Source: a candidate division WWE3 bacterium
GTDB lineage: Bacteria; Patescibacteriota; WWE3; 2-01-FULL-39-13
NCBI GenBank assembly: GCA_943354835.1
Contig: CALRDH010000001.1
Coordinates: 191,298-255,297, forward strand
Reading direction: 5' to 3'
DNA: 64,000 nt
The translations under genes were made by a program, and so were the position numbers. The notes below the pieces were generated by a model. The model had not been told where the DNA came from. It saw nothing but the letters and a program-made list of their open reading frames with translations, and made no database searches. This document shows positions 1 to 64,000 of this stretch, piece by piece; positions within the stretch are counted from its first letter, which is position 1, and each line of letters begins with the position of its first letter.

Positions 1-392
1 GCAATTGCTTTTATGATATCTTTTGATGCTTTTTCTAAGCCTCTTCGTATAAACATTGGGTTTGCTCCGGCGGCAACATTTCTAAGTCCTGCGTCTACGA
101 GCGCTTGAGCCAATACTGTTGCTGTTGTTGTTCCGTCGCCTGCGGCGTCATTAGTTTTTGTTGCCGCCTCTAAAACTAGCTTTGCTCCCATATTTTCAAA
201 TTTATCTTTTAAATCAACTTCTTTTGCGACGGTTACTCCATCATGTGTAACATTTGGAGCCCCCCATTCTTTGCTAATTCCGACATTTCGTCCGAGTGGT
301 CCCATTGTTGCGCCAACTGCATTTGCAAGTGCGTCAACTCCGGCTTTTAGTTTATTTCGTGCTTCTTGGTTGTATATTATTTTTTTTGCCAT
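1..392 (-). CDS. groL: Chaperonin GroEL, N-terminal ~130 aa (gene continues past window start)
   Basis: Reverse-strand translation from ATG at 390-392 gives [73 protein letters not shown]..., which is a canonical GroEL N-terminus. It lies directly downstream of groES. Confidence 0.9.
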
Positions 393-409
393 TTTTATTT
401 TTTAACTAA

Positions 410-700
410 TTACTCGATAACTGCAAGTATGTCGCTATCGTTAACTATTTTATATTCGATTCCATCAACAGTTACATTTTCTCCTGCCCATTTGCCTTTT
501 ATTAAAACCGTTTGTCCTTTTTTAACACCTGGCTTAATTAATTGTCCCGATTCTGAAAATCTTCCTTCGCCTACTGCAATGACTTCTGCCATGTGTGTCT
601 CTTCTTGTGCTTCGTCTGGTAAAAAGATTCCACCAGAAGTTTTTTCTTTTGCTTCAAGTAACTTAAGTACTACTTTGTCTGAAAGTGGTTTTATGGTCAT
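410..700 (-). CDS. groS: Co-chaperonin GroES
   Basis: 96 aa protein MTIKPLSDKVVLKLLEAKEKTSGGIFLPDEAQEE...TVDGIEYKIV matches the GroES family and sits immediately upstream of groEL on the same strand. Confidence 0.9.
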   Translation of the reverse strand: MTIKPLSDKVVLKLLEAKEKTSGGIFLPDEAQEETHMAEVIAVGEGRFSESGQLIKPGVKKGQTVLIKGKWAGENVTVDGIEYKIVNDSDILAVIE

Positions 701-751
701 ATGATTTTTATTACTATTTAAACTAATTTACACGTTTCGGGATAAAATATA

Positions 752-1216
752 TCAGACTAAGCTCGAGAGTGTCAATGAAAAATATCTAAGCCACGGAGAT
801 GTGGATTTATAAAAATATAAATAAGTGAATATGTCTATTATAAAGTTAACCAGAAACCCTAGAAATAAGTAAAACATTAAACCTCCGAATAAATAAGAAA
901 GTGTTAAAAGAATAAAAAGAACCTCAAAATTATGAAATATGTAAAAGTGTGGATTATGGTTTTTGAATTCTTGTTTAAAAAATTGCAATGCTGATTTAAT
1001 ATTTTTTGGATGCTTGGAAAAGAAATAATAAAAAAGATGATCGATGTCGATTAGAATTGATCCAATGATAAGAAGTATGGTTTGTGCCGAATTAAAACCG
1101 AGTAGCAATGAAATAACAATCGGAATCAATAAATTCGCAGAAATTTCTGAGACGAGTTGTTTTTTTAAGTTCATAGATATAGATAAAGTGTTTAGTATGT
1201 GTCGAACACAGTACAA
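752..1216 (-). CDS. Hypothetical small polytopic membrane protein
   Basis: 154 aa ORF with several hydrophobic segments and no recognisable motif. Confidence 0.4.
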   Translation of the reverse strand: MYCVRHILNTLSISMNLKKQLVSEISANLLIPIVISLLLGFNSAQTILLIIGSILIDIDHLFYYFFSKHPKNIKSALQFFKQEFKNHNPHFYIFHNFEVLFILLTLSYLFGGLMFYLFLGFLVNFIIDIFTYLYFYKSTSPWLRYFSLTLSSLV

Positions 1217-1301
1217 AGTATAGCAAAATATATTAGAATTTCGTGATTCGTGTTAACCTTTCTGTAAAGTAATTAGTTAAATAAATGTTTTATAAATTTT
1301 T

Positions 1302-2045
1302 ATGGATGAAAATCAAGAACCAGTACGTAATCAGCAAGGTCTAGACGGAATCACTAGGCGTAGCTTTTTACGAGCAGCTGCAGTAACTGGAGTGACATCA
1401 ATTCTAGGCAGCTCGTCTGCTTCTCCTATACCAGTAGCGCAAGGTGAAGGAGTTTTTAGAGCACGCGCAGGTGGTGGTGAAACACTCTACAGCACACTTG
1501 AGATTTCGTCACTGCAAGTACCTTTAGGCAATGAAAATCCTGAAATTGAAGGTGGACAGGAGGTTACACTACCTGTAGTTGAGATATCGCTTGATGAACT
1601 TGGTATTACTGGTGTCATCAATCCGGTAGTTTATGGACAAATTACAACTAATAATGGCCAAGATGTAATTGCAGAATCAACATTTGGTACTCAAGCTATA
1701 TTTGAAGGCCTTCAACGAACTGAAGGTGATGGTGAATATCCTGGTCGATTAGTAATAGTTCTTTCGGGAAGTGAAAAAATATCAAGCACTAGTCCAATTG
1801 GGAGGCATTTACGGGCAATGAGAGGACTTAATTTTCTGTCTCTAGAAGAAGGGGTTGATTTGCCTGATGATGCAGTTGTTGAGATAGCCGTAGGGTCAGC
1901 TGGTGTTTCTAGTATAGTTAGTTCTGAATTAGGAATTCTATCTATGGCTTACACTGAGCCCCCATCAATCAAAAAAGTATTTCAATGTTTTGGAGCTGGG
2001 GGTGATATAAATAGAATAGAATCAGAAGCGGTTGGTGTTGGTTAA
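1302..2045 (+). CDS. Secreted hypothetical protein with twin-arginine (Tat-type) signal peptide
   Basis: N-terminus ...GITRRSFLRAAAVTGVTSILGSSSASP fits the S/T-R-R-x-F-L Tat consensus. GC content and Ala/Gly/Val-rich composition are visibly higher than in neighbouring genes. Confidence 0.5.
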   Translation: MDENQEPVRNQQGLDGITRRSFLRAAAVTGVTSILGSSSASPIPVAQGEGVFRARAGGGETLYSTLEISSLQVPLGNENPEIEGGQEVTLPVVEISLDELGITGVINPVVYGQITTNNGQDVIAESTFGTQAIFEGLQRTEGDGEYPGRLVIVLSGSEKISSTSPIGRHLRAMRGLNFLSLEEGVDLPDDAVVEIAVGSAGVSSIVSSELGILSMAYTEPPSIKKVFQCFGAGGDINRIESEAVGVG

Positions 2046-2085
2046 CCATGTTTTTCAAGTTCATGGCGTAGAATGAGAGTTTTTC

Positions 2086-2124
2086 GAGGCCTGGGCCGGA
2101 ATCGAACTGGGGGTGAGAGTTTTC
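2086..2124 (-). repeat. tRNA 3'-half-like fragment (degenerate copy of tRNA-Cys anticodon-stem/T-arm/acceptor end); possible att-type direct repeat
   Basis: Minus-strand sense AAAACTCTCACCCCCAGTTCGATTCCGGCCCAGGCCTC aligns with the tRNA-Cys 3' half AAAACTCTCACCGTCGGTTCGATTCCGACTCGGGCCTC at about 30 of 38 positions. The T-stem is not self-complementary, so it is not a functional tRNA. Confidence 0.4.
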
Positions 2125-2134
2125 ATTTCAATAA

Positions 2135-2536
2135 TTATGGTTCTAGCCTCTTTGAGTCAAGTTTATCAAAGTCTTTGTCAAATGAATAAATTTGTTTGCA
2201 TTCATAGTTTTTTTCATCATTTAAACAGTCTACAAAATCAACATTTAGTTTTTCATATTTAACAAGAGCCTTCAGTATTAAGTTTATTTCCTCGACGTGT
2301 AACTTTGGGGTGTTGATTATTGATTTGATTACATCTGCAATATCGTTTTTCTTGAATTTATATAGAGATCTCAGTGTAAATTCTATTTCCATAATTACGA
2401 AAATTGTTGTATAGAAGGTTCCTTTTTCAGTATTGGCAATCTCGGTCAGAAATCTTTTTGATTTTGTAGATTGTATCTTGTGATCATCAAGTATGGCTCT
2501 TAAAAAAACATTCGTATCAATAAGGTAGCAGGTCAT
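2135..2536 (-). CDS. vapC: PIN-domain toxin (VapC-like)
   Basis: 133 aa protein MTCYLIDTNVFLRAIL... has the PIN N-terminal acidic motif. It overlaps the upstream antitoxin gene by 4 nt. Confidence 0.75.
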   Translation of the reverse strand: MTCYLIDTNVFLRAILDDHKIQSTKSKRFLTEIANTEKGTFYTTIFVIMEIEFTLRSLYKFKKNDIADVIKSIINTPKLHVEEINLILKALVKYEKLNVDFVDCLNDEKNYECKQIYSFDKDFDKLDSKRLEP

Positions 2537-2820
2537 TCAATTCCTTCGTGTACTATCGTTTTTGCATTAATTTCCATGGCTTTTCCAACGTCATCTTTTT
2601 TTGTGATATATTTTTTATCCTTCTTGAATTTATAACCAAAAAAGTCTTTTACTGTTTTGGTAATCGGTTTTATAATGATTTTATCATCTAGCAATTCAAA
2701 CACTACAATATCATTTGGGGAAATGGTCAACTCATTTCTGAACGCTATTGGTATTGTTATTTGTCCTTTTGTAGTTACGGTCGAAGTATTTCTATTCATG
2801 ATGTTGGAATTGTAACACAA
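2533..2820 (-). CDS. vapB: AbrB/MazE/SpoVT-type antitoxin (VapB-like)
   Basis: The segment TVTTKGQITIPIAFRNELTISPNDIVVFEL is a typical swapped-hairpin AbrB-fold motif. The true start may be the internal MNRNTST (ATG at about 2799). Confidence 0.7.
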   Translation of the reverse strand: MCYNSNIMNRNTSTVTTKGQITIPIAFRNELTISPNDIVVFELLDDKIIIKPITKTVKDFFGYKFKKDKKYITKKDDVGKAMEINAKTIVHEGIE

Positions 2821-2833
2821 GTAAGATTTTTGA

Positions 2834-2848
2834 AAAGGTAATACCTTT
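2834..2848. promoter_or_regulatory. 15-bp palindrome AAAGGTA-A-TACCTTT just upstream of the vapB start; putative TA operator
   Basis: Perfect inverted repeat located between tRNA-Cys and the antitoxin start codon. Type II antitoxins usually autoregulate via such sites. Confidence 0.3.
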
Positions 2849-2873
2849 AACCGTGGAGGGTTTTAAATTAATT

Positions 2874-2947
2874 TGGAGGCCCGAGTCGGAATCGAACCGA
2901 CGGTGAGAGTTTTGCAGACTCCTGCCTTACCACTTGGCTACCGGGCC
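2874..2947 (-). tRNA. tRNA-Cys (anticodon GCA), CCA encoded
   Basis: Minus-strand sequence GGCCCGGTAGCCAAGTGGTAAGGCAGGAGTCTGCAAAACTCTCACCGTCGGTTCGATTCCGACTCGGGCCTCCA folds as a cloverleaf with anticodon loop CTGCAAA and discriminator U73, the Cys identity element. Confidence 0.85.
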
Positions 2948-3031
2948 ATTTGGGTATATTTTAACATAAATATTAGCTTCTATTTCGTTGCAAATATAGT
3001 CTTTTAGTGTTAGTTTTTAGATAGATTAAAT

Positions 3032-4204
3032 ATGAAAAATTTCGATCCCTATCAAATTATCACCATCGTACTTTCTATAGCAATTATCGCGTCTATTGGA
3101 GTTTTTATTTATAACCTATCGTTTGGTGGTTTTGGCAAAGCCGCTTTAAGTGTTGATACACAAAATGGCAAAGCAACAGTAATTATTAATGGAAAAGATA
3201 AAGGGGAAACACCTGTTTATACGGAAGAACTTAACGCAAAAAATATAAATGTCCAAGTAAATGGTGAAGGTGCTTCGTATAGCACAATTGTTAAACCTGC
3301 AGGAGGAACTTTGGCCGTCATAAAAAGAGAACTTGGTGCAGGTGGAGCTTTTAGCTCTGGCTTAAATATTTGGTTTACTAAAGGTTCTGGGGCAGATTCA
3401 ATAATTTCTGTTATATCCCCAGATAGTGAAGGCGTTTCTGTTATTGTTGATGGCGTTGAAATGGGAAAAACACCAGTTAAGTTTTCAACTGGGGATTTGT
3501 TAAAGCAAAATGCTGAAGGCAAATATGTTCTTACTTTTAAAAAAGATAGATATCAAGATCAAGAAGTAGAAATAAAAGTTAAGCCTGGATATGAATTAAA
3601 TATTAGAACGGACATGTTTTTGAAACCCTTATCATCTGAAATTGTTTCATTAAGTGGATTTGCAGAAGGAATAAGATTTGTCGGATTTAAAGGAATGACA
3701 GATGCGGCTTTTGCCGACCGAAAGGTCTGGGCAAAAGCCGCATCCTACTGGCTTTCTTCTCGTGGTGCAATCACATTTGATGGAAATAAGATTGAAAAAT
3801 TTAATTACTTTTTATCCGATGACGGAAAGATTTTCAATTCAGAAGCAAATGAAATTTCAGCCGAAGACCTAAAGGTTGAATCAGGAAATGTTGTAATGTA
3901 TTTAGGTTCTGGAAATGATTCAAATATTTCAGATCCCGCAAAAACTATTATCGAAAAGGCAACTGGGAAAATTTCTCCTGCAGCTCCAAGCGCAGATGGA
4001 AAAGGAAGAATTAAAATTAAACCAACTGGCATTGGATATTTAAAGGTTCGAAGTTCCGCTTCAACTGGAAGCACCCAAGTAGGAAAAGTTGATGAAGGCA
4101 CTATTTTCAATGTTATTGAAGTTAAAAATGGATGGTATAAAATTTCTTACGAAACTGGTAAAGATGGTTGGGTTAGTGGAACGTATGTTGAAAGCGTCGA
4201 TTAA
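3032..4204 (+). CDS. Membrane-anchored protein with PEGA-like repeats and C-terminal bacterial SH3 (SH3b) domain
   Basis: N-terminal TM helix; VxVDGxxxGxTP PEGA-like segments; C-terminal GYLKVRSSASTGSTQVGKVDEGTIFNVIEVKNGWYKISYETGKDGWVSGTYV resembles SH3_3. Confidence 0.5.
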   Translation: MKNFDPYQIITIVLSIAIIASIGVFIYNLSFGGFGKAALSVDTQNGKATVIINGKDKGETPVYTEELNAKNINVQVNGEGASYSTIVKPAGGTLAVIKRELGAGGAFSSGLNIWFTKGSGADSIISVISPDSEGVSVIVDGVEMGKTPVKFSTGDLLKQNAEGKYVLTFKKDRYQDQEVEIKVKPGYELNIRTDMFLKPLSSEIVSLSGFAEGIRFVGFKGMTDAAFADRKVWAKAASYWLSSRGAITFDGNKIEKFNYFLSDDGKIFNSEANEISAEDLKVESGNVVMYLGSGNDSNISDPAKTIIEKATGKISPAAPSADGKGRIKIKPTGIGYLKVRSSASTGSTQVGKVDEGTIFNVIEVKNGWYKISYETGKDGWVSGTYVESVD

Positions 4205-4219
4205 TTTTCGTACCTGCCT

Positions 4220-4798
4220 ATGTACGCTAAAACTTTAGTAAAACTTATAGACTACGCAATATTTCCAGCTGTTTTAATTGCTTTTGCAAAAATTGGATCA
4301 GCCATTTTATTTTCTCGGTATTTTGATTTTTCATATAAATCCGATGGTGTGCGAATTGTTTTTGAAAGTGCGGAAGCTTTCATTGCAGTTAATTCATATT
4401 CGTCTTTAGTGATGTTTTTTTCTGTTCTTGCTGGACTTGGATGGGTAATTGTGAAGGCTCATTTATTTCACGATACACATATAAGCCCATCTTTTTCAGC
4501 AAAGCTTTTTAGTATGAATTTGCAAGAACTCATTCACACAACTGAAACTATATATTCTCAGGCTTTCATTTGGCTTTCATTTGCTTGGTTAACTACTATA
4601 GTTTTCGGGGTTTATAGCTATTTTGGTTTATCTTATGTTTGGATATTTTTTGTATCATTAGCATTTTCGATTATAGCAACGACTCTTTTAATTATTGATA
4701 TTGAAAAAGAAATTAAATCCGACAAAGAAATGTTTGATATTCCTTTTGAGCCGACTAATCGAGTCGTAAAATTTTCCGAGGAAATATTCGTAGCATGA
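4220..4798 (+). CDS. Hypothetical polytopic membrane protein
   Basis: 192 aa hydrophobic ORF, same strand and translationally coupled (ATGA overlap) to the next ORF. Confidence 0.4.
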   Translation: MYAKTLVKLIDYAIFPAVLIAFAKIGSAILFSRYFDFSYKSDGVRIVFESAEAFIAVNSYSSLVMFFSVLAGLGWVIVKAHLFHDTHISPSFSAKLFSMNLQELIHTTETIYSQAFIWLSFAWLTTIVFGVYSYFGLSYVWIFFVSLAFSIIATTLLIIDIEKEIKSDKEMFDIPFEPTNRVVKFSEEIFVA

Positions 4799-5223
4799 AA
4801 ACAATTCTAAAAAATTCCTTATTAGTTTCTATAGTTGCAGGACTTTTAGTTCTTCCTTTGTCTGGATTCGGACTTTTTGATTACACAAAGAGTGAAATAT
4901 CTCCTGCTGCGACTGTTTTAGGTGTACAAACTGCCATCTCATCTCAGCCAAAGATAAAAGTAATTGATCAGATTAGTTTGAAATTATCTATTTCTGATGA
5001 GAATGTTCAAAAATTTTATAATGTTGTTCCAGAAGAATACCTTTTTCCCGAATTCACTTCTTATGCTATTGGACCAAAAGATTTAGTTGATGCCGGATAT
5101 GTTTTTGAAATCGTTGAGAATGGATTATCAAAAGACCTTATAGTTACCGCGCCTAAATCTTTATCTAAATTAAAATCGCAAATTATTGAATTACCAATAA
5201 TCATAATAAAAGCAGAAAATTAA
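4795..5223 (+). CDS. Hypothetical secreted protein
   Basis: 142 aa ORF with an N-terminal signal-like hydrophobic segment. Confidence 0.4.
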   Translation: MKTILKNSLLVSIVAGLLVLPLSGFGLFDYTKSEISPAATVLGVQTAISSQPKIKVIDQISLKLSISDENVQKFYNVVPEEYLFPEFTSYAIGPKDLVDAGYVFEIVENGLSKDLIVTAPKSLSKLKSQIIELPIIIIKAEN

Positions 5224-5246
5224 TACATGATATAATCGTTGGAACG

Positions 5247-6167
5247 ATGATGATTTATCATTTTGTAAGGGCACTAAGACCAAGACAGTGGATAAAAAAT
5301 GCGGTTGTGTTTGCACCTCTTGTATTTCATGGAGTTTTATTTAACCCGTCATATTTTTTCAAAGCATTTTTAGCATTCTTATATTTTTGTGGGGTCGCCT
5401 CTGCATCATATTTAATCAATGACATTTGGGATGCACAAAGAGACAGACTGCATCCAGTAAAAAAGAACCGGCCTATAGCTTCGGGAGATTTACCTGTCAA
5501 AGTAGCTTGGGTCGCTGTTTTTATTTTATTTACTATTTTATTACCAAGTGCTTTTTTTGTAGTAGGAAAATATTTTGGAATTGTTTTATTACTTTATGTG
5601 TTTTTACAGATTGCATATAATTTCAAATTAAAAAACGTAATAATCGTTGATGCATTAACAATTTCGATCGGCTTTATTTTAAGAGCCTTCGCAGGAGCTC
5701 TAGCGATTCCTTTATCAATTTCATCTTGGTTAATTCTTGCAATTACAGGGGTTTCCCTACTATTAGCTTTTGGAAAACGTCGTGCTGAAAGAACTTTGCT
5801 TGAAGCGCAAGGAATTTCAAAAGCCAGTACAAGGTCAATATTAAGACATTATCCAGATAATTTGCTTGATTCTATGATTTCCATGTCTGCATCATTTTCG
5901 ATCATTACATATTCCTTATTTGCTTTTCAGGTTTCGCCAGAAAACTCTGTAGTCAGGGACCTTAGTTCTTATATACCTTCTACATTGTTAAGTGCGAAAT
6001 TGTTAATGTTAACAATTCCTTTGGTTATATATGGAGTAGGTAGATATTTATATGTGATTTATGAAAAAAGAGAGGGAGAAAGTCCTGAACGCGTTTTGTT
6101 AGACGATAAGCCTCTTTTTTATACTGCAATTATTTGGATTATTTCTGTAATCCTTATCACAAATTAA
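5247..6167 (+). CDS. UbiA-family prenyltransferase resembling decaprenyl-phosphate phosphoribosyltransferase (DPPR synthase)
   Basis: RPRQWIKNAVVFAPLVF, NDIWDAQRDRLHPVKKNRPIASG and multiple TM helices are the hallmark motifs of the DPPR-synthase subgroup of UbiA (Rv3806c-like). Confidence 0.7.
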   Translation: MMIYHFVRALRPRQWIKNAVVFAPLVFHGVLFNPSYFFKAFLAFLYFCGVASASYLINDIWDAQRDRLHPVKKNRPIASGDLPVKVAWVAVFILFTILLPSAFFVVGKYFGIVLLLYVFLQIAYNFKLKNVIIVDALTISIGFILRAFAGALAIPLSISSWLILAITGVSLLLAFGKRRAERTLLEAQGISKASTRSILRHYPDNLLDSMISMSASFSIITYSLFAFQVSPENSVVRDLSSYIPSTLLSAKLLMLTIPLVIYGVGRYLYVIYEKREGESPERVLLDDKPLFYTAIIWIISVILITN

Positions 6168-6170
6168 GTC

Positions 6171-7601
6171 TTATTTTGTTGGTTTTTTTACAAAATTTAG
6201 AAGTGCGATTCCTGCAATGATTACTGTTGCAAGAGTTGCAAGTGATAGAGCTCTTAATTGTCCTGAAGTCAAAATTCCTATAGCTCCAAGTAATAATGTT
6301 GTTGACCAATAAAAGATTGCAACTTTTTGTTTACTCCAGCCTAATCCTTCTAATAATTTATGGTGCAAATGCTCCCTATCGCCCCAAAATGGCATTTGAC
6401 CGCGTCTTAATCTTCTTACAATTGCGAAAAGTCCATCTAAAAATGGAATCATTAAAACAATCAATGTCGTCGCGACTTTTGTACTTCCAAGAATTGATAA
6501 CGCTGCGATAATAAGGCCTGCTGAAGTTGCACCAAACCCCCACAATAATTTTTGAGGTGGCCATGTAAAAAGTGCCATTCCAAGTCCTGCTCCAGATGTA
6601 AGTGCGGCTAGTTTTATAAATATGCCAACGCCTGGATCTTCATCTAATGTTTGAAGCATTAATATAGAAATTACAAAAGACGCAATTGTTACAAGTCCTG
6701 CATAAACTCCATCGGTTCCATTTGCCCATGACATAAAATTCATTGTCCAACCAATCCATAGTGCTGATGCAAGAGCTCCTAAATAATAAATTTTATGTTC
6801 TCCCATGAAATCTATTACATATTTGTAGGAGTCTAGTTTTATTGCTTCGCCAAATGGATTTGAAATATAGATTAGAATTATTCCAGATAAAACAGCAATC
6901 GCAATTGATAGTCCTTGAACCAAAAGTCTCTTGTATGGGCTTACATCCTTTTTATCATCTATAAGACCAACAACAACGCAAATGATAGAGCCTAATATTA
7001 TTCCAACTATTTTTTGACTTGAAAGAATAGGTAGAAGAAAAATCCCTGGTATTAAAATTCCAAGTAAAAAAGCTAATCCACCAGCTCTTGGTACGGGTTT
7101 TTTCAAAAGCATTGCTGGATGTTTATGTCTGAATGGGTCATCCATAAAGTTATACTTTTTGGCTAACTTAATTACCATTGGTGTGACTACTATTGTTGTT
7201 AGAAATGACAAAATCATTGGAACAAGCAATAGCCTTGTCCAAATAGGAAATATGATTTCTTTTGAAACTGATATATTTGCAATTCTAATTGTGTATAAAC
7301 TTAAGACAGAAACACAAAGAAGTGTCACGACGGAATAAAACCTTGAAATATAGAAATTGGATTTAGTATTTTCGACTATAGAGAAGGTTGCGTTTGTGAT
7401 TATTATAATCGCCGAAAGTGCAAGTAATATCCAAATGTTTGATTTATCTGCTAATTGTAAATTTCCCCAAGGTAAGGTATAGAGAAACGGAATTTTTGGG
7501 GGCAAGAAACTGTATGCAATTTTAATGTAATAACTTGTTAATAAAAATATTATTGTGCTTGCAATGTATATCCAGGTTAAAGAATTTAGTGTAAGTTTCA
7601 T
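6171..7601 (-). CDS. Polyprenyl-phosphate sugar-1-phosphate transferase (MraY/WecA, GT4 family) with ~150 aa N-terminal membrane extension
   Basis: HKHPAMLLKKPVPRAGGLAFLLG, DDKKDVSPYKRL and NFMSWANGTDGVYAGL are conserved MraY/WecA cytoplasmic-loop motifs; 10+ TM segments. Confidence 0.65.
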   Translation of the reverse strand: MKLTLNSLTWIYIASTIIFLLTSYYIKIAYSFLPPKIPFLYTLPWGNLQLADKSNIWILLALSAIIIITNATFSIVENTKSNFYISRFYSVVTLLCVSVLSLYTIRIANISVSKEIIFPIWTRLLLVPMILSFLTTIVVTPMVIKLAKKYNFMDDPFRHKHPAMLLKKPVPRAGGLAFLLGILIPGIFLLPILSSQKIVGIILGSIICVVVGLIDDKKDVSPYKRLLVQGLSIAIAVLSGIILIYISNPFGEAIKLDSYKYVIDFMGEHKIYYLGALASALWIGWTMNFMSWANGTDGVYAGLVTIASFVISILMLQTLDEDPGVGIFIKLAALTSGAGLGMALFTWPPQKLLWGFGATSAGLIIAALSILGSTKVATTLIVLMIPFLDGLFAIVRRLRRGQMPFWGDREHLHHKLLEGLGWSKQKVAIFYWSTTLLLGAIGILTSGQLRALSLATLATVIIAGIALLNFVKKPTK

Positions 7602-9145
7602 CTTGTTTTGGGTGTATAAAATGTAGTTTTAGGAAGTTCTCCAAACATCATTCTAGTTTCTGCATACAAAAATGGAACGAATGAAAATGTTAGCAAATTC
7701 AGCATTAACGCCGGACCTTCGATTATTGCGATAATTCTTCGCCAAAGCGGCCATTCTTTTGGAAGGCTACCCTTATATAGCATCATACGAACATATGTTG
7801 CTGGTATAAAAATAAAAAGCCCTCCTGTTAGTATTATGCTTAAAACTTGAGGAAGTCCGTAAACCGTTGAGGAATTTTTAAAAGCTGTATTAACAAATGT
7901 AATCAAAGAAAATCCGACTGTAATTAAAAAAGCGCTAGTTCTCATTAATAAATGTCGTTCAATTTTTGAATAACCCCACAATATTTTTTGTTCTAACGTA
8001 GCTTTTTTATTGTTTGCTTGTTTTAAGATTGCTTTTAATGCTATTACTGTTGTAACGCTTCCCCATCCCCATCTGACAAGTTGTTTATACAAATTCTGAT
8101 TTGCATTTATAAAATTTTTGCCGCCTGTTGCATCTCCATAAATTGGAATATAAAAATGCTTCTCGGAAAAATCTCCTTCTCTTGCGCCAAATGCTCTCCA
8201 GTAAAATACAGTATCGTCAATCAATGTTGTATCCCAAAAATCAGCTGCGATTAGTGTATCAAGTGCGCACGAATAACACGAAAACGACTCTTTTGGCATG
8301 CTGAAAAGATGACCCGAGGTCCAATTTGAAAGCATTCCTAAAGTTACATTGTTTGCTTCGATTCTCGAAGTTAAAGGAACTGTCCAGATATTATTGCTAA
8401 AAAGATGTACAACGGTTTCATAAAATCTATTAAATCTTTTTGCATCAATCAAATATTCGTATGCAATTCTTGAAAGAAATTCTTTGTGGATTTTCCAGTC
8501 AGAATCGTATGTTGTGAATATATAATTCTTAATATTTTTACTTTGTTTTAAAAGCTCTTTGACTGCATGCTTTGCTGCCCATGCTCTATTTGGTGAAGCT
8601 ACTCCAACAATTTCTCCGGGGATTCCTTTTGGATGTGCAAAAAACATTAATTCTGGAAAATTATTTTTATCATAATTTCCACGGATTTTTTCTAAAGTAC
8701 TTTTAACTTTTTCTTCGCCGAACTCTTCAACTCCAACAACCAATAAAATATTTTTAACTGGGAATGAAGATTTTATTATTGTTTCGATAGTTTCACTTAA
8801 AATTTCATAACCTTCGCTTACTGTAGGGATTAATATTAAATGCTTGAGTTTGTCTAGGCTTTCGGGTAAGGTTTCATTATTTGGAAGGTCTTTAAAATTT
8901 AATTCTTTGCATTTTTCGTACCAATCTATTGAAATTTCCTTTTCGTAAATTTTGTAACCTTTAATTAGCCCGATTCCATGAGTTATTGCCATATATACCC
9001 AATAAACTGCTAGATACGTTAGTATAAATGCAGCGATTTTTGGAGCTATAAGACCAAGCCAAATTGGCATAAGAAGCATTGTCCAAGTTAATACACCCGG
9101 AACTGCCATTAAAAATCTGTCTAATTTATTTTTCGTATCGATCAT
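7598..9145 (-). CDS. Membrane glycosyltransferase, GT2-like processive synthase (QxxRW motif)
   Basis: 515 aa with TM helices flanking a cytoplasmic domain carrying DSDW and QLVRWGWG (QxxRW), reminiscent of cellulose/chitin-synthase-like GT2. It overlaps the neighbours by 4 nt, so is likely operonic. Confidence 0.4.
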   Translation of the reverse strand: MIDTKNKLDRFLMAVPGVLTWTMLLMPIWLGLIAPKIAAFILTYLAVYWVYMAITHGIGLIKGYKIYEKEISIDWYEKCKELNFKDLPNNETLPESLDKLKHLILIPTVSEGYEILSETIETIIKSSFPVKNILLVVGVEEFGEEKVKSTLEKIRGNYDKNNFPELMFFAHPKGIPGEIVGVASPNRAWAAKHAVKELLKQSKNIKNYIFTTYDSDWKIHKEFLSRIAYEYLIDAKRFNRFYETVVHLFSNNIWTVPLTSRIEANNVTLGMLSNWTSGHLFSMPKESFSCYSCALDTLIAADFWDTTLIDDTVFYWRAFGAREGDFSEKHFYIPIYGDATGGKNFINANQNLYKQLVRWGWGSVTTVIALKAILKQANNKKATLEQKILWGYSKIERHLLMRTSAFLITVGFSLITFVNTAFKNSSTVYGLPQVLSIILTGGLFIFIPATYVRMMLYKGSLPKEWPLWRRIIAIIEGPALMLNLLTFSFVPFLYAETRMMFGELPKTTFYTPKTR

Positions 9146-9912
9146 TTTAATTTAAAAAATGCAAAGGCATTTTTCGTGGTTCTATCTTCTACCTCTTTTG
9201 TGGAAATCCCTTTGATTTCAGCAATTTCTTGTGCTACAAGTTTAACATATTTCGATGAATTTACTTTTACTCCAGCCTTTTTGGCGCTTATCGGAATTAG
9301 GTATGGAGAATCTGTTTCTAACATTATTTTTTCTAGTGGAATTCTTTTTATGGCGTCTCTTAAATCACCCGCGTTTGGGTATGTAACGATGCCTGTTATA
9401 GATAACATAAGTCCAAGATCTAAGGCTTTTTTTGCGGTTTCGTAATTTTCGCAAAAACAGTGCCAGACGGCGGGAAATGGGGCGCGCCCCATTTCCCGCC
9501 CTAATATATCTAATAAATCTTCTGTCCCTTGTCTTGAATGTATTATTATTGGCAAATTCAATTCTCTTGATATTTCAATTTGAGAAATAAACAAGGATGC
9601 TTGAGCATCCTTGCTTCTCTTTATTTCTGGTAAGTGTGGATTTGTATAATCAAGTCCACATTCTCCAATTGCGACAACTTTTTTGCTTCTTGCTAATTCT
9701 TTTATCAATTTCAATTTTTCCCCGTCTGGGATTTCATTTTCGGGAATTACATCATGAGGATAAAGTCCGCATGTTGCAAAAACGTGATCATTTGAATTTG
9801 CTTTTTCTACTGCGTTTTTAGCTTCAGACAATGTGTGTCCGATGAGTATCTCTATGTCTGCTCTTTCTTCGTTGTTTTCGGATATTGAGTGAGTGTGCGT
9901 ATCAACAATCAT
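9142..9912 (-). CDS. tatD: TatD-family metal-dependent hydrolase/DNase
   Basis: MIVDTHTHS... (HxH), ...IGECGLDY..., ...WHCF... and ...ETDSPYL... are the four TatD metal-binding motifs in order. Confidence 0.85.
   Translation of the reverse strand: MIVDTHTHSISENNEERADIEILIGHTLSEAKNAVEKANSNDHVFATCGLYPHDVIPENEIPDGEKLKLIKELARSKKVVAIGECGLDYTNPHLPEIKRSKDAQASLFISQIEISRELNLPIIIHSRQGTEDLLDILGREMGRAPFPAVWHCFCENYETAKKALDLGLMLSITGIVTYPNAGDLRDAIKRIPLEKIMLETDSPYLIPISAKKAGVKVNSSKYVKLVAQEIAEIKGISTKEVEDRTTKNAFAFFKLK
9469..9500. repeat. 32-bp perfect GC-rich palindrome GGCGGGAAATGGGGCGC|GCCCCATTTCCCGCC embedded in the tatD coding sequence
   Basis: Read directly; it encodes the GREMGRAPFPA loop of TatD. GC-rich in an AT-rich genome. 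Confidence 0.7.
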
Positions 9913-9916
9913 TTTA

Positions 9917-10447
9917 CTAGATGAAAAATGGGAATATTCTGATTATTGCGTATGATCCAATTATCGCGACAAGAATTCCCAAAAAAGCTCCGCCAATGAC
10001 GTCTGCAAGATAGTGCTTTCCAAGAAATATTCTTGTTATGGCGACGAGGCCTGCTATACCAAATACAAACATTGTTTCAACAATATTGTATTTATAATAT
10101 ATGGTCATGAGTGTTGCTAATGTAAAGATATTTGATGTGTGTCCTGACGGGAATGCTCCACTTGATAATTTCATCCCCCATAAATTATTTTTGAACGTGG
10201 TTTTTGGGCGTGGAATTTTGAATAAAAATTTTATTCCTTCAGCTATTATTAATTGCGTTAGATAAATAGGAACGAATGCGAAAAGTGCTTGATAACCGCT
10301 TATTACCGCAATTATTATAAGGATTATGCCAGCTCCGAATGAACTTCCGAGTTCTGTGAATATAAATATAAACTTTTTAATTCGAGAATCTTTTATATCA
10401 TTTTCGAAGTCAAAAGATGTTTTGAGCAAGGAATTTATTAGCTTCAT
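9917..10447 (-). CDS. PAP2-family lipid phosphatase (undecaprenyl/decaprenyl-diphosphate or phospho-sugar-lipid phosphatase-like)
   Basis: KFLFKIPRP...PSGHTS...HYLADVIGG matches the PAP2 signature KxxxxxxRP / PSGH / SRxxxxxHxxxD, with multiple TM helices. Confidence 0.7.
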   Translation of the reverse strand: MKLINSLLKTSFDFENDIKDSRIKKFIFIFTELGSSFGAGIILIIIAVISGYQALFAFVPIYLTQLIIAEGIKFLFKIPRPKTTFKNNLWGMKLSSGAFPSGHTSNIFTLATLMTIYYKYNIVETMFVFGIAGLVAITRIFLGKHYLADVIGGAFLGILVAIIGSYAIIRIFPFFI

Positions 10448-10508
10448 TTTGAGCTATTCTATCATTTAGCCTTTTGACTGCAAGCAATTTCTTTGATATC
10501 GTAGTCGC

Positions 10509-11474
10509 ATGGCTATAACAGAGTTTATGTCTGCACTCAACCAAGTTGCGAGCGAAAGAAATATTACTCCAAAAGATGTTTTGGATACATTGAAAGTTGC
10601 TTTGGTTGCTGCATATGTAAAAGATAATCCAGATATTGAAGAAGGTTCTGATCATAAAGTTGAAGCAGAAATCGATTCAGAAACTGGAGAAGTTAAAATT
10701 TTAAGAAATAAAAAAGACGTAACCCCTGCAGGTTTTGGCCGTATTGCTTCTCAAACAGCAAAGCAAGTAATTTTGCAAAAGATTAGAGAAGCAGAAAAAG
10801 AATCAATCGCTGATGAATATCGTGATTTAATTGGAACTATTGTTCAGGGTTATATTTTTAGGATTGATAAAGACACGGTTATTATGGATGTCGGTAAAAC
10901 TCAAGGAATATTACCTGTTTTTGAGCAAATTCCATCGGAAAGATATATGGTTAATCAAAAATATAAAGTTTTGATTAAAGATGTTTCTGACACCGAGGAT
11001 AGTTCAGGTTCAAATATTATACTTTCAAGAAAAGATGCAGGTTTTATAGAAGAACTTTTTAGACAAGAAGTGCCAGAAATTTCACAAGGTATCGTAAAAA
11101 TTGAAAGCATTGCACGTGAAGCTGGTCAAAGAACTAAAATCGCAGTTTCTTCAAAGGAAGAAAAAATTGATCCATCTGGAGCATGTATTGGCCAGCGTGG
11201 TGTACGCGTTCAGGCCGTTACCGACGAATTAAACGGCGAAAAAATCGATATTATAAACTATAGCCATGATGCTGATAAATTTATTGCAGCTTCTTTGGCC
11301 CCAGCTCATGTTTTAGATGTTGTTTTAAATGAATCCGATAAATCCGCAAAGATAATCGTCGCAGAAGATCAGCTTTCTTTAGCAATTGGAAACAAGGGTC
11401 AAAACGCAAGGCTTGCAGCAAAACTTACAGGATGGAAAATAAATATTGATGGCAACGAACCAGAGAAAGAATAA
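10509..11474 (+). CDS. nusA: Transcription termination/antitermination factor NusA
   Basis: N-terminus MAITEFMSALNQVASERNITPKDVLDTLKVALVAAY, S1-like segment, then KH segments GACIGQRGVRVQAV and NKGQNARLAAKLTGWKINI. Confidence 0.85.
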   Translation: MAITEFMSALNQVASERNITPKDVLDTLKVALVAAYVKDNPDIEEGSDHKVEAEIDSETGEVKILRNKKDVTPAGFGRIASQTAKQVILQKIREAEKESIADEYRDLIGTIVQGYIFRIDKDTVIMDVGKTQGILPVFEQIPSERYMVNQKYKVLIKDVSDTEDSSGSNIILSRKDAGFIEELFRQEVPEISQGIVKIESIAREAGQRTKIAVSSKEEKIDPSGACIGQRGVRVQAVTDELNGEKIDIINYSHDADKFIAASLAPAHVLDVVLNESDKSAKIIVAEDQLSLAIGNKGQNARLAAKLTGWKINIDGNEPEKE

Positions 11475-11488
11475 ATAGTAAAGTTCCA

Positions 11489-12991
11489 ATGAAAATAGAC
11501 CAGAATAAAAAAGCTAAAAATGAAAAAACCACATATGTAAGGCCTCCAATAGTGACTTTAATGGGACATGTTGACCATGGAAAAACCTCTATTTTGGATG
11601 CAATTCGCGAATCACATTTAACAAAAAAAGAATCTGGTGGAATAACTCAACACATTGGAGCATATACAGTTGAAAAGTCGGGTAAAAAGATTACTTTTAT
11701 AGACACACCAGGACACGAAGCTTTTACTAAAATGAGAGCTAGAGGTGGTGCTGCGGCCGATATTGTAATATTGGTCGTTGCCGCAGATGACGGTGTTATG
11801 CCTCAAACCGAAGAAGCTATCATGCATGCAAAGGCGGCCGCAGCGCCAATTATTGTTGCAATAAATAAGGTCGATCTTCCAGGTGTTGATATTATGCGAG
11901 TCAAAAAAGGGTTAGCAGATAACGGCATAATGGTTGAAGGTTTTGGTGGTGATATAGTCGCAGTTTTGGTTTCCGCAACTAAAAAGACTGGTATAAATGA
12001 GCTTTTAGACGTAATTAATTTGGTTGCCGAAATGCATCCGGATGAATTTCAGTCACAAGTATCTGATCCATTAGAGGTTTTAGCAATTGAATCCAGACAC
12101 GATCCACGAAGTGGTATAACGGTTTCTGCAATTGTTAAAAAGGGAATTTTAAAATTACGAGATGAAATTTGTACAAAAGATTCTGTTGCGAAAGTTAAAG
12201 CAATTATTGATTCAAGTGGAAAGCGTGTTTTACTTGCCATGCCTGGCGATGCTATTGAAATACTTGGATTTACGAATGTTCCGCAATCTGGAGACATTAT
12301 TACAACGATCGATAGATTGGAAACATTAAAAGCTGGTAATATTTTGGAATCTCCGTTGCCTGTGGCTGATGCATCAGAAGTTCAATCGAAATCTGCAAAG
12401 TCTTTGAATTTGGTTTTGCGCGCAGACACACTTGGCACTTTGGAAGCGATTATTTCTTCGATTAGCAAAATAAAAGTTGAAGATGCTATAGCAAATATAA
12501 TGTTTTCTGGAACTGGAGAGGTTAAAGAATCTGATATCCTTCTCGCTTCTACAGGTAAAGCTATTATTATTGCGTTTAAAGTTGGAGTTCCTCCATCAAT
12601 TTCAAAGGCGGCTGAAGCTCAAAAAGTTATTATTCGCGAACACGAAATAATTTATAAATTACTCGAAGAAATTGAAGGCGCTTTACAAGGAGTAATAGAA
12701 ATTGAAGAAGCTAAAGTTAAAGGAAAGGGTTTTGTAATAGAAAAGTTTGTATTGCCAAAATCAAATACAGTTGTTGCCGGAATTTTGATAGAGGCTGGAA
12801 AACTAAAATCAAATAGCAGGATCGGAGTTTTTAGAGGTGAAGCAGATACTCCTTTATATGTTGCACGTATTAAAAGTATGCACATTGGTCCAAACGAAGT
12901 TCAGGTTGCAAATAAGGGTGACGAAGTGGGTGTAATATTTAAACCAGAAACTACAGATATAAACCTCGATGACAGAATTGTAGCCTTATAA
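11489..12991 (+). CDS. infB: Translation initiation factor IF-2 (short form lacking N-terminal extension)
   Basis: G-domain motifs [18 protein letters not shown]; 500 aa; directly follows nusA as in the canonical nusA-infB operon. Confidence 0.9.
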
Positions 12992-13066
12992 TTTTTACAA
13001 ATAAACTTGATCGAAACCTCAATCTATAGTATGATTATCCATTCGGCCTATAGCCGTACTTAACGT

Positions 13067-13702
13067 ATGTCAAAAAAAGATTCTAGAATAACAAACTTAA
13101 TAGAAAAGGCTCACAATATAGCTGTTATGTGCGGTCCTTCTGGCGAAGCAACTGTTCCTGGTGGAATAGCAATCGCGTCCTATATAGAAGATGTCTATGG
13201 TCGAAAAGCCGATATTTATTATGGTGGGGATTTTTCGATCGTTAATACTGATCTTTTTTCTCAAGCTGATATTAAATCGAAATTCACGCAAAAATCATTG
13301 AAGATTTCGATTGATTTTTCAAATACTGATATAAAGACTGTCGATTATTATAAAGATGGCGACTCAAAGTTAGTTTTGGAAGTTAGTCCGATAATTGATA
13401 AGTTTGAGAATGATCGTGTGAGCTTTGAGGTAGTCGGAACTCATCATGATTTAATAGTTACCGTTGGTGTTTCAGATTTAATCGAACTCGGAGATTTGTA
13501 TTCGAAAAATCAAAGTTTGTTCGAAAAAACTGAAATTATAAATATTGATAATTCACCTAAAAATAAAAACTACGGAGCATTGAATTTAGTTGATTTCTCG
13601 GCACAATCTTTATCTTCGCTTATTTTTGCAAAATTTTTAGAATGGGGCTATATGCCTAGTAAAAAAGCGAGTAAAAGTTTGTTAGTTGGTTTAAGTAATT
13701 AG
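13067..13702 (+). CDS. Hypothetical protein, degenerate DHH/NrnA-like phosphoesterase fold (probably inactive)
   Basis: Weak similarity to the NrnA N-terminus ([23 protein letters not shown]) and a THHD motif in place of DHH. It occupies the slot where rbfA/truB usually sit. Confidence 0.3.
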
Positions 13703-13757
13703 TTATAATTTGGCGGATTGCCTTATTTTGCCGATATTGCTAGAATATAAACACATT

Positions 13758-14027
13758 ATGGCATTAACAAAACAGAAAAAAGAAAAAGTTATAAAAGGGT
13801 TTCAGAGAGTAGAAACCGATACTGGTTCAACAGAAGTTCAAGTAGCACTTCTTTCTGAAAGCATAGTTGCATTAACTGATCATTTAAAGATACATAAAAA
13901 AGACAGCCATTCTAGACGTGGTCTTTTGCAAATGGTTGGAAAAAGAAGAAAACTCCTTCATTACCTCAAGTCTAAAAAAGCAATAATCTATCAAGAATTA
14001 GTTAAAAAGTTAAAATTGAAGGCTTGA
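13758..14027 (+). CDS. rpsO: 30S ribosomal protein S15
   Basis: [70 protein letters not shown] is full-length S15. The track ORF begins 16 codons upstream at a less likely start. Confidence 0.85.
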
Positions 14028-14148
14028 TCTGATTGGATACCTCCGAACTTGTTGTTCTCGTAGTTGATTACCTGGTGATTGTTTCGGTCTTCAGATATTC
14101 GATTACGAACTACTTCTTCGTCGGTCGTCCCTTTAGTATCAATCAAAA

Positions 14149-16368
14149 ATGATCGTCACTTCCGAAACCGTGTTTAACGGGGAAAAATTAGTGTTTGAAT
14201 GTGGAAAGATCGCTGGTAGCGCGACTATTGCTGTTACTGCGACTCTTGGAGAAACTGTTGTTTTAGTAACTGTTGTTTGTACTCCTGGTCTTTTAGAAGG
14301 CGACTATTTTCCATTAAGAGTTGAATATGAAGAAAGATTTTATGCAGGTGGACAAATCGGTGGATCAAGATTCACAAGAAGAGAAGGTCGTCCAACTGAT
14401 GAAGCTTCTGTAAGTGCAAGATTAATGGATCACGCAATAAGACCTCTTTTTCCAAAAGATTTCATGGATGAAACTCAAATTATTACTACGGTTTTATCTT
14501 ACGATGGTAAAAATAGCCCAGTATTATTAGGCTTTTTAGCTGCTTCTGCAGCGCTTTTTGCAAGTGGAATGCCTTTTAAGGGGCCACTCGTTCCTTTGAG
14601 AATTCAAAAAAGTAATGGCGAGATTAGTTTCGGATTTTCCGAACCAGAAGAAAATTGTGATATGGATTTAATTGTGACTTATTTAGAGAATGGATCAAAG
14701 GTCCAAGCTATTGAAGCACATGCAAATATAATCCCAGAAGCAGAAGTTGTTGCTGCAATCAATGCAGGAGCTGAATTTACTAAACCATTATTCGAATTCC
14801 AAAATGAATTTGTAAAAAAGATGGGGCTTCCGGTCCGTGAATATACAAGAGCTTGGTTAAACAAGGATGCTATTGATGAATTCAAAGATGATGTTTTGCC
14901 TGTTGTCTCAAATATGTATGATAAGGGTTTTATATTTGAAGGAACTGAATGGCATCAAGGAGTTTCTGAAATCGAATCGGTTCTTATATCAAAATTTAAG
15001 GAAAAATATTCTTTTATGCAGGTCAAAGCTTTGATTTCTGAAGTCGAAAAAGAATTTATTCGAGATTTAGTCCTTAATAAAGGAAAAAGAATTGATGGAA
15101 GAGGTATTTCCGAAATCAGACCTTTGTCGGCAGAAGTCGGACTTTTACCAAGAGTTCATGGATCAGCTTTATTCAATCGAGGTAAAACTCAATCTTTATC
15201 AATTTCGACATTGGCTTCAGGATCACAAAAGCAATTAGTCCAAAATATGGATAGCGAAGAAGAGAAAAGATATATGCATCATTATAATTTCCCTCCATAT
15301 TCAACAGGTGAAGCAAAAGGATTAAAAGGTCCAGGAAGAAGAGAAATTGGTCATGGAATGTTAGCTGAAAAAGCTTTGGTTCCAGTTTTACCAAAAGAAG
15401 AAGATTTTGGTTATGCAATAAGAGTTGTTTCAGAAATTACTTCTTCAAATGGTTCAACTTCAATGGCAGCAACTTGCGCATCTTCGCTTTCTTTAATGGA
15501 TGCAGGAGTTCCAATTTCCGAGCACGTTGGAGGAATTGGTGTTGGCCTTTTTGTTGATTCTGAAAAGAGCGGTCTAAAAGTAAGCGATTACAAACTTTTG
15601 ACAGATATTATTGGGTATGAAGATTATGCTGGATATATGGATTTTAAAATGACTGGTACTAAAAACGGCATGACTGCTATTCAAATGGAATTAAAGGTTC
15701 AAGGTGTTCCAATCGAACTTATTTCTGATATTTTTGAGAAATCAAAAGCCGCACGTCTTAAAGTTTTGGATGTTATGAACGGCGTAATCAGTTCTCCAAG
15801 AGATTCTGTTAGCAAATATGCTCCGAAACTTGTGACTATAAAGATAGAAAAAAGCACGATTGGTCAGGTTATTGGTTCTGGTGGAGCTGTAATTAAAGGA
15901 ATAATGGAAGATTATGATTGTGAAGTTGATGTAAGTGAAAAAGAAGATCATGCTTTGGTTTCAATTGCCGGAATCGATATTGAAAAAATAAATGCAGCAA
16001 GAGATTTTATTTTGTCGATTGTTACTCCAGTTGAAGTTGGTGATGTTTTTGAAGGAAAAGTTACAAGGGTGGAAAACTATGGAGCTTTTGTAGAAATCGC
16101 ACCAAAGAAAGAAGGTTTACTTCATGTTTCAGAATATTCTTATGAATATGTTGAAGATATAACTAAACTAGTTTCACTCGGAGATGTTTTAAAAGTAAAA
16201 GTAAACGGAGTAGAAAACGGAAAAATATCTTTGTCTAAAAAGGCTTTGGAAGAAAGACCAGAAGGTTATGTTGAGCCTGAAAGAAAACCAAGGCCAGAAC
16301 GAAGTGGTGGCGGTGGATTTAGAAGTACTGGTCGTAGAGATGACAGAAGAGGCGGAAACCGTTATTGA
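14149..16368 (+). CDS. pnp: Polyribonucleotide nucleotidyltransferase (PNPase)
   Basis: Two RNase PH domains (GQIGGSRFTRREGRPTDEASVSARLMDHAIRPLFP..., GHGMLAEKAL), KH and S1 domains, and a basic RGG-like tail; canonical rpsO-pnp linkage. Confidence 0.9.
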   Translation: MIVTSETVFNGEKLVFECGKIAGSATIAVTATLGETVVLVTVVCTPGLLEGDYFPLRVEYEERFYAGGQIGGSRFTRREGRPTDEASVSARLMDHAIRPLFPKDFMDETQIITTVLSYDGKNSPVLLGFLAASAALFASGMPFKGPLVPLRIQKSNGEISFGFSEPEENCDMDLIVTYLENGSKVQAIEAHANIIPEAEVVAAINAGAEFTKPLFEFQNEFVKKMGLPVREYTRAWLNKDAIDEFKDDVLPVVSNMYDKGFIFEGTEWHQGVSEIESVLISKFKEKYSFMQVKALISEVEKEFIRDLVLNKGKRIDGRGISEIRPLSAEVGLLPRVHGSALFNRGKTQSLSISTLASGSQKQLVQNMDSEEEKRYMHHYNFPPYSTGEAKGLKGPGRREIGHGMLAEKALVPVLPKEEDFGYAIRVVSEITSSNGSTSMAATCASSLSLMDAGVPISEHVGGIGVGLFVDSEKSGLKVSDYKLLTDIIGYEDYAGYMDFKMTGTKNGMTAIQMELKVQGVPIELISDIFEKSKAARLKVLDVMNGVISSPRDSVSKYAPKLVTIKIEKSTIGQVIGSGGAVIKGIMEDYDCEVDVSEKEDHALVSIAGIDIEKINAARDFILSIVTPVEVGDVFEGKVTRVENYGAFVEIAPKKEGLLHVSEYSYEYVEDITKLVSLGDVLKVKVNGVENGKISLSKKALEERPEGYVEPERKPRPERSGGGGFRSTGRRDDRRGGNRY

Positions 16369-16403
16369 TAAGCGGCTAGCATTATTTCTGTTAGAATTGT
16401 TTT

Positions 16404-17498
16404 ATGTCTTCTGCTTATAAGATTTGTGAAAAGTGTGATAGTGCATATACAGGAAGTGTTTGCTTAAAATGCGGGCATTTTGAAGATGCATCACATAATG
16501 ATAATCGGCTTGATGACACTGCGCAGAAGTCAGAAGACTTTGGTTTTCTGACTTCTGCGATTAATGAGAATCGTTCCAAACTTTCAGCAGATTTAAAAAG
16601 TGTTAAAAAGAAATCCCGTGGGTTTTTCTTTCCTTTGTTTCTTGGCATGGTTCTTTTAGGTATTGGAGGATATGCATATTTTCGTTTTATCTATTTTACC
16701 CCTGAATATATTAGTCCTGCTGTGCTTTCCGCACAGATAACAAAAAAGCCTGGTGAGATAGTTAACGAAGTTGTGGAAATCTTCGATTCTAAAGAAAAAT
16801 CTATTCCTTTAGATATTGGGCATGAAGAGGGTAATTTCGATCAGTATGATTTTGCACAGTTTGCTTCTCCCGATACATCTTTGCTTATTACTGCATTTAA
16901 TATCAGAGACGTTCTTTCAAAATATTATGAAGATAAGGGAATTTTAAAAAATTTAAAGTCCGAATTTGATTTATCTGATAATGATATTGATGTGTTTTTC
17001 TCAAAAGGGTTTGCAGTTTATTTCCCTGATAGCGATTTTTCCAAGTGGGGATTTGCAATTTATGTTGAAGACCAGAATTTTGTTGATTCACGTGTTAGTA
17101 AGTTGAAAGATAAAAAAGAGAAGAAGGGATTCGCTTTTAAAGATTATTTTGCTGACGTTGTAGAAATAAAATCGGATGATGAGAAGTCGATGCATTTTCT
17201 TTTAGTATCGAATTCAAAAGAATATCTTGATCAGATGAAAGAATCTTCAGAGGGAAACCTTACGAATTTAGCTGTGGATATAAAATATACTAGAGTTAAA
17301 ACTGATTTGCCAAAACTTGGACAAATTTCCTTTTACAGAAAAACTGATTCCTCTATTTGGAATTTAATGGTCGAGTGGATCGCTTCAAAATATGATTATG
17401 TTGGTTTAGACAAGATCTTATCTGCAATAGATGCTCCTGGCATAGTCTTTTTTTCAAACAGCCAAAAACTAAAAATAACAACAGCCGATGTGATGTGA
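16404..17498 (+). CDS. Hypothetical membrane protein with N-terminal zinc-ribbon
   Basis: CEKCDSAYTGSVCLKCGHF CxxC...CxxC ribbon, one TM helix, then a large extracytoplasmic domain. Confidence 0.4.
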   Translation: MSSAYKICEKCDSAYTGSVCLKCGHFEDASHNDNRLDDTAQKSEDFGFLTSAINENRSKLSADLKSVKKKSRGFFFPLFLGMVLLGIGGYAYFRFIYFTPEYISPAVLSAQITKKPGEIVNEVVEIFDSKEKSIPLDIGHEEGNFDQYDFAQFASPDTSLLITAFNIRDVLSKYYEDKGILKNLKSEFDLSDNDIDVFFSKGFAVYFPDSDFSKWGFAIYVEDQNFVDSRVSKLKDKKEKKGFAFKDYFADVVEIKSDDEKSMHFLLVSNSKEYLDQMKESSEGNLTNLAVDIKYTRVKTDLPKLGQISFYRKTDSSIWNLMVEWIASKYDYVGLDKILSAIDAPGIVFFSNSQKLKITTADVM

Positions 17499-17543
17499 GT
17501 GTAGTAGTTGACGCGTGTACGCCTGGCGTGTTAATGTGTACGC

Positions 17544-17843
17544 ATGAAGAAAACTCAAAGAGAAATAAATATTCGTGAAGCAAGACCTCTCCTTAATAAG
17601 TTATCTGAAGAAGTCGCGTTAACTGATGGTTATTACATAATTACTGTTCGAGATAAACCAAGGTCCATATTAACAAATTACAATGAAGAATTGGTTAGCA
17701 TGCTTGACAAGAAAATGTCTAAAAAATCTGTTACTGCAGGCTCTGTTTTTGCAGATGGAATGGGTAAATGGTTTAAAAACAATCCCCCTATAATTTCTAA
17801 AAAAGATATCACAAGAGAGATTGATAAAATCGCATATGTTTGA
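17544..17843 (+). CDS. Phd/YefM-type antitoxin
   Basis: INIREARPLLNKLSEEVALTDGYYIITVRDKPRSILT fits the Phd/YefM N-terminal fold; overlaps the downstream PIN gene by 23 nt. Confidence 0.6.
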   Translation: MKKTQREINIREARPLLNKLSEEVALTDGYYIITVRDKPRSILTNYNEELVSMLDKKMSKKSVTAGSVFADGMGKWFKNNPPIISKKDITREIDKIAYV

Positions 17844-18264
17844 CGAAGTCTCTTCCTTACTTTTAGATACAAGTTTTATTGTCGGACTTTTTTATGGAGA
17901 TAAATCGACTATTGATAAAGTTTATGATGTTTTGCCTGCGCTCATCACTGTAGACCATCTGTATATTAATAATTACATTATGTCTGAAACACTTACTGTG
18001 CTTTCTCAAAGGATTGGAAAGAAAAAGGCAAGGGAAAGCCTTGAATTTATTTCTGGGCAACGCGTAGATTTAATAGATATCTTAAGAAAAACCGAAGATT
18101 TGGCATTCGATGAATTCTTTAAAATTGAAAGAAAGGATATTAGTTTTGTTGACGTGATGTCTGTTTTGCAAGCTAAAGAAAAATCAATAGGTGGTGTGCT
18201 TACTTTGGACAAGCATTTTGGGTATCTAGGTAAGAAATATGGTGTAAAGATATTTGCGCTGTAA
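17821..18264 (+). CDS. PIN-domain toxin (VapC-like)
   Basis: LLLDTSFIVGLFY... is a PIN acidic N-terminal motif; 147 aa, overlapping the upstream antitoxin. Confidence 0.65.
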   Translation: MIKSHMFDEVSSLLLDTSFIVGLFYGDKSTIDKVYDVLPALITVDHLYINNYIMSETLTVLSQRIGKKKARESLEFISGQRVDLIDILRKTEDLAFDEFFKIERKDISFVDVMSVLQAKEKSIGGVLTLDKHFGYLGKKYGVKIFAL

Positions 18265-18355
18265 TAAGGGTAGCCCTTTTATGCTAAAATATCCTCGCTT
18301 GGTGAAGTTGAGCAAGAGATAACCTTCAAGCCAAATTTCCGAAATTCCCGAATGC

Positions 18356-18432
18356 GGGCGGATAGCTCAACTGGTTAGAGCATCAAGCTTATACCTTGAA
18401 GGTTCATGGTTCGAGTCCATGTCCGCCCACCA
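18356..18432 (+). tRNA. tRNA-Ile with UAU anticodon (TAT), CCA encoded
   Basis: GGGCGGATAGCTCAACTGGTTAGAGCATCAAGCTTATACCTTGAAGGTTCATGGTTCGAGTCCATGTCCGCCCACCA has a perfect 5-bp anticodon stem TCAAG/CTTGA, loop CTTATAC (U33, A37) and discriminator A73. Confidence 0.8.
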
Positions 18433-18589
18433 GAAAACTATAGGTTGTGTCTTCTTGGTTTTGTGATAATATATCAGCGTACATTAAATATGAAAGGCTA
18501 AGACGAAGAGAATTAGTAGCGCTTTTTTGGTGACACTAGAGACTATGCGGATGCTGAAAGCATAGCGTACAAATTTTGCGTGAATTACC

Positions 18590-18806
18590 TCTTCTGAGCT
18601 GGTTATCTGAAACTTCCATTCGGAAATAAAGATAATCCGGGCGCTCCCGTTATAGAGATTAAGGTATGTCACATACGAAACAGAGTACTTTATAAGGTCA
18701 ACACGGTAACGTGTTGATAAAGCAAGGTGGTACAGCCAAATTTAAGGCCCTTGCATTAACAGTTGTAATTAATTTACAGATGTTTTTGCAAGGGCTTTTT
18801 TGTTCT
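18590..18806 (+). ncRNA. Candidate structured ncRNA (motifs colinear with bacterial RNase P RNA; unconfirmed) ending in a hairpin plus U-run
   Basis: About 400 nt downstream of tRNA-Ile has no sense ORF. The + strand carries, in RNase P order, GGAAA..UCCGGGCGCUCC, AACAGAG, a CAACACGGUAACGUGUUG hairpin, AGCAAGG, CCAAAU and UAAGGCCC. The region ends with GCCCTTGCA...TGCAAGGGCTTTTTTG. No P4 3' strand (CCGG...) was found, so the assignment is weak. Confidence 0.2.
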
Positions 18807-18834
18807 TTGCTCAAATATCTCAATAAACATAAAA

Positions 18835-19722
18835 ATGTCAGTTAATGTAATAGAAGACCATTCTTTGTCGACATCATCCTTGGAAGATGTTTTTGGCATT
18901 GGCCATGTCGAAGTAACATGTAACCCAATCGCGGTAAATCAAAGGTGGGAACATCAGCTAAATGAGCGACATTTAAAGCTAGTTACGGTTTTATGTGTCC
19001 CATGTAATTCAAGTGGGTGGTTTTGTCGCTTAGACGACCCTAATCATAAAGCTACACAACAACTTGAGATCATTAATGAAGCCGTAAGGAACATCCAGAG
19101 GTTGGGTTTTGCAGTTGACTGGACTGTAATACTGGGTGATATTTCTAATTTTGTTGGGCTGTGTTTGGATGGACGTGAGATAGGTGAAGCGGTTAATTTA
19201 TCTACTTCCTTTTTGACGTCGCACGGAAATGCGCCGTTTGATGGTGCTGGCTTTTTAATTGGTGAATATGAGGAACGCCTTAAGAAGAATTTTTTTAGCG
19301 GTAATGTATCAGTGGCTTCAGCTTTAGAAAAAACATCAGAGTTGGATGCCGTTATACTTAGAGAAAGATTTGAAATGGCCAATTCATTAATACGAGATTT
19401 AGGTTGTAGCCAAGAGTGGCGCTTGCAAGTCGAAAGTCTGGCACGGGCGAAAGGGGCGAAAACAAAGAGTTTTCCAGATAGTTTGCAAATGCTGTTAAGC
19501 TTAAATAAGGTTGAGTCGAATATTTGGTCGGAGGCATTATTTGAGTTGATAGGTTCTGCACGTGTAAGGACCTTGGTTTCAGCATGCTTTCCGGAAAATA
19601 GTATCTTGGTTTCTATGCAGTCACCGGAAATCGATGATTTTTTTCATTTATTAGGAAATGGCGAAAGTTTTCCAACAATTAGAGCTTTTCCTAGAGAATT
19701 ACTTAGTAGTTTAGATGATTAG
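18835..19722 (+). CDS. Hypothetical protein (no recognisable domain), moderately GC-shifted
   Basis: 295 aa ORF; its composition (W, R, C, H more frequent) differs from core genes. Confidence 0.4.
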   Translation: MSVNVIEDHSLSTSSLEDVFGIGHVEVTCNPIAVNQRWEHQLNERHLKLVTVLCVPCNSSGWFCRLDDPNHKATQQLEIINEAVRNIQRLGFAVDWTVILGDISNFVGLCLDGREIGEAVNLSTSFLTSHGNAPFDGAGFLIGEYEERLKKNFFSGNVSVASALEKTSELDAVILRERFEMANSLIRDLGCSQEWRLQVESLARAKGAKTKSFPDSLQMLLSLNKVESNIWSEALFELIGSARVRTLVSACFPENSILVSMQSPEIDDFFHLLGNGESFPTIRAFPRELLSSLDD

Positions 19723-19854
19723 GAATGGAAATAATAATATGAAAATTAACGAATTGAATTTATCAAGCCCTATTGGTATAGATCAAGTTGATTGGTCGAA
19801 AACCGTGAACATATATACGATTTTATGTCCGTTTATAAAGGTTACAAAAAATGA

Positions 19855-20610
19855 ATGTTTTTTTCTTCTGATTTAAGGTTTTATTCAAAGGTTGAAGGAG
19901 ATCATTTTATTGATGTGGCCGATGCCGTACAAGTGAATCCAAAATTTATATTATTAACTTTTGAATTGCCAATTATTTTAGAGAAGTTAAACTCGATGGG
20001 GATTAATTATAAATACACGATTTATATTGCGGACGAACTTAATACGTTGATGAGGCGATATATTAGTGATTGTGGCAAAGAAGCAATAGAAAAAATTGAA
20101 AAAAGTCGTTGGTTAATGTTGTCTAGTGTTAAGGAAGCCCTTGATATTGCATTGAATGGCAAGAATATTCAAGTCGACGTTCTTTTGACTTCTCGAGTAG
20201 AAAAAATGGAAAAGAGTATTGATGATTTGTTTTTGAAACTTTTGAACGAAAGTTTCCGAAAGGAGTTTTTGAGTAAGTCGCAAAAAGAGTATGCTGAACT
20301 TGTTGAATATTGGAAGAATCTTTCTGGGTATGAAGGTAAGGAATTTGAAAAGATGATTTTAAGGGATCAAGTTGCTTATCGCGCGGTTATGGGCGAGGTA
20401 ATCAGGAAAAGTGGTAATCCATTGATTTTTTCAGGTCAGCCACCAGAGCCAGGTGATTATTTCCATGGAATTATAAAGAAAAAGGTCTTACCAACAATGC
20501 ATGTTTTCAGAAATGTAGAAGGGATTGATGTTATAAGCGATATTGTGAATGAAGCCGATTTAAATATTCATATGAAGAAATTCGACAAGATTAGTTTTGT
20601 AGATTTGTAA
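19855..20610 (+). CDS. Hypothetical protein
   Basis: 251 aa ORF with no recognisable motif. Confidence 0.4.
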   Translation: MFFSSDLRFYSKVEGDHFIDVADAVQVNPKFILLTFELPIILEKLNSMGINYKYTIYIADELNTLMRRYISDCGKEAIEKIEKSRWLMLSSVKEALDIALNGKNIQVDVLLTSRVEKMEKSIDDLFLKLLNESFRKEFLSKSQKEYAELVEYWKNLSGYEGKEFEKMILRDQVAYRAVMGEVIRKSGNPLIFSGQPPEPGDYFHGIIKKKVLPTMHVFRNVEGIDVISDIVNEADLNIHMKKFDKISFVDL

Positions 20611-20630
20611 TAATGTTATATCTTTGATGT

Positions 20631-21191
20631 ATGCAAGACCACACGAATTCAGATTCAAAAAATCAGGCTGTCCCAACTATTCTGGAAGTTGCGCGTGATG
20701 CAATGAATTCTACTGAGGTTGATTTGTATCAATCCGGCAATATTTCTATAATTGGGGAAACCCATATTGTTGCTGGAGCTAACGATAAAATTATTTCTGT
20801 TGTTAAAGAAAAAATAGCAGGTTCACATACTGTATTTTTAGAATTTGATCCTGATAGTATATTGTCAGCAACATATAAGGAGTCTTCTGTGTCTCCTAGT
20901 GCTGGATCTATAGCAAAGGAATTAGCCATAGAAGCCGGAAAGCCGGTTGTTATATTAGATGATAGAGTCTCTTCTCCTATGCGTAAATTTGAGCAGGTTG
21001 GTTTTACCGGCGAAGAAGCGGTAAAAGCTTATGGATGTCAGCTTGGAATACTTTATTTTATTGAACGTCCTAACGAATCGCCGACTTTTGTTATAGGTGA
21101 CTTTTTAACAAAATTAGGCGCATCGGAGAGTACAACGCTTGAGGTTTGTAATCGCGTTCATGGTGGAATTATGGGCTTTCTTAGAAATTAA
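20631..21191 (+). CDS. TIKI/TraB/PrgY-family protein, N-terminal part (first GxxH repeat)
   Basis: IIGETHIVAGANDKIISVVKEKIAGSHTVFLEFDPD resembles the first GxxH...E half of the TraB/GumN/TIKI fold. It terminates at TAA in the same frame as the next ORF. Confidence 0.4.
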   Translation: MQDHTNSDSKNQAVPTILEVARDAMNSTEVDLYQSGNISIIGETHIVAGANDKIISVVKEKIAGSHTVFLEFDPDSILSATYKESSVSPSAGSIAKELAIEAGKPVVILDDRVSSPMRKFEQVGFTGEEAVKAYGCQLGILYFIERPNESPTFVIGDFLTKLGASESTTLEVCNRVHGGIMGFLRN

Positions 21192-21203
21192 GAAGGATAC
21201 GGG

Positions 21204-21431
21204 ATGTTTGATTTTTTAAGAGATTACAGTTTAGGAGATTCTGTAATAAGAGACCATGAATATGCCGGAGCTATAAAAAGGGCTCTTGGTGATGATCCGA
21301 ATCAAACCGCGACTGTGGTTGTTGGTAAGTCGCATGCAAAACCAATAGCAGATATTCTAAACAACGAATATCAGCCCCCAGAAAATATAAAAGGTGTTAT
21401 TAAAAACGTTCGTGATTATATTAATCGATAA
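21204..21431 (+). CDS. TIKI/TraB-family C-terminal fragment (second GxxH repeat), in frame with the preceding ORF
   Basis: VVVGKSHAKPIADIL is the second GxxH motif. Both ORFs share a frame and are separated only by TAA plus 12 nt, suggesting a nonsense-interrupted gene. Confidence 0.35.
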   Translation: MFDFLRDYSLGDSVIRDHEYAGAIKRALGDDPNQTATVVVGKSHAKPIADILNNEYQPPENIKGVIKNVRDYINR

Positions 21432-21492
21432 GAGGAGTTATCCATTTTGTTAGTCTGTAGCCGATTTCTATATTTTTATGGTCCAGTCATCT

Positions 21493-21508
21493 TGACATAT
21501 ATATGTCA
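21493..21508. promoter_or_regulatory. 16-bp perfect palindrome TGACATATATATGTCA containing a TTGACA -35 hexamer; putative TA operator/promoter
   Basis: Located about 20 nt upstream of the ribbon-helix-helix antitoxin start. Confidence 0.35.
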
Positions 21509-21529
21509 GGGTATTAGTCTATATGTTAT

Positions 21530-21754
21530 ATGAAAACAATTCGTACAACTTTCAGAATTGAAGAACAACTAAAAATAGAGGCAGATAAAAAAGCTTTTGA
21601 TTTGAATATTACGTTACAAAAGTTGTTCAACGATGCTTTGCGCATGTTATTGAAAGATTTGAGTAGACAAAAAGCTTCTAGAGTAGTTCTTTTTAGTAAG
21701 CCAGTCGACAAAAGGATCGATAATTTAACAAGAGACGAAATTTATGAAGATTAA
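21530..21754 (+). CDS. Ribbon-helix-helix (CopG/VapB-like) antitoxin
   Basis: 74 aa; RTTFRIEEQLKIEADKKAFDLNITLQKLFNDALRMLL is RHH-like; overlaps the downstream PIN gene by 11 nt. Confidence 0.5.
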   Translation: MKTIRTTFRIEEQLKIEADKKAFDLNITLQKLFNDALRMLLKDLSRQKASRVVLFSKPVDKRIDNLTRDEIYED

Positions 21755-22196
21755 TGGAAAAAAGTTGCTTATAGATAGCAATATATTAATCTACTCTGTA
21801 GATAGTCTTTCTCCGAAATATGATGTTTCTGTAAGCTTTATGAAAGCTTCCGCAGATAAGCTTTGCTTTCCAGTAATAGCTCATCAAAATATTCTAGAAA
21901 CTGTAAGGGTGTTAACTCACAAGAAGTATAATAATCCACTAACAAAAGATGAAGTTTTTATTTTTACTAAAAGTCTGGAGAAGTTTTGTGAGGTTATCTC
22001 TCCTAACCGTGAAACATGGGAAATTATGAAGGCCTTATTAGGCAAGTATAAAGTTATTTCGAATCGGATATTTGATTGTTATCTGGTTGCGACAATGCTT
22101 TCAAATGATATAAAAATTATCGCAACTGATAACGTTAAAGATTTAGAAATTTTTGAAGAAATAAAAGTTTACAATCCTTATAATTTAAGTTCATGA
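21744..22196 (+). CDS. PIN-domain toxin (VapC-like)
   Basis: KKLLIDSNILIYSVD... is the PIN N-terminal motif; 150 aa. Confidence 0.65.
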   Translation: MKINGKKLLIDSNILIYSVDSLSPKYDVSVSFMKASADKLCFPVIAHQNILETVRVLTHKKYNNPLTKDEVFIFTKSLEKFCEVISPNRETWEIMKALLGKYKVISNRIFDCYLVATMLSNDIKIIATDNVKDLEIFEEIKVYNPYNLSS

Positions 22197-22504
22197 GTTT
22201 TCCATCTATATTTTTCGATTTCAACTTCGTGTTCTTTTTTAAATTTTACGCCTTCTTTTTCTAAAAGCGATTGTTGGTCATCGCGATTAAATATCGACCC
22301 ACGGATTGTTAGTTTGCCTTCATTGTTTATGACTCTCCACCATGGGACCTCTGTGTCGGCAGGAAGCTTGTTTAAAATCATACCGACAGCTCTTGCTGCA
22401 CGTGGTGAACCTGCATAAACCGCGATTTGGCCGTAAGAGGCAACCTTGCCGAAAGGGATTGCCTTGATGTGGTTTATAGCTTTTTGCTTAAAATTCTCCA
22501 TCAA
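22178..22504 (-). CDS. Alkyltransferase-like (ATL) DNA-binding protein (MGMT fold lacking catalytic Cys)
   Basis: AIPFGKVASYGQIAVYAGSPRAARAVGMIL...VPWWRVIN has the MGMT helix-turn-helix plus PWxRV in place of PCHRV, which is the ATL signature. Confidence 0.6.
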   Translation of the reverse strand: MMENFKQKAINHIKAIPFGKVASYGQIAVYAGSPRAARAVGMILNKLPADTEVPWWRVINNEGKLTIRGSIFNRDDQQSLLEKEGVKFKKEHEVEIEKYRWKTHELKL

Positions 22505-23240
22505 TTATTTTTTCTGCAAATTTTAATTGTTCAGGTGTATTTATCCCGATTCCTTCTTTTGGGTTTATTGATATTGTTTCTATTTTTGCATTTGATTTTA
22601 TTGCGAGAGCTAAAAGATCTGTTAGGTAATATTCTTTTTGAGCGTTATCAGCTTTAATTTTTGCTATGTTTTCCCAGAGCCAATTTGAATTAAAGCAGAA
22701 ATATGATGGATTAACTTCCTTAATCGCGAGTTCTTCTGGTGTAGCATCTTTCTTTTCTACTATTTTTATCGGACGATTACTGTCGTCTCGAACAATTCTT
22801 CCGAAATCATAAAAGCATGACTGCCATGAATCAAAATTATCAACGGAAATTGTTGCCATTGTAAGATCGGCCATTTTTTCTGAATGTTTATTTATAATGT
22901 CATTTATTGTTTGAATTGAGATAAATGGCATGTCACCATATAAAACAAGAACATTATCAAATTTATTTGAAATTGCGTCTTTAGCGCACATTACTGCGTG
23001 TCCAGTTCCTAATTGTTCCGTTTGTTCTACATAATTGTAATCTTGGCCGACTACATTTTTTACTAAATCTTTTTCATACCCGACAACAATATAGATATCA
23101 GACTTCGAAAATTTTGAATCTAGTGACTCAAGTAAATATTTAATAAGTGGCTTTCCATTTAAGCTTACAAGAACTTTTGGCTCAAGCGTTCCCATTCTTG
23201 TGCCTTTGCCAGCTGCCAAAATTAAAATAGCGGTTTTCAT
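22488..23240 (-). CDS. Sugar-1-phosphate nucleotidyltransferase (GlmU N-terminal-domain-like, e.g. UDP-GlcNAc pyrophosphorylase)
   Basis: MKTAILILAAGKGTRMGTLEPKVLVSLNGKPLI is the GxGTRx motif of the nucleotidyltransferase family; 250 aa with no acetyltransferase hexapeptide domain. Confidence 0.7.
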   Translation of the reverse strand: MKTAILILAAGKGTRMGTLEPKVLVSLNGKPLIKYLLESLDSKFSKSDIYIVVGYEKDLVKNVVGQDYNYVEQTEQLGTGHAVMCAKDAISNKFDNVLVLYGDMPFISIQTINDIINKHSEKMADLTMATISVDNFDSWQSCFYDFGRIVRDDSNRPIKIVEKKDATPEELAIKEVNPSYFCFNSNWLWENIAKIKADNAQKEYYLTDLLALAIKSNAKIETISINPKEGIGINTPEQLKFAEKIIDGEF

Positions 23241-23271
23241 GAAGTTGATTCTACTATGATAGTATTTTGAT

Positions 23272-24129
23272 GTGAAGACAAATAATCGAAATATAATAAT
23301 TGTAGTTGCTTTGGGCGTTTTTATCTCTGTATCAGCGGCAGTTTTTTATTATTTTGTTTTTTGGAATAAAAAAGTAGAACCGGTTATCGATACTACTCCA
23401 GTTGTTGCTGAAACTCCTAAAAAGATAGAGCCGGATTTTGAAGGAATTAATCCTGAAATGCCAAAAGTCGTTGTTGAAAAACCTCCTGCCGTTATAGAAA
23501 AGGATATAAAAAAGACAGAAAAATCTGTAGCTGAAGCTCCAGCGGCTCAGCCTACCGCCCCTTCTAATAACAAAAAGCCGAAAGTAAATATACTTTCTTA
23601 TGGTTTATCCGATAGGACTCATGATAACGATAAAGGAATAAGCATTTCTGCTCGCGCTGAAGATTCTGATGGTTATATTTCAAAAGTAGAAATTTATATT
23701 GACGATGAAAAGCAGGCTACGGTTTTGCCGCGAAATATTGGCGGAAAGTCAAAAACATTACTTGATGATCCAGAAGATATTTTTGATATTACAGAAGACG
23801 TTGGTAATGCTATACAAGAAGATGTTGATGATGGTGATATTAGTTATGTTTATAGAGACAGCAAAGAGTGGACGAAGGCTTCTGAAAGTTGTGGAGTTTC
23901 AAAAGGTTTTGTACATATATTTGTTGGTGAATCAAAATATTATGATGTTAGAAGTACTGAAGATTTAGATGAAAATGTTATTTGTTATGAATCTGAAACT
24001 ATTAGTGTTGATAATTTATATTACTTTATGTGGCAACCAGAAAACGGCTCGCATGATGTATATGCAATTGCATATGATCAATATGGCGCAAAAACGACAT
24101 CAGAAACCATTGAGATAGAGGTCGATTAG
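23272..24129 (+). CDS. Membrane-anchored extracellular protein with Pro-rich linker and Ig-like domain
   Basis: N-terminal TM, PxP-rich linker, and a C-terminal beta-rich region (ISISARAEDSDGYISKVEIYIDD..., HDVYAIAYDQYGAKTTSETIEIEV) typical of bacterial Ig-like folds. Confidence 0.4.
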   Translation: MKTNNRNIIIVVALGVFISVSAAVFYYFVFWNKKVEPVIDTTPVVAETPKKIEPDFEGINPEMPKVVVEKPPAVIEKDIKKTEKSVAEAPAAQPTAPSNNKKPKVNILSYGLSDRTHDNDKGISISARAEDSDGYISKVEIYIDDEKQATVLPRNIGGKSKTLLDDPEDIFDITEDVGNAIQEDVDDGDISYVYRDSKEWTKASESCGVSKGFVHIFVGESKYYDVRSTEDLDENVICYESETISVDNLYYFMWQPENGSHDVYAIAYDQYGAKTTSETIEIEVD

Positions 24130-24521
24130 AGAGGGTTTGATAAATTTATTTCTTTGAGAAGTTCTTCCTTTGTCATTTTATTCGAGGCCAAGATAAATCT
24201 TATATTAAGATCTTTAGTTGCTTTTTGTATTTTTTTTGAATTGTCGATGATTATTATGTCTGAATTTTTATCAATAATACTCTGGAGTAAGCCCACTTTA
24301 TTATGAGAAATAAAGATCAAATTTTTAGAGAAATAACTATATAGATTTGTTAATCTAAGTTTTAGAGTCTGGATATTGTAGAATCCTTGAGAAAATATGC
24401 CGAGTTCATAATTGTTAGACAGTTGACTTATCGCATCGGCAATGGCGGTTTTTCGTAGAAAGCTTAGGCCAGTTTTTACTAGAGTGCCATCGATATCGAA
24501 AAGCAATATGTTTTTTTCCAT
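24126..24521 (-). CDS. Small HAD-like hydrolase-fold protein
   Basis: MEKNILLFDIDGTLVKTG carries the HAD motif I DxDGT. Confidence 0.45.
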   Translation of the reverse strand: MEKNILLFDIDGTLVKTGLSFLRKTAIADAISQLSNNYELGIFSQGFYNIQTLKLRLTNLYSYFSKNLIFISHNKVGLLQSIIDKNSDIIIIDNSKKIQKATKDLNIRFILASNKMTKEELLKEINLSNPL

Positions 24522-24545
24522 CGAATATATTTTATACTAAATGCG

Positions 24546-25277
24546 ATGCTACAAAAATATTTGATTCAGTATTTCCGGATGGCTAGATTATATAAAACCT
24601 TTAATTTTCTTTTTGTAGTTTTGGGATACGGTATTGCTTCAATGACTATTTCTGTAGTAATGTTTGGCCGATTGGTTTTATTTTATTTTCTATTTGCTGT
24701 TTTTATTTATGGAGCGCTTTATGTTTTCAATTCAATTGAAGATAATTTAGATATTGAGGCAAAGATTTATAACTTACAATTTCGTTTCGTTATTATTAGT
24801 ATCTCTTTTGGGATTATCGGCTTATATTTACTTTCTCCTGAAACTTTGCCGGTAGTTGGAACACTTATATTATTAAATATAATTTACTCAAAATTCTTGA
24901 AGAAGATGTCTGTACCACTAGCAATAATTATTATTGCTTCAACTGGATCATTGAAAATACTTTTAGGCGTTATTCTTGCTGGTGGTAGCTTTGCTTTATT
25001 TGTTCCATTATTAGTTTGTAATTATCTTTCTTCTGTATGTTTTCATTCACTAAGAAATCATTTTAAAGGAGCCTTATCGATTGCTGTTCTCAAAGTACTT
25101 TATGTATGCAGTATTACTGCATTGATGTTTTTAACTTTTTATTATTCTACAACTGGATCATTGATTGATATGTATATTTGCATCTTTTATATGTTGTTTT
25201 GTGTTATTTCACTATCCGTATTTGTAAAAAATAATATTATTGGTAGCGCAATTATTAACTTTATGCACTTGCGATAG
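24546..25277 (+). CDS. Hypothetical polytopic membrane protein (weak UbiA-like N..D..D motif)
   Basis: 243 aa, about 7 TM helices, NSIEDNLDIE segment. Confidence 0.35.
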   Translation: MLQKYLIQYFRMARLYKTFNFLFVVLGYGIASMTISVVMFGRLVLFYFLFAVFIYGALYVFNSIEDNLDIEAKIYNLQFRFVIISISFGIIGLYLLSPETLPVVGTLILLNIIYSKFLKKMSVPLAIIIIASTGSLKILLGVILAGGSFALFVPLLVCNYLSSVCFHSLRNHFKGALSIAVLKVLYVCSITALMFLTFYYSTTGSLIDMYICIFYMLFCVISLSVFVKNNIIGSAIINFMHLR

Positions 25278-25280
25278 CTC

Positions 25281-26360
25281 CTATGTCAGTAGCGGTTTTA
25301 TATATTTTTCTATTGATGATTTGGATAATCTTGGAAGATAGTCACCTAAAAAATAAACGCCATTTGCGAGTTTTATATTTTTTTGAAAATCCATAATGGA
25401 TTTTTCTGTTAGGCCAAAGGCTTTATCGCAGACGAATATATCTGGATCAATAAGCCAAATCTTTTTGGTATTAAGTCGAGCTTTCAAATTGTTCGACAAG
25501 TGATTTAGTCTTCTTTCGTGCATGAATTTATTTATTGGGAAAATATTTTTTAGTTCGGGAATTATAATGTCTTCGCTAATTCTAATTGCGTTTACTTTGC
25601 CAGCTGCAGGCGAAAGTGGACATCCACATCCAATTATTTTAACGTTCTTATTTATTTTTCTTATATCTGAGAGAAGTTTTGATAGCATTTTGTCGGGTTT
25701 ATCTGAAGATGTATATTTTGTGTTGTAATGCCCAGCATATAAAAAGTCTAATTTAATCAACTCATATCCCCAGACTTTTATTATGCTTTCCAAGCATTTA
25801 ATTATATAGTCATAAGCTTCTTTTATTTCGAGATCTAAGATGTACTTTTTCCTAGGTATTAATTTATCGAAGAAAAAATTTTTTAATCCATTTATTGGTT
25901 GTCTTGTTTTATTTCTTACTATCCATTCAGGATGCTTCTTATAAACTGATGATTTTGGTCCTATTAAAAATGGTGAAACCCATATTCCTGGTTTTATATT
26001 TTTGCTTTTAATATATTTGGCGACCTCTTGCATCATTTGTGGAAACTTATTTGTATCGCATGAATCCCAGTCTCCCCATTGTGTCCACCCGTCATCTATA
26101 ACTAGATAATCGAGTTTTAATGTATTTGTGTTTTCATACATCCAATCAGCGATTTCAAATATATCTGATTGTGAAACGTTTCTTCCAAAATATGGCCAAG
26201 ATGACCATCCACGAATTGGTTTTTGATTTTGTGGTTTGTCAATCGTGCATTCACTGTTATCCATTCCGAACGGAGAAAAATATCTAATCCTCGATAATAG
26301 CGTTTTTTCTTTTCCGCAAGCCGTCCAAGATTGCCAGCCTGTTAAATTAACTTTTTCCAT
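25281..26360 (-). CDS. Glycoside hydrolase, alpha-galactosidase/melibiase-like (GH27/GH36-type TIM barrel)
   Basis: IRGWSSWPYFGRNVSQSDIFEIADWM...LDYLVIDDGWTQWGDW...FPQMMQEVAKYIKSKNIKPGIWVSPF matches the GWxSW ... IDDGW ... FP.G...KPGIY motif series of clan GH-D. Confidence 0.55.
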   Translation of the reverse strand: MEKVNLTGWQSWTACGKEKTLLSRIRYFSPFGMDNSECTIDKPQNQKPIRGWSSWPYFGRNVSQSDIFEIADWMYENTNTLKLDYLVIDDGWTQWGDWDSCDTNKFPQMMQEVAKYIKSKNIKPGIWVSPFLIGPKSSVYKKHPEWIVRNKTRQPINGLKNFFFDKLIPRKKYILDLEIKEAYDYIIKCLESIIKVWGYELIKLDFLYAGHYNTKYTSSDKPDKMLSKLLSDIRKINKNVKIIGCGCPLSPAAGKVNAIRISEDIIIPELKNIFPINKFMHERRLNHLSNNLKARLNTKKIWLIDPDIFVCDKAFGLTEKSIMDFQKNIKLANGVYFLGDYLPRLSKSSIEKYIKPLLT

Positions 26361-26374
26361 ATTTATATTTTATA

Positions 26375-27706
26375 TTAAACGGGATATGGCGAGTTTGCTA
26401 ATCCCAGTTTAAATAGAATTCTTTCTATTGCGAAAACCATTTGGCTGTTTTTGATGCTCCAAAGCCATCCAGGTTTTCCGTCGTATAGTGTGTGCCAGTT
26501 TCCATCAAACATTAAAATCCCAAGTAGTTGTGTAAAAATGCTAAAAACAAAAAATGTCCAGAAAATTATATTAAACGGTTTCTTAACAAAATATTTCGAA
26601 GTAATGAACGGAATTAAAAGCAAAACCATATATGGAATCATTTCAGTCATCATTCTGTATCCCCAACAGTAACCGCCGTACCAGGCATACCATTTTCCAA
26701 GAGCTACCGTGTGAAAAAAAATAATCAAAATCATAGCGATTTCAAATGGGCGTTCTTTCCAATTTCTAACATATTTATTAATTCCGTAGAAAATAAATAT
26801 TAAAATAGGGGAAACAATTAAAACGCCTTTACTTGGAGAAATCCAAAGTCCTGATGCTCCTACAATTAATTTCTCATAAAAATCACCGAATCTATCGCCG
26901 TATTCAATGTTTAAAAGCGAACCAAATAAATATCTATTTAATGCGGCATCTAAAATAAATGGAATTACTGCCATTAAAGCGTATTTTATGCAGTTCATTA
27001 AAAGTTCATTAAAACTTTTGCGGTGAATCCATAATATATACAAGCCGAAAATTCCAATCGATATAATATTTGTTGGTCTTGCCATATATGAAAATCCGAA
27101 AATTAAACCAGCCCACCCATACTTTTTATAATCCAAAAGCAAAATTCCTGCCGTAAATAAAAGTTGGCTTGAAGTTTGTTGCCATAAACCTTGGCTACTC
27201 GTGCTAAAAGTATTTGTTGCGAAGGCGTAAATTATTGTCAAAAGTAAAACCTGTTTACTTGATTTTAAGCGTTTTTGAAGAAGCAAAAAGAAAAGTCCAA
27301 CCGAAAGTGCTGTCATTGCAGAAGCCGAAAGCCTGCTCATCACACGAATAGATTCAATCGAAACGTCCAAGTTTAATAATGATGGGACGATGTAAAACGG
27401 CGTTGCCAAAAAGCCTGCAAACATTGGATAACTTGAATAATACTTTTCACCGACTTGTTTTAGGTAATACGGAGTTTGTGTTTTATCGTCCGGCTGCGGG
27501 TAAGAGTCGGAAAGTACTTCGTAATATTCATTTAAATCTAAATTGCCTTCTTTAATAATAGAAAACGGAACTGTTGCGATAGCAAGAAAATCCTCGCTTT
27601 GAAGAGTTAAATTATTTAACTGTGTAAGATAGACGGACAAGAACGATGAGACAAAAATTAAGAAAGACAGAACTGTTATTGTAGTGAACGAAAAACGGAA
27701 TTGCAT
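26375..27706 (-). CDS. GT-C-fold polytopic membrane protein (glycosyltransferase family 39/83-like), paralog 1 of 6
   Basis: 443 aa with 10+ TM helices and architecture like the other paralogs in the window. Confidence 0.4.
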   Translation of the reverse strand: MQFRFSFTTITVLSFLIFVSSFLSVYLTQLNNLTLQSEDFLAIATVPFSIIKEGNLDLNEYYEVLSDSYPQPDDKTQTPYYLKQVGEKYYSSYPMFAGFLATPFYIVPSLLNLDVSIESIRVMSRLSASAMTALSVGLFFLLLQKRLKSSKQVLLLTIIYAFATNTFSTSSQGLWQQTSSQLLFTAGILLLDYKKYGWAGLIFGFSYMARPTNIISIGIFGLYILWIHRKSFNELLMNCIKYALMAVIPFILDAALNRYLFGSLLNIEYGDRFGDFYEKLIVGASGLWISPSKGVLIVSPILIFIFYGINKYVRNWKERPFEIAMILIIFFHTVALGKWYAWYGGYCWGYRMMTEMIPYMVLLLIPFITSKYFVKKPFNIIFWTFFVFSIFTQLLGILMFDGNWHTLYDGKPGWLWSIKNSQMVFAIERILFKLGLANSPYPV

Positions 27707-27752
27707 ATTACAAGCTTATCACTTAGCTTTCCTTTGATATACTGTATCTACT

Positions 27753-29282
27753 TTGAAATTATTATTAATCTTTCTCGCGATTTATTTCTGCTTTTCATTT
27801 TTTACGTATAAAGACTATGGTGCAACTGGCGATGAGTCGACTGAAAGACGTGCGGCTCAGGACTTGTCGCGATATTTAAGCTCTCCGACCTCTTATGATT
27901 CGATAATTAATTATAATTACAACGATAAAATTAACGTTACTTTTGGCCATCATCCACTTGTAACAAAGTATCAACGTTCATATCAATTAATTCAAAACTA
28001 TTTCAATTTTAAAGGCTATTATGAATGGGGTCATTTATTTAATTTAATCTTCGGATCTATACTTTTTGTTTTAACTTATTGTGTATTTTTTATTGAATAC
28101 AAATCGTCAAAAAAAGCCATAATCCCTGTGATTTTTTTAGCCACGTGTGCAAGGTTGTCTGGCGATATTCCGACGAATAATAAGGATGTCCCATTTGCCA
28201 CGATGTATCTGGCTTCCGTTTTGCTCATATATTTATTTTCAAAACTGGAACCAAATAAATACTTGAAGATTCTTTTACTTGGAATTGTTTTTGGTATAAC
28301 TCAAACGTTTCGGGCTGTTGGGTTTTCGATTTATTTTGTATACATAATTTATTATTTTTACAATGAATTTATAGAAGGCCGAAAATTCACAGTTTCCAAA
28401 ATCGCCAATTTCTTTCTAGAGTTGTCCATAATTGTTGGATTCTCACTTTTTATCTCGATGTCAATTTTTCCGTGGCTAGGTTCAAACTTTTTCGCTAATT
28501 TTTTTAATCTACTTTTAGATGCAAAAAGTTTCCAAAACTGGGATGACACGATATTTTTCGCTGGTAAATTTTTATATAAAGCAGATCGTCCATGGTATTA
28601 CTTATTCACATGGATTTTCATTACAACTCCTGTTTATATTTTAGCTTTAATGGGATCGTCAGTTTTTTTCGTAAAAAAGCTTTTTAGAAATAAGCTTTTT
28701 GTAATCTCAACAATTTCGATGTTTGTAAACATATGCCTTTACTTAGCCATGCATCCAGTTATTTACAATGGTATTAGACATTTTTTGTTTATCTTGCCAA
28801 TGATCGTAATTTTTTCGGGAGTCGTATTTGTCTATTTATTGGAACACGTAAACAAAAAAATATTCAGATATATCGGGATTTTAATAATTTTGAATATATC
28901 GCTTGTTGTGTATGACTTATATCGACTTCATCCATATGAATATATCTACTTTAATGAATTAATTGGAGGAATACGTGGAGCTTCGGGCAAATATGAATTG
29001 GATTATTGGGGCGCAAGCTATAAAGAGGCTACTGAATGGATTGTTAAAAGTACTGATTTAACACAAAAAGATTTTATATATGCGTGTAATGTTGATTATG
29101 CTGTTGATTATTATTCAGGTAAAAAATTCTTTATGACTTATGGATACCCAGAGTACGCAAACTACACGATTTGCGATAGCGAAAATGAAATGAAGCGAAA
29201 CTACACTGGAAAAATCTTATACGAGGTAAAGCGTGATGGAGTTATTTTAAATACTGTAAGAGAACATGAAAAAACTAAGTAA
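27753..29282 (+). CDS. GT-C-fold glycosyltransferase (PMT_2/ArnT-like), paralog 2
   Basis: First extracytoplasmic loop YKDYGATGDESTERRAAQDL (DE motif) after TM1, then 11+ TM helices and a C-terminal soluble domain. Confidence 0.5.
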   Translation: MKLLLIFLAIYFCFSFFTYKDYGATGDESTERRAAQDLSRYLSSPTSYDSIINYNYNDKINVTFGHHPLVTKYQRSYQLIQNYFNFKGYYEWGHLFNLIFGSILFVLTYCVFFIEYKSSKKAIIPVIFLATCARLSGDIPTNNKDVPFATMYLASVLLIYLFSKLEPNKYLKILLLGIVFGITQTFRAVGFSIYFVYIIYYFYNEFIEGRKFTVSKIANFFLELSIIVGFSLFISMSIFPWLGSNFFANFFNLLLDAKSFQNWDDTIFFAGKFLYKADRPWYYLFTWIFITTPVYILALMGSSVFFVKKLFRNKLFVISTISMFVNICLYLAMHPVIYNGIRHFLFILPMIVIFSGVVFVYLLEHVNKKIFRYIGILIILNISLVVYDLYRLHPYEYIYFNELIGGIRGASGKYELDYWGASYKEATEWIVKSTDLTQKDFIYACNVDYAVDYYSGKKFFMTYGYPEYANYTICDSENEMKRNYTGKILYEVKRDGVILNTVREHEKTK

Positions 29283-30618
29283 TAAATTGCACGTTTTCGT
29301 AATGTTTTTTTCCTTTTTTATTTCGATTTTATTTACATATAGCTACATAGATTTTAGTTCTAATATGTCTGTTGGAGTAGGGCATGTATATACCGCGAAA
29401 AGCCTTGCTCTGTCTGGGGATTTTAATGTGGATGAATATTGGGGAAATTCTGGCGTTGATGTGATTACCGCGTTTGACGGACACAAGTATGTTGCGTATG
29501 CACCGTTAAACGCTGTCTTAATGGCTATTCCGTATTATGGTTTGCAGTTTTTTTATTTTTTCTATTCGAAACTTGTTGGCCCAATAAATGGTGATATATC
29601 AATTATTCTAGAAAGTTTAGCTTTTAGTTTACCATCCAGCATTTTTTATTCGTTAGCTGGATTTTTGCTTTTTAGGTTTTTGATGGAATCAGGTATCAAA
29701 AAAATGATAGCCATTTTGACCGTAATCGGATTTTTGTTTGGAACGATATTCTTAAATTATAGTGTTAGTTTTTTTAATCATGTTCCTGCCGCATTTTTTA
29801 TTTTCTATTCATATTGTTTGATATCAAAGCCAAAAACAGATAAAGCGTTTTTATTTGCTGGGATTCTTACTGGGCTTGCTTTTCTAACTGAATTTCCGAC
29901 TATTTTGTTTTCCGTTGCTGTAGGTTTATTTCTTCTTTACGAACTAAAATATGAAAAACTTAATGTTGATATATTTTTAAAGCGATTATCTTATTTCTCT
30001 ATACCAATCGTTTTTTCAATTTTTCTTCTTGGGCTTTATAACTATGTCCATTTCGGATCTCCTTTTTTGATGGCGGAACAGATTTTGTATCAACAAAAAT
30101 TGGCATTGGGTGTTGGAGTCGAGCATGGTTTTAGTCAAAATCCAGTATACGGGATTTGGGGATTATACTTTTCACCTCTAAAAGGATTGTTTTTGATATC
30201 GCCGTTTTTATTATTTTCTTTTTTGGGATTTCGAAATTATTTAAAACAAAACAAGAAGTTAGCTATTTTGGGATTATCATACATCGTGTTTGTGTCGCTT
30301 TTATACTCGCTTTGGCCTGATTGCTTTGGAGCAACGCCATTTGGTCCAAGGTATTTAATTTCAGTAATTCCTTTTTTAGCTTTTTACTCTGGTTTTGCGT
30401 TAAAAAGTAAGTTAAATATTTGCATATATTCGATTTTAATTACTTTTGGAGTTTTTATTTGTGTGATGAATCTATTAGACGGATTGCCCTCGGGTAGGTG
30501 GTTTTCACCGACTAATTGTAATTCTATGCAATACGGGTCCTTTTTTAAAGCAAATAGTTATCTTATGAATTTGATAAAAGGAGATTTTAGGTTTGCGTCA
30601 ATTCTACTAAAAGGGTAG
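29266..30618 (+). CDS. GT-C-fold membrane protein, paralog 3
   Basis: 450 aa polytopic protein overlapping the upstream paralog by 17 nt (operonic). Confidence 0.4.
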   Translation: MKKLSNKLHVFVMFFSFFISILFTYSYIDFSSNMSVGVGHVYTAKSLALSGDFNVDEYWGNSGVDVITAFDGHKYVAYAPLNAVLMAIPYYGLQFFYFFYSKLVGPINGDISIILESLAFSLPSSIFYSLAGFLLFRFLMESGIKKMIAILTVIGFLFGTIFLNYSVSFFNHVPAAFFIFYSYCLISKPKTDKAFLFAGILTGLAFLTEFPTILFSVAVGLFLLYELKYEKLNVDIFLKRLSYFSIPIVFSIFLLGLYNYVHFGSPFLMAEQILYQQKLALGVGVEHGFSQNPVYGIWGLYFSPLKGLFLISPFLLFSFLGFRNYLKQNKKLAILGLSYIVFVSLLYSLWPDCFGATPFGPRYLISVIPFLAFYSGFALKSKLNICIYSILITFGVFICVMNLLDGLPSGRWFSPTNCNSMQYGSFFKANSYLMNLIKGDFRFASILLKG

Positions 30619-30623
30619 CCCTT
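30611..30623. terminator. Recurring 13-nt hairpin motif AAGGGTAGCCCTT spanning the stop codons of two convergent genes
   Basis: The same motif (or its reverse complement) occurs at 18266, 32203 and 60000. Here the TAG stop of the + gene and TAA stop of the - gene both lie inside it. Confidence 0.3.
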
Positions 30624-31491
30624 ATAATTCCTCTAGCTCTCCGAGTCCAGATTCTTTTCTGTCTATATAGCGAAGGTAGTTTTCTGTTGTGGTTAGTCTT
30701 TTGTGTCCTGCGATTTTAGAGACGAGAAGAACGCTTGCTCCTCTTTTGAGGTGTTCTGCTACAAATGTGTGTCTTAAATCATTTACAGTGACGTCATCGA
30801 GCTGAATTTGTTTAAGATATCTTCCAATTGTCGCTCTTATGTTTCTAACTAGTAATGGATTTCCTGTTTTTGTTACGAATAAATGGTCGAGTTTTGAAGA
30901 AGGTCTTTCTTTTAGAAAGCCTTTTATTGCAGAAATTACTGCAGAATTAAGAGGAATTGTTCTGCCTGGGTTTTCTTTTGTTCCAGGTACTTCTAAAATT
31001 CCTTTTGCATCATGTTCTATTTTTATGTGATCGACTTTAATAAATGCTAATTCAGATATTCTAAGGCCTGTTTGAAGGAAGATTTCTATTATTGCACGTG
31101 TTCTTATATCGTCTTTTACTGTATCTCTTAACGCTCTGTACTCGATTTTAGTTAATATTCTTGGAGCATTTTGCTCAAGCCTTGGATGTTGAATAAATTG
31201 TGCAGGATCGTTTTCTATAATTCTTTCGTCAAGAAGAAATTTAAAAAATGTTTTGATTGCATTTATTTTTCTTGAGATAGTTTTTTTTGTGTAATTACTG
31301 TCCGATAGGTTTCTTAAGAAGTTCTCAATAATGGATTTACTAAGCTCGTGGGCACTTGATATATTTTGCCTTACTGCGAAGTCTGCTAATTGCTCAATAT
31401 CCTTTGCATAGGCCACAACAGTCGCTGTCGCTCTGCCTTTTGATATCAAACTCTGTACAAATTTTTCCCTCGCTGATGACAATAGTGTCAT
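30622..31491 (-). CDS. Tyrosine site-specific recombinase, XerC/XerD family
   Basis: 289 aa with catalytic R...HxxR...Y spacing (ARG, HDLRHTF, TENYLRY) and an N-terminal SAM-like core-binding domain. Confidence 0.8.
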   Translation of the reverse strand: MTLLSSAREKFVQSLISKGRATATVVAYAKDIEQLADFAVRQNISSAHELSKSIIENFLRNLSDSNYTKKTISRKINAIKTFFKFLLDERIIENDPAQFIQHPRLEQNAPRILTKIEYRALRDTVKDDIRTRAIIEIFLQTGLRISELAFIKVDHIKIEHDAKGILEVPGTKENPGRTIPLNSAVISAIKGFLKERPSSKLDHLFVTKTGNPLLVRNIRATIGRYLKQIQLDDVTVNDLRHTFVAEHLKRGASVLLVSKIAGHKRLTTTENYLRYIDRKESGLGELEEL

Positions 31492-31581
31492 ATTATAAGT
31501 TATATTATCTTGGGCAGATCAAACAACTATAAGTTTAGTCTATACACACAAAAAAAAGTGTCAATACTTTTAGACACTTTT

Positions 31582-31656
31582 TGGTTGCGGGGCCAGGATT
31601 TGCACCTGGGTCTCGAGATTATGAGCCTCGCGTGGTTGCTACTCCACTACCCCGCG
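31582..31656 (-). tRNA. tRNA-Met (anticodon CAT), initiator-like (C1xA72 mismatch)
   Basis: Minus-strand sequence CGCGGGGTAGTGGAGTAGCAACCACGCGAGGCTCATAATCTCGAGACCCAGGTGCAAATCCTGGCCCCGCAACCA has anticodon loop CTCATAA. The 5' C opposite A72 is the bacterial initiator hallmark, though the anticodon stem lacks three G-C pairs. Confidence 0.7.
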
Positions 31657-31710
31657 CCGATATTCATGTGACATATTTTACAACCTTTGACGCGAAAAAG
31701 CTAGGTTTTA

Positions 31711-32091
31711 TCAGTAAAATTTAAATTCGCTAAGCCAGAGACGCCAATTCTCGTTTTTTGTAGGCAACTTTTCCGATTGGTTTTCTTTTTCTTCATATGT
31801 AGCGCTAGAATCGCCCATTATTATGATTTTTTCACCTGGACGAGTTAAATTTAAGCGTTCTGTGGCCTCTTTTTCTATAAACTCTGGGGTATTTGCAAAT
31901 TCGATCTTTTCTGCCAATTCCTTATTAGAATTTTCAATTTCAACAACTTGTTCTTTTGCTTGATCTAACTTATTTATGCTTGTATTTAACCTGATAATAG
32001 ATCTGATTATATTAGCGAATATAAAAATTAATACGATTGTAATAATAATTGGAAATTTGCTATTACTGTTACTGACTTTTCTGTCTTGCAT
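31711..32091 (-). CDS. Septum formation initiator family protein (FtsB/DivIC-like)
   Basis: 126 aa with N-terminal TM, coiled-coil (LDQAKEQVVEIENSNKELAEKIE) and C-terminal ...ATERLNLTRPGEKII motif. Confidence 0.5.
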   Translation of the reverse strand: MQDRKVSNSNSKFPIIITIVLIFIFANIIRSIIRLNTSINKLDQAKEQVVEIENSNKELAEKIEFANTPEFIEKEATERLNLTRPGEKIIIMGDSSATYEEKENQSEKLPTKNENWRLWLSEFKFY

Positions 32092-32116
32092 ATGTCTAGT
32101 ATACTATTCCCATGAT

Positions 32117-32192
32117 CTGGCGGCGTAGCTCAACGGTTAGAGCACAGCCCTCATAAAGCTGGGGTTGGTAGTTCGATTCTACCCGCCGCCAC
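32117..32192 (+). tRNA. tRNA-Met (anticodon CAT), elongator-type (G1-C72 paired); could alternatively be a lysidine tRNA-Ile2
   Basis: GGCGGCGTAGCTCAACGGTTAGAGCACAGCCCTCATAAAGCTGGGGTTGGTAGTTCGATTCTACCCGCCGCCACCA with anticodon loop CTCATAA. Confidence 0.75.
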
Positions 32193-32202
32193 CATTGCAG
32201 AT

Positions 32203-32215
32203 ATAAGGGCTACCC
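32203..32215. terminator. 13-nt hairpin motif AAGGGCTACCCTT followed by TTTTTG, downstream of tRNA-Met
   Basis: Reverse-complement form of the recurring motif, followed by a T-run; plausible tRNA terminator. Confidence 0.35.
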
Positions 32216-32247
32216 TTTTTGTGTATTTGTCATGATAAACTGTTTCC

Positions 32248-33246
32248 ATGAAAAGAATTCTTACAGGTGATCGTCCTACAGGTCCTTTGCATTTAGGCCA
32301 TTATGTTGGCTCTTTAGAAAACCGTGTAAAACTTCAAAATGATTATGATTCTTATATATTAATTGCTGATGTTCAAGCTTTAACTGATAATTTTGACAGT
32401 CCAGAAAAGGTAAGGTTAAACACTTTGCAAGTTTTGCTTGATAATATTTCAGTCGGACTTGATCCAGAAAAAGTTACATTTCATTTGCAGTCCGCAATTT
32501 CACAAACTGCAGAACTCACAATTTTTTATGCAAATCTTGTTTCTATCGCAAGACTTGAAAGAAATCCAACAGTAAAAGACGAGATTTTGCAAAAAGCTGA
32601 CAAATTTAAAGAATCCGCAACTTTGGGCTTTTTGATGTATCCAGTTTCGCAAGCTGCTGATATTACGATAGTTAAGGGTGAAGTTGTTCCTGTTGGAGAG
32701 GATCAAGTTCCACATATTGAACAAGCACGCGAAATTGTACGAAAATTCAATTCTATTTATGGAGATGTTTTTACAGAGCCAGAAGTTTTGTTAAGTGAAA
32801 ATAAAAGATTAATTGGAACGGATGGAAACGCAAAAATGAGCAAGTCGATCGGGAATTGTATTTATTTATCTGATACCGCCGAATCTGTAAATGAAAAAGT
32901 TAAAAATATGTTTACAGATCCAAATCGAATAAGGGCGACAGATCCAGGAAAAGTAGAAGGAAATCCGGTTTTTATTTATCATGATATTTTTAATACAAAT
33001 AAGCCCGAAGTCGAGGACTTAAAATCTAGATATTTAAAAGGTACGGTTGGAGATGTTGAAGTAAAACAAAAACTCGCAGTCGCGATAAATACATTTTTGG
33101 AGCCAATAAGAGAAAGAAACGCAAAATTTTCTGATCAAAAACTTCTTATGGAAATTTTAGACGCAGGCACAAAAAAAGCACAAAAAATCGCACAAGAGAC
33201 AATGAGAGAAGTAAAAGATGCGATGGGGCTATATCAAATCAGATAA
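32248..33246 (+). CDS. trpS: Tryptophan--tRNA ligase
   Basis: TGDRPTGPLHLGHYVG (HIGH) and KMSKSIGN (KMSKS) motifs; 332 aa. Confidence 0.9.
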   Translation: MKRILTGDRPTGPLHLGHYVGSLENRVKLQNDYDSYILIADVQALTDNFDSPEKVRLNTLQVLLDNISVGLDPEKVTFHLQSAISQTAELTIFYANLVSIARLERNPTVKDEILQKADKFKESATLGFLMYPVSQAADITIVKGEVVPVGEDQVPHIEQAREIVRKFNSIYGDVFTEPEVLLSENKRLIGTDGNAKMSKSIGNCIYLSDTAESVNEKVKNMFTDPNRIRATDPGKVEGNPVFIYHDIFNTNKPEVEDLKSRYLKGTVGDVEVKQKLAVAINTFLEPIRERNAKFSDQKLLMEILDAGTKKAQKIAQETMREVKDAMGLYQIR

Positions 33247-33250
33247 TCCG

Positions 33251-34585
<1,335 letters not shown>

Positions 34586-34604
34586 CTAGAAAAAATGGCT
34601 TTTT

Positions 34605-34681
34605 TGGTCGGGGTGAGAGGACTTGAACCTCTGGCCTCCGCGTCCCAAACGCGGCGCGCTAGCCAACTGCGCCACACCCCG
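34605..34681 (-). tRNA. tRNA-Pro (anticodon TGG)
   Basis: Minus-strand sequence CGGGGTGTGGCGCAGTTGGCTAGCGCGCCGCGTTTGGGACGCGGAGGCCAGAGGTTCAAGTCCTCTCACCCCGACCA has anticodon loop TTTGGGA. Confidence 0.85.
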
Positions 34682-34689
34682 ATATTTTC

Positions 34690-34779
34690 TGGCGGAGGGG
34701 ACAGGATTTGAACCTGCGCGGAACTTTTGGTCCCAACGATTTAGCAAACCGTCGCCTTAAACCGCTCGGCCACCCCTCC
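34690..34779 (-). tRNA. tRNA-Ser (anticodon GCT), long variable arm
   Basis: Minus-strand sequence GGAGGGGTGGCCGAGCGGTTTAAGGCGACGGTTTGCTAAATCGTTGGGACCAAAAGTTCCGCGCAGGTTCAAATCCTGTCCCCTCCGCCA is a type II tRNA with anticodon loop TTGCTAA. Confidence 0.85.
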
Positions 34780-34843
34780 ATCTTTCCAGTATTTTAGCAT
34801 TTTAATGCTTCCTATTGGTATCGGATATTATATACTTTTTAGT

Positions 34844-35407
34844 ATGACTAGATTATATCTAATGCGACATGCTGATGCATACGATGAAAACGGCGTACAG
34901 CTTCACGATTATCATTTAAACAATTTCGGCAAAGTTCAAGCACTTCAACTTGCAAGAAGACTTTCTGGAAATAAATTCGACGTTATGTATTGTAGCAAAA
35001 TTAGAAGGGCAATCGAAACTTGTGAAACTGTTAATGAGTATCACCATAATGAAGTTATGTTTTCTGCGAAATTTAATGAAGTTGGTACGGAAGATTGGCC
35101 ACACCCTGGAGTAGTTACAAAACCACAGGTGCTTGGTGATTATAAAGTTACATCAGAACGAATTTATACAATCTTTAAACAAGTCGTAGATGAAAATAAA
35201 GATAAAGAAGTTGCAATATTCACACATGGAAACTGGATTCGTGTTTTACTTGCCGAAATTCTTGCAGATGGAGATCCAAAAACTTTCGCTCATTTTGTAA
35301 TAAGTAATTCTTCTTTAACAATTATTGACGTTAACGAAGAAGGCTTCGAACATATTATTACAGTTTCTGATGGCGCTCATACGCATCTATACGAGACAAA
35401 GATCTAA
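34844..35407 (+). CDS. Histidine phosphatase superfamily protein (phosphoglycerate-mutase-like)
   Basis: MTRLYLMRHADA carries the RHG/A catalytic motif at the N-terminus, with a later H in ...FTHGNWIRV. The track ORF begins 13 codons upstream. Confidence 0.6.
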   Translation: MTRLYLMRHADAYDENGVQLHDYHLNNFGKVQALQLARRLSGNKFDVMYCSKIRRAIETCETVNEYHHNEVMFSAKFNEVGTEDWPHPGVVTKPQVLGDYKVTSERIYTIFKQVVDENKDKEVAIFTHGNWIRVLLAEILADGDPKTFAHFVISNSSLTIIDVNEEGFEHIITVSDGAHTHLYETKI

Positions 35408-35433
35408 GTTCTTATTGTGGTAGAATTCGACTA

Positions 35434-35949
35434 ATGGAGATGCAAGACAAAAGCAACATCATAAAGCCTTCGCAAGTACTTATAGAATGGGACGCTCCAG
35501 AAAGAGTTTTCAAAACTAAACCTCGAGAATTTTATAGAAAAACCGGCGTAATAATAATATTCTTTGCAATCCTCCTTTTAATAATTAAAGAATTTTTAAT
35601 AATCGGAGTTTTAGGAATCGTGTTTTTTGTTGTATATGTTTTTCATACGGTTCCGCCAAAAGTTGTACATCATAAAATAACTACAAATGGGCTTGATTAC
35701 GCTTCCGAACATTTATACACATGGGCAGAATTACAATCATTTTATATAGAGAAAAAAGACGATACAGACTTTTTGGTATTAAACACAAAAAACCCAATCC
35801 CAGGAAGAATACTGCTTTTGCTTGACGCCAAAACAAATCATCAAAAACTATCAGAAATAATAAACGACTATATCTCAATAATAGAAAAACCAGAAATAAC
35901 CATGATGGAAAAATTCATGAACCAAGTATCGAAAAAAATAAATTTCTGA
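35434..35949 (+). CDS. Hypothetical membrane protein
   Basis: 171 aa with two adjacent TM helices (IIIFFAILLLIIKEFLIIGVLGIVFFVVYVF). Confidence 0.4.
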   Translation: MEMQDKSNIIKPSQVLIEWDAPERVFKTKPREFYRKTGVIIIFFAILLLIIKEFLIIGVLGIVFFVVYVFHTVPPKVVHHKITTNGLDYASEHLYTWAELQSFYIEKKDDTDFLVLNTKNPIPGRILLLLDAKTNHQKLSEIINDYISIIEKPEITMMEKFMNQVSKKINF

Positions 35950-35994
35950 TAACATTCACCATTAACAAATAAGTCTCCTGCAAAAAAATAAAAA

Positions 35995-36963
35995 TATGAA
36001 TTTGCCTATAGTGGAAGTAGAAGCTGTTTTTTTTCCCAAGATGTTTTAGAAGCTTATGAATCTGCCCCCAGGCCTAAATATCTAGTAGCAGGGTTAAGTG
36101 TTGAATTTAAAAGTGACAGAAAACCTAAATCTGTTCCAACTCCAGCGTGTCAACTTTTCGCAGTAAATAATACTGAAAGTCATGATGTTTACTTTTTTGT
36201 ACAAGATAATGGTTGTGATTTTGAAGCCGACTTAACAAGTCTTGATGCATGTGAGTCTATTGTACTAAGTTATATTTTGCTTGGTTATGATGATAAATTC
36301 AGTATATCGGAGGATACAAAAGTTTATTTAATTAAACGATGTTTACAACTCGGTCAAGACTTCGATAAAACTGTTTCTTATATTTATGCAAAAACGGGGG
36401 TTGATATTAAAGATGTTACTGTTATGGCTATCTCTACAGAAGATTTAAATGCAGATTTAGGTATGCGTGCAAAAAATATTCAAAGTCTGTGTACTAGACG
36501 GTGTAGCGATTCTGAAGTTGAAAGATTGCTCCCCGAAATATTGAAGGCATTACCTAATAAAAAAATTGTTAAAGGCGATGAATTAAAAGAAATTAAGCCG
36601 ATTCAGTGGGATGTTGACGAAAAAGGACGTTCTTATCTAAAAATTTTCAATCGTTATGGTCATTCGTTTTTTTTATATGAGCCAAATGGAAAGCCTAAGT
36701 ATGTTGTTGAATCCTGTGCGACTGAAATTTCAAAAGTACATGGAGGTGGTAGTTTTCCGTTTTTAGCAATTCAACTTGCAATTAGTAATGGAGGTGAAGT
36801 TTCTGAAGAAGTGCTATTAGGCTTAGCAAAGGGACAAGGTCATAAAGCTGGTTTAGCGCAATTGCTTAAAGGATGTGGAATTTTTTGTTTTGATAAAAAA
36901 AGTCGCATGTATTATTTAGATACTCTTGGCGGAGGGGGGGGGATTCGAACCCCCGTGCCATAA
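35995..36963 (+). CDS. Hypothetical protein (ORF extended upstream of the track call to ATG at 35995)
   Basis: The reading frame is open from the TAA at 35962 through an ATG at 35995 into the track ORF 36277..36963 (its first codon is TTG). The 3' 37 nt overlap tRNA-Ser(CGA) on the opposite strand. Confidence 0.4.
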   Translation, partial: YEFAYSGSRSCFFSQDVLEAYESAPRPKYLVAGLSVEFKSDRKPKSVPTPACQLFAVNNTESHDVYFFVQDNGCDFEADLTSLDACESIVLSYILLGYDDKFSISEDTKVYLIKRCLQLGQDFDKTVSYIYAKTGVDIKDVTVMAISTEDLNADLGMRAKNIQSLCTRRCSDSEVERLLPEILKALPNKKIVKGDELKEIKPIQWDVDEKGRSYLKIFNRYGHSFFLYEPNGKPKYVVESCATEISKVHGGGSFPFLAIQLAISNGGEVSEEVLLGLAKGQGHKAGLAQLLKGCGIFCFDKKSRMYYLDTLGGGGGIRTPVP

Positions 36964-37014
36964 ATGACGCAAGCTTTTCGAGAGCTGCCAATTAAACCGC
37001 TCTTGCACCCCTCC
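36927..37014 (-). tRNA. tRNA-Ser (anticodon CGA), long variable arm
   Basis: Minus-strand sequence GGAGGGGTGCAAGAGCGGTTTAATTGGCAGCTCTCGAAAAGCTTGCGTCATTTATGGCACGGGGGTTCGAATCCCCCCCCCTCCGCCA has anticodon loop CTCGAAA and the same acceptor stem as the GCT isoacceptor. Confidence 0.75.
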
Positions 37015-37075
37015 GCGAATGTCTTTTAGTGTACGTGCTTATTTTATCGTATAATTAGTGACGAAGCCATATTGT

Positions 37076-37152
37076 GCACTCGTAGCTCAGCTGGATAGAG
37101 CGCAACTTTGCGGAAGTTGAGGTCACAGGTTCAAATCCTGTCGGGTGCACCA
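37076..37152 (+). tRNA. tRNA-Arg (anticodon GCG as folded; unusual)
   Basis: GCACTCGTAGCTCAGCTGGATAGAGCGCAACTTTGCGGAAGTTGAGGTCACAGGTTCAAATCCTGTCGGGTGCACCA has a perfect anticodon stem CAACT/AGTTG and loop TTGCGGA. Confidence 0.7.
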
Positions 37153-37182
37153 CAGTTATTTTTTATATGCGGTTTTGAAAAA

Positions 37183-37836
37183 ATGAAAAACGGTGAAAAT
37201 GAAATTGATACGATTATTTTTGATGTAGATGGTACATTGTCTGAGGAAGTCTCATGGTTAAAACTCACCGATGGATTGGGCGCCTCATCTGAAACTCATG
37301 CCCAGATATTTGCTAAATTCAAAAACGGAGAATTAAAATATCCGGAAGCCAAACAAAAGCTTATTTCATTATGGCAAGAAACCGGAAATGCGAATAAAGG
37401 ATATATGGAAGATATGTTTAGATCGTGGAATCTAAAAGGTGATGCTGTTGAAACTATGGAGTATCTTAAGGCGTCGTATCGAATTTGTTTAATGTCAGGT
37501 GCTGTCGATCTGTATGTCAAAGTGGTTGCTGAAAAGTTGGGAATAGATCATTGGTATGCTAATACAGAACTTGTTTGGGATGAAGTCGGAAACCTTATTG
37601 ATTTTCATTATTTTGCGGATCAATCAGAAAAGAAACTAGAGCATTTTTACGAATATATCGCTAAATTCGGTTTGCTTACATGTCAATGTGCCGTGGTCGG
37701 TGATGGGGATAGTGATATTGCATTATTTAGAGAATTACCTTTTGGGGTTGCAGTAAACAAGCAACCGAATTCTGAATTAGAAGCTTTGGCAACAAGAACT
37801 ATATCTGATTTAAGTGAGTTACAAGGAATTTTCTAG
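37183..37836 (+). CDS. HAD-superfamily hydrolase (subfamily IB, phosphoserine-phosphatase-like)
   Basis: MKNGENEIDTIIFDVDGTL (motif I DxDGT) ... VVGDGDSD (motif IV). The track ORF starts inside tRNA-Arg; this start is the first ATG after the tRNA. Confidence 0.6.
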   Translation: MKNGENEIDTIIFDVDGTLSEEVSWLKLTDGLGASSETHAQIFAKFKNGELKYPEAKQKLISLWQETGNANKGYMEDMFRSWNLKGDAVETMEYLKASYRICLMSGAVDLYVKVVAEKLGIDHWYANTELVWDEVGNLIDFHYFADQSEKKLEHFYEYIAKFGLLTCQCAVVGDGDSDIALFRELPFGVAVNKQPNSELEALATRTISDLSELQGIF

Positions 37837-37846
37837 CGGATATCTT

Positions 37847-39238
37847 TTATATCTTTTCATAAATCACTCCCTGCGCGTCTCTTTGAACTTCGGTGTAGTT
37901 GTATTTTGCGGGATTTTCACGAAGTAGTAAATCAAGAAATGTTCCGTTTGCGATTAGCAAATAATTTGTTTCATATTTGTTTAAAATCTGTTCCCAATCT
38001 GGTTGGGTTTGTGTTATTTTTAGCCATGTTGTGTATGGGCTTTCTCCGTTTTCACCTATCCATGCTGGCATTCTTCCGTCTATAAAAAATTTCATATTTG
38101 GTAATTTCCATACTAAAAAACCTCCCCATTCGTATGTGTTATATACATTTCCTGACTTATCCTTAAAGAATTCAACTTGATTGTTAAGAAATTGATCTTG
38201 GCCTTTATTATATTTATTTATCGAAACTACATTCGTAAATCCGAAATAAAGTATTAGGCCAAAAAGACATAAAAAGGAAAAATCATGAATAAATGAGGTC
38301 CATTTTTTTGGCATTTTAAATTTCCTGAATTCATAGCTTGCGAATATTACAGCTGAAAAATAATAAATCGGAAGATTTCTGCGGGCCGAAATTGCAAGGT
38401 ATGTCGATAATAAAAGAAGAACCAAAAAGAATATATTGAAATTTTTATAATTGGTTTTTGACAAATGTATGTAAAACAAAACTCCAGTTAGTGAAAGTAT
38501 CAAAAGAACATAATTTTGTGGAGGCGGAACCCATTCAGCAATTAATGTGTTCATTGGAATTTGCATGTGGTGATAAATTTCTAGGTAAATTCGGTAGCCA
38601 AATGGATTTATTAGAGTTGCGAGTATTCCTGTTATTGTGAGAAATATAAAACTTCTAAATTCACGGAAATCAACTTTTTTGAAAATCCATCTGTAAAAAA
38701 CATTTGCTGTGTAAATTCCCAAAACAATTGGCCCTAAGAAAAATCCTGCATGTGTGTTTGCCCAAATTAAAAATAGTAAGGGAAGAAGATATACAAGCTT
38801 TTTTCGTGATAAAAGGTAGATCTCTAGAAATAAAAATAAAAGCGTCATGAATTGAGACCTGAATCCAAGTGAAATCGTCGACCATGAAAAAGCCGTCGCA
38901 ATTAAAATAAGAGACATCTTTACTAGGAAATCTCCACGCATGGTTTTGTAAATCACAAAGATTATAAGCGATGAAACTATGGTTCCGATTATGCTAATTG
39001 CTACAAATCCACCAACATCGAAGGTTAGTGAAATTAGTGCGTCGTATATAAAACTTGGATATGCCCATTTGTAATCTTTTAAGAAATAGGTAAATGTATT
39101 GTCAATGCATGGTTTTTGAAGCTTGAGAAGTTCGCTTCCGCATCTGTAATGCCAGCCGAAATCCGGGTCTGTGTTTGGAATGAGGAATAGAAAAAAGATG
39201 AATGCAAAGAAGGATATGAAAAGTGTGTGCTTTCGCAT
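37847..39238 (-). CDS. GT-C-fold polytopic membrane protein, paralog 4
   Basis: 463 aa with 12+ TM helices. Confidence 0.4.
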   Translation of the reverse strand: MRKHTLFISFFAFIFFLFLIPNTDPDFGWHYRCGSELLKLQKPCIDNTFTYFLKDYKWAYPSFIYDALISLTFDVGGFVAISIIGTIVSSLIIFVIYKTMRGDFLVKMSLILIATAFSWSTISLGFRSQFMTLLFLFLEIYLLSRKKLVYLLPLLFLIWANTHAGFFLGPIVLGIYTANVFYRWIFKKVDFREFRSFIFLTITGILATLINPFGYRIYLEIYHHMQIPMNTLIAEWVPPPQNYVLLILSLTGVLFYIHLSKTNYKNFNIFFLVLLLLSTYLAISARRNLPIYYFSAVIFASYEFRKFKMPKKWTSFIHDFSFLCLFGLILYFGFTNVVSINKYNKGQDQFLNNQVEFFKDKSGNVYNTYEWGGFLVWKLPNMKFFIDGRMPAWIGENGESPYTTWLKITQTQPDWEQILNKYETNYLLIANGTFLDLLLRENPAKYNYTEVQRDAQGVIYEKI

Positions 39239-39251
39239 CTTTCTATTATAC

Positions 39252-39293
39252 GGGCCAGGCCCGAAAGGGCCTAGGCCCTTTCGGGCCTGGCCC
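39252..39293. repeat. 42-bp perfect GC-rich palindrome GGGCCAGGCCCGAAAGGGCC-TA-GGCCCTTTCGGGCCTGGCCC forming the core of a divergent promoter pair
   Basis: Read directly. Each half contains a GGCCC-GAAA/TTTC-GGGCC hairpin. A TATAAT lies 1 nt beyond the left end on the minus strand, and TAGAAT lies 10 nt beyond the right end on the plus strand (ATG at 39317). Confidence 0.7.
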
Positions 39294-39316
39294 CCATAGA
39301 ATGCTAGAATATCCGC

Positions 39317-41092
39317 ATGGACAGTATTTCCGAAATAAAATCAAAGTTAAATATCATCGACCTTATAGGAACTTATACTCCTTTAAAGCAGTCTGGCAAA
39401 AATCACAAAGGTTTGTGTCCGTTTCACTCTGAAAAAACACCGTCATTTATGGTTTCCGAAGATCTCCAAAGATATAGATGTTTTGGCTGCGGAAAAAGTG
39501 GCGATGTCTTCAACTTTATTATGGATGTTGAAGGTGTAGATTTTCCTGAAGCCTTAAAAGTCCTTGCTGAAAAAACTGGAGTAAAACTTGATTTAAAGTC
39601 TGATGCTTTTAACAAAAAAGATAAAGATGCGACATCAAAAATATATGAGATCAATGAAATCGCTTCGAAGTTTTATCAGCATTTATTGAATAAACACGAA
39701 TTTGGCGAAGTCGGCCGTGCTTATATAAAAAAACGCCAGGTTTCCGCAAAAATTGTTAAGGATTTTGGTATCGGATACGCGCCAAATTCGTGGGATAGCC
39801 TTTCAAGATATTTGATTTCAAAAAAATTTACAGCAGAAGAAATTATTAATTCAGGCCTTGGTAAATATAGGAAATCTTCTAAAAACACTTACGATATTTT
39901 TCGCGGACGTCTGATGTTTCCATTAAGAGACAACATGGGCCGAATAACAGGCTTTTCCGGGAGAGCACTTTTTGAAGATCAAGATCCAAAATATATAAAT
40001 ACAGCTGAAACAGAAGTTTTTCATAAAGAAAGATTTCTTTTCGGTCTTGATTTGGCGAAAAACGCAATTCGAAAGGCTAATTTGGCGATTATTGTCGAAG
40101 GTGAATTCGATATGATTTCGCCTTATCAAGCTGGTTACGAAAATATTGTTGCTTCTAAAGGAACGGCTTTAACAATGGGACAAGTGAATTTATTAAAAAG
40201 ATATGCTCAAACAATTGTTTTGATTTTCGATAATGATGTCGCCGGAGCCGATGCCTCAGTACGTGGAATCGACATTATTAAAGATTGCGGACTCGATATA
40301 AAAATCGCAGTTTTGCCGGAAGGTTCAAAAGATCCTGACGAACTTATTAAAAAAGATACAAATTTATTTGGTGAGGTTGTTAGAAATGCATTGCCTTTGT
40401 GGGATTATTATTTTTCGTATGCTTCAAGCAAATATAATTTGTCTAATATCTTTGAAAAGAAAAAGGCTTCGCAGTTTTTGATAAATATTATTAATGAAAT
40501 CGAGGATGAGGTTGTCAGGTCAACATATATTAAAAAGTTCTCTGTGCTTTTTGATGTTGATGAATCAGTTGTAAAAAATCAAATTGATAAAAGTGTTCCT
40601 TCAACAAGAAGTAGATTTACGACTGATGTTCCAGAAAAAATAGTTATGGAAAGTGGTTTTGAAGATTATCCAGGTTCTGAAGTTTATGTTTTAACTCTTT
40701 TGATGGATGCAAATAATTTAGAATTCGAAGCTTTTTCAAATGTAATTAATCCAGATTTTTTTACAAATCAGTTTATTAAGGATTTATTTATAGAACTTAC
40801 GGATAGTAGAAAAGATTCAAAAAGCTTTGATGTAAAGGCCTTTTATGCTAAACTTCAGCACAGTCACCCTAATGTATATAGTTTGTTTGAAAAAGTTTAT
40901 TTACGTGGCAGATTTGAAGATACGCAGTCTCTTTCTGATGAGATCGCATTTGCTATTTTGCGCTTAAAACAAGCCTTCCAAAAAAGAAGGCGTAAAGAAT
41001 TGGCGGTTGCCATTGCAAAAGCTGAAGCGGTTTCTGATTTTACTCTTGTTGCAAGTTTGCAAAAAGAGGTTAAAGAGGTTTCGAATCTTTGA
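39317..41092 (+). CDS. dnaG: DNA primase
   Basis: Zinc ribbon [13 protein letters not shown]...CFGCGKSGD, then TOPRIM ([15 protein letters not shown]); 591 aa. Confidence 0.9.
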
Positions 41093-41114
41093 TAGATCTG
41101 TCTTTTTCAAATTT

Positions 41115-42389
41115 ATGGCTTCTTCAATTAAGAACAATCCAAAGATTAAAAATCTTATAAATAAAGGACGAAGTAAAGGTCACGTTACGTATCAAGAGAT
41201 TTTGAGCGCAATTCCACAGGTAGAAGAAGATCTAGAAGTTTTGGATGAACTTTATGGAATTTTGCTTGAAGATAAGATTGAAGTTCTTGAAGATACGGTT
41301 GATTTAGAGGAAGAAGCTTCTAAGGGAGTTTTAGATCTTCAGAAAGAATTGAAAGAGACAAGTCTTCAGTCGACTTTGGATCGTGCGATTACAGGAGATC
41401 CTGTTCGTATGTATTTAAGAGAAATTGGTCGAGAAGGTCTTTTAACAGCAGCCGAAGAGGTTGAGCTTGCTCAAATGGTCGAAGCTGTTGCTTATCAAGA
41501 TGCAATCGCTGAACTTACAAAAAAAGGCGTTAAAAAACCAAATTACAAACAAATCGCAGAGCTTATGCTTCAAGGAGAGTTTGATGATGTTGGTAAAAAA
41601 CTTCGTGTTGATCAATCAAAAAAACAACTCGAAGATTTTACTTCCAATAAAAGAACTTTTAAGATGAAGAAGGCTAGGTATAGATTGATTAATTCAAACC
41701 TTCGACTTGTTGTTTCCATCGCAAAGAGATATATGAATCGTGGTCTTACTTTTTCGGATCTTATTCAAGAAGGAAATATAGGACTTATGAGGGCTGTTGA
41801 TAAATTTGATTGGCGACGTGGATTTAAATTTTCAACATATGCAACATGGTGGATAAGACAGGCAATTACAAGAGCTATTGCTGATCAAGCAAGAACTATA
41901 AGAATTCCTGTTCACATGATTGAAACTATTAATAAGCTTAAAAGGATTCAAAGAGAACTTGAACAAAAGTATGAAAGAGAAGCAACGGCAAAAGAAATCG
42001 GAAAAGTCATGGGAATTGAGCCTGAAAAAGTCGAAGAGATTTTAAAGATTTCTCAAGAGCCAAGTAGTCTTCAAGCAAAAGTTGGAAAAGAAGGCGATAC
42101 GGAACTTTCAGAATTTATTGAAGATTTAGATACTGAAACTCCAGAAGATATGGCTTCATACGAACTCTTGAAGGGTCATATTGTTGAGGTTTTGGATACT
42201 TTAAGCGAAAGAGAACAGAAAGTTTTGGAGTTGCGCTTTGGCCTCAAAGACCATAAGCCACGAACGCTTGAAGAAGTCGGAAAAGTTTTTGGTGTTACAC
42301 GTGAGCGTATTAGGCAGATCGAGGCCAAAGCGCTTAGAAAGTTAAGACATCCAAGCAGAAGCAGAAAATTAAGAGATTATCTTGATTAA
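41115..42389 (+). CDS. rpoD: RNA polymerase primary sigma factor (sigma-70)
   Basis: Regions 1.2 to 4 are present: [79 protein letters not shown]. Start chosen at the [11 protein letters not shown] after the dnaG stop rather than the overlapping TTG in the track. Confidence 0.9.
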
Positions 42390-42907
42390 ATAGGTACACC
42401 TTTTAGGAGCACGCCGACTGCGAATGCGACAGCAGCGGCGATGCCTCCTATTACAAGCGATCTCGCTCCTGTGTATATTGGGTTTTTGCTTGTAAAAAAT
42501 CCTTCAGCTATTCCAATAGATATTAATGATGTTGTCATTATGGCTACTGCTATTTCAAATTGATTCGGGATTTTGAAAAAGTATGGAAAAACCGGTAAAA
42601 CTCCTGCAATTATAAATGCAATAAATGTGACAATTCCATTTGCGATGGCTGGTGTTTTTTTGAATTTTTGATGCTGTGCTGATTCATATTCCTCTTCGCC
42701 TTTTGCTCCTAAATAATTTCCAGAAGCCATTGAAAATCCATCAGCAAATAAATTCGCGACTCCTAAAATTACAATAACCTTTGGATCCAAATTTGCCCCC
42801 AAAGAGCCTGCAATAACTGCAAACGTTGTAACAAGACCGTCATTAGAAGCAAGAATTGATGCATGCAAAAACGAAGCCTTATCGGAAATAGATGGTTTAA
42901 ATTTCAT
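42386..42907 (-). CDS. VIT1/CCC1-family membrane protein (iron/manganese transporter-like)
   Basis: [23 protein letters not shown] and [21 protein letters not shown] are VIT-family motifs. Start taken at MKFKPS. Confidence 0.55.
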
Positions 42908-43053
42908 ATAAAAACATTCTAGCATTATGTAGAAACTGGATTAACTAGAAGTTGGGAAAAGACTAGGAAAGAATTAGATAAATGCGTTATAATATGCTCC
43001 AACTGCCATCGTGAATTGCATGGTGGTTTGATTGAGTTAGAAAAATTTAACAA

Positions 43054-43128
43054 TCCGCGGTAGCTCAATGGTGGAGCAGATTCCTGTTAAGAATAAGGTT
43101 GTTGGTTCGAGCCCAACCCGCGGAGCCA
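43054..43128 (+). tRNA. tRNA-Asn (anticodon GTT)
   Basis: TCCGCGGTAGCTCAATGGTGGAGCAGATTCCTGTTAAGAATAAGGTTGTTGGTTCGAGCCCAACCCGCGGAGCCA has anticodon loop CTGTTAA and discriminator G73. Confidence 0.8.
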
Positions 43129-43188
43129 GTTAGTACTAGTCAACCTGGATTAAACCTGCCTACGTTTATGTATGAAAGGTAGGTTTGT

Positions 43189-43788
43189 ATGGAGAATATA
43201 GCAGACAACCCAAGCAATATTACTTTAATCTTCATTGGTGCAATTATAGCCTTTATAAGTACCAACATTGTTGAATATATTAAAAATTGGAGCGAACTAA
43301 GAGGCAAAACAAAGAATTTTAAACTGTTTATAAAACTGGAATTGGAAGTTATTGCTAAGACTCTTGAAAAGCTTCAAACAGGATTATCTTATGGCCGTTA
43401 CTATGATTATCTATTGTTAGATAGGATAAAGGAGAGCATTGATAATCTTGAAAAAGTCAGGATTGACGTAATTTACCTTTCTGATCCAGAATTAAAAGAA
43501 AAATTTATCGAAACAACCTCTGATATCTCCACCTATATTGCTACTGTCAGAATGGTGCAACAACTTTTTTATGATGATAGGGGCAAATCGTTAGGACAGG
43601 CAGAAGTAAATAAACCAGTAGCAATTAGTAATAAATCTAAAAAACTTATAAAAAAGGAAAACAAAAGTGAAGAACTAGTTTCCGAGGAAGCATGGAAAGC
43701 GTTTAATGAGAGACGTATCGAAAAAACAATTGAATACGTTGAAATAAAGCGAAAACTTGAAGAATTAATTAAAGGCCTGGCTAGCTAA
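43189..43788 (+). CDS. Hypothetical protein, N-terminal TM plus coiled-coil
   Basis: 199 aa; first gene after tRNA-Asn; no recognisable domain. Confidence 0.35.
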   Translation: MENIADNPSNITLIFIGAIIAFISTNIVEYIKNWSELRGKTKNFKLFIKLELEVIAKTLEKLQTGLSYGRYYDYLLLDRIKESIDNLEKVRIDVIYLSDPELKEKFIETTSDISTYIATVRMVQQLFYDDRGKSLGQAEVNKPVAISNKSKKLIKKENKSEELVSEEAWKAFNERRIEKTIEYVEIKRKLEELIKGLAS

Positions 43789-43842
43789 TTTTTTCGCTTG
43801 TTTTTTTGATTTCGTCTAGTTTTTCAAATCAATATTCTATAT

Positions 43843-44433
43843 ATGATTGAAAATTTAACTCCAAATAATGAATTGAATGAGCAACAGATAAAATTACTCA
43901 ATGGGGATAAGGAGGAACAGTTTTTGCTTAAAAGAGAAATTCATAGAGATATTTTTCCAATTATGGTCGAAGGTTTTAGGCAAATTAGGGAGCTAACACA
44001 AAATATAGCAATTATTTCTGGGGCTATAGCGGCTTTTACAATTCCTATTTTAAATACTGATCTAGTGCAAACCAAGGTATTGGCTTATATTGCTTTATTG
44101 TTGCTTTTTATCTCTATAGTCTACGCGATTCATCATTTGTCTGAAGTTATTTCGAAGGAAGTGAACGATCTATCAAAACAACATTCAACATACAATGATA
44201 TCCTCGATGATGCTATTGATAGAGTAAATACTGTGTTGTTAACTGGTAATATTGATAAGCTAAATGTTGATGAGAAGAAAGTTTTAAAAAAACTTTCCAC
44301 TATAAAAATACTGCCTAAAATTGATAGAAGCTTAAATATTCTTAAGACAATTATATTTGCTGCTTTAGTTTATTTGTTTTTATCATTCATTCCACTTAAC
44401 GAAATAATTCGGTTTCTTCATTTGGAATCATAG
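43843..44433 (+). CDS. Hypothetical membrane protein (central and C-terminal TM helices)
   Basis: 196 aa with no recognisable domain. Confidence 0.35.
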   Translation: MIENLTPNNELNEQQIKLLNGDKEEQFLLKREIHRDIFPIMVEGFRQIRELTQNIAIISGAIAAFTIPILNTDLVQTKVLAYIALLLLFISIVYAIHHLSEVISKEVNDLSKQHSTYNDILDDAIDRVNTVLLTGNIDKLNVDEKKVLKKLSTIKILPKIDRSLNILKTIIFAALVYLFLSFIPLNEIIRFLHLES

Positions 44434-44444
44434 AGCATCCTCCG

Positions 44445-44831
44445 TTGTATAATTCCTTTATGAATTCAGTATCTGTAGAACTCATGGTTGATGATATACA
44501 AAAAACTGTAGAGTTCTATAAAACAGTTTTAGGTTTTGAAGTAATACTTGAAACTCCAGATGATAAGCCGACTTTTGCTATTATAAAAAGCAATAACGTG
44601 AAGCTTATGTTGTATATCAGGGAAGAGTTTGCAAACGAAATCCCAAAATTCAAAAACGAGAAACTAGGCGGCTCAATCGCGTTATATATAGGCGTAGATA
44701 ACATTAAGAATTGGCACAAAAGACTAGAGAGCAAAGTGAAGGTTGTACAAAAATTACACGCTACAGAATACGGTACAGAAGAATTCTCCTTTGAAGATAT
44801 CAATGGATATGTGTTAATGTTCCACGAATAA
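44445..44831 (+). CDS. VOC/glyoxalase-family protein
   Basis: SVELMVDDIQKTVEFYKTVLGFEV is the beta-alpha-beta-beta-beta module signature of glyoxalase/bleomycin-resistance folds. Confidence 0.5.
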   Translation: MYNSFMNSVSVELMVDDIQKTVEFYKTVLGFEVILETPDDKPTFAIIKSNNVKLMLYIREEFANEIPKFKNEKLGGSIALYIGVDNIKNWHKRLESKVKVVQKLHATEYGTEEFSFEDINGYVLMFHE

Positions 44832-44948
44832 ACCCAATGATTCGTGTCTTATAGATAGTTTATAGTTGTGGGTGGTGCTTGTGGATAGTATTTGATATCA
44901 AAAACTTTCTATTGTGGAAAGTAATTATGTCGGATATTTGCGAAAAAA

Positions 44949-45548
44949 CTACTTAATTAATGCTTCTAGATATGCCTTGTTCGGAATTGCAATTATTTGT
45001 TGAATACTATTTGCACCATAAAGCTTGATGAGTTTGTGCAGGTTTTTGCACGTGTCTATAAGAAGTTTTTTGTCCATAGACTCGCTATTTTGGTCAGTTG
45101 CAAATTGAAGCAAAGCAATTGACCCAAATGCGATTTCTTGTTCAGTTATAGTTTGTGGCAAGTCAGTTGTTACCGATCTACTACCATCCCTATCGAAATA
45201 AGTTCCGCTTATTATTTTTACTGTATTATCTGTAGTTTTTACTTTTCTGTATTCAATTATTTCTTTCAGCCCAGACAATTCAAATAAGTCAATTCCATTT
45301 TCGATTCCATAATTAGCTGCTCTATCAATAGAATTCATTATTAAAGTGATTGGTTCTGAAGGCAGTAAGCCATATCCGCCAAAGTTATATATCATTTTAA
45401 CTGTGTAGCAGGCATATAGTCTAATGTATTCGGGGTTGGGGGTGGTGTGTACAGGATTGATAGAAATACTGACTTTCTTATTACCATCAAAACAGATCCC
45501 GTATTTTAATATATCAGTTTTACCGGATAGATAATCTAACAATCCCAT
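44949..45548 (-). CDS. Hypothetical protein
   Basis: 199 aa with no recognisable motif. Confidence 0.35.
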   Translation of the reverse strand: MGLLDYLSGKTDILKYGICFDGNKKVSISINPVHTTPNPEYIRLYACYTVKMIYNFGGYGLLPSEPITLIMNSIDRAANYGIENGIDLFELSGLKEIIEYRKVKTTDNTVKIISGTYFDRDGSRSVTTDLPQTITEQEIAFGSIALLQFATDQNSESMDKKLLIDTCKNLHKLIKLYGANSIQQIIAIPNKAYLEALIK

Positions 45549-45816
45549 ATATGGTATTTATACCACTTGTTGGAACTTAATCAATCAGAACGGAGTGCTT
45601 AATCATGACATAATCGCTAGTTCTGAGATGTGAACATGCTTACCTTGATATTAAGTTTTTCGATAAAATTTTTTATAAGTTAGTTTCCGTATTTGCAGTG
45701 TCGATAATCTCCTCTAGTTGCGGATTTTGCATACCTTTAAAATCAATTAAAAGAATTGGCTTCTGATTGTAGTAAGCTCAATTCGTATCGCATTCTCGAA
45801 GCGGTATAATATTGCC

Positions 45817-46176
45817 ATGAAATTTATTTTTTTATTTTTAATTTTAGCTTGTCTCATGGGTGGTTGGTTTTACTGGTATGAAGTAAGACCGGCAAAAATT
45901 CGACACGATTGTTCATGGGTTAAACATACTTCAGGGTTTGTTGATGCAATTCCTGCTATGACAGAAGATGAATTATGGCAGAAGGGTTTACTTAGGGATT
46001 GTAGTACCGCATATGAATCAGTTTTTTATGAATCTGTAACCACTCTCTGTGAATCTTCGAATAGCAGGATAATCGAAAAGTATAAAAACGCAATTGATGC
46101 AGTGCCAGCAAAAGAATGGTGGGAACCTGCCAACCCTAAGGAATATGCGTTTTGTTTGCACGATCAAGGGCTTTGA
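45817..46176 (+). CDS. Hypothetical small protein with N-terminal TM/signal
   Basis: 119 aa, Cys-containing (4 Cys). Confidence 0.35.
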   Translation: MKFIFLFLILACLMGGWFYWYEVRPAKIRHDCSWVKHTSGFVDAIPAMTEDELWQKGLLRDCSTAYESVFYESVTTLCESSNSRIIEKYKNAIDAVPAKEWWEPANPKEYAFCLHDQGL

Positions 46177-46337
46177 TTCTTAAAAAGATATTCTATTCGG
46201 AGTATTTGGATTACATTTGAAAGATTAAAATTCTCATTGGTCTATTCGAATATCAGTATCTCTGTTTTCAAATACTCCTTCACCATGAAATCAATTCTTG
46301 TAACATCCTCGACGCGGAGCCAAAATACCCCATAGTC

Positions 46338-46365
46338 TTGAAGTTCTCGCTTTTTCTGCTATAAT
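46338..46365 (+). promoter_or_regulatory. Near-consensus sigma-70 promoter (TTGAAG -16 nt- TATAAT) for lipoprotein gene A, paralogous to the promoter at 52227
   Basis: -35 at 46338-46343 and -10 at 46360-46365, followed by CCCATTCTCC, which is shared with promoter B. Confidence 0.5.
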
Positions 46366-46541
46366 TTCGCCCATTCTCCAAGGAATATAAACATATTGCT
46401 AATTCAGCATTCATTAAATCCTAGGGAGATAGTACATTAAAATGGCGGGTTAGCTCTTGTGTCTGCTTCCTAAAAATTACTCTTGTAAATTCAACGTGAA
46501 AATATAAGTGTGACCTTTAGGAGGTAGGCGTAGGAGCAAAA

Positions 46542-47114
46542 ATGCTTTGGAAAATCTTGATTAAATCTTTGTGGGAAAATTGGCCGGCCCTATTGGGTTT
46601 GGCTGCAATGGTATTACCTTTGGCTGCATGTCCACCAGAAGGTGCGACCTCAACCCCGATCCCGGCTGTAACGGCACAAGCGACATACGTCGCGCCGACT
46701 GCGGTGCCTTCGCAAGGAGAGATACTCGAAATCAATATGAGGATTAGCTCCGACGTCGAAGGAGGGAAATGCCTTTCAAGTGGAGACAAGTTTTACTTAA
46801 GTCTTCAAATGGAAGGAATCCCCGAAGATTGGGAAGGGCCTAGATCGGCTAACGTGATTTTTCAAGTCGGTCTTCTGGAAGATGGCCAAATTTGGGTTTT
46901 GAACGAAACCCAGGCCATTAAATTCCAGCTTGACACGGGCGAGACGGCCCAAGGGTCCATAAGGGTAGTTTTTTCACTACCCGACGGATCCGCTGTGAGA
47001 TTCGAAAATCCGGAGTTTCCATACTTCAGATATACGGGTCAAAACCAGGAGGGCAAGTTTTGTTTTGATTTGCCTTTTGGAACGTCTCCAGGAGCGCCTT
47101 TGCGAAAGGCCTAG
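46542..47114 (+). CDS. GC-rich secreted lipoprotein-like protein A (lipobox LAAC)
   Basis: MLWKILIKSLWENWPALLGLAAMVLPLAAC|PPEG...; markedly higher GC than surroundings; two Cys in the mature part. Confidence 0.5.
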   Translation: MLWKILIKSLWENWPALLGLAAMVLPLAACPPEGATSTPIPAVTAQATYVAPTAVPSQGEILEINMRISSDVEGGKCLSSGDKFYLSLQMEGIPEDWEGPRSANVIFQVGLLEDGQIWVLNETQAIKFQLDTGETAQGSIRVVFSLPDGSAVRFENPEFPYFRYTGQNQEGKFCFDLPFGTSPGAPLRKA

Positions 47115-47142
47115 CTAGCGCGAATTAACCCGCCATCGCACC

Positions 47143-47208
47143 GGACTACGGATCAGTCATGATGTGTGCCCATAAAGCCACCTCCCCATCAATGACAATC
47201 CGTAGTCC
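47143..47208. repeat. Imperfect ~21-bp inverted repeat (GGACTACGGATCAGTCATGAT / ATCAATGACAATCCGTAGTCC) flanking a 22-nt core, immediately 3' of lipoprotein gene A
   Basis: Read directly; the 11 outer bases form a perfect IR and no T-run follows. Confidence 0.4.
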
Positions 47209-47249
47209 AAGTTCCAAATATTCTTTTCCCAAGCTGATATAATTGTCAC

Positions 47250-47735
47250 GTGTCTAAAATCCTTATTAGTTCATGTCTTCTTGGTTTAAATACTAGGTAT
47301 GATGGTAAGAATAAATTAAATGAAAAGCTTGTGGAGCTGGCAAGAAATAAACAAATTGTTTTTGTTTGTCCAGAACAGTTGAGTGGTTTGTCTACGCCAA
47401 GAGAGCCTGCAGAAATTGAAGCAGGAAAATCGTCTAAAGATGTACTTGAAGGTAATGCCCGCGTTATAACAATTTCAGGAAATACCCAAACAAAAGAATT
47501 TCTTATCGGCGCACAAAAGACATTGGATTTATGTAAAAGTCTTGATATAAAAGTCGCGATTTTGAAAGAGAATAGTCCTTCGTGTGCCTCAAATAATGTA
47601 TATGATGGAACCTTTAAAGGCGGGAAAATTCCAGGCACCGGCGTTGTCGCAGAGCTTTTAAAACAAAACGGCATTACCGTATACAACGAAGACAACTATC
47701 CATTGAGTTTGTTTGATAGCACTAAGCAAATCTAA
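47250..47735 (+). CDS. DUF523-family protein
   Basis: MSKILISSCLLGLNTRYDGKNK...VFVCPEQLSGLSTPREPAEI resembles DUF523 (YbbK-like) proteins. Confidence 0.5.
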   Translation: MSKILISSCLLGLNTRYDGKNKLNEKLVELARNKQIVFVCPEQLSGLSTPREPAEIEAGKSSKDVLEGNARVITISGNTQTKEFLIGAQKTLDLCKSLDIKVAILKENSPSCASNNVYDGTFKGGKIPGTGVVAELLKQNGITVYNEDNYPLSLFDSTKQI

Positions 47736-47775
47736 ATATACACACAATTTGTGTGGCTTTAGGAAAGTATGATTT

Positions 47776-48930
47776 TTAGTATATGAATCCTGACAGGTTT
47801 TCTTTGTTTATTAATCCAAATTCGCCATTTTCGTATTCGAGCCATTTAGATGGTGTTTTCTTTTTGGTGTCGGAGTATTTTATTTCATATCCAAATAATT
47901 TGCCTTCTCTATCTTCTACAAGATCTATTTCACTTCCGTCATACGTTCGCCAAAAATGTTGTGTTGCGTATATTCTGTGGTATTCCCTAAATTTCATTCG
48001 TTCCGATATCACGAAATTTTCCCATACATGGCCAAGGTCAGTTCTTTTATCGAATGTATTGAAATTATCCAAAATAGCGTTTCTTATACCAACATCGTAG
48101 AAGAATATTTTTTTGCTTGTAGATATTTCCCGACGTTTATTTTTTGAATATGATGGAAGTCTATATATAACAAAGCTTTTCTCAAGCAAGTCCACATATC
48201 TTTCAACAGTTTTTGAATCAATTTTTAGTAAATTAGACAATTCTGTATACGATACTTGTGAGCCGATTTGTAATGCTAATGCTTTTAAGAGGTCATTTAA
48301 AACCTGCGGATTTTTAATCTCCTGAAATTCGAGTATATCTTTAAATAAATAGCTTGACGTAATTTCTTTCAATAACCGTATCTTTTCGTCATCGGAGTCA
48401 GTTTTAATAATTTCTGGATACATTCCAAATCGTAAAAAAGAAGGAATGCTTTTTATAGCGGCAAGCTTGCCTTTGTCTGCAATGTATTCTTCAAAGCTTA
48501 TCGGATAAAGTTGATATGTAAACTTTCTTCCTGTTAAAGGCTCTGATGTGGATTGCAGTAAGTTTATGCTTGAAGATCCTGTCAAAATTATTTGTTTAGT
48601 TTTTTTGTAGTTATCTACAAGAAGTTTTATTGTGATGCCAATGTTAGGCACTCTTTGAGCCTCGTCAATTAGTACTATTTCGTTGTCACCAATAATTCCG
48701 TCGAGTTGTGTGAAATCTTTATTTCTTAGTACGTCTATGTCGGTGGAGTCATCTGCATTAAGCCTTAGAATTTTTTTGTTTTTGTATGTTGTGTTGAGTT
48801 GATCAAGTAATGTTGTTTTCCCGACTTGCCTTGCTCCGACTATAATAATCACCTTGCCTTTAAAGAAATCTTTAATTATAAGTGGTTCTTGAAGCCTTTT
48901 TATGTCAGCCATAATAAATTTATACCACAA
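47776..48930 (-). CDS. AAA+ ATPase with C-terminal DUF4143 (COG1373-type)
   Basis: Walker A GARQVGKTT, Walker B VLIDEAQ, and a C-terminal DUF4143-like region; 384 aa. Confidence 0.75.
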   Translation of the reverse strand: MWYKFIMADIKRLQEPLIIKDFFKGKVIIIVGARQVGKTTLLDQLNTTYKNKKILRLNADDSTDIDVLRNKDFTQLDGIIGDNEIVLIDEAQRVPNIGITIKLLVDNYKKTKQIILTGSSSINLLQSTSEPLTGRKFTYQLYPISFEEYIADKGKLAAIKSIPSFLRFGMYPEIIKTDSDDEKIRLLKEITSSYLFKDILEFQEIKNPQVLNDLLKALALQIGSQVSYTELSNLLKIDSKTVERYVDLLEKSFVIYRLPSYSKNKRREISTSKKIFFYDVGIRNAILDNFNTFDKRTDLGHVWENFVISERMKFREYHRIYATQHFWRTYDGSEIDLVEDREGKLFGYEIKYSDTKKKTPSKWLEYENGEFGLINKENLSGFIY

Positions 48931-48935
48931 ATTAC

Positions 48936-48969
48936 GCGTAAATCAAGGATTACGATCCTTGGTTTACGC
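48936..48969. promoter_or_regulatory. Inverted repeat with 14-bp arms GCGTAAATCAAGGA/TCCTTGGTTTACGC (6-bp spacer) abutting the -10 region of the DUF4143 ATPase gene; putative operator
   Basis: Perfect complement with one G-T position; a TATAAAT lies between the IR and the ATG on the minus strand. Confidence 0.4.
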
Positions 48970-49261
48970 ATAGTATAAAACATTATTTTGCGGTTAAGAA
49001 ACAATAGTGAGTAGTGTGGTGGGGTAAGTTACATTTCGTCTTGTGAGACTAAGTTCGGAATGTAAATAAATTCATTCTGCTTCTCAAAAAAAGTTCTAAC
49101 GTCGTACACAGTGCGGAGCCAAAATATCCATAACGTTTCTTGTTTCTGCCCTGAATAAAATTTTTGATACTACTTGGCTGGGAAGGCTCCTTTTCTTCAA
49201 TATTTTGAATTATTCCGTTGTATATATCTTCTTCACTTCCTGTAGTCTTTTCACTAACCTT

Positions 49262-49443
49262 ACGTAAGCAAGGAAAATGCAAATAGTCGTGAATATACTA
49301 ATACTGTTGTTTTTGATATATCCGGAAGTCACAAAGACATTGCGGATCAAATTGCTCAAATACTTGGTGGTTCAGTTGTAAGTCAAATGCCATCTGGAGA
49401 AAATAAACCAGATGCAGATATTTTGATTATTGCTGGTAAGTAA
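49262..49443 (+). pseudogene. Possible frameshifted small LytR_C-domain gene: a TM-like ORF from the ATG at 49277 in one frame and a LytR_C-like ORF in the +2 frame
   Basis: One frame reads MQIVVNILILLFLIYPEV... from 49277; the +2 frame reads ...NTVVFDISGSHKDIADQIAQILGGSVVSQMPSGENKPDADILIIAGK* with no start codon. The latter resembles the LytR_C domain seen at 60423..61646. Confidence 0.25.
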
Positions 49444-50116
49444 ATTCTCCGTAGATTATAACTTTTGTTCCTTTGTCTTCATCTGATGCTTTTACTGTTC
49501 GTTTGTCTCCCATTTCTGGCGTTGTCCATGCGAATAACTTTTCTGCATCTTCATTTCTCATGTTAAGGCATCCGTGGCTTTGTGGTGTTCCAAATTTGTC
49601 GTGCCAGTATGTTCCGTGAAAGCTAAAGCCTTTTGACCAAGGGATTTCATCATTTCCGAAAAATTGTACAAATTGAACATTGGGAAGATAGTAGTAAGTG
49701 TGAAGCGCTTTACTTCCGCCAGACATTTTTTGTGAAGTTGTTTTATATGCAATAGTGAATTCTCCAGTTGGAGTTTTGCCCCATTTCCCAGACGAAATTA
49801 AAAATTCCATAACTTTTTCATCGCCCTCAAATGCGTATACCATTTGTTTTGATAAATCTACTTCGATGTGTTTTTCAACGGTTGAATCTGATTCACTGTC
49901 TCCTAATACCTGACTTTCAGATGATGCAAAATCGGATGATATAACTTTTTTCCCAAGAAACTCTCCAACTTGATTTTTAGTATCGTAAGTGCCCAAGGAG
50001 TTTAAATTATCTGATGTTGGTTCCCATTGATTTGTAAAGTAATAGGGTAAAACATTTATATAAAGATAGGAGGCGATGGCCAAAGTCAAAAATCCTAACA
50101 GCTTCTTACTGGGCAT
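49427..50116 (-). CDS. L,D-transpeptidase (YkuD-domain) with N-terminal signal/anchor
   Basis: Catalytic motif ...PQSHGCLNMRNEDAEKLFAW (H-G-C) within a YkuD-like domain. Confidence 0.7.
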   Translation of the reverse strand: MPSKKLLGFLTLAIASYLYINVLPYYFTNQWEPTSDNLNSLGTYDTKNQVGEFLGKKVISSDFASSESQVLGDSESDSTVEKHIEVDLSKQMVYAFEGDEKVMEFLISSGKWGKTPTGEFTIAYKTTSQKMSGGSKALHTYYYLPNVQFVQFFGNDEIPWSKGFSFHGTYWHDKFGTPQSHGCLNMRNEDAEKLFAWTTPEMGDKRTVKASDEDKGTKVIIYGEFTYQQ

Positions 50117-50178
50117 AAATCTATCTTAGTTAGAATTAGTAATTTGCACAAGTTCCTTTATTAAAGTAAGGTTAGTTT

Positions 50179-51102
50179 ATGAAATTGTTAAAACTGCTCA
50201 CTTCATTTTTGTTTATTCTTTTGTTAACTTTATACGCCTTTGCTCCAAACAAGGTTTACGCTTTTAATTTTTTTGGTGCTGTTTTAGGTGATGAGGATCA
50301 AAGTGACGGCAAAGATGAGGACGAGAATGAGAATGAGGATGAAAAAGATGATGAGGACCAAGAAGATGAAGACGACGAGGAAAAAGAAGAAGAGGAGAAG
50401 GAAGAAGAAGAGAATAAAGAAACTAGAACAACGACGGTGAATTCTGATGGCACAAGAACGGTTGTTAAAAGAAAGGTTGAGGATAATGGAAAGATCGAGA
50501 TCGAATCAAAGACGTATAGCATTAGTGGAAAGGTTATCGAGGAACAAAAAATAAAAAGTGGCGATAATGAAATTGAAGCTGAATTTAAAGGGATTTCTGA
50601 AGTAAAGTTTAAATCGAAAAATGGCGATGATTTTAAGTTGATGATTAAAGATGAGAATAAGATTCTTACGAAGGTTGTATATGATTCTGTTGAAAACAAC
50701 ATGCGTGTTGTAGGAAAGCCTGAAGATGAAAGTGATGATGTTTTAATTCGCGAAGAAAAAGACGGCACATATGAAATTGAAAAAGATGGCGAAAAGATGC
50801 AGGTTTTGTTGCCACTAACTGTTGATGATTCTGATGGAACTATTTCTGTTTTAACGGATTCTGGCGAGAAAACTTTGACGAATTTTCCAGATGAGCTTTT
50901 GAAAAAGGCTAAATCAACGGTCAAAGTAAAAGAAAAAGACGGCAAAGTTATATATGAACTTAGCGAAGAAAAAGCAGAAAAATTATTAGGGCTTTTTCAA
51001 ACAAATATCGCAAGCCTTGTTACATACGACGCTGAAACCGGAAACGAAATCGAAAGCCAACAAGACTTTTGGAACAAAATGATCGATGCGATTAGCTTCT
51101 GA
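50179..51102 (+). CDS. Secreted protein with long acidic (D/E-rich) low-complexity region
   Basis: Signal peptide, then DEDQSDGKDEDENENEDEKDDEDQEDEDDEEKEEEEKEEEENKE, then a beta-rich domain. Confidence 0.4.
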   Translation: MKLLKLLTSFLFILLLTLYAFAPNKVYAFNFFGAVLGDEDQSDGKDEDENENEDEKDDEDQEDEDDEEKEEEEKEEEENKETRTTTVNSDGTRTVVKRKVEDNGKIEIESKTYSISGKVIEEQKIKSGDNEIEAEFKGISEVKFKSKNGDDFKLMIKDENKILTKVVYDSVENNMRVVGKPEDESDDVLIREEKDGTYEIEKDGEKMQVLLPLTVDDSDGTISVLTDSGEKTLTNFPDELLKKAKSTVKVKEKDGKVIYELSEEKAEKLLGLFQTNIASLVTYDAETGNEIESQQDFWNKMIDAISF

Positions 51103-51113
51103 TACAATAGGTA

Positions 51114-52004
51114 TTGATGAAACTCGAAAAAAGACTTATTTCAACTAATTTTGTTAAGACTCCGACTAAAAAGTATGGGATTTGTATTCACACTATGGTG
51201 GGAACTCTTTCTGGTACCGATTCTTTTTTTAGAAATCCAGCAGCTAAGGTTAGTTCACATTATGGTGTAGATTTAACGACAGATTCTGTTTATCAATGGG
51301 TAGAGGAGGGAAATATTGCGTGGGCGCAAGGGCGTATTAGCGGTCCGACAAATAAGCTTGTTTTAGATAAGGGTGGAGATCCAAACGAGTATTTTATTTC
51401 TATCGAATGTGCTGATAGTAGAAATCCTGCTGGGGCTGATAGATCATTGCAAACAAAAACAGTTGCAGAGCTTGTTGCTGATATTGTAACTCGAAATAAT
51501 ATTCCTTTAGATCGTGATCATGTTTGTGGACATAGGGAAATTTATGATAAGAAGAGTTGTCCAGGAAATTTAAATATCGATCAGATTGTAGAAATGGCTC
51601 GTGATATAATTTCTGGAATGGCAGATAATTTACTTGATCCAACAAAAGATTTACCAGCATGGTTAGAGGATATGTATGGTCTTAAAGATAAGGCTTGGTA
51701 TGATAAGCGCGGTAATTTCGGAGATGTTGTTAAAAAAGCTGATAGTTTGTATTCCAATGAACAGATTTTAAATAAGAGGATTGAAACTCTTGATAAAAAG
51801 GTTCTTGAATTGAATGCAAAGGTTTTGGAATTGAATAAGAAGTTGAGTGAATCAAGCCCATTACAAGGTGAAGTTGATGCTTTAAAAAGTAAACTTTCAA
51901 AAGCCGAAGCCGAAATTGTAGCTTTAAATAAAAAAATCGCAAATCAAACAAATCCATTTGAGGACTTTATAAAATACCTCGTTAACCTAGTAAAAAGATC
52001 GTAA
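51114..52004 (+). CDS. N-acetylmuramoyl-L-alanine amidase (Amidase_2/PGRP fold) with C-terminal coiled-coil
   Basis: GICIHTMVG...SSHYGVD...ISIECAD...CGHREIYDKKSCPGN carries the zinc ligands (H, H, C) typical of Amidase_2; the C-terminal 80 aa are heptad-rich. Confidence 0.65.
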   Translation: MMKLEKRLISTNFVKTPTKKYGICIHTMVGTLSGTDSFFRNPAAKVSSHYGVDLTTDSVYQWVEEGNIAWAQGRISGPTNKLVLDKGGDPNEYFISIECADSRNPAGADRSLQTKTVAELVADIVTRNNIPLDRDHVCGHREIYDKKSCPGNLNIDQIVEMARDIISGMADNLLDPTKDLPAWLEDMYGLKDKAWYDKRGNFGDVVKKADSLYSNEQILNKRIETLDKKVLELNAKVLELNKKLSESSPLQGEVDALKSKLSKAEAEIVALNKKIANQTNPFEDFIKYLVNLVKRS

Positions 52005-52226
52005 AAGTCTGAGATTTAATTCCAGGAGTTTCTTTCTTTTTGTAAATAGCTTTTATTTTTTTTATATAAATTTTTGGATAAACCTTTTAGTGATTTTAGT
52101 TTGGTTTTAAGTTTTACGTTAAACTTTCCTGTATTCATATTAAATTTAATAGTACAAAAATATTTCTCTTTTGTCTGCGTAGTAATCTGCGCGATTATCG
52201 CGTGGTACAGATTGAAAAATACCCGC

Positions 52227-52254
52227 TTGCAAATATCCTATAGTTATGTATAAT
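52227..52254 (+). promoter_or_regulatory. Near-consensus sigma-70 promoter (TTGCAA -16 nt- TATAAT) for lipoprotein-like gene B, paralogous to the promoter at 46338
   Basis: -35 at 52227-52232 and -10 at 52249-52254, followed by CCCATTCTGC. A 13-bp palindrome CGCGAT-T-ATCGCG lies about 30 nt upstream. Confidence 0.5.
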
Positions 52255-52421
52255 CATCCCCATTCTGCTCAGGCACATTAAAAAAGTGCCTACTTACTGA
52301 AAGCCACGCTCAAAACCGAAAACTTGTCCCATTACCAAACAGGTGTAGTGAGAGTGACTCTCAGGAGGTAGGCAAAAAAACGTCGAAGTTCAAAAAACAA
52401 ACCCGCAGCTAGGAGCTAACA

Positions 52422-52868
52422 ATGTTAGTTTTCGTTTTGTTGAAGAACATTAAAAAAATCGTAGTTCCGGTTGGTCTTGTAATCATGATGTTGCTACTCG
52501 CAGCATTTGAGTGCACTCCTGAGGAGCCACGGGGGAAAGCCCTCCAGCCGGTCTACGGAACATCGTCGGAACAAGCAGTCGTGCAAAGATTTGTACAAAT
52601 ACGGTCAGCAAAAAGCTGCGAGCCATATTTTGAGGTCGAGATGACATCCCAAGGGGCAAGACACACTTACACAATTGTGAAGAGCCCGGCAGGGTTAGGG
52701 GTTGGTCTTGTCGACGACCCGAATAATTTCAATCTAGTGCGGCTTGATGACGAAGTCGAGATGGAATTCGAAGAAGGTTTCAAAGCCACCTTTGACCCTA
52801 CTCCGGCGTTCAATCCAGAAACCGGCTGTTTTGAGTCACAAGATTTTGCCGTGATTTTTAGACGTTAG
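52422..52868 (+). CDS. GC-rich secreted protein B (signal peptide ending LLAAFEC, lipobox-like)
   Basis: MLVFVLLKNIKKIVVPVGLVIMMLLLAAFEC|TPEEP...; high GC; two Cys in the mature part, including a C-terminal GCFES comparable to KFCFD in protein A. Confidence 0.45.
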   Translation: MLVFVLLKNIKKIVVPVGLVIMMLLLAAFECTPEEPRGKALQPVYGTSSEQAVVQRFVQIRSAKSCEPYFEVEMTSQGARHTYTIVKSPAGLGVGLVDDPNNFNLVRLDDEVEMEFEEGFKATFDPTPAFNPETGCFESQDFAVIFRR

Positions 52869-52871
52869 CCC

Positions 52872-52908
52872 TCCCTCCGCCGTACCGCGGTACTTTTCAA
52901 TTTTTTGT
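52872..52908 (+). terminator. Putative intrinsic terminator (GTACCGCGGTAC palindrome plus T-rich tract) after gene B
   Basis: CCGCCGTACCGCGGTACTTTTCAATTTTTTG begins 3 nt after the stop. Confidence 0.3.
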
Positions 52909-52953
52909 TTTGTGTTTTAGGCTTTTTAACCTATAATATTTCTTGTTTTTATT

Positions 52954-53754
52954 ATGCCCGATAGTACCGAATTGCTAGAATTTAATACTGCTTTGTATGT
53001 TAACCCTAAAGGGTCTGTTTTGGATATTCCTGAATTAAATGACTCAATTGATCGTGTTGCTCCATTTATTGGTAGATGGTACGGAGCTGGCACGAAGGAG
53101 ACTCCAGCGCAGTCGATGGAGCTTGATTTTGGCGGTAGTAATATGGCAGCGGTTACTTTCAAAGATAATGAAGTTGTCGGATATTTAAGTGGCCAACTAT
53201 TTGAGACGGATGGTCTTTTTGGCAATGATCTTACTCAGGTTTTTCGAACATATGGTTTTGTAGTGAATCCAGATTATAGAGGTATGGGAATTGGAGGTGT
53301 TTTATTCGAAAATATTTTAGGACAATGCGATGCATTTTATGGAGATACAAGAAATTTTTCTGTTGTTCGAATTGCAGCAAAATTAGCACAAGAACGTGGT
53401 GATTACCTGCAATTTGGATTTCAAAGATATATCCCTGATTGGGCGGTTCAACACAAACATGAATTTCAACAGCTTATAAGGTCTCTTTGGTACGAAAATT
53501 TAAAATCTGTTGCCGGTTCGGATGGATATCAAATCCCAGAAAAACATTCAAAGAGGCTTTGTTATTCAGCTGAATATGCATATGGACTTTGGCCACAGTA
53601 CACATATGCTCCTGAATGGATAACAACAGGAGAGCAACCAATAAAAGAAGGTGAACTTTTTAATGAAATGTTTGAGTTTTTAAACCAATATCCAGATCTT
53701 TATTCTCCAATGCTCTACGTAAAACGCCCTTGTTTACCGATATTTTTATTCTAA
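52954..53754 (+). CDS. GNAT-family N-acetyltransferase-like protein
   Basis: GFVVNPDYRGMGIGGVLFENILGQ is the GNAT motif A (R/Q-x-x-G-x-G/A). Confidence 0.5.
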   Translation: MPDSTELLEFNTALYVNPKGSVLDIPELNDSIDRVAPFIGRWYGAGTKETPAQSMELDFGGSNMAAVTFKDNEVVGYLSGQLFETDGLFGNDLTQVFRTYGFVVNPDYRGMGIGGVLFENILGQCDAFYGDTRNFSVVRIAAKLAQERGDYLQFGFQRYIPDWAVQHKHEFQQLIRSLWYENLKSVAGSDGYQIPEKHSKRLCYSAEYAYGLWPQYTYAPEWITTGEQPIKEGELFNEMFEFLNQYPDLYSPMLYVKRPCLPIFLF

Positions 53755-54502
53755 GTGCTAGAAGTCCTAGTACAGCTACTGCTGATGATGCGTAGATTGC
53801 TATCATCCATGGTTCTTTTGTGTCTGTTCCGGCTGATATTCCATGTATTAGAAATAGTATGTAAAAGAGAAAGCTTGAGTAGTGAATTTTTCTCCATATT
53901 TTTGTGTTTAGTATTTTTCCACGCAAATGAGATGTTGTTATAAGAATTAAAGCCAAGTATAAAGCGATTACTCCAATTGCAATCGGAAGGCTTATATTTA
54001 CTCCTATAGACGATGTTAAATCCCTTTGTAAAAGGAACGGTACAAATATTTCTGCTGGTTGTAAAACAATATACATATCAAACATCAAAGAAATTATGTG
54101 AAACACTAAAAATCCAAATGCTAAATAAGTTGCTGTAAATGAATGAGATTCAAGCGCACTTGCTGGCATAACAAACCTCATAAATTTCAAGCTTAACTTT
54201 GTCGACATAAAAAGTCCCATGCAAATAACAAGCGTAAAAAGCACAAACGAAGTAATCCCGGAAATTCTTGCAAGATACCAAGCGACTGGAATATTAGTTT
54301 CAATTTTATTTGGCCAAATAATCTCCTTTGAATCAGCAACAAGCGGATTAGTTTTATAAATTGTTGTTTCTGCGGAATCTGAAATACCATCTAAATCAGA
54401 ATCCTTTTGATCTATCGCAAACGCATTAGAAGATGCAAAAAGGAAAGAGGCAAATGCAAATAAAATCGTGGTCAGCAAAATCTTAATTTTCTTTCCAAAC
54501 AT
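53660..54502 (-). CDS. Ferric-reductase-like transmembrane protein (MsrQ/YedZ-type, haem-binding His pairs) with N-terminal Ca-binding-like DSDLDGISD motif
   Basis: Signal peptide, DQKDSDLDGISDSAE, then 6 TM helices with conserved His (…VFHIISLMFDMY…, …IHYSSFLFYILFLIHG…) typical of the ferric reductase domain. Confidence 0.4.
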   Translation of the reverse strand: MFGKKIKILLTTILFAFASFLFASSNAFAIDQKDSDLDGISDSAETTIYKTNPLVADSKEIIWPNKIETNIPVAWYLARISGITSFVLFTLVICMGLFMSTKLSLKFMRFVMPASALESHSFTATYLAFGFLVFHIISLMFDMYIVLQPAEIFVPFLLQRDLTSSIGVNISLPIAIGVIALYLALILITTSHLRGKILNTKIWRKIHYSSFLFYILFLIHGISAGTDTKEPWMIAIYASSAVAVLGLLALRIKISVNKGVLRRALENKDLDIGLKTQTFH

Positions 54503-55439
54503 ATTTTTTTGCTTTCGAACTAATGAAAACCTCTTCGCCTTTAGTCATTATAACCGATGCAATATTTTTATCTTTACTAAAATCCTGTGCATTTTTTAAA
54601 CCCATTAACACAAGACATTTCGCATAAACATCAGCTTCAACAACATCACTAGAAACTACAGTTGCTGTAACTATCTCATTTTGAACACTATCCATTTTAA
54701 ACGGATCAATCAAATGATTCTTAGCTTGGCCATTTAAAACCCACTTTCTGCGATTTATTCCAGAAGTACAAATACCCTTATTCCTTACAATTAAAGTTGG
54801 CGTTTCTAAATCTTCAATCCGAATCGCCCAATATGGATAATTATTCAAAGTGTCTTTACCCGACAAGTACATATCACCACCAGCATTCACGCAATAATTA
54901 TCATATTTAATGCTTAAAAATTCAGATACTCTTTTTACAATAAAACTTTTTCCGATGCCTCCTAAATCAATATTTAAATCAATTGGCTTTGAAATTTGTT
55001 TAGATTTTTCATCGACGAGTATTTCATCCATAGAAAAAATCTTGTCGTTTAACATTTGGACATTTTTAGAATAACCAGAATTAATTAACGTGTTAATTAT
55101 CGTTGGATTGAAAAAACCATTTGTTTTTTTATAAAATTTTTTGCATAAAACTAGCATTTCAAAAAGGTCACCGGAGGTTGTAAGATTTGCGGAATTGTTA
55201 AAAACAAAAAGTTCATTATTTTCAATAAACCTACTAAATCTCTTTTCAAAAGATCTAAACATTTCAATACCTTGTTCTAAGTCTTTTTTAATTTCTTTTT
55301 TTGAGAATTTTTCAGACGATGCAAAAAGATAAACATCAGTCGACATTATTTCATTGTGGATTTCGATTTCAGAGTAGTTCAATCGCGTCGTTAATGCCAT
55401 TTTTATTGATATCTTCAAATGGGATATATGAAAAATCAT
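54483..55439 (-). CDS. apbE: FAD:protein FMN transferase (ApbE/Ftp family)
   Basis: IDLGGIGKSFIVKRVSEFL, VNAGGDMYLSG, ICTSGINRRKW...NHLIDPF and ...VVEADVYAKCLVLMG follow the ApbE motif order (DLGGIAKG, GGDI, TSG-Y-R, HIIDP, ADALAT). Confidence 0.65.
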   Translation of the reverse strand: MIFHISHLKISIKMALTTRLNYSEIEIHNEIMSTDVYLFASSEKFSKKEIKKDLEQGIEMFRSFEKRFSRFIENNELFVFNNSANLTTSGDLFEMLVLCKKFYKKTNGFFNPTIINTLINSGYSKNVQMLNDKIFSMDEILVDEKSKQISKPIDLNIDLGGIGKSFIVKRVSEFLSIKYDNYCVNAGGDMYLSGKDTLNNYPYWAIRIEDLETPTLIVRNKGICTSGINRRKWVLNGQAKNHLIDPFKMDSVQNEIVTATVVSSDVVEADVYAKCLVLMGLKNAQDFSKDKNIASVIMTKGEEVFISSKAKKYVWKEN

Positions 55440-55800
55440 CTTCGCCTGGATATCTATCTAAGGCATTTGGAACAGAATCTAAATCATCGTCTGTAAAAAA
55501 ATCCCATTCTGGAGTATTTGGATTTGGGTCAATTGCATCAACCAATTTATCGCCATCAGAATCATTAACAAATTCGAGTGGGAGTACGTCTACGACTTTT
55601 GTAACAATAGGAAGCAAAACCTCTTCATAGACTTCTGGTCTACGTTCATCATCGTCATCTTCTTCCTCCTCCTCGTTTTCTTCTTCGTCATCATCTTCCG
55701 CAAAAATGCTTGTCGGGTTAATAATATTTTGCTTTTCATACGAAAAAAGCATCAGCCCGAGAATTAAAAATATAATTGATAATAACGTTAATTTTTTCAT
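55369..55800 (-). CDS. Secreted acidic protein with DSDGD Ca-binding-like motif
   Basis: Signal peptide; EDDDEEENEEEEEDDDDE tract; DSDGDKLVDAIDPNPN resembles Tsp3/dockerin-type Ca-binding loops. Confidence 0.35.
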   Translation of the reverse strand: MKKLTLLSIIFLILGLMLFSYEKQNIINPTSIFAEDDDEEENEEEEEDDDDERRPEVYEEVLLPIVTKVVDVLPLEFVNDSDGDKLVDAIDPNPNTPEWDFFTDDDLDSVPNALDRYPGEDDFSYIPFEDINKNGINDAIELL

Positions 55801-56168
55801 GATGTTTTTGTAACTGGTTTTGATTGTGGTTTCATAAATTTTTGTGTTTGCTGTGGAAGCGTTACCGTTGTTTTTATAGGAACTGCTCTTTGTGCGATTA
55901 AATCAGGTTGTCTTGCCAAAAGCTGATTATATTGGGTCTGGATTTCAGCCATCTTATCTCGGTTTTGTTTTTGTATCGCTTGAATATTTTCCAAATTCGA
56001 CTTTTGATACAGTGTCCAATTATTAAATGCACCTTCTTTAGCTTGTCTTGAAAGTGCAAGCTTTTCGATTTTTTTAGATCTCTCTGTAAAAAGAACCGCA
56101 AAACTAGAAGATGCGAAAAATACAATTGTAATTACAACCAAAGCGAGTCTTAAAAAAATCTTATTCAT
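55797..56168 (-). CDS. Secreted coiled-coil Q-rich hypothetical protein
   Basis: 123 aa with signal peptide and Q/K-rich helical region; translationally coupled to neighbours. Confidence 0.35.
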   Translation of the reverse strand: MNKIFLRLALVVITIVFFASSSFAVLFTERSKKIEKLALSRQAKEGAFNNWTLYQKSNLENIQAIQKQNRDKMAEIQTQYNQLLARQPDLIAQRAVPIKTTVTLPQQTQKFMKPQSKPVTKTS

Positions 56169-57421
56169 AACAAAAATATTCTAGCATTTTGGGTTTTAAT
56201 CGCACAAATTAGAGGGAAGTATTTTGAATAGCCATTTATTTCACAATCATAATTGTTCCATGGATTTTGATATCCAATTATTGATATTAAAATTGTTATC
56301 GCATAAATAAAACCAATCAAGGCGATTAATATTTTCGAATTTTTAAATTTGGATAATAGATTATTAATATTTTCGACGCTTAGTATATAAAGTAGTGGAA
56401 TTAGTGGCAGAAATCTTCGTGGGCCAAAGGAAGATCCTCCGTAGTTTTTTTGCATAAATGTATTGAGTAATATATAGCCCAAAGTTATTGCAATTATTAA
56501 TATCCATTTTTTATCAAATCGTTTAACAAAAAGTGAAAATAGAAGTATCGGTTGATATAAAAATAAACCGTATGTTCCGAACGTGTAGTTGAAAAAGCGT
56601 ATTAGTATTGGATCGTCTAGAAGTTCGAATCCAGTTTTATTATAAAGCCATTTTGAATTCTCGTATGATAAATAGATGCTTGGAAACAATTGTGGCGGAA
56701 GTAGCGTTTTAAATTGAATGTAATTCAAAACAAAATGGAAGATCGTTATTGGTAAGCTCGATAATAATATTATTAGTAGATTTTTTATTTTTAAATTATT
56801 TTTGTGTGTAAATATGTACCAACATAAAGTCACAGGTATAACAATCGCACCGCTTGTAATATCAATCGCAAGAATCAGCGAAAGTAAAACACCAATTGCT
56901 AAAGATGTTGTGACGTTTTGTTTTTTTTGAATTAAAAAATAAAAAAGAAGAAGATGGACCGCAGTTTCAAGTATGTGATTAGTTAAAAATTGAGAGTATG
57001 AAAATATCAATGTTCCGAAAATTAAAAATAATGAATGTTTTAAATTAAGGATTTTCCTTGAAGTTATAAAAATTATTAAGATCGGAATTATATTAGTTAG
57101 AAATGTGGAAAGTTTGTATATAGCAACTTGGTTTTGTATAAGTGCCGGTTTTATTTGGAAAACGAATTTAATAAAGTTTCCTGTTACGAAATTTAAAAAC
57201 GGGGGCTTTGATGAATAACTTTTTCCTTCATATACTACTCTATCGCCGATCTTACTGTAAGGTGTATCGTCTATATTAAGTTTTGAACTTTGCACGATCG
57301 ACATTATTCCTGCAAGTCTTGATGCGTCATTGTCTGATATTGGATGTGAAGGAATTCTTATGAAAAAAAATATTAGGATAAAGATTGAAAAAAATAGTGT
57401 TGTCAAATTTATTTTTAGCAT
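56165..57421 (-). CDS. GT-C-fold polytopic membrane protein, paralog 5
   Basis: 418 aa with 11+ TM helices; first gene of the minus-strand operon that ends with ApbE and the ferric-reductase-like protein. Confidence 0.4.
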   Translation of the reverse strand: MLKINLTTLFFSIFILIFFFIRIPSHPISDNDASRLAGIMSIVQSSKLNIDDTPYSKIGDRVVYEGKSYSSKPPFLNFVTGNFIKFVFQIKPALIQNQVAIYKLSTFLTNIIPILIIFITSRKILNLKHSLFLIFGTLIFSYSQFLTNHILETAVHLLLFYFLIQKKQNVTTSLAIGVLLSLILAIDITSGAIVIPVTLCWYIFTHKNNLKIKNLLIILLSSLPITIFHFVLNYIQFKTLLPPQLFPSIYLSYENSKWLYNKTGFELLDDPILIRFFNYTFGTYGLFLYQPILLFSLFVKRFDKKWILIIAITLGYILLNTFMQKNYGGSSFGPRRFLPLIPLLYILSVENINNLLSKFKNSKILIALIGFIYAITILISIIGYQNPWNNYDCEINGYSKYFPLICAIKTQNARIFLL

Positions 57422-57440
57422 GTTACATGTTACATTGTAG

Positions 57441-59063
57441 TTGATATTTCTTATGTATAAAACATTTAAATCTGGACGGTTTCATTACTTTATTCTTATT
57501 TCTTTTTTATTAATCGCTCTTTTTTTTAGGTTTTATAATCTTGGATATTCTGATTTTCAAGGGGATGAAGCGAAAATTTTTTTATATAGAACATTAGATC
57601 AGGATTTTATTTCAACTTTATTTACAAATTCCAAGGGTCCGGGGCAATATATCGTTGTTTATCTGATGGATAAAATATATGGGATTATCGGCGGAGGTTT
57701 TGACCAAGAACCTTTTTTTAGAATTCCATTTGCTTTAGTCGGGGGAGGTTCCGTCTGGCTTTTTTATAGACTTGGAAAATTATTTGGCGGCAAGAATGCA
57801 GGCTTGTATGCCTGCATTCTTGCCAGTTTAAATGGATTTTTCATTGCTTTTTCTCGGATTGTTCAATACCAATCTTTCAATATCCTTTTGTCCTTAATAT
57901 CATCTATATTTTTTATAATTTATCTGAAAAATAAATCTAAAAAACACTTGTTTGTATCCGGGTTTGTGTCAGCAATTGGTTTCCTTTTCCATTATGACGC
58001 GATTTTTTACATCGTTCCTCAATGCATAATCCTACTTCTTTCTCTAAATCGAGAAACTTTAATTAGAAATATTTCAGCTTATATTTTTGGTTTATCATTT
58101 GTTCTAGTTTTCTTTTTGCCTTATATATTTAGTAGTTCATTTTATTCAACTATAAATTACATTTTGAACGAAAGGTCAATTGGCTTTTTTAGTTACGATT
58201 CCATTTATTATGGTTTTAAATTGATATCAATATATTTCCCTAAGGAATTTGTAATTTCAATTGGTCTAGTTTTATGTTTATCGTTTATTTTTTGGTATAA
58301 AACACACCGAGACAAATTGGTTTTGATATTACTTTTTTTAATCACAGCTTTAATTATTGCCAGATATATTAATGTTGAGCCACGGAGAATTCTAATTTTC
58401 CCATCAACATTTTTAGCAGTATTTGCAATTATTATTTTTCTAATGAAAAAATTAAAAGTTTCATTAATAGATAGCTACTTGTTTCTATGGGTCAGTATTT
58501 CTTTCGTAGTTTTCTTCTTATTTTTAAACAAACCGTTAACTCATATCTACAATGTTTTTATTCCATTAACTTTTGTTGTTGCAATTAATTTTGATAGATT
58601 AAAGTATCATTTAACAAAAATTATTGGGCTGTCGTTGGTAACTCTTGCATTAATATCATTCAATTATCAAGCTTATATTGAAAACGGCTCGGAATATCCA
58701 TGGAGTAAAAAAACATACCTATTTGGCGATATGTATAGTGGGATTTCAGAAGGTGAGATAGTTCGAGGGATCTTTGGTTTTCCATATTATAGGAATTTAA
58801 ATAATCTAGGCATGTCAGTTTCATCAATTATTCAAAAAAATGAAAAGCCTATTTTATACTCAAACATTAAGGACTCAAGGCTTAAGTTTTATGTTGACGC
58901 GAAATATCCTGCTAATGGAAGTAATGAAATTCCTGTGTATGTAGAAATTAAAAACTCTATTGACTATGAAGGCAATTATCCACCAAAGGATTTGATTTTA
59001 GAAAAAGTTTTGGAGACGACATGGTATTCTGTTTATAGAGGAAAGTTTTATGTCTTTTATTAA
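57441..59063 (+). CDS. GT-C-fold glycosyltransferase (PMT_2/ArnT-like), paralog 6
   Basis: YNLGYSDFQGDEAKIFLY (DE motif in the first periplasmic loop), 12+ TM helices, C-terminal soluble domain. Confidence 0.5.
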   Translation: MIFLMYKTFKSGRFHYFILISFLLIALFFRFYNLGYSDFQGDEAKIFLYRTLDQDFISTLFTNSKGPGQYIVVYLMDKIYGIIGGGFDQEPFFRIPFALVGGGSVWLFYRLGKLFGGKNAGLYACILASLNGFFIAFSRIVQYQSFNILLSLISSIFFIIYLKNKSKKHLFVSGFVSAIGFLFHYDAIFYIVPQCIILLLSLNRETLIRNISAYIFGLSFVLVFFLPYIFSSSFYSTINYILNERSIGFFSYDSIYYGFKLISIYFPKEFVISIGLVLCLSFIFWYKTHRDKLVLILLFLITALIIARYINVEPRRILIFPSTFLAVFAIIIFLMKKLKVSLIDSYLFLWVSISFVVFFLFLNKPLTHIYNVFIPLTFVVAINFDRLKYHLTKIIGLSLVTLALISFNYQAYIENGSEYPWSKKTYLFGDMYSGISEGEIVRGIFGFPYYRNLNNLGMSVSSIIQKNEKPILYSNIKDSRLKFYVDAKYPANGSNEIPVYVEIKNSIDYEGNYPPKDLILEKVLETTWYSVYRGKFYVFY

Positions 59064-59244
59064 GAATTTTATTTTAGGACCGATGAAGTGTCCGACATGT
59101 AAAGGTAAGGGTGTTGTTAAGTGTAAGAAGTGTGGTGGTAAAGGTGCTTTGGGTTGGCCAGCAAAATTAGATTGTAAACAATGTAAAACTTCTGGTGATG
59201 TTAAGTGTGTGAACTGCAAAGGCAAGGGCTACGTTAATAGATAG
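59050..59244 (+). CDS. Small DnaJ-CR-type zinc-finger protein (4x CxxCxGxG)
   Basis: CPTCKGKG, CKKCGGKG, CKQCKTSG and CVNCKGKG in 64 aa; overlaps the upstream gene end by 14 nt. Confidence 0.5.
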   Translation: MSFIKNFILGPMKCPTCKGKGVVKCKKCGGKGALGWPAKLDCKQCKTSGDVKCVNCKGKGYVNR

Positions 59245-59269
59245 TTTTTTATTATGCTAAGATTCTGAC

Positions 59270-59977
59270 ATGGAATTTATAGAGGCTGACTACGAAAATA
59301 TTCATTTTAGAATTGAAGAAGCTAGGTATAAGTTTTCTCCCGAAGAGTTAGCAGAAGCTAAATTAATTTGGGATAAAAAGGTTTCAGAAAATCCTAGAAT
59401 TTTTAACGGACAAGCATTTGCTGGATACGGATATGACTTAATAGATGGAAAACATATAATAACTGTTACTGATGTCCTTTATGATAAATTTATTTGGAAC
59501 AGGGAAACAGGTAGAAGTCTTCCCGGATTTTCGTCTTTGGTAGTTGGTGTTGTTCTTCATAAAGACGGGAAAGTATATTTACCAATTCGTGGAGGAACTA
59601 CATATTTTTCAGGTAGATTACATCCAGTTCTAGGTGGCGTCGACTATGATGAAAGCATTAGCGGTCAAGATCTTGGTTACTACATTAAAAGCATAGGTTT
59701 TAAAGAGTTGGAAGAGGAGGTTGGATTAGATAATTCAATTTCCTTGGATGATTTGCAATTTTGGGGATTTTTGTACGATGCAAAACTAGAACGTTTCGAT
59801 ATGATTTTTTTATGTGAATGCGAAATTAAATCGCTTACAAACTGGGAGAATTCAGGGGTTGGTGTTTTTACACGCGCTGAGTTTGAGGAAAAACTAAAAG
59901 CTGAACCAGACGCATTTTTGCCAACTCAACAAGCTCTATTTCCTGCGATTCTAAAAGAAGACAAAATTTGGGAATAA
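59270..59977 (+). CDS. Hypothetical protein, degenerate Nudix-like
   Basis: GGVDYDESISGQDLGYYIKSIGFKELEEEVGL loosely resembles the Nudix box (Gx5Ex7REUxEExGU) but with K for R and altered spacing. Confidence 0.3.
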   Translation: MEFIEADYENIHFRIEEARYKFSPEELAEAKLIWDKKVSENPRIFNGQAFAGYGYDLIDGKHIITVTDVLYDKFIWNRETGRSLPGFSSLVVGVVLHKDGKVYLPIRGGTTYFSGRLHPVLGGVDYDESISGQDLGYYIKSIGFKELEEEVGLDNSISLDDLQFWGFLYDAKLERFDMIFLCECEIKSLTNWENSGVGVFTRAEFEEKLKAEPDAFLPTQQALFPAILKEDKIWE

Positions 59978-59999
59978 AAATCTATGTCAAATCTCCAAA

Positions 60000-60012
60000 A
60001 AGGGCTACCCTT
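60000..60012. terminator. 13-nt hairpin motif AAGGGCTACCCTT between a gene 3' end and the tRNA-Trp 3' end (T-run on the minus strand)
   Basis: On the minus strand the tRNA-Trp CCA is followed by TAAATAAGGGTAGCCCTTTTTGG. Confidence 0.35.
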
Positions 60013-60017
60013 ATTTA

Positions 60018-60092
60018 TGGCAGGCGGGGTGGGGCTCGAACCCACAGTCCGGGTTTTGGAGACCCGTGGTTTGCCAATTAACCGACCCGCCT
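60018..60092 (-). tRNA. tRNA-Trp (anticodon CCA)
   Basis: Minus-strand sequence AGGCGGGTCGGTTAATTGGCAAACCACGGGTCTCCAAAACCCGGACTGTGGGTTCGAGCCCCACCCCGCCTGCCA has anticodon loop CTCCAAA and discriminator G73. Confidence 0.85.
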
Positions 60093-60164
60093 ATGGTGCC
60101 TTCTAATATGCTACATTTATTATAGCAAGAAAAGAATTTTAAAACCTTTAGGAGGTGATTCTGA

Positions 60165-60401
60165 ATGAAAGAAATACATATGTTGACCTTTACAATGGTC
60201 ATTGTCGGTGCCTTGAACTGGGGATTGGTTGGAGCTTTGGATATTAACTTGGTAAATATGCTATTTGGAGGATTTGCCTCACTAGAAACTGTAATTTACC
60301 TACTTGTTGGAGTTTCAGCAATCGCTGAAGTAATAATGCACGCGAATTGTTGCAAATGGTGTGCAGTGGAGCATTCCAAGTCCAAGAAGAGTAAGAAGTG
60401 A
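60165..60401 (+). CDS. DUF378-family small membrane protein
   Basis: MLTFTMVIVGALNWGLVGALDINLVNMLFGGFASLETVIYLLVGVSA matches the DUF378 (GGLNWGLVG) signature; RBS GGAGGTG 7 nt upstream. Confidence 0.6.
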   Translation: MKEIHMLTFTMVIVGALNWGLVGALDINLVNMLFGGFASLETVIYLLVGVSAIAEVIMHANCCKWCAVEHSKSKKSKK

Positions 60402-60422
60402 TAAGGCTTGTGTTAATAAAAT

Positions 60423-61646
60423 ATGTTTTCTCTGCCATTTTCTAAAAAATCAGGTCTTCTGTATATAAGAAGAGACAAAGCGCAACTTTATATAGTTGGA
60501 TCATCTTCCTCAATTGAGGTTGTTTTTGATCCTGCCGTATTTCAAAACCTTGAAGTAAAAGATAAAGACGCTTTTGGATCTTCCATAAAAGAAATTATCC
60601 AAAAAAAAATTTCAAAAAATATTTCGATTTTGATCGTGCTTTCAAGTGACATTGTTTTCAGAAAGGATATGCCAAAAATTTCAGGTGGAGAGCTAGATCA
60701 AGAAATAAATAAATTTATAGATGCAATTCCTATGGATAACGAGAGCCTTGATTATAGGATTATGCCAGTAGAAACTGGCGTCGCGGTAGTTGCGACAAAT
60801 TCTGTAATCTATAACATCGCCCGCGACGCCGTAGAATCTTTAGGTTGTAGTGTAATTGCTATTGTTCCATCAGCTTTTTTTGGGGTTACGACAAGCGATA
60901 TCACGCTTAACGTATTTGCTCAAATTGCAAAAGCTAACGTTTCATTTGGTGAAACAGATTTTATGCGAAAAGGTCCACACGGTAAGATTGTAACTAATCC
61001 AATTTCTATTATGAATAAAGACCGCCCAACACCTACTGTTTCATCTATTTCAAGTTTGTCTCAAGCTTCTACGACTGCAGGTTCCGCTTTTGGTAGCCCA
61101 TCTGGAGTTGTTGAAGTTAAGTCGACTATTAGTAAGAAATCAGTTTTTCTTGTGATTTTAGCGATAGCTTTATTTGGAACTTCAGGTTTTTTGATTAAGA
61201 AATATTATCTGGATGACAAAAATTCAAAAGTAACTGATCAGCCAAAGTTAGAAATGGAAGTTTTGTCAGCTCCCGTTGCTGAAACTTCAGTAGAAGCTCC
61301 GGTTGTAGTCGAGGAAGAAATTACCGAAACTCCTGTTGCCTCAAAAGTTGAAAAATCAGATTTACGATTTAATATTTTAAATTCCACAAAAGTTTCTGGA
61401 CTTGCATCAAAAGCAAAAGACGCAATTTCAAAACTTGGATATTCCAAGTTCGAAGTTGGAAATTCCACGGAAGTTTTGACAAATGTTCAGATAATTTTGT
61501 ATAAAGAAATTCCAGAGGAATATTTGACGGAAATTTCGGAATCAATTAAAGAAACTTTTAAAGTAGATGAAGTTGATGTTAAGGAAGATTTTAAAGAGAC
61601 CTTCGATTTTGACATACAAATAACTCTTGCCGGTATTGCAAAATAA
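60423..61646 (+). CDS. Membrane protein with C-terminal LytR_C domain
   Basis: Central TM helix (SVFLVILAIALFGTSGFLI), then the C-terminal LRFNILNSTKVSGLASKAKDAISKLGYSKFEVGNSTEVLTNVQIILYKE typical of LytR_C. Confidence 0.45.
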   Translation: MFSLPFSKKSGLLYIRRDKAQLYIVGSSSSIEVVFDPAVFQNLEVKDKDAFGSSIKEIIQKKISKNISILIVLSSDIVFRKDMPKISGGELDQEINKFIDAIPMDNESLDYRIMPVETGVAVVATNSVIYNIARDAVESLGCSVIAIVPSAFFGVTTSDITLNVFAQIAKANVSFGETDFMRKGPHGKIVTNPISIMNKDRPTPTVSSISSLSQASTTAGSAFGSPSGVVEVKSTISKKSVFLVILAIALFGTSGFLIKKYYLDDKNSKVTDQPKLEMEVLSAPVAETSVEAPVVVEEEITETPVASKVEKSDLRFNILNSTKVSGLASKAKDAISKLGYSKFEVGNSTEVLTNVQIILYKEIPEEYLTEISESIKETFKVDEVDVKEDFKETFDFDIQITLAGIAK

Positions 61647-61775
61647 TGCATACCGTTGTGTTTTTATTTAGATTGATATATAATCAGCGCAGTTTAGTTG
61701 AGATTCCTTTAAGAGCCTCGTATGGAACTTCGAAGTGAATTCTTTAGATATAGAACTTTCAGGGGGTGAATTTAA

Positions 61776-62045
61776 TTGAATAGATTGTACGTAGGCAATT
61801 TAGCCTATTCAGTAACCGGAGACGTATTAGCTCAGCTTTTCGCTGCAGCTGGTACAGTTTTAAACGCTGATGTTATATTCGACAGACAAACCAACCGATC
61901 AAAAGGATTTGGATTTGTTGAAATGAGTACTGACGACGAAGCCAAAAAAGCCATTGAAATGTTTAATGGAAAAGAGCAAGACGGAAGATCATTAGTCGTA
62001 AACGAAGCAAGACCAAAAGCCCCAGCTACCAACAACAGGTACTAA
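61776..62045 (+). CDS. RRM-type RNA-binding protein
   Basis: RNP-2 LYVGNL and RNP-1 KGFGFVEM in 89 aa; RBS AGGGGGTG upstream. Confidence 0.75.
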   Translation: MNRLYVGNLAYSVTGDVLAQLFAAAGTVLNADVIFDRQTNRSKGFGFVEMSTDDEAKKAIEMFNGKEQDGRSLVVNEARPKAPATNNRY

Positions 62046-62084
62046 GCTTTAGGTTTCAGAACTTTTAAGTTTTGAAAAAGAATC

Positions 62085-62115
62085 GGCGGTCGCGAAAGCG
62101 ACCGCCTTTTTTTTT
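62085..62115 (+). terminator. Rho-independent terminator GGCGGTCGC-GAAA-GCGACCGCC plus T9
   Basis: 9-bp GC-rich stem, GNRA loop and 9 consecutive T, located 40 nt after the RRM gene stop. Confidence 0.65.
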
Positions 62116-62181
62116 GCCTTTTTTATCTTATATTTCAGAATGTGTAGTCATATAGTATACTTCCGTCAACGGAGGTTTATT

Positions 62182-63135
62182 ATGAAAGTATTAGTAACTG
62201 GTGCCGCAGGATTTATCGGCTCACACTTGTCTGAACGTTTATTATCGATGGGTCATGAAGTTGTCGGAATTGATTCATTTACAGATTATTATCCAAGGGT
62301 CTTAAAGGATCTAAATGCAAAAAGCATAAGGGTTGCTGGGGCCAAATTATTTGAAATGGATTTAGTCGGTACAGATCTTAGCGAGGCTGTTGATGGTGTA
62401 AATTATATTTATCATTTAGCCGCTCAACCTGGAATATCAAGTAAGGTCCCTTTTGAGAATTTCGTAAGAAATAACGTTTATGCTACGCAGAATATTTTAG
62501 AAGCCGCACTAACTTCAAATACCTTAAAATGTTTTGTTAACATAGGAACGTCATCAATATATGGAGCTCATGCTACTGACACTGAAGATGCAGCACCAAA
62601 ACCAACTTCATACTATGGTGTTACGAAGCTTGCATCCGAGCAACTCGTTTTAGCATATAACAGAGATAAAGGCCTTCCAGCCTGTTCTTTTAGACCATTT
62701 TCAGTATATGGAGAAAGGGAGCGTCCTGAAAAACTTTATCCAAAACTAATAAAAAGTATTCTTGAAGGAACAGATTTTACTTTATTTGAAGGTAGTGAAA
62801 AACATGTTCGAAGTTACACTTATGTAGGCGATATAATTGATGGATTAGTTTCAGTGATTGATAATATTGATGTGTGTAATGGGCAAATATTTAATCTTGG
62901 GACTGATAAGACTATAACAACTGGCGATGGAATTTCAATTATAGAAAAAGCTTTAGGAATGAAAGCCAAGATAGTTGTCGTTCCAAAACGCCCAGGAGAT
63001 CAACTTGAAACTAGTGCGAATATATTAAAAGCAAGAAAGTTGTTGAATTATAACCCGCAAACGTTAGTTCAAGACGGTTTAACTCGTGAGGCGAACTGGT
63101 ATAAGCAAGAAATATTTGGAAAAATTATCTTATAA
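62182..63135 (+). CDS. NAD-dependent sugar epimerase/dehydratase (SDR family, UDP-glucose 4-epimerase-like)
   Basis: MKVLVTGAAGFIGSHL (GxxGxxG Rossmann) and YxxxK (YGVTKLASE); the track ORF starts 14 codons upstream. Confidence 0.8.
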   Translation: MKVLVTGAAGFIGSHLSERLLSMGHEVVGIDSFTDYYPRVLKDLNAKSIRVAGAKLFEMDLVGTDLSEAVDGVNYIYHLAAQPGISSKVPFENFVRNNVYATQNILEAALTSNTLKCFVNIGTSSIYGAHATDTEDAAPKPTSYYGVTKLASEQLVLAYNRDKGLPACSFRPFSVYGERERPEKLYPKLIKSILEGTDFTLFEGSEKHVRSYTYVGDIIDGLVSVIDNIDVCNGQIFNLGTDKTITTGDGISIIEKALGMKAKIVVVPKRPGDQLETSANILKARKLLNYNPQTLVQDGLTREANWYKQEIFGKIIL

Positions 63136-64000
63136 ATGAATAACAAAGAAATAAAAACGGAAAACTGGGATCCACTTGATCAAGTCACATCAAATGTTAA
63201 GGATGTTTCACGCCTTATTAAGAGGAAGTCTGATAATGGCAAGGTTTCAATTGTTATACCTTGTTATAACGAGTCAGGAAATATTGGTAAAACAATAGAT
63301 GCTTTGTTGGAAGAAGAAAAGAAGTCTGGCTATAAATTTGAAATAATTCCCGTTGACGATGGAAGCAAGGATGACACTTGGAATATTATTGCAGATTATT
63401 CAAAAAAACACTCACAGGTTATTGGTATTCAACAGTTAGGTAATTTTGGTCAATCACAGGCTTACCAAGCTGGTTTTGATATAGCAACTGGAGATTATGT
63501 TTTGATTTGTTCTGCCGACCTTGAAACTCCACTTGAAAATATAAATAGAATTATTGATTATTTAGATTCTGGTTATGATTTTGTTAATACAAATCGAGTT
63601 GGTAGATGGGGCGGAGATCGCGCTGTTAAAAGTGGTTATGCAAATAGAATAATAAAGAAAATTTCAGGAATGGATATTCAAGACAGAGGCAGTGGAATGA
63701 AAGGCATGATTGCACCTTTAGCTCAAAATCTAAAATTTTATGGTGATATGCATCGATTTATTCCTGATTATGTTAGCGTTTACGGCGCACGAATTGTTGA
63801 ATTTTCAACAAAATTTCAAGATAGAGAGTTTGGAGTATCCGCATATAAAGGTCATAAAAGAACTGTAAAAGTTCTTCTTGATTTAACAACTTTGATGTTC
63901 ATGCTTTATTTTGCCAAAAAGCCACACACGATGATGCCTGGAAGACTTTTTGGTTTTACGGGAGCCATCATGGCCGTTTTAGGTGGATTAATTTCATTCC
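63136..64000 (+). CDS. GT2 glycosyltransferase, polyprenyl-phosphate sugar synthase-like (DPM1/ArnC-like); C-terminus beyond window
   Basis: VSIVIPCYNESGNIGKTIDAL...IIPVDDGSKDDTW...LICSADLETP are GT2 DxD-type motifs, and the C-terminal hydrophobic segment is typical of DPM1/GtrB-like enzymes. The ATG follows the upstream stop directly. Confidence 0.75.
   Translation, partial: MNNKEIKTENWDPLDQVTSNVKDVSRLIKRKSDNGKVSIVIPCYNESGNIGKTIDALLEEEKKSGYKFEIIPVDDGSKDDTWNIIADYSKKHSQVIGIQQLGNFGQSQAYQAGFDIATGDYVLICSADLETPLENINRIIDYLDSGYDFVNTNRVGRWGGDRAVKSGYANRIIKKISGMDIQDRGSGMKGMIAPLAQNLKFYGDMHRFIPDYVSVYGARIVEFSTKFQDREFGVSAYKGHKRTVKVLLDLTTLMFMLYFAKKPHTMMPGRLFGFTGAIMAVLGGLISF

Follow-up and report, generated by a model that had tools for sequence, protein, structure and literature searches.

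The closest described counterparts of the locus discussed here are the tyrS-type (Tyr/UAC) T-box leaders of Firmicutes, such as that of Bacillus subtilis tyrS. These leaders carry a K-turn and an S-turn (AGUA/GAA) specifier loop in Stem I, together with an AG bulge, a distal loop, Stem II, Stem III and the conserved GGUGGUAC with its UGGN bulge, and they end in mutually exclusive antiterminator and terminator structures followed by a U-run. Upstream of ligase genes the T-box specifier always matches the ligase, and the specifier codon and co-regulated genes have been used to give unknown downstream genes a functional context (Wels et al., 2008, PMC2494555). An open-access survey likewise reports that experimentally verified T-box targets match the specifier amino acid. 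Two further types of system are relevant to the surroundings of this locus. In VapBC-type II toxin-antitoxin (TA) systems, a small upstream ORF encoding an RHH or Phd/YefM antitoxin overlaps a PIN toxin ORF of ~145-150 aa, and in tRNA-gene-associated islands, which have an integrase and an att direct repeat that stems from the tRNA 3′ end, accessory genes with flanking TA modules lie next to a tRNA gene.

Here, we describe a locus of a candidate division WWE3 bacterium within a stretch of 64,000 nucleotides, referred to as the window. A sequence-only reading had taken the region between 17.5 and 22.5 kb for a mobile or defence island. In our analysis the core of this region is probably a transcription-attenuation operon in which a tRNA-sensing T-box riboswitch drives two related genes, ORF3 and ORF4. 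The ORF coordinates of the earlier reading were all borne out, and the region comprises the following features:

17544-17843, plus strand: putative Phd/YefM-type antitoxin of TA module 1 (weak PF02604 match, E 0.005, below cutoff)
17821-18264, plus strand: PIN-domain (VapC-like) putative toxin of TA module 1 (PF01850, E 1.7e-8, 35.5 bits, cutoff 23.6)
18356-18432, plus strand: tRNA-Ile(UAU) with encoded CCA (ARAGORN; Rfam, 72.6 bits)
18491-18755, plus strand: T-box leader aptamer and antiterminator (Rfam RF00230)
18746-18806, plus strand: intrinsic terminator of the T-box expression platform (hairpin of -28.9 kcal/mol, then UUUUUU)
18835-19722, plus strand: ORF3, first of the genes predicted to be under T-box control, 295 aa, orphan family and ORF4 paralogue (homologues in L004 and L013)
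19715-19876, plus strand: detached N-terminal fragment of ORF4 with the conserved TILCPF motif (matches the N-terminus of intact P0007 and P0009)
19855-20610, plus strand: ORF4 body, 251 aa as called and ~289 aa in its intact form; orphan family, always following ORF3
20631-21431, plus strand: ORF5/ORF6, one reading frame (ORFs 20631-21191 and 21204-21431) with an in-frame TAA
21530-21754, plus strand: putative RHH (RelB/Arc/CopG-like) antitoxin of TA module 2 (NCBIfam RelB_DinJ, E 0.019; PHROG Arc-like, E 0.0015)
21744-22196, plus strand: PIN-domain (VapC family) putative toxin of TA module 2 (PF01850, E 1.8e-9; TIGR00028, E 7.7e-11)
22178-22504, minus strand: alkyltransferase-like (ATL) protein (PF01035, E 6e-25)

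The T-box leader and its specifier

The ~400 nt of noncoding DNA in which a possible ncRNA had been suspected contain a T-box leader. An Rfam search returned a full-length RF00230 match at 18491-18755 (89.7 bits, E 3.4e-20), just under the gathering cutoff of 93; the orthologous leaders of L001/L002 reach 74.5 bits, and that of the more distant L004 reaches 108.4 bits, above gathering. Stem I carries the specifier loop GAAUUAC(C), an AG bulge and a distal loop; the other elements of the leader are a K-turn, Stems II and III, and the T-box sequence AAGGUGGUACAGCC, in which a UGGU bulge is present. In the leader alignment 88% of cells pair in the canonical T-box structure against 40-45% in slid controls, and compensatory changes are found at 12 pairs against 1-4; none of 500 shuffles matched the observed pairing and compensation values. 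The identity of the element as a T-box and its architecture are established by these data. The terminator lies directly upstream of ORF3, the ATG of which is located 29 nt beyond the terminator end, and its 5′ arm (AAGGCCCUUGC) shares nucleotides with the 3′ strand of the antiterminator. An equivalent terminator hairpin and U-run, different in sequence, are present in the L004 leader.

The specifier loop GAAUUACC is identical in the window and L004 leaders, and the specifier region GAATTACCTCTT is unchanged across lineages. In L004 the T-box is followed, in this order, by tRNA-Tyr(GUA), the ORF3 homologue, the ORF4 homologue, a YbaK-like deacylase gene and the gene for TyrRS, which scores 418 bits with NF006330 (cutoff 220); the ORF3/ORF4 pair is thus linked to TyrRS and tRNA-Tyr in that operon. 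Because the same leader and loop control tRNA-Tyr(GUA) and TyrRS in L004, the specifier of the window lineage is most likely UAC (Tyr), and A73 in the L004 tRNA-Tyr fits the UGGU bulge. Neither tyrS nor tRNA-Tyr is present in the 64-kb window, and Tyr specificity for this genome therefore rests on the distant L004 operon. The window loop is consistent with the 8-nt specifier-loop class GA-N-U-codon-R (PMC4574755). A C is found 3′ of the putative UAC, where a purine has been described as characteristic of all T-boxes; taken as a member of the 7-nt class, the loop would present the trinucleotide UUA (Leu).

By analogy with T-boxes of established mechanism, the Stem I specifier loop of the riboswitch (18491-18806) would bind a tRNA, most likely tRNA-Tyr(GUA), via the UAC in GAAUUACC, and the UGGU bulge would probe the tRNA 3′ end by pairing with A73-C-C-A. 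Uncharged tRNA would stabilise the antiterminator, allowing RNA polymerase to pass the terminator at 18746-18806 into ORF3 and ORF4 (19715/19855-20610), which would be co-transcribed with the leader, and probably into ORF5/6.

The ORF3/ORF4 pair and its possible role

The four ORFs had been described as lacking clear homology, and indeed none of them matches Pfam, NCBIfam, PADLOC or PHROGs; for ORF3 and ORF4 the search of PDB sequences was also negative. A word-based search of 5.8e9 proteins returned only ORF3 itself and one 80% cluster, and ORF3 homologues are present in L004 (32% identity; tblastn E 6e-34) and L013 (E 6e-12). The homologues of ORF4 among 1.84e9 (1.84 billion) representatives are P0007, P0009, P0013 and P0015 only, and the ORF4 family spans about five 50%-identity clusters there. 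The ORF3 and ORF4 family profiles align with each other in the N-terminal region (hhalign probability 84.5%, E 7e-6), and the families have the C-terminal motif Q-x-PE-x-x-D-x-FH...PT in common (E 9e-4), as well as an invariant Cys ending the predicted first β-strand and an Asp after the second strand. At the level of these profiles, ORF3 and ORF4 are shown to be distant paralogues. Both are predicted to be soluble proteins, with no transmembrane segment found in ORF3; their AlphaFold models have a pLDDT of 33-37 and are unusable. In the window, L002/L012, L004 and L013, an ORF3-like gene lies next to an ORF4-like gene, and because the two are always found as an adjacent pair their products probably form a hetero-oligomer.

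Both genes are under purifying selection, with dN/dS values (0.20 for ORF3 and 0.17 for the ORF4 body) that resemble those of flanking core genes; the value for the ORF4 N-terminal fragment is 0.24. In the window, loss of one nucleotide from the T7 run at 19858-19864 cuts the conserved N-terminal 45 aa off ORF4. The downstream reading frame, known only from close WWE3 relatives, is interrupted as well: a TAA at 21189-21191 splits ORF5 (dN/dS 0.16) from ORF6 (0.06) in the same frame, and the L002 counterpart is broken at another place. The split proposed for this supposed TIKI/TraB-like pair is therefore real, but the label was not upheld, since the repaired 266-aa ORF5/6 has no Pfam match at E<=1, to TraB/TIKI or any other profile, and no PDB sequence match. 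Unless the ORF4 frameshift and the ORF5/6 stop are assembly errors, this genome may carry a decaying operon.

The window T-box has been kept intact though no aminoacyl-tRNA synthetase (aaRS) gene follows, which argues that ORF3 and ORF4 are themselves targets of T-box regulation. Since the same leader in L004 co-controls tRNA-Tyr, the YbaK-like deacylase and TyrRS, the pair probably acts to restore the Tyr-tRNA(Tyr) pool, possibly through tyrosine supply or salvage, or through processing or modification of tRNA-Tyr, whether free or aminoacylated. The L013 and L015 pairs lack a T-box and adjoin radical SAM genes, so the function of the family is not obligatorily tied to tRNA-Tyr.

This last observation, the lack of an aaRS gene beside the L013/L015 pair, the patchy and very sparse distribution of the family and the two lesions in the window would fit an unrelated selfish or accessory module that was inserted into an ancestral T-box-tyrS operon like the one in L004, with tyrS later moving away from the T-box in the WWE3 lineage and the T-box targets having no role in tyrosine or tRNA-Tyr metabolism. 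We regard such an origin as unlikely, given that the full leader architecture, compensatory substitutions and an intact terminator/antiterminator are found where only ORF3-6 follow, that ORF3/4 are under purifying selection, and that verified T-box targets match the specifier amino acid in the survey mentioned above.

Alternatively, the pair could use tyrosine or Tyr-tRNA rather than supply it, for example as an aminoacyl-tRNA-dependent transferase or peptide-forming enzyme with a catalytic Cys, following a logic like that of cyclodipeptide synthases (CDPSs), or it could belong to a radical-SAM-dependent biosynthetic module, for example as substrate or scaffold proteins modified by the radical SAM enzyme. 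The ORF4 family does occur beside two non-orthologous radical SAM genes with overlapping gene ends; the invariant Cys follows a β-strand, and Asp, Glu and His are conserved in both paralogues. The ORF4 T-I-L-C-P-F motif also bears a possible resemblance to the catalytic-Ser motif of CDPSs (G-I-S-P-F-N type). Inducing a consumer of Tyr-tRNA while tRNA-Tyr is uncharged would, however, be counter-productive, and the window region has no radical SAM gene. Pfam searches up to E<=10 yielded neither a credible nor a recurring match for any family member (CDPSs included, if their model is in the Pfam copy), nor is there a PDB sequence relative, and we consider a consumer or radical-SAM-dependent role very unlikely.

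Toxin-antitoxin modules, tRNA-Ile and the chromosomal slot

The two TA modules proposed on either side of the ORFs are genuine in their PIN components; the antitoxin partners, read as YefM and RHH, are only weakly matched. In each module the antitoxin ORF overlaps the start of the PIN gene, and that of module 1 has a dN/dS of 0.12 relative to L012. The module 1 PIN gene is 84% identical in nucleotides to L012 7233-8011, at a different position, and in L012/L002 the YefM-PIN module lies downstream of ORF6. The module 2 PIN gene is orthologous to L012 9426-9899. The tRNA-Ile(UAU) and the alkyltransferase-like gene after the ORFs were both correctly recognised; the latter protein is assigned as alkyltransferase-like because it has VPWWRV where the MGMT-type catalytic PCHR motif is expected, and it is a conserved core gene of the right flank, outside the operon and syntenic in L012.

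In the ~80%-identical relative L012 the tRNA-Ile/T-box/ORF3-6 block occupies the same core-gene slot as in the window, between PNPase and a 364-aa ORF on the left and ATL and an NTP-transferase on the right. Only TA modules and extra tRNA-Ile copies move: L012 has additional TA modules and two extra tRNA-Ile copies, and its three copies are interleaved with TA modules. The T-box-ORF block is thus syntenic in relatives; beside it, the PIN modules and the tRNA-Ile gene belong to a separate local TA/tRNA-Ile hot spot in which rearrangements occur.

These data bear directly on the earlier proposal, spelled out here as a segment horizontally acquired beside tRNA-Ile, stabilised by PIN TA modules and carrying defence- or conjugation-related ORF3-6. 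The adjoining tRNA, the two real PIN modules, their rearrangement and multiplication together with tRNA-Ile between relatives, and the extreme rarity of ORF3/4 are in keeping with it, as is the dS of YefM-PIN and ORF3 (0.5-0.8 against 1.0-1.9 for flanking genes), a difference that exchange at a later date could explain. The ORFs may be called accessory on account of their great rarity, but not as mobile or defence cargo: there is no integrase or recombinase among them, no PADLOC match, and no ORF3/4 relative in IMG/VR, phage or plasmid collections. A tRNA-Ile 3′-end direct repeat, sought near 22.2-22.5 kb, was not found; the window holds no tRNA-Ile fragment >12 nt elsewhere, and direct repeats within 17.3-22.7 kb are short chance repeats only. 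The reported GC shift did not hold either, with ORF3 at 0.398 (z +1.5), ORF4 at 0.332 (z -0.3) and ORF5 at 0.381 (z +1.0) relative to 0.342 ± 0.038 for 63 window genes, and the flanking core ATL gene also at 0.398; the supposed enrichment in W, C, R and H is confined to ORF3 and stays within the normal spread (z 0.7-1.6). Finally, T-box control and the association with TyrRS, tRNA-Tyr and a YbaK-like protein in another lineage point to aminoacyl-tRNA homeostasis, not to defence or conjugation. A mobile or defence island is therefore largely refuted for ORF3-6, and we consider it a very unlikely account of the region.

Comparison with described systems

The window leader has the elements of the tyrS-type leaders of Firmicutes, and its L004 copy precedes tyrS. 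It differs from them in its host, a CPR (WWE3) bacterium (no report linking T-boxes with CPR or Patescibacteria was found in the open-access literature), in the C rather than purine 3′ of the putative codon, in a K-turn with AGA instead of UGA, and in window-lineage scores below gathering. Moreover, its first regulated genes are an uncharacterised paralogue pair rather than an aaRS, biosynthetic or transporter gene, and the regulated unit in L004 encloses a tRNA-Tyr gene.

The neighbouring modules resemble VapBC-type systems in their gene overlap, in the length of their PIN ORFs (~145-150 aa) and in how their number and location differ among close relatives. Unlike these systems, their putative antitoxins fall below family cutoffs, and they adjoin a T-box operon of which they are not functional parts. 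The region shares with tRNA-gene-associated islands the adjacent tRNA, accessory genes and flanking TA modules; in contrast to such islands, it has no integrase or tRNA-derived direct repeat, its composition is normal, and relatives share both its flanks and its internal block. As in the cases of Wels et al. (2008, PMC2494555), a specifier codon and co-regulated genes place unknown downstream genes in a functional context. Unlike those cases, ORF3 and ORF4 have no recognisable fold or family, and they recur with radical SAM genes where the T-box is missing.

The leader RNA upstream of the orphan genes

All the features of the sequence-only reading, which had taken 17544-22504 for a mobile or defence island bracketed by toxin-antitoxin (TA) pairs, were recovered in place (TA ORFs, tRNA-Ile, middle ORFs and the alkyltransferase-like gene), and the non-coding stretch in which it had suspected an ncRNA contains a T-box leader. 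The features of the region are as follows.

17544-17843, + strand: small ORF upstream of the PIN gene, YefM-PIN module
17821-18264, + strand: PIN-domain ORF, YefM-PIN module
18356-18432, + strand: tRNA-Ile(TAT), tRNA call and Rfam
18491-18755, + strand: T-box leader
18835-19722, + strand: ORF3
19855-20610, + strand: ORF4
20631-21191, + strand: ORF5
21204-21431, + strand: ORF6
21530-21754, + strand: small ORF upstream of the PIN gene, RHH-PIN module
21744-22196, + strand: PIN-domain ORF, RHH-PIN module
22178-22504, - strand: alkyltransferase-like gene

Scanning 18250-18900 against Rfam at permissive settings gave a match to RF00230, the T-box leader model, at 18491-18755 (+). It spans the full model (positions 1-219 of 219) and scores 89.7 bits (E 3.4e-20), slightly under the Rfam gathering score of 93 bits. 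The orthologous leader on L004, a contig of a more distant lineage, scores 108.4 bits and is over gathering, and the leaders on L001 and L002, contigs of close WWE3 relatives, score 74.5 bits. Stem I of the window leader contains a K-turn and a specifier loop with an AGUA/GAA S-turn, its distal motifs are an AGAGA bulge and the distal loop GGAUGCUGAAAGC, and Stems II and III are also present. The T-box sequence AAGGUGGUACAGCC carries a UGGU bulge, and the antiterminator shares its 3′ strand (GGCCCUU) with a terminator hairpin (18746-18800, -28.9 kcal/mol), in which it forms the 5′ arm. This hairpin has UUUUUU on its 3′ side, and its end lies 29 nt upstream of the ORF3 start codon. L004 keeps the same antiterminator/terminator arrangement with a different terminator sequence.

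The leader region folds well above shuffled controls (z -4.5). With the Rfam consensus structure transferred onto an alignment of four leaders, standard pairs fill 88% of cells, compared with 40-45% when partners are slid, and double (compensatory) changes occur at 12 pairs, compared with 1-4 in controls; the observed pairing values were reached by 0/500 shuffles, and as the four leaders represent two to three independent lineages, this covariation is supportive rather than overwhelming. Of the features by which a T-box is recognised, the T-box sequence with a UGGN bulge, the competing terminator, and the Stem I motifs with covariation are present. By analogy, the regulatory mechanism of the window leader, including readthrough in response to uncharged tRNA, would follow the T-box paradigm.

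The AAUCCGGGCGCUCC stretch had at first been likened to RNase P CR-I, a comparison that was dropped because Rfam places it in the Stem II/III region of the T-box. A further Rfam match, 'Plastid-ycf2 5′UTR' at 18356-18430 (-), is below gathering at 44.8 bits, lies antisense to tRNA-Ile and is spurious, the model itself being derived from a tRNA; it recurs in L001. Elsewhere in the window, tRNA-Ser(CGA) (36927-37014) was called by ARAGORN and is missing from the Rfam gathering-threshold scan, which recovers 9 of the 10 tRNAs.

Specifier loop and probable link to tyrosine

On the contigs of the more distant lineage (L004-L011), the T-box is followed by tRNA-Tyr(GTA), an ORF3 homologue (32% identity), the ORF4 homologue P0009 (42% identical), a YbaK-like tRNA-editing-domain protein and TyrRS, which is of archaeal type (NF006330, 418 bits; cutoff 220). 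The tRNA-Tyr gene starts about 15 nt past the terminator U-run and lies within the regulated unit (L004:563-4367), so that uncharged tRNA-Tyr would induce more tRNA-Tyr. With its C1-G72 pair and short variable arm this tRNA is of archaeal type, as is the TyrRS, yet the T-box is bacterial.

The 64-kb window has neither tyrS nor tRNA-Tyr, and the idea that ORF5/6 are remnants of ybaK or tyrS was rejected, since tblastn detected no similarity to either. The sole class Ib synthetase gene of the window (32248-33246; PF00579, E 2e-64) looks like TrpRS by its motifs. It lies some 50 nt downstream of tRNA-Met(CAT), with no T-box between the two (32119-33246).

On its 3′ side the specifier loop has the sequence G-A-A-U-U-A-C; the next base, a C, is able to pair with the Stem I base. 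The specifier region GAATTACCTCTT is invariant between the L004 and window lineages. In the 8-nucleotide loop class, described for Staphylococcus aureus glyS as GA-N-U followed by codon and purine (PMC4574755), the codon is UAC (Tyr); under the alternative 7-nucleotide, glyQS-like class it is UUA (Leu). A purine after the codon has been called characteristic of all T-boxes (PMC4574755), whereas here the base after the triplet is C under either the UAC or the UUA reading, invariantly in 4/4 leaders. This C is a real departure from the T-box norm, conserved in both lineages. The same specifier loop precedes tRNA-Tyr(GTA) and TyrRS in L004. The tRNA-Tyr of L004 has A73 as its discriminator, in agreement with the UGGU bulge; A73 does not tell Tyr, Leu and Ile apart. 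Wels et al. (PMC2494555) found that a specifier in front of a ligase gene always agrees with that ligase. The shared loop, this rule and the UGGU-A73 match favour Tyr, and the T-box is most likely Tyr-specific.

The ORF3 and ORF4 families

The four middle ORFs (18835-19722, 19855-20610, 20631-21191 and 21204-21431) have no match in Pfam, NCBIfam, PADLOC or PHROGs, in agreement with the earlier impression that they lack clear homology. The TIKI/TraB label attached to ORF5/6 found no support: the separate fragments match no Pfam family at E<=0.1, the repaired protein (266 aa) matches none at E<=1, and it has no PDB match either. Pfam searches at E<=10 with every member of the ORF3 and ORF4 families gave nothing credible or recurrent, PDB searches with the two profiles returned noise only, and neither protein has transmembrane segments. 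AlphaFold2 models from shallow alignments were unusable (ORF4, 3 sequences, pLDDT 37; ORF3, 2 sequences, pLDDT 33).

Both families are very rare, with no relatives seen beyond a handful of metagenomic lineages. Among 5.8 billion proteins, ORF3 homologues form one 90% cluster only, which its source names assign to candidate division WWE3, a CPR group, and ORF3 was found in 1 of 185,579 GTDB species representatives, a WWE3 MAG; the ORF4 profile matched none of the GTDB representatives. When 1.84 billion representatives were searched exhaustively by HMMER with that profile, the only matches were P0009, P0013, P0015 and the window protein together with its detached N-terminal fragment, so that there are three genuine clusters outside the window; P0016 was rejected as a repeat-protein false positive. 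A metagenome scan added no further lineage, and viral, phage and plasmid collections held no relatives of ORF3 or ORF4.

In every lineage with genomic context (the window, L002/L012, L004 and L013) the ORF3-like and ORF4-like genes are adjacent. On L013, from a further lineage, the ORF3 homologue (blastp E 6e-12) makes up the C-terminal half of a protein of 522 aa, which carries an N-terminal extension of roughly 240 aa. Profile-profile comparison aligned the N-terminal regions of the two families (84.5% probability, E 7e-6), pairing TVLC...W-x-V-I-L-G-D with TILC...Y-x-V-Y-I-A-D-E, and a separate C-terminal motif, Q-x-PE-x-x-D-x-FH...PT, is common to both (E 9e-4). ORF3 and ORF4 are thus probably ancient paralogues, judging from their sequence profiles, and this probable paralogy suggests that they form a hetero-oligomer.

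Both genes are under purifying selection (dN/dS 0.20 for ORF3 and 0.17 for ORF4, against 0.06-0.22 for neighbours). Relative to L002, ORF4 has lost one nucleotide in the T7 run at 19858-19864, and the resulting frameshift detaches its conserved N-terminal 45 aa, including an invariant Cys motif. ORF5 and ORF6 form a single frame broken by TAA at 21189-21191, and the L002 equivalent is broken elsewhere (L002:2798-2828). As all pieces still have a dN/dS of 0.06-0.24 (0.06-0.16 for the ORF5/6 halves), these lesions are either recent or homopolymer/assembly errors. A recoded stop in ORF5/6 under an alternative genetic code was rejected, the codon being TAA and the other genes intact under table 11.

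In bacterial genomics few guilt-by-association markers are as reliable as T-box leaders, whose targets almost always serve the charging of one particular tRNA. The region would best be explained as a T-box-controlled operon, most likely Tyr-specific, comprising the novel paralogous pair ORF3/ORF4 and ORF5/6, and from the co-regulation with tRNA-Tyr, the YbaK-like protein and TyrRS in the L004 lineage we infer a role of ORF3/ORF4 in tyrosyl-tRNA supply. They could instead be hitch-hikers, or their regulation a relic; the retention of an intact, covarying T-box in a lineage without a downstream aminoacyl-tRNA synthetase argues that they are real T-box targets and not passengers. It was also considered that they consume Tyr-tRNA or belong to a radical-SAM-linked biosynthetic module. 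In two further lineages (L013/L014 and L015) the ORF4 homologue and the start of a radical SAM gene overlap (L013:360-3814; L015:82-2215). These radical SAM genes are MoaA-like in L013 and SPASM-like in L015, not orthologous, and both under every family cutoff, and the loci have no T-box. L013 also has RuBisCO, e2b2 and AMP-phosphorylase-like genes.

Within the proposed role in tyrosyl-tRNA supply, we tentatively put forward a more specific reading, as a possibility that we would not yet call probable: ORF3 and ORF4 would form a new two-subunit enzyme, a paralogue heterodimer, that acts in the tyrosine or tRNA-Tyr metabolism of CPR bacteria. Uncharged tRNA-Tyr would induce it by way of an atypical T-box without the conserved post-codon purine; the enzyme might rely on the invariant Cys, Asp and His residues for its chemistry and would cooperate with radical SAM enzymes elsewhere. 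Candidate roles are a new route of tyrosine acquisition, or a new activity that matures or repairs tRNA-Tyr, in organisms without standard biosynthesis.

Toxin-antitoxin cassettes, tRNA-Ile copies and gene order

The PIN half of both proposed TA modules, candidates for type II systems of the VapBC kind, stands, the two larger ORFs having PIN domains over the Pfam cutoff (35.5 and 38.7 bits against 23.6); the small ORFs upstream overlap the PIN genes and, as antitoxin partners, gave only weak, sub-cutoff matches (Phd/YefM E 0.005, RelB E 0.019, Arc-like E 0.0015). The product of 22178-22504 is classed as an alkyltransferase-like (ATL) protein because its MGMT DNA-binding domain (PF01035, E 6e-25) has VPWWRV where MGMT has PCHR with its catalytic Cys.

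The order tRNA-Ile, T-box, ORF3, ORF4, ORF5, ORF6 is shared by the contigs behind the ORF3 cluster of WWE3 (L001, L002, L012 and L018). By blastn, the window is collinear with L012, about 80% identical to it, across the left flank (S15, PNPase and a 364-aa ORF), the T-box/ORF3-6 block and the right flank (ATL, NTP-transferase and onward). The YefM-PIN module lies upstream of the tRNA in the window and downstream of ORF6 in L012, which has in addition two more tRNA-Ile copies, an NTPase_I-T gene and an MNT/HepT module; in L012:4001-10016, three full tRNA-Ile(TAT) copies (at 4001, 8036 and 9940) stand among YefM-PIN, NTPase_I-T, RHH-PIN and MNT/HepT. The unit of YefM-PIN followed by tRNA-Ile is conserved in both, and suggests rearrangement via tRNA repeats. 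Since the flanks and the ORF block are collinear, it is the TA cassettes and the tRNA-Ile copies that vary and move, and not the ORF block. The 364-aa ORF (16404-17498), directly 3′ of pnp and conserved in position in WWE3 relatives, has a CxxC...CxxC motif resembling a zinc ribbon at its N-terminus, together with a hydrophobic segment, and matches no family.

These comparisons bear on the idea of an island in which the T-box/ORF region is acquired cargo. The sequence-only reading had pointed to deviant composition and had proposed a synteny comparison and a search for direct repeats of the tRNA-Ile 3′ end. The T-box/ORF block occupies the same slot in L001, L012 and L018, with only the TA modules varying; blastn-short with the tRNA found no fragment near 21.4-22.6 kb, and a search for flanking repeats found none that brackets the region. 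The supposed GC shift is slight (ORF3 0.398, z +1.5; ORF4 0.332, z -0.3; ORF5 0.381, z +1.0, against 0.342 +/- 0.038 for 63 window genes), the core ATL gene also being at 0.398, and the enrichment in W, C, R and H reaches z 0.7-1.6 in ORF3 only. Real GC outliers lie at 46542-47114 and 52422-52868 (GC 0.49 and 0.47, z about +3.4 to +3.9); their products are two small proteins whose N-termini resemble signal peptides or lipoboxes, and they may have been acquired horizontally. The sole observation that mildly favours some horizontal exchange in the region (17544-19722) is the lower dS against L012 of ORF3 (0.53) and YefM/PIN (0.71-0.79), compared with 1.0-1.9 for flanking genes, for which recent exchange, gene conversion or nucleotide-level constraint are possible explanations. 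We prefer a T-box operon, most likely Tyr-specific, which would sit where PIN and other TA cassettes and tRNA-Ile copies form a local hot spot. 'TA modules plus tRNA' is insufficient evidence for a mobile island.

CPR bacteria combine minimal metabolism with a very large share of unknown genes. Two orphan families here gain a concrete, testable context, tyrosyl-tRNA supply, and CPR organisms may meet a housekeeping need through unknown chemistry. A natural T-box variant without the 'universal' post-codon purine is also of interest to the structural biology of T-box-tRNA recognition.

Unlike a tRNA-associated integrative genomic island, the window region has no integrase or recombinase among its ORFs of at least 40 aa (17.5-22.5 kb, all accounted for), no distal tRNA repeat, no presence/absence polymorphism of the block and no deviant composition (GC z <=1.5). 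The riboswitch class and the TA modules are already known. New are the occurrence of a T-box in a CPR bacterium, on which open-access literature under CPR or Patescibacteria yielded no paper, the invariant C replacing the post-codon purine, the tRNA gene within the regulated unit in one lineage, and the linkage through T-box and TyrRS of two orphan families that are paired with radical SAM enzymes elsewhere.

Follow-up and report, generated by a model that had tools for sequence, protein, structure and literature searches.

A tRNA-Ile gene with the anticodon UAU in a CPR bacterium

How AUA can be read as isoleucine while AUG is left alone is among the classic problems of the genetic code. In reviews up to 2025-26, bacteria are described as using TilS and lysidine for this purpose, with rare exceptions such as Mycoplasma mobile, and a 2018 survey detected TilS in 98.18 % of the bacteria studied and described it as evolutionarily stable. 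Bacterial tRNA-Ile(UAU) was reported in 19 species in 2014 (tRNADB-CE), and a 2026 preprint refers to 'rare cases'. The stretch of DNA analysed here (64,000 nucleotides, in the following termed the window) belongs to a CPR bacterium and carries a tRNA-Ile gene with the anticodon UAU. This raises the questions of how AUA is decoded in this organism, and whether the gene is an oddity or a regular constituent of its lineage. An earlier note on the window had regarded genomically encoded UAU isoleucine tRNAs as rare in bacteria and had considered that both decoding strategies may coexist. In the searchable library, no literature was found that links CPR/Patescibacteria with tilS, lysidine or the tRNA-Ile anticodon; such work may nevertheless have been published.

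The tRNA-Ile(UAU) gene and its surroundings

Overall, 10 tRNA genes were detected in the window by ARAGORN, including tRNA-Ile (tat) at exactly 18356..18432 (+) (Table 1). The Rfam model RF00005 matched positions 18356-18429 over its full length (1-71/71) with 72.6 bits (E 6.2e-14, Infernal), which is the top tRNA score in the window (gathering score 29). The gene reads GGGCGGA-TA-GCTC-AACTGGTTA-GAGC-A from the acceptor to the D arm and TCAAG-CTTATAC-CTTGA-AGGTT-CATGG-TTCGAGT-CCATG-TCCGCCC-A-CCA from the anticodon arm onward, with acceptor (GGGCGGA/TCCGCCC), D (GCTC/GAGC) and T (CATGG/CCATG) stems and a 7-nt anticodon loop in which U33 and A37 flank U34 A35 U36. Neither ARAGORN nor Rfam gave any other fold or anticodon for 18356-18432. 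The minimum-free-energy structure predicted by RNAfold retains the anticodon hairpin (z = -3.46; 0/200 shuffles as stable), and an independent ENA assembly contains an identical tRNA gene (locus L001). The canonical cloverleaf described in the earlier note, with its anticodon stem, loop and coordinates, is corroborated by the agreement of ARAGORN, Rfam and direct reading of the sequence. The feature is thereby confirmed as a genuine canonical tRNA-Ile(UAU) gene in a CPR bacterium. A consensus scan for a promoter or terminator beside it found none that was convincing.

Table 1 Positions of the tRNA-Ile(UAU) gene, its parts and the two CAU tRNA genes in the window
Feature	Position	Strand	Basis or remarks
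tRNA-Ile(UAU) gene, 77 nt	18356..18432	+	ARAGORN, Rfam, sequence; encoded CCA
Anticodon arm of tRNA-Ile(UAU)	18383..18399	+	stem TCAAG/CTTGA, loop CTTATAC
Anticodon-stem strands	TCAAG 18383-18387, CTTGA 18395-18399	+	sequence
Anticodon loop CTTATAC (C32 U33 U34 A35 U36 A37 C38)	18388-18394	+	
Anticodon TAT (UAU), cognate codon AUA	18390..18392	+	ARAGORN: anticodon at gene position 35
3' CCA of tRNA-Ile(UAU), encoded	18430-18432	+	discriminator = A73
Initiator-type tRNA(CAU)	31582..31656	-	ARAGORN, Rfam 56 bits
Elongator-type tRNA(CAU)	32119..32194	+	ARAGORN, Rfam 66.2 bits

In its acceptor, the tRNA has the Ile-type pairs G3:C70 and C4:G69, and U12:A23 and A73 are likewise present. The IleRS identity set of E. 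coli, reportedly worked out by Nureki in 1994, comprises A73, C4:G69, U12:A23, C29:G41 and A38. At the latter two sites the window tRNA carries A29:U41 and C38 instead of C29:G41 and A38, a comparison with a set that may not transfer to CPR. Among 58 CPR homologues, position 38 was C in 29 and A in 26. The distinction of tRNA-Ile from tRNA-Met by a 3:70 pair other than C:G (Silva 2006, PMC1635315) applies to 118 of the 119 UAU tRNAs compiled in this study (see below), 115 of which have A as discriminator.

Mapping of 118 aligned UAU tRNAs on the window cloverleaf yielded 99.3 % paired cells and compensatory double changes in 16 of the 21 pairs. Covarying pairs comprised all those of the acceptor stem, all those of the anticodon stem and 4/5 of the T stem, none of which was fixed by the scan pattern, and the five anticodon-stem pairs displayed 59-91 double changes per pair across the 118 homologues. 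At the level of aligned sequences, this demonstrates strong structural selection on the UAU tRNA-Ile family. A pseudogene, which the earlier note would have accepted had tilS and a clear Ile2(CAU) been present, is refuted by this pairing and these compensatory changes, whatever the status of tilS.

The core genes NusA, IF2, S15 and PNPase are located upstream of the tRNA gene, which is placed after S15-PNPase and a toxin-antitoxin pair and not after ftsH; the order S15-PNPase-tRNA also occurs in a Saccharibacteria MAG (locus L058). Five ORFs without Pfam match are located on its 3' side, and toxin-antitoxin pairs bracket the gene. Housekeeping genes of the window are compact (IF2 of 500 aa, PNPase, NusA, S15, TrpRS, DnaG), the largest ORF being PNPase (739 aa), and IleRS is not encoded in the window. 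The window proteins and their order agree with CPR/Patescibacteria MAGs, and XerC falls into a cluster (at least 90 % identity) with a Candidatus Portnoybacteria protein, which places the organism within the Parcubacteria, as a relative of Portnoybacteria. The approximately 9 kb to the left of the window harbour yidC-jag-dnaN, type IV secretion-like genes and groES/EL. Many envelope genes of the window belong to no known family.

No integrase or phage genes adjoining the tRNA gene were seen in the window. Its sole tyrosine recombinase (30622-31491) is XerC-like, located 12 kb away and syntenic in other CPR. The 25-nt 3' end of the tRNA is not repeated in the window, even when 3 mismatches are allowed, and relevant direct repeats were not detected there either. 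For want of an att repeat in the window, an interpretation of the tRNA gene as integration site or part of an island was dropped.

AUA usage and the CAU tRNAs of the window

The 73 ORFs of the window (GC 34.6 %) contain 590 ATA among 18,516 codons, i.e. 31.9 per 1000 codons and 33 % of the Ile codons, and the earlier description of AUA as a very frequent codon was thus accurate. Its meaning was assessed in a Codetta-style test using homologues of the window proteins. ATA columns (390 positions) were occupied by I (0.43), V (0.19) and L (0.16), with M outside the top seven, and ATG columns by M (0.28). Since ATA aligns with I, V and L in homologues, AUA means Ile here, and by this alignment-based test the organism is shown to read AUA as isoleucine.

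Two CAU tRNA genes are present in the window. The one at 31582 displays the C1xA72 mismatch that is a hallmark of initiators, together with C3:G70, G4:C69 and G12:C23, and shows a mean of 21.2 differences to initiator-like tRNAs in the loci compiled here versus 33-34 to the other classes. The other, which the earlier note had placed at 32117 and considered as either Met or Ile2, starts at 32119 and has the acceptor strand GGCGGCG (C3:G70, G4:C69, G5:C68) and a C31xA39 mismatch. For reference, E. coli tRNA-Ile2, which matches annotated tRNA-Ile features at 100 %, combines C3:G70 with C4:G69 and C5:G68, and Ile2 of Burkholderia is set apart at 3:70. Neither of these Ile2 marks (a pair other than C3:G70, or C4:G69 with C5:G68) is found in either CAU tRNA of the window, and the identity elements of the 32119 tRNA are on the Met side.

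An initiator/elongator pair of CAU tRNAs adjoining XerC and TrpRS is conserved in CPR relatives such as L005, L026, L083, L086 and L115, in which no more than one initiator-type and one elongator-type CAU tRNA were seen beside the UAU gene. CAU tRNAs near the UAU genes of other CPR loci included a single ambiguous case (L066, U3:A70). An elongator tRNA-Met is required by every genome, and the 32119 tRNA is the only candidate in view. For this reason, together with the lack of Ile2 marks and the conserved pairing with an initiator, 32119-32194 is very probably an elongator tRNA-Met as judged from its sequence features, and the suggestion of Ile2 found no support. Three other lines were of no use for this assignment: C3:G70 alone was dropped as proof of Met because E. 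coli tRNA-Ile2 itself has C3:G70; Silva-style difference counts of the 32119 tRNA against E. coli Met and Ile2 (21 vs 23) were non-discriminating; and CAT tRNAs 88-390 nt upstream of metagenome tilS, tried as Ile2 references, are of GGCGG-/GGCTGGG-type with C3:G70 and G4:C69 and resemble elongator tRNA-Met.

Occurrence of tRNA-Ile(UAU) genes and search for TilS

GTDB was scanned, with one genome per species, for a pattern consisting of the D-arm GGTNAGAGC, the loop CTTATA and the T-loop GTTCRA, which matched at least 120 stretches. All of the 119 matches retrieved from those listed were called tRNA-Ile(tat) by ARAGORN. CPR titles were carried by 58 of the 119 among the matches listed, a share that is not a prevalence estimate, as the pattern fixed D-arm and T-loop sequences; 23 of the 58 were Saccharibacteria, and the other titles were Paceibacterota/Parcubacteria, Nomura-, Taylor-, Kaiser-, Uhr-, Falkow-, Kuenen-, Moranii-, Woese-, Shapiro-, Dojka- and Peribacteria. 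The non-CPR members among the matches listed were Planctomycetota (8), Chloroflexota (6), DPANN-type archaea (5), Ignavibacteria (3) and others; two loci (L044 and L103) belong to large-genome Actinomycetota. Several low-GC MAGs titled 'uncultured bacterium' or 'Gammaproteobacteria' display CPR-specific tRNA arrangements. No CPR IleRS was found beside a UAU tRNA: a ValRS signature marks the large synthetases at this position, and IleRS was encountered only in DPANN loci, in two of which it adjoins the tRNA.

With E. coli FtsH as probe, ftsH was detected in 27 UAU loci, and in 21 of these the UAU tRNA gene is located directly downstream on the same strand. In many CPR, the UAU gene directly follows ftsH, the classic neighbour of tilS. 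The gap between ftsH and the tRNA gene in these loci often amounts to about 100 nt or less. A sample independent of tRNAs was obtained with a Taylorbacteria FtsH seed, which retrieved 120 Parcubacteria FtsH orthologues (77-100 % identity); seven orthologues on long contigs were taken with 10 kb on either side. In all seven Parcubacteria loci, chosen without regard to tRNAs, tRNA-Ile(UAU) is found 50-1050 nt downstream of ftsH. The UAU gene is therefore fixed (7/7 loci) within the sampled Parcubacteria FtsH clade, which is a fairly narrow one (FtsH 78-86 % identical) and not that of the window. From the sequences compared, tRNA-Ile(UAU) is shown to be widespread over CPR classes, where it is the rule in many lineages, and ordinary for the lineage of the window. 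The earlier characterization as rare remains appropriate for the literature on mostly cultivated bacteria; it does not apply to this lineage, given the 58 CPR titles among the 119 listed matches and the seven FtsH loci.

TilS was searched for by motif, profile and position. The PP-loop motif SGGxDS is absent from the window in any frame and was found in none of the UAU loci. An HMM constructed from 28 diverse TilS N-domains, which recovered all controls (80/80 metagenome and 41/41 phage loci), yielded no match at E<10 in the window, its left extension of about 9 kb, the 119 UAU loci or the 7 Parcubacteria loci, and PF01171 is absent from the Pfam tables of the latter. Altogether, no TilS-like ORF was detected in about 660 kb of CPR DNA, including 14-15 CPR ftsH neighbourhoods; for the genome under study itself, the search covered about 73 kb, i.e. 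the window and the approximately 9 kb to its left, out of a genome with a main contig of 429,718 bp.

The classic position of tilS is just upstream of (hpt-)ftsH, and in ordinary bacterial loci with enough sequence the ftsH start was located at most 3 kb downstream of tilS in 23 of 45 cases (51 %). In contrast, TilS was found beside ftsH in none of 17 neighbourhoods with UAU tRNA, comprising 10 from the scan (7-8 of them CPR, with at least 2.5 kb of upstream sequence in each of the 10 loci) and the 7 from Parcubacteria. These 17 loci also lack hpt upstream of ftsH; the genes at this position code for histidine kinases, SmpB, P-type ATPase, EF-P and proteins of unknown function. ORFs without Pfam match upstream of CPR ftsH were considered as hidden TilS and rejected, as they are homologous neither to one another nor to TilS. 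The tilS-ftsH linkage is thus absent in the CPR ftsH neighbourhoods inspected. Because tilS classically adjoins ftsH, the absence of TilS in about 660 kb counts for more than random sampling of that size, an argument which presumes that the linkage of other phyla would hold in CPR.

Two wider searches also touched on CPR TilS. In metagenomes, a three-sequence profile retrieved no recognisable CPR TilS among the 80 matches listed, which were those most similar to Aquifex. The 28-sequence profile, run against a collection of 5.8 billion proteins, gave no recognisable CPR protein among the at least 120 unnamed matches listed; these TilS-family matches share 56-94 % identity with the first query sequence, a TilS segment from a human-gut metagenome. 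A scan of viral contigs recovered 41 phage TilS loci with tRNA arrays.

Taken together, these results lean towards a loss of tilS in this lineage; AUA may be read there by a means other than the usual lysidine (TilS) pathway.

Decoding of AUA

In our preferred reading, to which we assign a probability of about 0.8, the gene encodes a functional tRNA-Ile that reads AUA by direct U34-A pairing and is standard and vertically inherited in its CPR lineage. U34 of the UAU anticodon would pair with the A of the abundant AUA codon, and IleRS would charge the tRNA by recognizing the UAU anticodon along with A73, C4:G69 and U12:A23. The tRNA would be the main and probably the only decoder of AUA, operating without TilS and without tRNA-Ile2(CAU) as in M. 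mobile. Misreading of AUG would be limited if U34 were unmodified or specially handled, with poor binding of G-ending codons; IleRS and the ribosome might be co-adapted.

The canonical system, in which the CAU of tRNA-Ile2 is converted to LAU by means of lysidine, fulfils the same task, in that AUA but not AUG is read as Ile. Of the CAU tRNA bearing Ile2 marks and the PP-loop enzyme TilS that it requires, neither was found in the window; UAU is genomically encoded here, so that the C34 modification of the lysidine system is not needed. The tRNA-Ile(UAU) gene is not part of the canonical lysidine system. By sequence, the closest known system is UAU decoding of the M. mobile type. M. mobile lacks both tilS and tRNA-Ile(CAU) (Taniguchi 2013, PMC3575796; Silva 2006, PMC1635315), the loss of tilS having been mapped between pth and ftsH; its IleRS accepts UAU through Arg865, which E. 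coli IleRS does not, and its tRNA-Ile2(UAU) with unmodified U34 binds AUA and not AUG on its own ribosomes. Shared with M. mobile are the genome-encoded bacterial tRNA-Ile(UAU) for AUA, a small genome rich in AT and probably the lack of TilS, which was found neither in the window nor beside ftsH of CPR relatives. The two differ in that unmodified U34, Arg865 and ribosome specificity were shown experimentally for M. mobile, whereas the present case is described from sequence, and in that M. mobile is a single species in a TilS-bearing clade, whereas the UAU gene studied here extends over many CPR classes. The proposed mechanism is also that of a suppressor of tilS deletion in Bacillus subtilis, tRNA1-Ile(UAU), in which unmodified U34 supports AUA decoding with weak AUG binding and misincorporation of about 1 in 1000 (Kohrer 2014, PMC3919564); that suppressor is a laboratory G34-to-U34 mutation of tRNA1-Ile, whereas the gene described here is natural and conserved.

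The most serious competitor is coexistence of both strategies, which the earlier note had also raised. TilS and tRNA-Ile2(CAU) would be encoded outside the window, and the UAU tRNA would serve as an auxiliary AUA decoder, adding capacity for a frequent codon. Large-genome Actinomycetota almost certainly possess TilS, so that coexistence occurs in nature, and the two Actinomycetota loci among the UAU matches speak in its favour, as do the stable presence of TilS in about 98 % of the bacteria in the 2018 survey and the fact that the sequence read amounts to some 73 kb of this genome. Against these points stand the failure to find a TilS-like ORF in the CPR DNA searched, including the ftsH neighbourhoods, and the lack of a CAU tRNA with Ile2 marks in the window, with the one ambiguous tRNA of L066 in other CPR loci. 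A streamlined genome with single-copy tRNAs would, moreover, hardly be expected to hold such redundancy, and precedents join the UAU tRNA to tilS loss (M. mobile, Bifidobacterium, Neorickettsia, Nanoarchaeum). On balance, we regard coexistence as unlikely, though as a reading to be reckoned with.

Far less credit is due to the view that the tRNA is foreign or decaying, i.e. borne by a phage or island or a pseudogene, and stands outside the core decoding set. It draws on the five Pfam-less ORFs and the toxin-antitoxin pairs around the gene, and on viral contigs, where 117 of the 120 pattern matches listed are tRNA-Ile(UAU) and the best is 85 % identical, equalling the best CPR match. Phage-encoded tRNA-Ile(UAU) thus shares the anticodon and general design (at most 85 % identity to the window tRNA among the matches listed); unlike it, the window gene has chromosomal housekeeping genes as neighbours, with neither phage genes nor att repeats close by, and the viral loci share no proteins with the window. 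The core genes upstream, the order conserved in L058, the perfect cloverleaf with the top score and the lack of a copy of the 3' end all oppose a foreign or decaying gene, and we consider it highly improbable; a pseudogene or a recent foreign insertion is excluded by the conserved pairing, the identical gene in L001 and the absence of att repeats and nearby phage genes. Slightly less probable still is an altered meaning, whereby the UAU tRNA would read both AUA and AUG or be charged with an amino acid different from Ile. Standard wobble rules would allow U34 to pair with G, and code variants are known within CPR, in other classes. This is opposed by the I/V/L occupancy of ATA columns and the M of ATG columns in homologues, by the separate initiator and elongator CAU tRNAs of the window, by the Ile-type acceptor marks and A73, and by the weak binding of AUG by unmodified U34 of tRNA-Ile(UAU) in the two systems tested.

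Returning to direct U34-A decoding, its extension to the phylum is put forward tentatively: at slightly less than even odds, large parts of CPR, and possibly all, abandoned TilS and tRNA-Ile2(CAU) and decode AUA with a genomic tRNA-Ile(UAU). Decoding of AUA without TilS would then be a trait at the scale of the phylum instead of a handful of exceptions, parallel to that of DPANN archaea without TiaS, and CPR would represent a large natural series of solutions to AUA/AUG discrimination with U34. If tilS is truly missing in CPR, a major share of bacterial diversity would rely on another decoding strategy, TilS would be less general as an antibacterial target and phylogenetic marker, and annotation pipelines should be prepared for tRNA-Ile(UAU) in place of Ile2(CAU) in these genomes; how U34 avoids AUG could then be studied in cultivable CPR, with the Saccharibacteria epibionts as a tractable example. 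As for the window itself, the gene is a genuine one that looks functional and is normal for its lineage, and its wider interest lies in the lineage-level pattern.

Natural UAU users that lack a C34-modifying enzyme also include Nanoarchaeum, Korarchaeum and other DPANN, as well as Bifidobacterium and Neorickettsia, both of which are tilS-less and have an IleRS of the eukaryote type. In archaeal UAU users, such as the DPANN members among the matches listed, the enzyme replaced is not TilS but TiaS (agmatidine).

Genomic position of tRNA-Ile(UAU)

In many CPR genomes, the tRNA-Ile(UAU) gene is located 3' of ftsH on the same strand, frequently with less than 100 nt between the two genes, and this order is conserved. 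Among the matches listed from the scan of GTDB species representatives, it was detected in 21 of the 27 UAU loci harbouring ftsH (L013, L023, L025, L034, L051, L081, L087, L088, L096, L105, L119 and others), as well as in all seven Parcubacteria FtsH loci (L372–L378), which had been picked independently of tRNAs. The window represents an exception to this arrangement, since its tRNA gene follows S15-PNPase. In ordinary bacteria, tilS(-hpt) is found immediately 5' of ftsH in 23 of 45 loci (among the TilS loci listed).

Genes for isoleucyl-tRNA synthetase directly adjoin tRNA-Ile(UAU) in two DPANN-type archaeal MAGs; the large synthetase encoded next to this tRNA in CPR loci (L015, L046 and others) bears a ValRS signature and is grouped with tRNA-Val genes.

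Features of the window and of related loci
Feature	Locus	Position	Strand	Remark
Initiator-type tRNA(CAU)	window	31582–31656	-	C1xA72 present
Elongator CAU tRNA	window	32119–32194	+	C31xA39 mismatch closes anticodon stem
CAU tRNA	L066	3603–3678	-	acceptor GGTGGGA; Saccharibacteria MAG
IleRS gene	L056	860–3775	-	directly adjoins tRNA-Ile(UAU); DPANN-type archaeal MAG
IleRS gene	L089	7184–8002	+	directly adjoins tRNA-Ile(UAU); DPANN-type archaeal MAG
Antitoxin/PIN-toxin pair	window	17544–18264		
Five consecutive ORFs (295, 45, 251, 186, 75 aa)	window	18835–21431	+	directly 3' of tRNA-Ile(UAU)
Antitoxin/PIN-toxin pair	window	21530–22196		
tRNA-Ser(cga)	window	36927–37014	-	ARAGORN call

CAU tRNAs and tilS loci

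The anticodon stem of the initiator-type tRNA of the window lacks the canonical three G:C pairs and contains A29:U41, G30:C40 and G31.U39 instead; U11:A24 replaces A11:U24, and the D arm is short. The same design recurs in the CPR relatives L005, L026 and L115, where the 1:72 position is occupied by U:A. Non-Watson-Crick 31:39 combinations like that of the elongator CAU tRNA of the window are likewise present in the elongator CAU tRNAs of other CPR loci (CxA in L083, AxC in L005, AxA in L066 and L115, AxG in L114). In L066, a single 8-kb block holds a CAU tRNA, the tRNA-Ile(UAU) and the initiator tRNA. This CAU tRNA possesses U3:A70, not C3:G70; it is an elongator tRNA-Met of uncommon type or else, possibly, a tRNA-Ile2(CAU) coexisting with the UAU gene.

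A CAT-anticodon tRNA gene precedes tilS by 88–390 nt on the same strand in eight metagenome loci (L129, L136, L140, L143, L153, L158, L172 and L174). All eight tRNAs are of the GGCGG- or GGCTGGG-type, and their C3:G70 pair together with G4:C69 or U4:A69 makes them look like elongator tRNA-Met, not Ile2. At a ninth locus (L187), tilS is preceded at a distance of 192 nt by a CAT tRNA that resembles an initiator (CGCGGGG, mismatch at 1:72).

Viral contigs L212, L213, L224, L225, L233–L236 and L239–L241 harbour a TilS homologue, a CAT-anticodon tRNA and tRNA arrays; these phages seem to come equipped with a lysidine system of their own. In other phage contigs (at least 117 matches), tRNA-Ile(UAU) is encoded instead.

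Surroundings of the window tRNA

None of the five ORFs directly 3' of tRNA-Ile(UAU) yielded a Pfam match; they are bracketed by the two antitoxin/PIN-toxin pairs. An att-like repeat of the tRNA end was not found in the window and, therefore, there is no evidence for these ORFs representing an island. The tRNA-Ser(cga) was not among the Rfam matches at gathering threshold; for the remaining nine tRNAs of the window, ARAGORN and Rfam agree. The approximately 9 kb continuing beyond the left edge of the window (L245) display the order yidC-jag-dnaN, with mnmE/mnmG missing after jag, and contain groES-groEL adjoined by VirB4/TraC/PrgI-like (type IV secretion-like) genes.

Follow-up and report, generated by a model that had tools for sequence, protein, structure and literature searches.

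The locus upstream of dnaG in this WWE3 bacterium raises the question of why an AT-rich genome carries a perfect GC-rich palindrome between two divergent genes, one of which encodes the DNA primase, and whether this palindrome controls them. In the 64,000-nucleotide stretch of DNA analysed here (the window) and its relatives, the palindrome is most likely not a control switch of dnaG, but an unstable and dispensable hairpin. The explanation that we favour, at somewhat better than even chances, is that of a low-copy, lineage-restricted, dispensable GC-rich hairpin element residing in promoter-proximal non-coding DNA of one WWE3 (Katanobacteria) clade.

The palindrome (GGGCCAGGCCCGAAAGGGCCTAGGCCCTTTCGGGCCTGGCCC, positions 39252-39293, belonging to neither strand in particular) is housed in a 78-bp spacer (39239-39316) between a minus-strand ORF (37847-39238) and dnaG. 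It is laid out as GGGCCAGGCCCGAAAGGGCC-TA-GGCCCTTTCGGGCCTGGCCC and forms 21 complementary pairs around its centre, and the description of a perfect 42-bp palindrome given in an earlier note on this DNA is therefore exact as written. Its GC content is 76%, compared with about 35% for the window. Within the palindrome, three shorter palindromic modules can be distinguished, namely GGGCCAGGCCC (39252-39262), GGGCCTAGGCCC (39267-39278) and GGGCCTGGCCC (39283-39293), which are connected by GAAA and TTTC as joints. The 20-mer half occurs at a single locus in the window at up to three mismatches and 100 shuffles gave 0 matches, which bears out the claim that the palindrome goes beyond chance. In single-stranded form, it adopts a single 19-bp hairpin (-27.2 kcal/mol, z = -8.0). 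The half-hairpins GGCCC-GAAA-GGGCC described previously are present in both halves, but the three-way junction proposed along with them is 16.5 kcal/mol worse than the plain hairpin under RNA parameters (-29.3 vs -45.8 kcal/mol).

Palindromes of this kind break short-read assemblies, and the Logan contig of run ERR5863117 (L002:1-30) terminates 13 bases into the palindrome, which is a typical assembly break. Such a break within one assembly is what an artefact, for instance a fold-back chimera or an error in the assembly graph where contigs join, would leave behind. Nevertheless, a separate NCBI MAG contig (second assembly GCA_943353295.1, contig CALRAR010000013.1) carries the identical palindrome sequence including both flanks, while the unrelated sample SRR19514063 has, at the same site, a variant with a compensated change. 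Moreover, the GC-rich arms are not copied from the local flanks, unlike the product of a fold-back chimera. The palindrome is real, and the chance of an artefact is very slight.

On the plus strand, the palindrome is followed by dnaG (39317-41092), which encodes a DNA primase with Pfam primase domains, and then by rpoD (about 41115-42389). Homologues of this DnaG assign the window to candidate division WWE3 (Katanobacteria, candidate phyla radiation). The gene divergent from dnaG (37847-39238, minus strand) encodes a multi-pass membrane protein of 463 amino acids whose family is unassigned; it had no match in Pfam (E up to 5), NCBIfam or the sequences of the PDB, and a BLASTP comparison with two further ORFs of the window that encode membrane proteins (one is PMT_2-like) returned nothing. 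The single-sequence AlphaFold model of this protein had a pLDDT of 45 and was unusable, and the GT-C label that the earlier note gives to the protein is accordingly putative. The -10 box of the membrane-protein gene, TATAAT (39250..39245, minus strand), is separated by 1 nt from the palindrome, and 6 nt (AGAAAG) intervene between its 3' end and the ATG at 39238. The corresponding box in relatives reads TATAAT, TACAAT or TACTAT, with the spacing unchanged. The earlier note was thus right that this TATAAT adjoins the left end, but the box is 6 nt rather than 13 nt from the ATG. On the other side, dnaG is preceded by the extended -10 element TGcTAGAAT (39302-39310, plus strand), in which TGc comes directly before the proximal TAGAAT (39305-39310), and a further 6 nt (ATCCGC) lead up to the ATG at 39317. 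A distal TAGAAT (39297-39302, plus strand), 3 nt from the palindrome, ends 14 nt before the same ATG. A TAGAAT to the right of the palindrome is therefore present as claimed, but as two boxes, 14 and 6 nt before the ATG, and not as one at 8 nt. The distal box belongs to CATAGAATGC, which is confined to alleles with the palindrome or an 11-mer stump (the window and the related lineages L021 and L008) and has the appearance of the -10 region duplicated in tandem over 8 bp.

Strict -10 hexamers in the window peak at -12/-13 from the start codon (11/61 genes), while a Shine-Dalgarno-like core is found in merely 4/61 genes. Because the hexamers pile up at this distance and Shine-Dalgarno cores are rare, both -10 boxes beside the palindrome look like real promoters, and leaderless transcription appears common in the window. 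The placement of the palindrome between two divergent -10 elements is thus upheld, as both match the window-wide peak. The spacing suggests that the membrane-protein gene might be transcribed as a leaderless mRNA, and that leaderless mRNAs from -10 or extended -10 promoters may be common in this WWE3 genome. A consensus scan of the region detected no promoter combining a -35 with a -10 element, and the palindrome therefore supplies no recognisable -35 boxes. The -10-like hexamers at the gene starts of the window often take the form TGnTAnAAT, with examples at 16404, 35434, 45817 and 55797-56168.

If the palindrome were an operator of these promoters, it would be expected to stay with them, and this was examined by comparing the orthologous dnaG upstream sites of the window and six related lineages, for which the dnaG nucleotide tree is ((((window,L020),L007),L008),L022,(L021,L023)), L008 standing for a lineage type. 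The full 42-bp palindrome of the window is missing from its closest relative L020 (DnaG 97% identical), where the site is empty with a 44-nt AT-rich spacer, and from L007 (92%), where the site is likewise empty with a 42-nt AT-rich spacer very similar to that of L020. The L008 type (87%; a DnaG with this identity is that of WWE3 bacterium CG_4_9_14_0_2_um_filter_35_11) has only the stump GGGCCAGGCCC, while L021 (86%) has a perfect 41-bp palindrome, GGGCCAGTCCCGAAAGGGCC-T-GGCCCTTTCGGGACTGGCCC (L021:3215-3255). The site is empty in L022 (82%), and L023 (81%) has the stump GGGCAGGGCCGAAA. Of the seven lineages, 2 hence have an intact palindrome, 2 a stump and 3 none, and the dnaG upstream regions of remoter WWE3 and other Patescibacteria genomes contain nothing comparable. 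On the contrary, GCTAGAAT-N6-start codon is kept in 7/7 lineages whether the palindrome is present or absent, and the extended -10 element of dnaG is unchanged in the relatives without the palindrome. The membrane-protein orthologues are intact in L007, L020, L021, L022 and L023. Conservation of the promoters thus does not extend to the palindrome, whose distribution disagrees with the dnaG tree. These results speak against the view of a shared promoter-specific operator: the extended -10 element is universal in this set, while the palindrome is lacking in L020, L007 and L022 and is a stump in L008 and L023.

A second site provides a further argument against that view. In L007, an imperfect 42-bp copy (GGGCCTGGCCCAAAAGGGCCTAGGCCGTGAAGGGCCAGGCCC, L007:1288-1329) is inserted between TATAAT and the first base of tRNA-Arg(GCG), i.e., downstream of the tRNA-Arg promoter, which is a different position relative to a promoter from that at dnaG. 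This copy is about 1.7 kb from dnaG, and the two sites lie about 1.7-2 kb apart. In the window, the second site is empty (37050-37075, plus strand) and consists of the tRNA-Arg promoter TATAAT (37050-37055) and a 20-nt leader in front of tRNA-Arg(GCG) (37076-37152); it is also empty in L020 and L021, and the 20-nt leaders are nearly identical. L008-type genomes have GGACCTGGCCC at the tRNA-Arg site, and L023 has another, different stump. Altogether, three full copies and four stumps were found, all in one narrow clade and at two neighbouring sites. The segment between both sites comprises tRNA-Arg, an optional HAD hydrolase gene and the membrane-protein gene. The HAD hydrolase gene (37183-37836) is present in the window and L001 and absent from L007 and L020, and a 228-aa upstream ORF (36277-36963), which overlaps tRNA-Ser, is called in L001 and not in L020; gene content beside tRNA genes is variable in this neighbourhood. 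In addition, the membrane-protein orthologue of the L008 type is spread over three frames (L027:8692-9841, also in GCA_002774885.1) and is a frameshifted pseudogene, and in this same lineage both palindromic elements have collapsed to 11-mers.

Although sporadic, the palindrome has kept its full symmetry where it occurs intact at the dnaG site. Between the window and L021, 38/40 arm bases are identical, while the dnaG genes are merely 78.7% identical. The arm change in L021 is mirrored (G8T with C35A), with T at the centre instead of the TA of the window, and in the L007 copy the pair A6/T37 is flipped to T/A. Across the three copies, 2 of the 19 pairs carry changes in both arms and 0 in a single arm; the two changed pairs are transversion pairs for which no G-U intermediate is possible. 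The covariation observed (two pairs in three sequences) was reached by 43/500 shuffles, a weak statistic given so few copies. The double substitution in L021 breaks the outer 11-mers as local palindromes, as well as the small GNRA hairpins, while arm-to-arm pairing is kept. Since this change preserves the pairing of the arms and spoils the local modules, it favours a long hairpin or the copying of one arm from the other, and would speak against separate operators or a three-way junction.

Template switching has been reported to create and repair perfect stems via multibase compensatory changes (PMC8794818, PMC7202029). The palindrome resembles hairpins shaped by this process, also called quasipalindrome correction, in its perfect arms, mirrored transversion pairs and freely varying centres (PMC8794818, PMC7202029). 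As deduced from the pattern of changes, intrastrand template switching during replication might keep the arms symmetric at the DNA level by copying a change in one arm onto the other in a single event. Mirrored changes with no one-sided intermediates, which would be the mark of template switching, were found in the dnaG family and also in a hairpin within tatD described below, although the sample is small. Nevertheless, what this literature describes is a mutational mechanism rather than an element family, and template switching accounts for the kept symmetry, not for the presence of a GC-rich sequence or its occurrence at two sites. The stumps, on the other hand, are suggestive of how the element may be lost. 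The palindrome contains internal 5-bp direct repeats (GGGCC three times and GGCCC three times), and by inspection the L008 stump GGGCCAGGCCC corresponds exactly to what would remain after a deletion between the GGCCC at positions 7-11 and that at positions 38-42, while the stump at the tRNA site matches the analogous deletion product with one mismatch. Slippage between these repeats would collapse the palindrome to GGGCCWGGCCC. Its presence in the window lineage and not in the two closest relatives might reflect either re-acquisition, by recombination with a carrier allele or by insertion, or repeated loss.

According to the same explanation, any effect on dnaG or the membrane-protein gene would be incidental; the palindrome would take the place of the -35/UP region, and the negative supercoiling that divergent transcription generates could extrude it as a cruciform. 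If the element is indeed a dispensable hairpin, it says little about the regulation of dnaG. Instead, it would be a natural example of a perfect palindrome persisting in a tiny AT-rich genome of the candidate phyla radiation with arms evolving in concert, as well as an example of decay to an 11-mer by slippage between internal repeats, and it would indicate that -10-only promoters tolerate the replacement of upstream DNA. In practical terms, perfect symmetry alone is no evidence for an operator. Against this explanation stands the small sample (3 full copies and 4 stumps), on which any mobility or selfishness of the element would be putative. In addition, the conservation of the arms between the window and L021 together with the perfect symmetry could equally be explained by selection for function, and, as both sites adjoin promoters, a promoter-related role is conceivable.

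The most direct form of such a role is a dedicated cis-regulatory element, acting either as three operators for a dimeric regulator or as a supercoil-driven cruciform switch that co-regulates dnaG-rpoD and the membrane-protein gene. The operator version would consist of GGGCCWGGCCC, GGGCCTAGGCCC and GGGCCWGGCCC at a spacing of about 15.5 bp, similar to the OR region of phage lambda, where OR1-OR3 constitute a tripartite operator region between the divergent promoters PR and PRM. Like that region, the palindrome offers three short dyad-symmetric modules between back-to-back promoters, and both its modular anatomy and its position exactly between the divergent -10 boxes, at 1 nt and 3 nt, would suit a regulator. 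Moreover, a near-identical perfect palindrome is retained at the same site in the distant L021, the L008 stumps always correspond to the 11-mer module, and the lineage in which both elements have collapsed is the one with a pseudogene for the membrane protein. Unlike the lambda region, however, the full 42 bp are symmetric, spacers included, one family member is located in a tRNA leader, downstream of the tRNA promoter, and the element does not consistently accompany the promoters: the two closest relatives and L022 lack it while keeping the flanking genes and -10 boxes intact, and it is missing as well from the dnaG upstream regions of remoter WWE3 and other Patescibacteria genomes. Furthermore, no cognate regulator is in evidence, as no regulator gene adjoins the locus, and the double substitution of L021, which spoils the outer modules and keeps the arms paired, fits a hairpin. 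We therefore regard a dedicated cis-regulatory element as unlikely.

The proximity of the two sites invites a different reading, in which both would be targets for recombination or structure-specific cleavage that bracket a module of tRNA-Arg, the optional HAD gene and the membrane-protein gene, and a site-specific recombinase or hairpin-recognising enzyme would invert, excise or exchange this module. The sole two known sites do flank the same segment of roughly 2 kb, whose gene content varies (the HAD hydrolase gene of the window being absent in L007 and L020), and an Xer-like tyrosine recombinase is encoded 8 kb from the palindrome region (30622-31491). Likewise, the distribution of alleles, which contradicts the dnaG tree, could be explained by recombination. 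Yet two full copies occur together in no lineage, the segment is oriented alike in every lineage examined, and the recombinase gene is conserved and syntenic in the relatives whatever the state of the element. To our knowledge, the palindrome also does not resemble the architecture of dif or attC, which further counts against this reading, and we hold it to be distinctly improbable, more so than a regulatory element.

Returning to the dispensable hairpin element, its nearest counterparts were sought among known palindromic elements. The palindromic GC clusters of fungal mitochondria occur sporadically, show constraint on their stems and undergo exchange by recombination; among them, GC42 of Saccharomyces mitochondria is a 42-nt cluster with tens of copies per genome and flanking direct repeats of AG or ACT (PMC4478555). 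The element of WWE3 shares with these clusters a short GC-rich palindrome of about 42 nt in an AT-rich genome, a non-coding location and the lack of any encoded protein, as well as a sporadic occurrence among close relatives, stems that are more conserved than loops, and apparent exchange through homologous recombination (PMC4478555). On these grounds, the mitochondrial palindromic GC clusters may be considered its closest described analogues, although they are unrelated in sequence, the WWE3 host is a bacterium, and, unlike GC42, the element was found once in 64 kb and at two sites altogether, with no evident target duplication. REP/REPIN elements, which RAYT transposases mobilise, likewise have two inverted small-hairpin units that make up a long hairpin in extragenic DNA (PMC3116915, PMC3337134, PMC3733652). 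However, the palindrome is not high-copy, with one copy in the 64-kb window, and it lacks the GTAG or CGTC tetranucleotide that is conserved at one end of the REP unit (PMC3733652): its units start with GGGCC, and neither tag occurs at its ends or in the immediate flanks. As well, a Pfam search of about 61 ORFs of the window found no gene for a Y1/RAYT transposase, and membership in REP/REPIN was rejected on the end tag and the copy number.

Several searches point to a low copy number. A covariance model built from the three copies (window, L021 and L007) was run on the 64-kb window with filters off and scored the palindrome at 72 bits and the runner-up at 10.7 bits; on 227 kb of related loci, it recovered the L021 and L007 copies and no others. 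Fuzzy matching at up to 5 errors revealed no additional diverged copies in the loci examined. When the 20-mer half was compared with 185,579 GTDB species representatives, four GC-rich genomes were matched, and these matches look like chance. Wide dispersal was also rejected in IMG/VR, where two degenerate patterns gave nothing or chance matches in GC-rich contigs. Membership in a dispersed repeat family had been named beforehand as the observation that would speak against a promoter-specific operator, and it is borne out weakly: a second site does exist, but there is one such site, about 2 kb away, and the element is not high-copy. For all copies inspected, neither a target-site duplication nor an extension of the palindrome into the flanks was consistently found, the flanks being AC/CC, TC/TC and TC/AC. 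The Pfam search of about 61 ORFs likewise detected no transposase in the window, and an Rfam scan of the window matched tRNAs and no family at the palindrome. No relevant description was found in the literature on palindromic repeats in candidate phyla radiation genomes.

Several other identities were considered and rejected. An intrinsic terminator is not in question, with 0 terminator-like sites in 38900-39700 and both flanking genes pointing away from the palindrome. A canonical intrinsic terminator of this genome can be seen elsewhere in the window, between two plus-strand genes, where GGCGGTCGC-GAAA-GCGACCGCC (62085-62106) is followed by T9 (to 62115). GGCC is not avoided in the window (observed/expected 0.94), so that the six GGCC sites in the palindrome are not a restriction-modification signature. 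A replication origin or terminus was also dismissed, as the cumulative GC skew climbs almost steadily over the window with no switch at the locus.

In addition to the palindrome upstream of dnaG, perfect hairpins are found inside genes. Perfect inverted repeats whose arms reach 14 bp or more number five in the window, four of them inside genes, while first-order Markov simulations predict about 0.5 even at a looser cut-off of 12-bp arms. One of the four is a perfect GC-rich palindrome of 32 bp (GGCGGGAAATGGGGCG|CGCCCCATTTCCCGCC, 9469-9500) within tatD (9142-9912, minus strand), which was compared with the homologues at L032:1513-2283, L033:1117-1887 and L034:10001-10774. Its 15-bp arms are perfect in four lineages, and its centre varies among CG, TC, AT and AA. 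In L034/L035, two adjacent compensated transversion pairs cause the replacements Met to Ile, Gly to Arg and Pro to Glu; here too, both arms have changed in 2 pairs and a single arm in 0, with pairing in 100% of cells. The hairpin is absent from the L021-type lineage (L036). An insertion of the Rickettsia palindromic element type was rejected for tatD because the peptide REMGxAPFPAVWHCF and the length are conserved in relatives. The tatD hairpin is thus a parallel case to the dnaG palindrome in the same genomes. A perfect palindrome of 22 bp is also present near it, at 9592-9613. The remaining perfect inverted repeats in protein-coding genes (3701-3744, 16522-16559 and 57789-57824) have arms of 14-15 bp and loops of 6-14 nt; for that at 3701-3744, L032, L034 and L036 share identical arms, and L036 differs by four changes in the loop.

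These in-gene hairpins seem to be a recurrent and conserved feature of the WWE3 clade, and such recurrence of perfect hairpins in coding genes is the part of this analysis most deserving of a dedicated study. It also allows a broader reading, which we rate as no likelier than the dedicated regulatory element, i.e., with a rather small chance of being correct: selection in the clade may maintain a collection of GC-rich DNA or RNA hairpins with perfect pairing, which structure-specific machinery would recognise. The members might include the dnaG/tRNA-Arg element and the hairpins inside tatD, a PEGA/SH3 gene and other coding regions; the recogniser may be a nuclease, a recombinase, a primase or an RNA-processing enzyme; and the 42-bp palindrome may be a mobile or duplicable member marking promoter-proximal DNA. 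If true, bacteria of the candidate phyla radiation would have a new class of structured cis-element here rather than neutral debris. As a separate observation, a distant Patescibacteria relative (L010, DnaG identity 39%) carries the identical 42-nt GC-rich sequence CGAATGCCGCAGGCGCGACGGCGCCGAGGCGGGGTCGAGCAA twice in AT-rich DNA, at L010:1008-1049 and 1160-1201, 152 bp apart.
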